Positions 1 through 19,299 of a stretch of DNA of 19,299 nucleotides are shown piece by piece (position 1 is the first letter of the stretch; each line of letters opens with the position of its first letter). A program made the position numbers and the translations under genes. Location: NCBI GenBank assembly GCA_037443365.1, contig JBBIOM010000025.1, forward strand, positions 10,865-30,163. The letters run 5' to 3'. The notes under the pieces were generated by a model, which was not told where the DNA came from, ran no database searches, and saw only the letters and a program-made list of their open reading frames with translations. The DNA comes from Armatimonadota bacterium. Its GTDB lineage: Bacteria; Sysuimicrobiota; Sysuimicrobiia; Sysuimicrobiales; Humicultoraceae.

Positions 1-60
1 CTCCAGCCCGTCCGCGAGTTCGTTAGGATCGTCGCACGGATGGAGCAGTCCGGGCAGTAG
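1..60 (+). CDS. Probable 3' end of a gene entering from the left edge (LQPVREFVRIVARMEQSGQ*)
   Basis: Frame 1 is open to TAG at 58-60 with GC3-rich codons and converges on the hairpin at 65-86; too short to identify. Confidence 0.35.
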   Translation, partial: LQPVREFVRIVARMEQSGQ

Positions 61-64
61 GAGC

Positions 65-86
65 AGGGGCGGGACCACCCGCTCCT
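65..86. terminator. GC-rich hairpin between convergent genes, possible terminator
   Basis: AGGGGCGGG-ACCA-CCCGCTCCT, 9 bp stem with one G-U; no U tract. Confidence 0.35.
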
Positions 87-1653
87 ACCTCGGCTCCATC
101 CAGACGTTCCAGTGGTAGGTCCCCGGCACTCCCGTGTATCCCCTGAGGCCGTCGCGCAGGAGTTGCAGTAGGAACCAGTCGCCCAGCTTGACCGTGGCCG
201 CGTCCTCGTAGACCAGCGCCTGCGCGCGCCGCCAGATCTCCTTGCGCACCTCCGGATCGCTGTGGCGCGTCAGCAGGCGCATCATCGCGGCCATGTCCCT
301 GTTCTCGTACCAGCCCGGCCATGTGGGAAGCATCACCAGCAGCTGCGTCGGGTCCGGCACGAACCCGAACCGGGTGGTGTGGATGTCGTAGAGCTCGGGA
401 CGTGACCGCCGCGATACCACCGTCGCCCAGTCGGTTACCTGCAGGTCGATCGCAAACCCGGCACGCTCGAGTTGGGGCTTGGCGATGTTCGCCGACGCGA
501 AGTGGGGGTAGATCTCGGTAGTGGCGAGCCAGCGAACGGGCTGCCCCTGGTACCCGGCCTCCGCCAGGAGCTTGCGGGCGCGGTCCGGGTTCTTCTGGTT
601 GTAGAACTCCTTGCCGGCGTTGGCCCACATGGGATGCTCCTTGGGGACCAGCCCGGGGTCCAGACGCCAGAACTCGCGCGGCCCGTAGACCCCCCTCATG
701 ATGGCCTCCATGTCCAAGGCCGCCAGGAAGGCGTGGCGGATCCGCTTGTCCCGCATCAGCGGCGAGCGGTGGTTGAAGATGAAGCCGTGCCAGTCTGCCT
801 TGGGGACCACATACGGGTTGATGCCGCGGATGCCCCGCAGCCGCGGGTACTCATCGTGAGGGATCGTGTCGGCGATCTGGTACTCGCCCCGGACCACCCC
901 TGCCACGCGCACCGCCGGGTCTGGGATCGGGAGGAAGTAGACGGTATCGAGGTAGGCGACGCGCCGGCCCGCCATTCCGCTGGGCTCCTCGGCCACGGGT
1001 GTGTACTGGTCGAAGCGGTCGAGGCGGATGTGGCGGTCCGGCAGGTGTTCCACGAACCTGTAGGGGCCGGTTCCTATGAACCGCCGCACCATCGCGGTCC
1101 CCGCCTCGTCGGCGATCTCCTTGGGGTAGACGACCGCGCCCTGGCCGGGCATGCCCAGTATCAGGGGAACCAGGACATTGGGCTCGCTGAGCCGGAGCTC
1201 AACGCTATGCCGGTCGGTAGCGGTAAGCGCGGTGACGGTCCTGAACATCTCGCGGCCGCGGGCCGCAAGCCGCGACCAGCGCGTGAGAGAGGCCACCACG
1301 TCGTCGGCGGTCATCTCGCGCCCGTGGTGGAACATGACATTGCGCCGCATGTGGAAGGTGTAGACCAGCCGGCTCGGGCTGAGCGTCCAGCGGTCGACGA
1401 GCAGCGGACGCGGCTCGAAGGTGGCGCTCAGCGCGAACAGCCCCTCGTAGATGTGGTTGCCGATGTCCTGTGTGATGGTGGCGGTGGTCCAGTGCAGATC
1501 GAGCGAAGGCGGTTCGCCGATGTGCGCGTGGCGGAGCGTGCCCCCGCGGACCGGACGCGGCTCTGCGGGCGCTGGCGCCGCAGGCTGCGGAGCCAGGGCT
1601 GCAATGAGCAGGGCACCTAGAACGAGGATCACCATCTCGGTGGATCTCGCCAT
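85..1653 (-). CDS. ABC transporter substrate-binding protein, family 5 (DppA/OppA/NikA-like)
   Basis: Signal peptide, GGTLR..EPPSLD, IYEGLF, FHHGREMTADDVVASL, GTGPYRF motifs; ATG at 1653 preceded by AGGAGGAG. Confidence 0.92.
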   Translation of the reverse strand: MARSTEMVILVLGALLIAALAPQPAAPAPAEPRPVRGGTLRHAHIGEPPSLDLHWTTATITQDIGNHIYEGLFALSATFEPRPLLVDRWTLSPSRLVYTFHMRRNVMFHHGREMTADDVVASLTRWSRLAARGREMFRTVTALTATDRHSVELRLSEPNVLVPLILGMPGQGAVVYPKEIADEAGTAMVRRFIGTGPYRFVEHLPDRHIRLDRFDQYTPVAEEPSGMAGRRVAYLDTVYFLPIPDPAVRVAGVVRGEYQIADTIPHDEYPRLRGIRGINPYVVPKADWHGFIFNHRSPLMRDKRIRHAFLAALDMEAIMRGVYGPREFWRLDPGLVPKEHPMWANAGKEFYNQKNPDRARKLLAEAGYQGQPVRWLATTEIYPHFASANIAKPQLERAGFAIDLQVTDWATVVSRRSRPELYDIHTTRFGFVPDPTQLLVMLPTWPGWYENRDMAAMMRLLTRHSDPEVRKEIWRRAQALVYEDAATVKLGDWFLLQLLRDGLRGYTGVPGTYHWNVWMEPR

Positions 1654-1744
1654 GGCCGCTCTCCTCCTGCTATTCGATTGAGGGTGCGCCCAAGCCCGGG
1701 GGTGCCCCGCCGTGCTGGGGTCCCAAGCCACCTGTGGTACGCAG

Positions 1745-1808
1745 AGTGTGCCACATTCCGAGGCGCCTGCCTAGATCCCGGTATCCAGTCTCGGAATGCG
1801 TGTACACT
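1745..1808. repeat. Imperfect inverted repeat in divergent intergenic region
   Basis: AGTGTGC..CATTCCGAGGC (1745-1764) pairs with GTCTCGGAATG..GTACACT (1788-1808). Confidence 0.55.
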
Positions 1809-2180
1809 ATGAGGATGCGCCACACGGGCAAGTACCACCCTCCCGGCGGCGGCATGAGTGCGGGGGAGAGAGTCGAGGACGCGTTGATACGAGAGGTCCG
1901 GGAGGAGACCGGCATCGAGGTTGAGGTGGAGGGATTCGCACGATTCGAGGAGCTGTTCTTCTACTACGATCCCTCGGATACCGCGTACCACGGCCTGCAC
2001 CTCTACTACAGATGCAGCCCCAGGTCCCTCAAGTTGCACGACGCCTCACAGACGAAGGACGATTCGGCGGGTGAGCCTCAATGGGTGGATATTGCGGGCC
2101 TGCAGGCGCAGGACTTCCAGGCCTTCGGCAACGCCATGCTTGATCTCTGCAGGGACGCCAGCGCTCGAAGCCGGGCTTAG
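1809..2180 (+). CDS. Nudix hydrolase, possibly 5'-truncated
   Basis: Nudix box GGGMSAGERVEDALIREVREETGI; start uncertain (ATG 1809 chosen; ORF open from 1734). Confidence 0.8.
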   Translation: MRMRHTGKYHPPGGGMSAGERVEDALIREVREETGIEVEVEGFARFEELFFYYDPSDTAYHGLHLYYRCSPRSLKLHDASQTKDDSAGEPQWVDIAGLQAQDFQAFGNAMLDLCRDASARSRA

Positions 2181-2258
2181 GGCCTAGCCTCGCACACGAG
2201 TGGTGACGCATATACTCGCGGAGGGATCAACGCTCTGAGCGCGGCCTCCAGTCCCTCG

Positions 2259-3326
2259 CTACGCGTAGACCTGCCCAAACCGGTTTGCGAGGAACTCCTC
2301 TAGGCTCGCATCCTCCTGTCGGACGAACCCGCGGGCGGGAAGCTTACCCTCACTGTGCAGGTCGACCATCGCGCACGCTGCGGCGGCCGTGGCGATCTGT
2401 ATCGCGCTCCATGTCGTACCACCGACCGTGCGCCCGATGATCTTGCGGGCGAAGGAATCCTGGACCAAGCGTCCGGCTCGGGACCCGATCGCGGTCACGA
2501 GCATGACGACGACATCCTGTACGGTTGTCGGGAGCGCGAGTTCGAGTACCTGCCTGAAGAGGTCGCGATGTCTCCCGAGACCGAGATCAACGGCCAGCAG
2601 GCGGATCCGTTCGCAGTGGCCCGGGTAGCGAATCGACTTGTAGTCGAGGTTCTGCACCCGGCCTTCCAGGCTCTCGGCAAGTGTCCCCAGTCCGCCGGAG
2701 GTATGGAATGCCTCGTACGCCATGCCGTCCAGCGAGAACTCCTCGAGGCCCTCCAGCGGCTGCGCCTCCCCTCGCCTGCCGCCGACGATCACCTGGCAGG
2801 GGTTCAGGTACTCGTTGATCAGCCCCTCGGTGCTCCAGGTCAGGCTGTACCCGAGGGCGTTGGTCCCGTACTGCGGCAGGGCCCCGACGCGGAGCTTGAG
2901 GGTCTCCAGTTGATCGAACGTCCTGGCAAGCGACATACCGACGATGCCCACGAAGCCCGGAGCGAGCCCGCAGTGCGGCACGAACGCGGTCTCGGCGCCC
3001 TCGGCTACGCGGCGAATCGCCTGGGCCGCGGCGGTATCCTCCGTGAGATCGAAGTAGTGAACCCCGCAGTCCCTGGCCGCGGTGGCGATCGTCTCGTTGA
3101 GCCGATAGGGGCAGGCGTTGATCACCGTGTCGATGCCTTGAAGTGCTTGCCTGAGGGAGACCGCATCGCCGGCGTCGGCCTGCCGGAACGTAACGCCCTT
3201 CGGTACGTACGCCTGGGTCTCCGGGTTCTGGTCAACGACGCTCAGGACGTAGCCGCCTGCATCAGCGAGCAGATGCGCAATGGTGATGCCGATCTTACCC
3301 CCGCCTAGCACAAGGACCTTCCGCAC
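2259..3326 (-). CDS. Saccharopine dehydrogenase family protein (L-lysine 6-dehydrogenase-like)
   Basis: Rossmann VLVLGGGKIG, HYFDLTED, CGLAPG, LTWSTEGLINEY, YEAFHTSGGLGT, YKSIRYPGH; GTG 3326 after AAGGGGG. Confidence 0.9.
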   Translation of the reverse strand: MRKVLVLGGGKIGITIAHLLADAGGYVLSVVDQNPETQAYVPKGVTFRQADAGDAVSLRQALQGIDTVINACPYRLNETIATAARDCGVHYFDLTEDTAAAQAIRRVAEGAETAFVPHCGLAPGFVGIVGMSLARTFDQLETLKLRVGALPQYGTNALGYSLTWSTEGLINEYLNPCQVIVGGRRGEAQPLEGLEEFSLDGMAYEAFHTSGGLGTLAESLEGRVQNLDYKSIRYPGHCERIRLLAVDLGLGRHRDLFRQVLELALPTTVQDVVVMLVTAIGSRAGRLVQDSFARKIIGRTVGGTTWSAIQIATAAAACAMVDLHSEGKLPARGFVRQEDASLEEFLANRFGQVYA

Positions 3327-3523
3327 GCGCGAGCCCCCTTGTGAGATGTTGTCAGACCACAGTGTAGTGGATTTGGACGCCGCGTCAAACAGCATGATGC
3401 GAAGCGGCCGCCCACAGCCCGCGACGCAGAGGTATGACGGCATGATCCTAGAAGCACAACGACGGTCAGGTCGGCGGCCGGTGTGCGCGCTGGCCGCTGA
3501 CTAGCAGGAAGGAGTAGATCGCC

Positions 3524-3643
3524 ATGGCCACGGTCCGCAAGGACGGCGCGCCCAGGCTCCGCCCCGAGTGCCCGACTCCTTGTGACGGCCGCCTCTATTC
3601 GCTTGAGGTGGCCAGCCCCATTGTGACGCCACAGGGTGTATGA
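3524..3643 (+). pseudogene. 39-aa ORF resembling the N-terminal part of a pyridoxamine 5'-phosphate oxidase-like (split barrel) protein
   Basis: GGAAGGAG then ATG: MATVRKDGAPRLRPECPTPCDGRLYSLEVASPIVTPQGV*; resembles the LATxRxDGxPRxxPV...DGRLY motif. Confidence 0.5.
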
Positions 3644-3646
3644 ACA

Positions 3647-4345
3647 ATGAGCAGTCCACGCCAATGGGCTTCTCCTAGGGTGATCCTGCAGCTACTGGTG
3701 CACGTGGTCGTCATACCGTCACTTCCCCTGTTGATCTCTCGCCGATGGGACTGGTGGGCGGCCTGGGTCTATGCGGTGCTCTCGGTCTCTGCCTTCGTCA
3801 TCAGCCGCGTTCTCGTGGCCCGACGTCATCCCGATCTGCTCGCGGAGCGCGCCCGCTTCATGCGCCACGAGGACATCCAGCCGTGGGACAGGATCCTGGC
3901 CCCGTTGCTGGCGCTCGGCAGCGCCCTGACATTGGCTGTCGTAGGGCTTGATGCATTGTTCATGTGGTCACCACCCTTCACACCCTGGGCAAGGGTCGCA
4001 TCCCTTGCCCTGATCCTCTGCGGGTACGCCCTGGCGTCGTATGCCCTGGTTGAGAACCGCTACTTCTCCGGCGTGGTCCGTATCCAGACCGACCGCGGGC
4101 ATCGAGTCATCTCGAGCGGCCCATACCGTTGGATACGCCATCCCGGCTACGCCGGGGGATTGCTGGCCTATCTGGCTACGCCGTTCCTGCTCGACTCACG
4201 ATGGGCCGTCCTGCCGACGACTTTCACTGCCGCTGTGCTGCTGCTTCGGACATCTCTCGAGGACAGCACGCTTCAGGACCGGCTGGAAGGCTACCGTGAC
4301 TACGCGAAGCGCGTTCGCTTCCGCCTGCTCCCCGGGGTGTGGTAG
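3647..4345 (+). CDS. Isoprenylcysteine carboxylmethyltransferase (ICMT/Ste14) family membrane protein
   Basis: Several TM segments; ENRYFSGVVRIQ..GHRVISSGPYRWIRHPGYAG and RTSLED..L..GYRDYAKRVRFRLLPGVW. Confidence 0.9.
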   Translation: MSSPRQWASPRVILQLLVHVVVIPSLPLLISRRWDWWAAWVYAVLSVSAFVISRVLVARRHPDLLAERARFMRHEDIQPWDRILAPLLALGSALTLAVVGLDALFMWSPPFTPWARVASLALILCGYALASYALVENRYFSGVVRIQTDRGHRVISSGPYRWIRHPGYAGGLLAYLATPFLLDSRWAVLPTTFTAAVLLLRTSLEDSTLQDRLEGYRDYAKRVRFRLLPGVW

Positions 4346-4860
4346 TGAGACAACCCGTCCAGGTCCTGGTGTACCCCGCGCGGGCCGCCGGTGACGACTG
4401 GGAATACCTGCTGCTGCGACGCGTTCCCGTTCCCGCCCTTGGCCTCGGCCGCTTCTGGCAGGGGGTGACAGGAGGCGTTGAGGAAGGAGAGGGCCTTGCC
4501 GAGGCGGCGACGCGGGAGCTTGCCGAGGAGACAGGTCTTACCCCATCCGTGCTAGAGCGGGTGGACTACACGCACACGTTTCCCATGCAGGACGAGTGGC
4601 GTGCGATGTATGGCCCGGGCGTGGAGGAGATCACAGAGCATGCCTTTGTTGCGCTCGTGGACGGGCAACCGGAACCGACTGTTTCCCGTGAGCACGACAT
4701 GTGGGAGTGGTGCGGTCTGAGTCAGGCGATAGGGCTGCTGACCTACCCGAGCAACGTCGAGGCCTTGAAGCGCGCTGACAGCCTCCTGAGGTCGCGGGCA
4801 GCTACGGCCATGTCCTCTTCGCACAACACCACGCCCCGAATCGGGAACAAGGCCCCCTAA
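4345..4860 (+). CDS. Nudix hydrolase, NudB-like
   Basis: PVQVLVY, YLLLRR, FWQGVTGGVEEGEGLAEAATRELAEETGL, EHD..W; GTG overlaps the upstream TAG (alternative GTG 4339). Confidence 0.88.
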   Translation: MRQPVQVLVYPARAAGDDWEYLLLRRVPVPALGLGRFWQGVTGGVEEGEGLAEAATRELAEETGLTPSVLERVDYTHTFPMQDEWRAMYGPGVEEITEHAFVALVDGQPEPTVSREHDMWEWCGLSQAIGLLTYPSNVEALKRADSLLRSRAATAMSSSHNTTPRIGNKAP

Positions 4861-5047
4861 GCTGGCGGGGCTTTCGGTGGACGGTCTCTACAGCCACATC
4901 GCCTGGCTGCGGAACATCAAGGAGAAGATCGAGTTCCGCGGCATGAAGGATGTGGAGGTCAAGGAAGACATGACCTGCCACGACTGGTTCTTCTGCACCA
5001 AGAAGCTCGACAAGCGGACTGTGCTGGACAGAGTACTGAAGAAGTAG
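4810..5047 (+). pseudogene. Peroxiredoxin (Prx6/TDXH-type) remnant with internal deletions
   Basis: MSSSHNTTPRIGNKAP* (4810-4860), then in +1 frame KLAGLSVDGLYSHIAWLRNIKEKIEFRGMKDVEVK-EDMTCHDWFFCTKKLDKRTVLDRVLKK* (4859-5047); no FTPVC motif. Confidence 0.78.
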
Positions 5048-5069
5048 TCTGACTCGTGCGGTGTGAGTG

Positions 5070-5609
5070 ATGAGGATTGAGGTCCCGCGTCCCTCCTGGC
5101 TCCATCGCGCCGTGAAGAGAGTCGCCTCGTCGCGCGCCGGTTCGTGGTTCCTGTCGCGCACGCTGCACCACCTCGACCGGGCCGTCGCGCGGGTTTCCGG
5201 GGGACGGGGCAGCCTGACGGCGCTGCTGGCGGGCCTACCCGTCGTAACCCTCACCATCGTGGGCGCCAGGAGCGGCAGGCCTCGGTATGTTCCGCTGGTC
5301 GGTATCCCTGAAGGGGAAGACGTCACGCTGATTGCGTCCAACTGGGGCCGCTTGCGGCATCCTGCCTGGTACTACAGCCTGAGGGCACATCCCGAGGTCG
5401 TCCTGTCCTACCGGGGGGTTGCGGAGCGGTACGTTGCGCGTGAGGTCACGGGCGAAGAGCGGGAAGCCTGCCTGACCCGGGCCGCCCTCCTGTATTCCGG
5501 GTACCACGCCTACGTGCGTCGCGCCGGCGGCAGGAAGGTGCCCGTGTTCGTGCTGAGTCCGGAGCGCGACAGTCGTCGTGCCGGTGCAGGGCGAGCGCAA
5601 CCTGCTTGA
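5070..5609 (+). CDS. Deazaflavin (F420)-dependent nitroreductase family protein (Ddn-like)
   Basis: LTIVGARSGRPRYVPL, IASNWG..HPAWYYSLRAHPEV, Y..YVRRAGGRKVPVFVL. Confidence 0.9.
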   Translation: MRIEVPRPSWLHRAVKRVASSRAGSWFLSRTLHHLDRAVARVSGGRGSLTALLAGLPVVTLTIVGARSGRPRYVPLVGIPEGEDVTLIASNWGRLRHPAWYYSLRAHPEVVLSYRGVAERYVAREVTGEEREACLTRAALLYSGYHAYVRRAGGRKVPVFVLSPERDSRRAGAGRAQPA

Positions 5610-5714
5610 CAGAAGGTTTGCCGCACCCGGTACCGCGAATACTACATCGTCAGCATCCGCCAAATACTTGTGCACGTTGGTGCTGTCTACTGATCCCGAC
5701 AGGAGTGTGCGATC

Positions 5715-6212
5715 ATGCCCGACACCAGCGACAATCTCAAAGAGGCGTTTGCCGGAGAGAGCCAGGCCAACCAGAAGTACAGGGCCTTCGCCAAGAAGGC
5801 GGAGCAGGAGGGCTTCCCGAATGTCGCCCGCCTCTTCCGTACCGCGGCCGAGGCGGAGCGGATCCACGCTGAGGGACACCTCACCGCGCTCGGCGCGTTG
5901 GGGGCGACCGCCGAGAACCTCCAGGCGGCGATCGACGGCGAGACCTACGAGTACACCAAGATGTACCCCCCGATGCTCGAGCAGGCCGAATCCGAGGGGC
6001 ACAGGGCGAAGCGCATGTTCGGCTACGCGACCAAGGCCGAGGCGGTTCATGCACGGCTCTACACCGTCGCCCTGGAGGCGATCCGCGGGGGAGCGGACCT
6101 GGCGGAGAGCTCGTTCTACCTGTGCCCCACCTGCGGGCACATCGAACCCGGTAGCCCTCCGGAGACCTGCCCCATCTGCGGAGCAAAGGCTGCCAAGTTC
6201 ATCCTGGTGTAG
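5715..6212 (+). CDS. rbr: Rubrerythrin family protein
   Basis: NLKEAFAGESQANQKY, AEAERIHA, GETYEYTKMYP, AEAVH, C-terminal CPTC...CPIC; AGGAG upstream. Confidence 0.95.
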   Translation: MPDTSDNLKEAFAGESQANQKYRAFAKKAEQEGFPNVARLFRTAAEAERIHAEGHLTALGALGATAENLQAAIDGETYEYTKMYPPMLEQAESEGHRAKRMFGYATKAEAVHARLYTVALEAIRGGADLAESSFYLCPTCGHIEPGSPPETCPICGAKAAKFILV

Positions 6213-6229
6213 AGGAGGGATCAACACCC

Positions 6230-8953
6230 GTGAAGACCCGAAACCTGGTCATCCTGTTACTCCTTGTATTCCTGTGGGCGGGGCCGGCGGTTCTCGGTCT
6301 CTACACCGACTGGCTCTGGTTCAAGGACCTGGGCTTTGCCGGCGTCTTTCGGACAAGGTTCATAGCCCAGACAGCGCTCTTCGTGCTGGGCGGGCTGCTG
6401 GGCGCCGGCGCGATCCTCTGGAGCGCCTCGCTGGCCCGCCGGTTCGCGGAGCAGGCCGTGGGCGCCATCGAGATGCCCGGCAGCGCGCAGATGCGCGCGA
6501 TGCAGCGGCCCTTCTCGCTGGCGGTGATCGGGGGCGGGCTCTTCCTCGCGCTCAACATGGCCGGCGTGGCCGCGGCGCGGTGGGAGCACGTGCTGCGGTT
6601 CTTCCGCGCGTCGCCGTTTGGGGAGACCGACCCGCAGTTCGGCCTCGACATCGGCTTCTTCGTGTTCACGCTCCCGGTGTACCGCTTCCTGCAGGGATGG
6701 CTGCTGACCGTGGCCCTGCTTGCCCTGGTGGCGGCTATTGCGGTGTACGCCTTCCGGATAGTCTTCCCTCAGGTGCAGATGCCTCTGGAGGGCACGGCTG
6801 AGTATCGTCCCGCCGCTCCGATCAACATCATCGTCTCCCGCCCGATGCGCCTGCACGTCCTCGGATTGGCCGCGATTCTGCTCGTTCTCGTGGCGTGGGG
6901 CCACTGGCTTTCGGTCTATGATCTGGTCTACTCCCCGCGAGGGGCATCGTTCGGCGCTTCGTATGCCGATGTTCACGCCCGGCTCCCCGCGCTGCGGCTT
7001 CAGGCCGTGATGGCCCTGGTAGCGGCCGTGCTGATTGGGATCACGGCGTTCCGCCAGGGGTACCGCCCGGCGATCATCGGGGCGGCGGCGTGGATAGGGA
7101 CGGGCCTGCTGGCAGGCGGCGTCTACCCGGCGCTGCTGAGCCGGTTCGTGGTGCAGCCCCAAGAGCTCGAGCGCGAGCGGCCCTACATCGAGAGGACCAT
7201 TCGCATGACGCGCCAGGCGTACGCCCTCGACCGGATCGCGGAGGCCCCCATCGCCGGTGAGGAGATGGTTACCGCCACCGACCTGGCGCGTGCGCCCACC
7301 ACCGTGGCCAACATCCGCCTGTGGGATCCGGGGCCGTTGCTGGTTACGTACAACCAGATACAGAGCATCCGGCTCTACTACGACTTCGTTGATGTGGACG
7401 TCGATCGGTACACGCTGGATGGGCGCTATCGCCAGGTGATGCTGGCCGCCCGCGAGCTATCGCCGGAGAAGCTGCCTTCGCAGGCCCAGACATGGGTGAA
7501 CCGCCGGCTCCAGTTCACGCACGGCTACGGCGTAGCCATGAGTCCGGTGAACGAGTTGACGCCGGAGGGCCTGCCCACCCTGTTCCTCCAGGACGTGCCG
7601 CCCATAGGCAATCCCCGGGTGGACCGGCCGGAGGTGTACTACGGCGAGAAGAGCCGGGACTACGTGATCGTGCGCACTCGATCTTTGGAGTTCAACTACC
7701 CCAAGGGCGAGGAGAACGTCTACACCACGTACCAGGGCAAGACCGGCGTGGGGCTCGGCTCGTCGCTTCGCAGGCTGCTCTTCGCCTGGCGCTTCCGGGA
7801 CCTCAACATACTGATTTCGGGTGCGATCACGCCCGAGAGCGTCATCCTCTACCACCGCAACATAACCGAGCGCGTCGCCAGGTTGGTGCCCTTCCTGCGG
7901 CTCGATGGCGATCCCTACGTGGTCGTTGCCGACGGCCGGCTGTACTGGATCATAGATGCCTACACCTACACGGATCGCTACCCCTACTCGACGCCGGCAA
8001 AGGAGGGGTTCAACTACGTTCGCAACAGCGTGAAGGCCGTCGTGGACGCCTACAACGGCACCGTCGCGCTCTACATCGCCGAGCCGGACGACGCCATGAT
8101 CCAGACGTATGCGCGCATCTTCCCCGGGCTTTTCCAGCCCCTCGGGGCGCTCCCGGCATCGCTGCGGCCGCACCTACGGTACCCGCAGGATATCTTCGCG
8201 GTTCAGTCGCAGATGTACCGGACCTTCCACATGCAGGACCCCCGTGTCTTCTACAACAAGGAGGACATGTGGAGTCTCCCTCAGGAGGTCTACACAGACA
8301 AGCCGGTCGAGATGACGCCGTACTACGTCATCATGCGTCTGCCCGGGGAGGCCACCGAGGAGTACGTGCTCATCATGCCCTTCACGCCTCCGGGCAAGCA
8401 GAACATGATCACCTGGCTCGCGGCCCGGTCCGACGGCGAGCACTACGGCAAACTGCTGGCCTTCCGGTACCCCAAGGACAAGCTTGTCTACGGGCCCATG
8501 CAGATCGAGGCGCGCATCAACCAGGACCCCAGGATCTCCGAGCAGTTCACGCTCTGGAACCAGGCCGGCAACCGCGTGATCCGCGGGAACATGATCGTGA
8601 TCCCGATCGGGCAGTCGAATCTCTACGTTGAGCCGATATACCTCCAGGCCGAACAGGGGCGGCTTCCCGAGATGAAGCGCGTGGTGCTGGCAAGCGGCAA
8701 CCGCGTGGCGATGGCTCCAACTGCGAGTTCGGCGCTGCAGGCCCTGCTGGCAGGCCCTGGCACCCCAGCGGCTGCACCGGAGCGCCTGCCCGCGAAGGCC
8801 CCTGCCGGACCGGCTTCCCCCGGCCCGGGCGCAGCCGATCCGCGCAGCATTCTTCGGTCACTGATGGAGCGGCAGGCGCGGCTGATGGATGAACTCAAGG
8901 CGCTTGACTCCGACCTGCGCCGGCTTCTGGAGGTGCTGAGCCGTGAGAAGTAG
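6230..8953 (+). CDS. UPF0182 family membrane protein
   Basis: YTDWLWF, DPQFGLDIGFFVF, GASYADVHA, NIRLWD, DVDRY, THGYG, NYVRNSVKAVVDAYNG, PYYVIM, YVEPIY; GAGGAGG upstream of GTG. Confidence 0.95.
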   Translation: MKTRNLVILLLLVFLWAGPAVLGLYTDWLWFKDLGFAGVFRTRFIAQTALFVLGGLLGAGAILWSASLARRFAEQAVGAIEMPGSAQMRAMQRPFSLAVIGGGLFLALNMAGVAAARWEHVLRFFRASPFGETDPQFGLDIGFFVFTLPVYRFLQGWLLTVALLALVAAIAVYAFRIVFPQVQMPLEGTAEYRPAAPINIIVSRPMRLHVLGLAAILLVLVAWGHWLSVYDLVYSPRGASFGASYADVHARLPALRLQAVMALVAAVLIGITAFRQGYRPAIIGAAAWIGTGLLAGGVYPALLSRFVVQPQELERERPYIERTIRMTRQAYALDRIAEAPIAGEEMVTATDLARAPTTVANIRLWDPGPLLVTYNQIQSIRLYYDFVDVDVDRYTLDGRYRQVMLAARELSPEKLPSQAQTWVNRRLQFTHGYGVAMSPVNELTPEGLPTLFLQDVPPIGNPRVDRPEVYYGEKSRDYVIVRTRSLEFNYPKGEENVYTTYQGKTGVGLGSSLRRLLFAWRFRDLNILISGAITPESVILYHRNITERVARLVPFLRLDGDPYVVVADGRLYWIIDAYTYTDRYPYSTPAKEGFNYVRNSVKAVVDAYNGTVALYIAEPDDAMIQTYARIFPGLFQPLGALPASLRPHLRYPQDIFAVQSQMYRTFHMQDPRVFYNKEDMWSLPQEVYTDKPVEMTPYYVIMRLPGEATEEYVLIMPFTPPGKQNMITWLAARSDGEHYGKLLAFRYPKDKLVYGPMQIEARINQDPRISEQFTLWNQAGNRVIRGNMIVIPIGQSNLYVEPIYLQAEQGRLPEMKRVVLASGNRVAMAPTASSALQALLAGPGTPAAAPERLPAKAPAGPASPGPGAADPRSILRSLMERQARLMDELKALDSDLRRLLEVLSREK

Positions 8954-8970
8954 CCCCTAGGCCTGGTTCC

Positions 8971-9441
8971 GTGACGGAGACGGCGTTTCAGGACCTCTAT
9001 CCCGACGACCTGAGTTACTGCTACGGCTGCGGCCGTCTGAACGAGCACGGGCTGCGGCTTCGGAGTCACTGGGAGGGCGAGGAGAGCGTGGCGGTCTTCA
9101 CCCCCCGTCCGTACCACATCGCCCTTCCCGGCTACGTATACGGCGGGCTAATCGCCTCCCTGATAGACTGCCACGGCACCGGCACGGCCGCGGCCGCGGC
9201 CTACCGGGCCCAGCGACGCGATCCGGGAACGGAGCCGGCGCTCCGGTTCGTCACGGCATCCCTGCACGTGGACTATCTGCACCCGACGCCACTGGGCGTG
9301 CCGCTGGTGATTCGGGGACAGGTCAAGGAGGTCAAGGGCCGCAGGGTCGTCGTGACGGCGACGGTCTCGGCCGAGGGGAAGATGTGCGCGCGCGGTGAGG
9401 TCGTGGCCGTGCAGATGCCTGAGCACATGAAGCCAAGGTAG
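8971..9441 (+). CDS. PaaI/hotdog-fold thioesterase family protein
   Basis: CYGCG..N.HGL, PGYVYGGLIASLIDCH, VTASLHVDYLHPTP. Confidence 0.88.
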   Translation: MTETAFQDLYPDDLSYCYGCGRLNEHGLRLRSHWEGEESVAVFTPRPYHIALPGYVYGGLIASLIDCHGTGTAAAAAYRAQRRDPGTEPALRFVTASLHVDYLHPTPLGVPLVIRGQVKEVKGRRVVVTATVSAEGKMCARGEVVAVQMPEHMKPR

Positions 9442-9465
9442 ACACACGGAGCGGAGGAGCCGAAC

Positions 9466-11343
9466 ATGGACGATTCACCCGCGGCGCAGGCGGGGATACC
9501 AGCGGGCGGGCCCGGTGGAACAGCGGTCCCGCCGCGGAGCGCCATTCCCGTTGAGCATACCTGGGACGCTGCCAGCATCTTCCCGACCAACGACGCGTGG
9601 GAGGAGGGCTTCCGCGAGGTAGTGGGTGCTCTGCCGAAGCTGCAGGCCTTTCGCGGCCGCCTCGGCGACGATGCCGGGACACTGGCCGACTGGTTCGATG
9701 CGATGCAGGGAACGCTTCGTCTACTCTGGCAGGTCGTTGTGTACGCCAACATGGGACACACCGTGGACAAGACCGACCAGGAGGCCGCATCCAGGCACGA
9801 CAGGGCCCGAGGGCTCCTGGCCAGGGTTACCGCAGCGGCGGCGTTCGCGGAGCCCGAGATCATCGCCGCGGGGTTCGACAAGATGCGCCGTTGGATCGAG
9901 CAGGAGCCGCGCCTGGCGATCTACACCCACTACATGGACCGGCTGGAGCGGCGTGCTCCACACGTACGCTCTCCGGAGGTGGAAGAGCTGTTGGGACTCG
10001 TTGCGGATCCCTTCAGGTCGGCCGCCGCGACGCACGGCATACTCGCGGACGCCGATCTCGTGTTTCCGCCGGCCCGGTCCTCCGCCGGCGAGACGTTTGC
10101 GGTGGCCCAGGGCAACCTGCGCGTGCTCCTGTCGCACCCCGACCGCGAGGTGCGGCGCACCTCGTGGGAGGGATACGCGGACACCCACCTGGCGCACAGG
10201 CACGCCATGGCCAATTGCCTGGCAGCCGGTGTCAAGCAGGCCGTGTTCACGGCTCGCGCCAGGCGGTACGATTCGGCGCTGGAGGCCTCGCTACTGGCCA
10301 ATGATATCCCGGTGGACGTCTTCCACAGCCTGATCGCGGCCTTTCGCCGCAACCTGCCGATCTGGCATCGGTATTGGAGCCTGCGACGGCGCGCCCTGGG
10401 ATACGACAGGCTACGCGCCTACGACGAGCGGGCGCCGCTTGGCCTGCACGAGCCGCGCGTGCCCTTCGCGCAAGCGATCGAGTGGATCGCGCAGGGGCTG
10501 GCGCCGCTGGGCCAGGAGTACGTGGGCGTGCTGCGGCGCGGAACGCTCGAGCAGCGATGGGTGGATCGCCTGCCCAATCAGGGCAAGCAGTCCGGCGCCT
10601 TCTCAATGGGCGCACCTGGCACGTACCCGTTCATTCTCATGAGCTACAGCGACGACATCTACAGCGCCAGCACGCTGGCGCACGAGCTCGGGCACTCGAT
10701 GCACTCCTACCTGGCATGGCGCACGCAGCCGCTCGTCTATGCCCGCTACCCGCTGTTTCTGGCTGAGGTCGCTTCGAACTTCAACCAGGCCATGCTCCGG
10801 GCCCACCTGCTTGCCACGCAGGGCGATCCCGGGTTTCAGATCGCCGTGATCGAGGAGGCGATGTCCAACTTCCACAGGTACTTCTTCCTGATGCCCACGC
10901 TTGCCCGGTTCGAGCTCGAGATCCACAAGCGGGTGGAGCGTGGCGGGGCCTTGACGGCGCGTGACCTCAGCGCGCTCATGGCCGACCTGTTCCGTGAGGC
11001 GTACGGCGATGAGGTGGACGTTGACGCCGAGCGCGTCGGCGTGACGTGGGCCGCCTTCCACACGCACCTCTACATCAGCTTCTACGTATTCCAGTACGCG
11101 ACGGGGATCGCCGCCGCGCACGCCCTGGCAGGCGACGTTCTGTCCGGCTCCCCCGGGGCCCCAGAGCGCTACCTCGCGTTTCTCTCGAGTGGCGGCTCCC
11201 GATATCCCCTCGACGCGTTGAAGCTGGCTGGCGTTGACATGACCACCCCCGAGCCGGTGGACCGGGCGTTTCGCACCCTCTCGGACATGGTGGACCGGCT
11301 GGAGGATCTCCTGGGGAGGACCGATGTCGGGAAGCACGGATAG
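9466..11343 (+). CDS. pepF: Oligoendopeptidase F (M3B)
   Basis: [12 protein letters not shown] zinc motif, [52 protein letters not shown]. Confidence 0.95.
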
Positions 11344-12460
11344 CGACGCACATCGCAGGATTCAGAGGCTGGCTCCTCTTGTCGGAAACACGCCCCTTCT
11401 TGCCGTTGACTTCTTCTATCGTGGCAGGGAGCGCACACTCTACGCCAAGGCCGAGAACCTGAACATGACCGGCAGCATCAAGGACAGGATGGCGCTGCAC
11501 GTCCTGGCGCAGGGCTACGCCCGGGGCGTCCTGGGGCCCGGCTGTACGATCGCCGAGGCTACGAGCGGCAACACGGGCATCGCATTCGCCGCGATAGGCC
11601 GGTCCCTTGGGCACCCGGTCGTCATCTTCATGCCGGATTGGATGAGCGAGGAAAGGGTCAACCTGATCCGGAGCCTGGGTGCGCAGATCGTCCTCGTAAG
11701 CAGGGAGGAAGGCGGGTTCCTGGGTTGCATTCAACGCTCTGAGGAACTGGCCGAGAAGACCGAAGGGGTCTTCCTGCCCAGGCAGTTTTCGAATCACGAC
11801 AACGTCGAGGCGCACTACTGCACCACGGGTCCGGAGATATGGTGGCAGTTGCGTGCCCGCGCCCTCCGGCCCGAAGCCTTCGTGGCCGGCGTGGGCACCG
11901 GCGGCACGGTCATGGGGGTCGGACGCTTCCTGCGGGAGAAGCACCCCGGCGTGAAGGTCCATCCCCTGGAGCCGACCAGCTCGCCCACGCTCAGAACCGG
12001 ACACAAGGTGGGAAAGCACCGGATCCAGGGGATATCGGACGAGTTCATCCCGCCCATCGTGGACCTCGACACGCTGGACGCGGTGATTGATGTGGACGAC
12101 GGGGACGCGATCCTCATGGCGCAGAAGCTCGCCGCCGAACTGGGCATTGGGGTTGGGATCTCCTCGGGAGCGAACTTCCTGGGCGCGCTCAAGGTCCAGG
12201 ACGGCCTTGGAGACGACGCCGTCGTGGTCACGGTCTTCTCCGACGACAACAAGAAATACCTGAGCACCGATCTGCTGCGGGAGGAGCCGGTCAAGGAGGA
12301 CTACCTTGCCCCGGAAGTGCGGCTCCTGGGATTCCGGGCGTTGAAGCGGGTTTGCTACACCTGCTGTGACCCCGAGGCTTGCGCCGAGATCGCCATCGGG
12401 GGCCTCGCAGAGGAAAGCCCTCCGCCGCAATGCATTCTTCGACGTCCTGTTCCTGCCTGA
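11324..12460 (+). CDS. PLP-dependent cysteine synthase family protein
   Basis: [47 protein letters not shown]; overlaps pepF by 20 nt, GGGAGG SD. Confidence 0.92.
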
Positions 12461-12556
12461 TGCCGCAGGGAAGCACCCGGGACGCTGCCGAATCAGACCT
12501 AGACCGAACGGGACCGAGGCAGGAGCAGAGACGACGCGTTAAGGAGGATTGCAGTC

Positions 12557-13444
12557 ATGGCGCATAGACATATCGCGGCGCTGATCGTGGTTGCGCTGGT
12601 GGTGGGAATGGCCGGTGCGATGGCGCAGGCCGGGCCGGCTCCCAAGAAGCTGGTACTGGGAATGGTGCCCTCGCGCGAGATAGGTCGCATGATGGAGAAC
12701 CTGGGGCCGCTCTCCAGGATGCTGTCCGACCGGATCGGAATCCCGGTGGAGGCCGTTGTGACCACCAACTTCACCGGATTGATCGAGGCCATGGGCACGG
12801 GGCGCGCGGACATCGGCATCTTCGGCCCGTTTGCCCTGGTCCTCGCAGAGGAGCGGCACAAGGTCATCATCGTGGCCAAGTCCATTCGCCGCACGCGAGG
12901 CAACTTCGTCACCAGCTACCACGCGGCCATCAACGTGCGGGTGGACTCTCCGTTCAAGACGCTGGCGGACCTCAAGGGACGTCGGTTCGCGTTCGTGGAT
13001 CCGGCCTCGGCCTCGGGATACCTGTTCCCTTACGTGATGCTGGTGGACGCGGGGATCAACCCCGAGCGTGACCTGCGCACGATCTTTGCCGGGTCTCATG
13101 ACGCGGCAATCGTGGCTGTGTACAAGAAGGACGTGGACGCGAGCGCCACGCACGACAACGCGATTCCCGATTCGGTTCGCGAAATGCCCGACGTGGAGCA
13201 GGTCGTCAAGATCCTGGTTCGGAGCAGCCCGATTCCCAACGACGGGGTTGCGGTCCGGCGCGGGCTCCCCGACGAGCTCGTGACCAAGATACAGGACGCG
13301 TTCGTGGATCTCGGCAAGACCGCAGACGGAGTGCGCCTCTTGGATGCGCTGTACAACGTGATCGGATACGCCAAGTCGGATGGTAGCGAGTTTGGCGTCA
13401 TTCGCAAGACCTATAGCCTGATGCGCGACAAGATCCGGATTTGA
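12557..13444 (+). CDS. phnD: Phosphate/phosphite/phosphonate ABC transporter substrate-binding protein
   Basis: Signal peptide; [43 protein letters not shown]. Confidence 0.92.
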
Positions 13445-14226
13445 GCGCACCCCAGATCGAGATCAGGGGGGTCGAGGTCCGGTTCCCCGGCGGGGTCCAG
13501 GCCCTTCGCGGCGTGGACCTCGCCGTGCACCGCGGGGAGTTCGTCGCCATCGTCGGGTTGAGCGGCGCCGGCAAATCAACCCTGCTGCGAACGGTCAATC
13601 GTCTCGTTGAGCCGACCGCGGGTTCGGTCTGGTTCGAGGGAGAGGACCTGACCGCCGTCTCGCCCGGTCGCCTGCTTGAGGTGCGCGGGCAGATCGGGAT
13701 GATCTTCCAGACCTTCAACCTGGTCAAGCGTTCGTCGGTGATGCGCAATGTGCTGGCCGGGCGGGTGGGTCGCCTTCCCACGTGGCGGGCGCTGCTCGGC
13801 CTGTTCTCCCGGCGCGATCTCGAAATCGTACGCCAGGCGCTGCGCAAGCTCGACATCGAAGACAAGGCGTTTGTCCGGGCCGACGCGCTGAGCGGCGGCC
13901 AGCAGCAGCGTGTGGGCATCGCGCGCGCCCTGGCGCAGGAGCCAAAGGTGATCCTGGCGGACGAGCCCGTTGCCTCACTGGACCCGCCCACTTCGCACAT
14001 GGTGATGCGCGACCTCCGCCGAATCAACCAGGAAGGCATAACCGTGCTGGTCAACCTCCACTTCATAGACCTGGCCCGTGAGTACGCGGCGAGGGTGGTG
14101 GGCCTGCGTGACGGACAGTTGGTCTACGACGGCCCGGCGGGCGACGTGGACGACGCCACATTTGAGGAGATCTACGGCCGGGCGCTGAAGGCCGACGACT
14201 TCCGGGGAACGGACGCTGAAGACTAG
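13441..14226 (+). CDS. phnC: Phosphonate ABC transporter ATP-binding protein
   Basis: Walker [38 protein letters not shown] start overlaps phnD TGA. Confidence 0.93.
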
Positions 14227-14968
14227 GCTCACCCTCGTAACCCTGGCCGGGGCCGGGCTGTACCTCTGGAGCGCGGCCGGTATCGGCGCATCCCCCCGCG
14301 CTATCTGGGACGGGCTCCCCAGCTTCTACAGATTGATGGGCGACCTGTTCCCCCCCAACTGGGAGGTGCTTCCGGTCCTGGTCAGCCCCGCGCTACAGAC
14401 CCTTCAGATGGCCCTCGTGGGCACCACCCAGGGCGCGCTGCTGGCGGTCCCGCTGATCCTGCTGGCCTCGCGCAATGTCACGCGCCAGCCCTGGCTCTAC
14501 TACGGCGCGCGGGCGGTCCTGAACCTGCTCCGCACGATCCCGGAGTTGCTCTACGCGGCCATCCTGGTGGCGGCGGTGGGCATAGGCCCGTTCGCCGGCA
14601 TCCTGGCGCTGACGGTGTTCTCCCTGGCGATCGTCGCCAAGCTGACCAGCGAGAGCCTGGAGGCCATTGACCCCGGGCCGATGGAGGCCCTCGAAGCGGC
14701 CGGGGCCAACCGGTTGAAGCTCGTGCGCTACGCGGTTGTACCACAGATCCTGCCGGCATACCTGAGCTACACCCTCTTCGTGTTCGAGATCAACGTGCGG
14801 GTCTCGTTCGTGCTGGGCCTGGTGGGTGCCGGAGGGATCGGGCAGCTCCTCCTGACCGCGCTGAACCTCTTCCGGTATCAGAGCGCCACGGTGATAATCC
14901 TGGTCACGCTTGCTGCCGTCGTCATGATTGACGCCATCAGCGTGCGCGTCCGGCAGGCCATCGTATGA
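14216..14968 (+). CDS. phnE: Phosphonate ABC transporter permease (probable CTG start)
   Basis: FPPNW, LRTIPEL, GIGPFAG, EAIDPGPMEAL, FEINVR, GLVGAGGIG; frame extends 39 codons upstream of TTG 14333 and encodes the first TM helix. Confidence 0.88.
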   Translation: MKTRLTLVTLAGAGLYLWSAAGIGASPRAIWDGLPSFYRLMGDLFPPNWEVLPVLVSPALQTLQMALVGTTQGALLAVPLILLASRNVTRQPWLYYGARAVLNLLRTIPELLYAAILVAAVGIGPFAGILALTVFSLAIVAKLTSESLEAIDPGPMEALEAAGANRLKLVRYAVVPQILPAYLSYTLFVFEINVRVSFVLGLVGAGGIGQLLLTALNLFRYQSATVIILVTLAAVVMIDAISVRVRQAIV

Positions 14969-15747
14969 GCAGGGAGGCCGCGCTGATCGAGCCGGGGCGC
15001 TGGAAGATCTGGGCGGGCGCTGGCCTGTTCGCCGTTGTGTTCGTCTGGTCGGCCCGCGGCGTGGAGGCCAGTCTTGCGCGGTTCATTGAGGGGTTGCCGC
15101 TGCTGGCCCGCATACTTGTCCTGATGCTCGTTCCGGACTGGTCCTGGGCCGGACGATCGCTTTCGGGCATGGTTGTGTCGGTGCAGGTGGCGCTCCTGGG
15201 CACCACGGTCGGCATGCTGCTTGCCTTCCCGCTGGCGTTCCTGGCGGCGCGAAACATCGCTCCCCACCCGGCATCGAGCTACCTGGGCAAGCAGGTGCTC
15301 AACCTGATACGTACCTTCCCCGAGATCATCCTTGCCATCTTCTTTGTCGCCGCCTACGGACCAGGAGCCCTGGCCGGCATGATGGCGATCGGGCTTCACT
15401 CCACGGGCAGCCTGGGCAAGTTGTACGCCGAGGCGGTTGAGACGATCGACCCGGGCCCGCTCGAAGCCCTCCGCGCCGCCGGAGCCAACCGGATCAAGAC
15501 CTTCTGGTTCGCCGTGCTTCCACAGGTGATGCCCGAGTTCGCGGCGCTGTCGCTCTACCGATTCGAGATAAACTCCCGCGCCGCGACCGTGCTGGGGCTG
15601 GTTGGAGCGGGCGGAATCGGCACGATCATGGTTCAGGCCCTGCAGTTCCGCCGGTGGGAGGTCGTGGGCATGGCCCTGATCGTGATCATCGCGGTCGTCA
15701 CCCTCATTGACACGGCCAGCGCAGCCCTGAGACGGCGCCTGGTCTGA
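14965..15747 (+). CDS. phnE: Phosphonate ABC transporter permease (second copy)
   Basis: IRTFPEI, GPGALAG, GKLYAEAVETID, YRFEINSR, GLVGAGGIG; ATGA overlap with the first phnE. Confidence 0.93.
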   Translation: MSREAALIEPGRWKIWAGAGLFAVVFVWSARGVEASLARFIEGLPLLARILVLMLVPDWSWAGRSLSGMVVSVQVALLGTTVGMLLAFPLAFLAARNIAPHPASSYLGKQVLNLIRTFPEIILAIFFVAAYGPGALAGMMAIGLHSTGSLGKLYAEAVETIDPGPLEALRAAGANRIKTFWFAVLPQVMPEFAALSLYRFEINSRAATVLGLVGAGGIGTIMVQALQFRRWEVVGMALIVIIAVVTLIDTASAALRRRLV

Positions 15748-15824
15748 GGCCTCTCATCGGGCAGGCAGGAAGTGGGCGGCCGGGCGGGTAACCCTGTCCT
15801 CAAACCGAACTGGAGGTGGGTGCC

Positions 15825-16052
15825 GTGGTCTCAGCTATGGTGCTGATCAAGACGGGTCCGGGCCAGGCCCGCCGCGCGGCGATCTCCATCCGGAAGATCA
15901 AGGGCGTTCGTGAGGCGCATGTCGTTACCGGTCCATACGACATCATCTGCAGGACCGAGGCAGGGGACATGACAGCGCTTGCCGACACGGTCATCTCAAA
16001 GATCCAGAGGACCCCTGGAGTCACCGACTCGCTGACCTGTCTGGTGGTGTGA
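15825..16052 (+). CDS. Stand-alone Lrp/AsnC ligand-binding (RAM) domain protein
   Basis: AMVLI.T.PG, I.GV.EAHVVTGPYDII, IQ..PGV..S.T; GGAGGT 7 nt before GTG 15825; no HTH. Confidence 0.88.
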   Translation: MVSAMVLIKTGPGQARRAAISIRKIKGVREAHVVTGPYDIICRTEAGDMTALADTVISKIQRTPGVTDSLTCLVV

Positions 16053-16074
16053 CCGGCCGGGGGTCAAACAAGGG

Positions 16075-16102
16075 TTGACAAGCAGGGGTCGCCCACTATA
16101 AT
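16075..16102 (+). promoter_or_regulatory. Consensus sigma70 promoter, probable rRNA promoter
   Basis: TTGACA (16075-16080), 16 bp spacer, TATAAT (16097-16102); 16 bp spacers are typical of rrn promoters. Confidence 0.88.
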
Positions 16103-16120
16103 GAGGGTTGGCCCGGACAC

Positions 16121-16215
16121 AAGGAGCTGATTGGGTGGTTCAGCCGAGCGCATAAATCGCATACGGCATCCCCGATGAGCGTTCCAGAGGGGAACGAGCT
16201 CATCCCCTCTTTTTT
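16121..16215 (+). promoter_or_regulatory. Attenuator-like leader: SD + mini-ORF + alternative hairpins
   Basis: AAGGAG 16121-16126; GTG GTT CAG CCG AGC GCA TAA 16135-16155; 16174-16185 can pair with 16123-16132 or with 16191-16204. Confidence 0.5.
16186..16215 (+). terminator. Intrinsic terminator in the 23S leader
   Basis: AGAGGGGA-ACGAGCTCA-TCCCCTCT followed by TTTTT. Confidence 0.7.
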
Positions 16216-16327
16216 GTGCCCTGCCCCGAGCCCTGCCGCCGAACCGCGGAGGCAGTGCTCGGAGAGAACGCCTCAATGTTCCTGCCGGCGGCCCCGGCTG
16301 GATCCGTCGCAAGAGCGGTGACGGGGC

Positions 16328-16344
16328 GAACCTTGACAACCGAA
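16328..16344 (+). promoter_or_regulatory. boxA-like / rRNA processing-stalk element
   Basis: GAACCTTGACAACCGAA resembles the CTTTGAAAACTGAA-type motif upstream of bacterial rRNA genes; ~95 nt before the 23S 5' end. Confidence 0.6.
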
Positions 16345-16433
16345 GATGGACGAAGACATCCCGACCCGCGGGGAAAGAAGGCCCGGCGGGAAGGTGGTGT
16401 GTTGCCAGGCTCTATACAGCTGCTCCTAGGGCG

Positions 16434-18527
<2,094 letters not shown>

Positions 18528-19245
18528 AGGACCGGGTGCTGCCCCGGAAGGGCCGTTACAAAATCCGGCTATATGCTGGAACGGCTCGTGGATCCCACGC
18601 TACCCCTGAAAGCCGCCATCGCTCTGCCGATGGGAGGTGGGAGGGGTGACAACGCGATGGGTGGAGCAAACCAGCAGGAAAGGCTCTCGAGCACAGAGCA
18701 GCTGAAGTGGTTTCTGGCGGGATTCGTCGAGGGAGAAGGAGCCCTCTGCGTTAGCATCAAGGAGCATCCGACTGCAAGGTTCGGCTACTACGTCGATCCT
18801 GAGTTCTTCCTGTATCAGCACGCGAGCGGGCTGAGAATCCTTGAGCTGGCAAGGACGCTCTTTCGAGGTGGACGGATCGCGGTCAAGCCAGGGAGTCAAT
18901 GCGTGCTGGTGTACTCAATTGGTCACCAACGCACTCTTGCCGAGGAGGTCGTTCCCTTCTACGAGAGGTACGTGGCTCGGTTCGCATGCAAGAGGGAGAC
19001 CTTCGAGGCATTCAGAGAGATACTGGCGAGACTGAACCGCAAAGAGCACTTCAGTGCCCGGGGAATGCTTCGCATCGTTGAGAGGGCGTATGCGATGAAT
19101 CCCGACGGCAAGGGTCGTCGGCGGCTGAGGCCGCTGGCGGTCGTGCGAGAGAGAATCCTCAGAGGCCATACGCCGGACTCGCAAGCCCCTCAAGGCTTGG
19201 GATGAAGATATGGTCCAGTCCTCATGGCGACATGAGAGGCGACTG
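18528..19245 (+). mobile_element. Group I intron at 23S position L1923 (718 nt)
   Basis: Splits TAACGGT^CCTAAGG; P1 TAACGGT/GCCGTTA (18552-58) with U-G pair; P3 TCCGGC/GCCGGA; P4 TGCTGG/CCAGCA; P7 GGCCAT/ATGGTC; P9 CTCATG-GCGA-CATGAG; terminal G at 19245. Confidence 0.95.
18657..19205 (+). CDS. Single-motif LAGLIDADG homing endonuclease, I-CeuI-like
   Basis: WFLAGFVEGEGALCVSIK, VDPEFFLYQH, G.I..KPG, VVPFYE; start uncertain (in-frame ATG at 18573, 18630, 18657). Confidence 0.9.
   Translation: MGGANQQERLSSTEQLKWFLAGFVEGEGALCVSIKEHPTARFGYYVDPEFFLYQHASGLRILELARTLFRGGRIAVKPGSQCVLVYSIGHQRTLAEEVVPFYERYVARFACKRETFEAFREILARLNRKEHFSARGMLRIVERAYAMNPDGKGRRRLRPLAVVRERILRGHTPDSQAPQGLG

Positions 19246-19299
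<54 letters not shown>

Follow-up and report, generated by a model that had tools for sequence, protein, structure and literature searches.

How transcription is set for a 23S rRNA gene that stands apart from its 16S partner is the question raised by this locus. According to a bioRxiv preprint (10.1101/705046), linked 16S-23S-5S operons are thought to ensure equal rRNA amounts, and unlinked rRNA genes are common in free-living bacteria; the portions drawn on here name no mechanism for balancing unlinked rRNA amounts. A sequence-only reading of the window, i.e. the whole 19,299-nt stretch of DNA from an Armatimonadota bacterium that was analysed, had placed a ribosome-sensing transcription attenuator in front of its 23S gene, built from a ribosome-binding site, a minigene and three competing helices. 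Our analysis partly supports this interpretation. We give about even chances to the view that the leader of this stand-alone 23S(-5S) rRNA unit holds a translation-gated transcription attenuator.

Table 1. Positions of the promoter, leader features and downstream elements in the window
Feature	Position	Strand	Details
Sigma-70 consensus promoter	16075..16102	+	TTGACA 16075-16080, 16-nt spacer, TATAAT 16097-16102
Whole conserved leader	16110..16220	+	from about the TSS to GTGCC just past the U-tract; ~105 nt
Shine-Dalgarno-like AAGGAG	16121..16126	+	GGAG nearly invariant across copies
Long hairpin including helix 1:2	16123..16185	+	proposed anti-antiterminator; 16123-16139 (3' part of SD, spacer, GTG) opposite 16168-16185 (segment 2 included)
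Mini-ORF	16135..16155	+	GTG GTT CAG CCG AGC GCA TAA; 6 sense codons
Inner hairpin	16143..16167	+	GCCG-A-GCG / CGC-AUA-CGGC; 7-nt loop CAUAAAU
Antiterminator hairpin 2:3	16174..16204	+	GATGAGCGTTCC 16174-16185 with GGAACGAGCTCATC 16191-16204; 12 bp, 2-nt bulge; overlaps both terminator arms
Intrinsic terminator	16186..16215	+	AGAGGGGA 16186-16193, 9-nt loop, TCCCCTCT 16203-16210, T-run 16210-16215
Conserved GTGCC	16216..16220	+	directly after the U-tract
boxA-like CCTTGACAAC	16331..16340	+	presumed rRNA antitermination signal
23S rRNA gene	16436..19299	+	Rfam RF02541, 1620.6 bits, model positions 1-2003; cut by the window end

Promoter, competing helices and the route to the 23S gene

A promoter scan of 15500-16600 returned a single 12/12 match to the consensus (shuffles, mean 0.1), and the scan of the whole window gave four matches, the other three each scoring 9/12. 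The predicted TSS lies at about 16109-16111. Both elements are kept in 36/36 related loci, as a -35 TTGACA and a TATAAT-like -10. From there the leader runs through an SD, a six-codon GTG...TAA frame, the long hairpin, the antiterminator and a terminator with six U. Every piece described in the sequence-only reading is indeed present in the sequence. Folded as a whole, the 112 nt reach -43.6 (z -2.43), a value equalled by 3/200 shuffles.

All three helices are present in the window and all beat shuffles. The antiterminator is the most extreme (-15.2 kcal/mol, z -4.78; 0/200 shuffles as good), and the terminator (-12.3 kcal/mol, z -2.77; 4/200) and the long hairpin (-24.8 kcal/mol, z -2.57; 3/200) also stand out, with helix 1:2 present in the minimum-energy fold of the window leader. 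The inner hairpin, at -7.1 kcal/mol (z -1.08), is by itself not above chance. A terminator scanner missed the terminator only because its loops were limited to 3-8 nt. Antiterminator and terminator are mutually exclusive in the window and in the related loci, and the two resulting states are nearly isoenergetic: the mean difference between the terminated state A and the readthrough state B (E_A - E_B) is -1.7 kcal/mol, with A the lower in 22/36 loci. The GTGCC that follows the U-tract has its G, T, G and final C invariant in 19/19 sequences and can pair with the 5' end of the transcript (GGC 16110-12, CAC 16118-20) only in readthrough RNA. This closing helix is 95.8% paired and appears in the RNAalifold consensus.

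Downstream of the leader element, and not part of it, lies CCTTGACAAC, which we take to be boxA from the E. coli and Bacillus consensus. The same motif occurs ahead of the organism's own 16S gene, in its leader, and between 16S and 23S in relatives with linked operons; the leader of the own 16S unit is plain, and the element is likewise missing from the spacers of linked operons. Among the related loci, TTGACAA is found 3' of the terminator in 31/36, boxA lies only 16-19 nt past the terminator in 4, and the 23S start lies 111-246 nt downstream in the 24/36 loci where the 5'-end pattern matched. No second promoter scoring at least 9/12 was found between terminator and 23S gene in 36/36 loci, as the sequence-only reading had held for the window. 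The TTGACA inside boxA was considered as such a promoter and rejected, with no -10 at 16-18 nt in 36/36 loci. As no second promoter was found, and boxA follows soon after the terminator in some loci, transcription of the 23S gene needs readthrough.

RNA runs matching the query contained just small fractions of it. Metatranscriptome material consisted of four RNA runs, available as assembled contigs only and made up mostly of other organisms' 23S; such contigs are uninformative on termination. In soil RNA run X16, a relative's contig of 326 nt (depth 12.2) spans 16320-16468, and similar depth is found over about 16172-16233, maybe in the same contig. This is at most a hint of readthrough RNA, as DNA carry-over is possible.

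Distribution and conservation of the leader element

The covariance model R1 scores 121.6 bits over the leader, which is present once in its own genome. Across the phylum the element was found in 35/94 genomes (f1 24/33, f2 10/22, f4 0/23, f5 0/12) and is confined to 2/7 families sampled for the phylum, which by its names is CSP1-3/Sysuimicrobiota. This conservation in related genomes places the leader far beyond chance. Covariance-model search gives one copy per element-bearing genome, except for G037 with two; within the window's own family, 25/34 genomes carry exactly one copy each. Every copy with enough downstream sequence directly precedes a 23S gene. An Rfam 23S match lies downstream in 17/20, 7/13 and 4/6 loci of three sets, the remaining loci being contig ends or non-members. 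All three genomes of element-free families that were checked have linked 16S-23S, and the element co-occurs with unlinked 23S. Other phyla in which rRNA genes are unlinked include Deinococcota, Planctomycetota and Dehalococcoidia. The hosts of the element are uncultured, enrichment cultures of the phylum are described in PMC11604079, and the element is small. Pattern matches in Chitinophagales, Latescibacterota, Dehalococcoidia and Hyphomicrobiales contigs had weak or no model match and were set aside as chance.

The layout of promoter, SD, minigene, antiterminator, terminator and U-tract is conserved in these related 23S leaders. On the alignment of leader copies, five whole-structure measures all exceeded 500/500 shuffles. 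The antiterminator covaries: it is paired in 99.7% of cells across 63 distinct sequences, with compensatory changes at 2/5 pairs (AU to GC in 7 cells, GC to CG in 1 cell). Pairing in the inner stem reaches 81.5%, with two-sided changes at 3/4 pairs. In 36/36 loci a CCCCTC arm could be identified with a T-rich run behind it. Most of these runs have five or six T, and of the two G037 copies one has a degraded run, TTTTCATG. The apparent invariance of the terminator and segment 2 is inflated, as the pattern used to gather part of the copy pool already prescribes the terminator and most of segment 2. The terminated-state structure, hand-drawn on the model-fitted alignment A2, did no better than shuffles, and this test is weak either way because helix registers differ between groups.

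Helix 1:2, which the sequence-only reading has hiding the SD, stands out from shuffles only in some groups. In the window's genus its complementarity exceeds that of shuffles (z -2.2 to -3.5), whereas the family-wide mean is z -0.5, with z < -1 in 30% of 63 sequences. The pairing is strong only in that genus, in the group with a 15-nt frame and in some others.

Rfam searches returned nothing in the leader at the gathering threshold and, when relaxed to E <= 10 over 15950-16460, no match inside the element. A c-di-GMP-II-GAG match at 16008-16067 (E 0.39, 19.4 bits against a 40-bit threshold) was treated as chance; it lies outside the element, within the end of the upstream gene. Compared with the own 16S, the own partial 23S and a relative's 23S-5S, the leader showed no resemblance or complementarity (best E 0.61). 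Mimicry of an rRNA site and antisense to rRNA were accordingly rejected at the sequence level, the motif search also being empty; the leader may still be a structural mimic of an rRNA site.

A short frame whose stop stays in phase

The purine-rich GGAG is invariant in the 19-sequence alignment, and GGGGGG takes its place in 2 pooled copies; the own 16S rRNA 3' end reads CACCUCCUUUCU. In the window AAGGAG is spaced 8 nt from the GTG, and the inner hairpin carries the stop triplet of the mini-ORF in its apical loop. Among 64 full-length copies, the start position holds GTG in 45, ATC in 16, CTG in 2 and ATG in 1, i.e. a canonical start (GTG or ATG) in 46/64. All 16 second-family copies have ATC, and 2 first-family copies have only CTG. 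The loop triplet is TAA in 59, TGA in 4 and TAG in 1, never a sense codon. Although start position and stop triplet were each located without regard to frame, they are in frame in 64/64 copies, with sense lengths of 15, 18, 21, 27, 30 and 33 nt, and the stop ends 15-20 nt ahead of segment 2 in every one. The minigene claimed earlier is therefore borne out by its in-frame stop, but the ATC of the second family leaves that group without a canonical start.

When only the sequence downstream is used to build a tree (58/64 rows, the other 6 having too little of it), parsimony counts at least 13 changes of frame length and at least 3 changes of the stop, numbers that depend on a tree in which 14 forks are unresolved. 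A conservative count on well-supported branches gives at least 5 length changes (p <= 0.004 if phase were free). Since the frame varies in length while its stop stays in phase, the pattern of sequence change indicates a translated frame. The predicted peptides, of 5-11 residues, are variable and not conserved in sequence; repeated or regulatory codon runs were sought in them and none found, nor was a conserved stalling motif found in the mini-ORF.

Two longer frames were rejected. The alternative TTG frame suggested by the sequence-only reading (16131-16178, MGGSAERINRIRHPR) is open in 4/5 distinct own-genus rows (L027, L028, L031 and L032) and continues without a stop in the fifth (L033), but it is missing from the other 59 distinct full-length rows. 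A leaderless frame from a conserved NTG near the TSS (TTG 16108-10 in the window) is open and in frame in the own genus and part of the second family; it was rejected because of stops or wrong phase in many other copies.

Candidate effectors and comparison with known systems

How the leader could act is suggested by its mutually exclusive folds. RNA made from the consensus promoter would fold in two ways over its first ~105 nt. In state A, the long hairpin would bind the SD, the spacer and the GTG region to segment 2, freeing the terminator hairpin and its U6, and RNA polymerase would halt before boxA and the 23S gene. In state B, segment 2 would pair with the 5' arm, loop and 3' arm of the terminator to form the antiterminator, the SD-like purines would pair with the freed CCCCUCU, and polymerase would continue. 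Of the possible effectors, the translation machinery is the most likely. Loaded on the SD and GTG, a 30S subunit or ribosome would translate the frame of 5-11 codons as far as the stop in the loop; it would hold the 5' strand of the hairpin and halt with 15-20 nt still to go to segment 2. That segment would thus stay free to nucleate the antiterminator, and the 23S gene would be transcribed. Termination would presumably fall at the U-tract, the mini-ORF is probably translated in the cell, and ribosome loading would be expected to raise readthrough. The physiological role may be, for example, to match 50S to 30S.

Whether the translation machinery is what sets the switch has to be weighed against another effector acting on the same terminator and antiterminator: a protein (for instance an assembly factor, a ribosomal protein or a regulator that binds GGA), a small molecule, or polymerase kinetics that depend on nucleotides, with the SD-like and ORF-like features as by-products of the pairing scheme. 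GGAGG is explicable in this way, as it complements both the UCC after segment 2 and CCCCUCU, and the ATC of the second family pairs with GAU of segment 2. Helix 1:2 is weak in many lineages, and the conserved AGCGG, loop UAA and AUACG, which are possible contacts for another ligand, exceed the needs of a merely translated frame. We nevertheless find such an effector unlikely, as it leaves unexplained why the start-to-stop distance changes only in threes and why the loop triplet varies only among the three stop codons; the searches also gave no Rfam riboswitch or leader match and no likeness or complementarity to rRNA.

Two further explanations dispense with the switch. The leader could be constitutive, its hairpin and U-run being a poor terminator in vivo that serves as a pause, folding or processing module, e.g. 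one that aids loading of the boxA antitermination complex or is removed in maturation. E. coli rrn leaders carry boxB-like hairpins just ahead of boxA, and the hairpin here occupies a boxB-like position, 16-19 nt before boxA, in some loci. The 23S gene, the most transcribed gene of the cell, must be reached past the terminator site; GTGCC is conserved beyond the U-tract, and only readthrough RNA lets it pair with the 5' end; one G037 copy carries a degraded U-run. A covarying helix that disrupts the terminator and two states of near-equal energy are, however, the signature of a switch, a run of five or six U right after a G+C-rich stem is conserved, and the leader of the own 16S unit and the spacers of linked operons manage without the module, so that we hold a constitutive leader to be decidedly unlikely. 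Very unlikely, in our estimate, is an independent gene for a small RNA or tiny protein with its own terminator, whose position before 23S is incidental or whose leak-through merely adds to 23S transcription. It would fit the spacing of about 105 nt between a strong promoter and a canonical terminator, and trans-acting RNAs derived from attenuators are known, e.g. rnTrpL, as described in part of PMC6614838. Against it stand the position of all copies with enough downstream sequence directly before 23S, the single copy per genome (G037 excepted), the lack of another 23S promoter in all 36 loci, the conservation of GTGCC past the terminator and the variable peptide sequence.

Returning to the translation-gated switch, the lineage with unlinked 23S has gained together a consensus promoter and a conserved switchable terminator with a translated-like frame, and this conserved leader suggests, as far as sequence comparison goes, that ribosomes themselves may gate large-subunit rRNA synthesis in this phylum. 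Should the switch be set by ribosomes or by 30S subunits, the translation machinery would feed back directly onto rRNA transcription, and a full-text literature search found no earlier case of such feedback. The view of the sequence-only reading, with free 30S as the signal and the element balancing the unlinked rRNA genes, is speculation; its only circumstantial support is the co-occurrence of the element with unlinked 23S. A nascent 23S leader that directly senses free initiation-competent 30S, licensing each round of 23S-5S transcription, seems to us unlikely; in the second family, its ATC start might bring in a dependence on IF3. Were it true, it would give a first example of rRNA synthesis that is gated by a ribosome bound to the pre-rRNA; a split-operon lineage would slave its 50S rRNA output to 30S supply, a mechanistic answer to the stoichiometry of unlinked rRNA genes.

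Among known systems, classical leader-peptide attenuators include trpL, pheL, hisL, thrL, the ilv leaders and the pyrBI leader. Ribosome-mediated attenuation of this type is treated in the parts of PMC3082878 and PMC6614838 used here. The likeness lies in a short SD/start/stop frame ahead of mutually exclusive antiterminator and terminator hairpins, with a ribosome occupying the 5' segment, as is proposed here. Those leaders control biosynthetic operons through regulatory codon runs, whereas here the downstream gene is an rRNA gene, such runs are missing and the peptide is not conserved. In trp, a ribosome that reaches the stop favours termination; here any ribosome on the frame should favour readthrough, given the 15-20 nt that separate the stop from segment 2, and what is sensed would then be initiation or translation as such and not charged tRNA.

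Upstream-ORF attenuators that respond to translation stress or antibiotics include bmrB-bmrCD and vmlR. Further examples are yxjB/tlrB and the whiB7 uORF, as covered in parts of PMC6851288 and PMC10274678, respectively. They too combine a very short leader frame with an intrinsic terminator, the state of the ribosome setting readthrough, as proposed for the element. They need stalling by a drug or starvation and control resistance or regulator genes, whereas here 23S rRNA is controlled and the frame has no conserved stalling motif. Ribosomal protein leaders that act by transcription attenuation include that of S10, where L4 acts. Others are the leaders on which L20 acts at B. subtilis infC and L10(L12)4 at rplJL, for which we draw on portions of PMC1865079 and PMC4538822. 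These are likewise terminator/antiterminator switches and tie the synthesis of ribosome components to assembly status; they mimic an rRNA site and control protein genes, whereas in the present leader no sequence resemblance to rRNA was found, and it precedes rRNA itself. The rrn antitermination leader (boxB-boxA-boxC with Nus factors; parts of PMC10250234 and PMC2724277) shares the location in an rRNA leader and a boxA-like CCTTGACAAC, here downstream of the element. Unlike it, the element lies upstream of boxA, is missing from the own 16S leader and the linked spacers, and has a terminator that polymerase would meet before an antitermination complex could form.

Conserved leader of a stand-alone 23S rRNA gene

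The RNA of about 105 nt between the promoter and the stand-alone 23S gene (16110-16220) carries a Shine-Dalgarno (SD)-like sequence, a mini-frame, hairpins and a terminator, and reading the sequence of 15700-16700 confirmed every letter quoted in the sequence-only reading, which had proposed a ribosome-sensing attenuator. Segment 2 could pair with the SD/GTG region (helix 1:2, within a long hairpin) or with its downstream partner (helix 2:3, the antiterminator), and helix 3:4 is the terminator. In a promoter scan, the leader promoter is the sole 12/12 site within 15500-16600 (shuffles average 0.1) and is the sole perfect one among four promoter-like sites in the whole window. The terminator is missing from the terminator scan because that scan takes loops of 3-8 nt and the loop here has 9 nt. 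The Rfam search proposed for the leader gave no match at the gathering threshold, nor at E up to 10, placing it in no known family; no tRNA lies in the window. The anti-SD CACCUCCUUUCU is the 3' end of the genome's own 16S.

Features of the 23S leader region and the genome's own 16S unit (window positions unless a contig is named)
Feature	Position	Strand	Basis or content
Sigma-70-type promoter	TTGACA 16075-80, 16-nt spacer, TATAAT 16097-102	+	12/12 consensus match
SD-like AAGGAG	16121-26	+	sequence reading
Mini-frame GTG GTT CAG CCG AGC GCA TAA	16135-55	+	sequence reading
Segment 2, GATGAGCGTTCC	16174-85	+	sequence reading
Segment 2 partner, GGAACGAGCTCATC	16191-204	+	sequence reading
Terminator arms AGAGGGGA / TCCCCTCT	16186-93 / 16203-10, then T-run 16210-15	+	sequence reading
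GTGCC after U-tract	16216-20	+	sequence reading
boxA-like CCTTGACAAC	16331-40	+	sequence reading
23S gene	16436-19299	+	Rfam RF02541
Own 16S unit	L088, contig C40, 600-2560	minus	promoter TTGACA-17-TATAAG, boxA, plain leader, terminator

The flanks hold further conserved blocks. At 16108-16112, 5-6 nt past the -10 hexamer and about the transcription start, NTGG(C/T) is kept in relatives, N being T, G, C or A. A 15-codon frame from TTG 16108-10, in phase with the mini-frame, was set aside, as it holds in the window's own genus but not across the family. Between terminator and boxA, 16271-16329 is kept in the first family (the window's own) as CCTCAATGTTCC (16271-82) and, after it, two hairpin-like repeats rich in G+C, aligned as GCCGGC..CCCGGC and GGATCCGTCGC..GACGGGG; the block may be boxB-like or a strand of a processing stem. 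The upstream gene (15816-16052) encodes an isolated Lrp/AsnC ligand-binding domain of 78 aa (PF01037, E 4.2e-14); 22 nt separate its end from the -35 hexamer, and in the alignment several relatives have homologous coding sequence 5' of the element.

BLAST of 16060-16440 found one site in the window's own genome and matches in 20 of 41 relatives, 19/24 within the same family. The covariance model R1, built from 19 aligned copies, found exactly one copy in 25 of the 34 genomes of the window's family; across the phylum set, it matched 35 of 94 genomes (24/33 in the first family, 10/22 in the second, 0/23 and 0/12 in families f4 and f5, and 0/3 in three other families), with two copies in one second-family genome, G037. 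Genomes of the first two families without a match may reflect unassembled rRNA loci, since most assemblies are fragmented. When the genomes of 185,579 species were scanned for an exact pattern, 22 stretches came back, 18 of them matching R1 at E ≤ 5e-6 and the remainder rejected as chance occurrences in unrelated phyla; in metagenomes, the same pattern returned 55 stretches, 44 of them matching R1. The matching genomes are named Candidatus Fervidifonticultor, Ca. Calidihabitans and 'Armatimonadota bacterium' MAGs, and the first two names occur in the description of phylum CSP1-3/Sysuimicrobiota (PMC11604079). Genome G024, marked as unpublished, forms one row in alignments A1, A2 and A4, and no claim hangs on it alone. 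At one of the two element-23S loci of G037 (copy L071, 6219-6262), the U-run has decayed to TTTTCATG and GTCTT stands instead of GTGCC; this copy may be a constitutively read-through variant.

Folding of the leader and signature of the mini-frame

Compared with shuffles, folding energies are -12.3 kcal/mol (z -2.77) for the terminator, -15.2 kcal/mol (z -4.78; 0/200 shuffles equal it) for the antiterminator and -24.8 kcal/mol (z -2.57) for the long hairpin containing helix 1:2; the minimum-energy form of the 112-nt leader (-43.6 kcal/mol, z -2.43) combines helix 1:2 with the terminator. The RNAalifold consensus is the antiterminated fold, in which helix 2:3 is joined by pairing of the SD-like purines with CUCUUU and by a closing 5'/3' helix. 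Among 63 distinct sequences, in an alignment fitted to the tested structure and a pool partly gathered with a pattern that fixes most antiterminator letters (R and Y positions free), the antiterminator is 99.7% paired, with changes from AU to GC in 7 cells, from GC to CG in 1 and no A-C combinations, and all five whole-structure measures lie above 500/500 shuffles and every slid control. The proposed check on conservation and covariation thus came out in favour of the antiterminator. Constrained folding of the RNA up to the terminator 3' arm gave near-equal energies for the terminated (A) and antiterminated (B) states (mean E_A - E_B -1.7 kcal/mol, range -9.7 to +6.7; A lower in 22/36), which fits a bistable element. 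The drawing of the terminated state scored no better than shuffles. Helix 1:2 holds in the window's genus, where the SD/start:segment-2 duplex reaches z -2.2 to -3.5, but not as a family-wide constant, the overall mean z being -0.5, with z < -1 in 30% of the 63 sequences and values above shuffles only in some groups.

We defined the start-position codon as the first ATG or GTG 5-9 nt past the SD pentamer, otherwise ATC or CTG, and the loop stop as a TAA, TGA or TAG ending 15-20 nt ahead of segment 2, ignoring frame in both cases. The two are in phase in 64/64 full-length copies, and the loop stop is the sole stop triplet of its search window in 54 of them. Sense lengths are 15 (14 copies), 18 (18), 21 (21), 27 (1), 30 (2) and 33 nt (8); the stops are TAA 59, TGA 4 and TAG 1, and the start-position codons GTG 45, ATC 16, CTG 2 and ATG 1. 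On a tree built only from sequence downstream of the element (58/64 rows; 6 with <250 nt downstream omitted), parsimony gives at least 13 length changes and at least 3 stop changes. Because this tree has 14 unresolved forks, we count at least 5 length changes as safe; at least 5 such phase-preserving changes have p ≤ 0.004 under unconstrained phase. In GGN, each of the four letters is seen just ahead of the stop, GTG stays constant while its 3' pairing partners alternate A/G, and the upstream AsnC-type gene likewise has GGAGG 8 nt 5' of its GTG.

On these sequence features, and with an anti-SD closing the genome's own 16S, the mini-frame looks translated. Against translation, the peptide is not conserved, the start position is ATC in all 16 distinct second-family copies (e.g. 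L055 1501-1620, L056) and only CTG in 2 others, and GGGGGG replaces GGAGG in 2. The second-family ATC lies 7-8 nt past GGGAGGG, in phase with the loop TAA, and also pairs with GAU of segment 2; it could be a non-canonical, IF3-sensitive start or a mere pairing partner of that GAU.

Readthrough and the unlinking of 23S from 16S

The 23S lies 3' of the element wherever sequence extends far enough, with a gap of 111-246 nt from the terminator (24/36 loci with the 23S 5' end located by pattern). Rfam placed 23S downstream in 17/20 loci and 16S within 1.5 kb upstream in 0/20; on further stretches, 23S lay downstream in 7/13 and 4/6, the misses being contig ends or non-members. A scan for TTGACA/TATAAT-like pairs (≥ 9/12) detected only the upstream promoter and none between terminator and 23S in 36/36 loci, bearing out the earlier failure to find a second 23S promoter. 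In four loci the boxA motif starts 16-19 nt past the terminator, and another promoter therefore has no room. 23S transcription is thereby predicted to need readthrough of the terminator.

In soil metatranscriptome run X16, a relative's 326-nt contig (depth 12.2) spans 16320-16468, from the leader into the 23S, and depth is similar over the terminator region (16172-16233). This coverage may be readthrough pre-rRNA; coming from assembled contigs, it is not evidence of a single transcript. The 23S match itself is 2864 nt long yet covers model positions 1-2003 only, so that about 860 extra nt are inserted. A 234-aa ORF within 18501-19205 matches LAGLIDADG_1 (E 2.6e-9), pointing to an intron or intervening sequence that carries a homing endonuclease. 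For 17800-19299, Rfam lists nothing separate at E ≤ 0.01.

The genome's own 16S lies on a different contig from the 23S. Its plain leader of ~125 nt has the boxA CCTTGACAACCGCATAG, a motif shared with the 23S leader, and no attenuator, and a terminator made of a 12-bp hairpin and a U-run lies ~110 nt past 16S; remnants of the old spacer seem to be divided between the two units. In a second-family genome (L064 2400-5773, minus strand), 16S and 23S point the same way, with two ORFs (203 aa and 160 aa) and then the promoter and the element in between, an arrangement that may be an intermediate stage in unlinking. The 203-aa ORF carries a GCFWC motif and is presumably MsrA-like. 16S and 23S are linked, with a spacer of roughly 200-290 nt, in 3 genomes of element-free families (f5, f4, f7), and both linked-operon spacers read (f5, f4) have the boxA motif. 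The element thus appears to go with 23S unlinking, in a small sample of element-free genomes (n=3), and the pattern may be one evolutionary event.

A possible translation-gated attenuator and its alternatives

We consider the chances about even that the leader is a translation-gated attenuator of the stand-alone 23S unit. With no ribosome, the long hairpin would form first, sequestering the toehold UCC and the segment-2 GAU; the terminator would then fold and polymerase would halt ahead of boxA. If a 30S subunit or a ribosome sat on the SD/GTG, or further along the frame as far as the loop stop, the 5' strand of the hairpin would stay occupied. The leading edge of the bound particle would presumably not reach segment 2, given that 15-20 nt separate it from the stop whatever the frame length. 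Free segment 2 would pair with GGA(A/U)...GCUCAUC and polymerase would read through. In the readthrough RNA, SD:CCCCUCU pairing and end closure would silence the frame on the long precursor. In the sequence-only reading, free 30S would license 23S synthesis and thereby balance both subunits. This hypothesis agrees with the restriction of the module to unlinked 23S genes, with its absence from the 16S unit and with the expectation that readthrough is favoured by any ribosome on the frame.

That the same switch answers to another effector is unlikely; the in-phase frame speaks against this reading, and the ATC of the second family for it. We think it less likely still that the leader is a constitutive structural element, a reading against which the near-equal energies of the two states count. 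A separate small-RNA gene is the least probable reading: beyond the U-tract, the G, T, G and final C of GTGCC are invariant in 19/19 sequences, and the helix of GTGCC with the 5' end, possible only in readthrough RNA, is 95.8% paired, which favours a leader. The original observation stands, and its interpretation as a ribosome-sensing attenuator has partial support, without a family-wide helix 1:2.

A full-text literature search, with most subscription journals outside its scope, found no attenuator or translated frame described in an rRNA leader, and the words terminator, unlinked and CSP1-3 are absent, by term search, from a cross-phylum survey of rRNA leader-trailer helices (PMC11404451). 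The 23S leader shares its layout with leader-peptide attenuators. Unlike them, it has no regulatory codons, its stop is sited so that translation as such should yield readthrough, and the gene controlled would be an rRNA.
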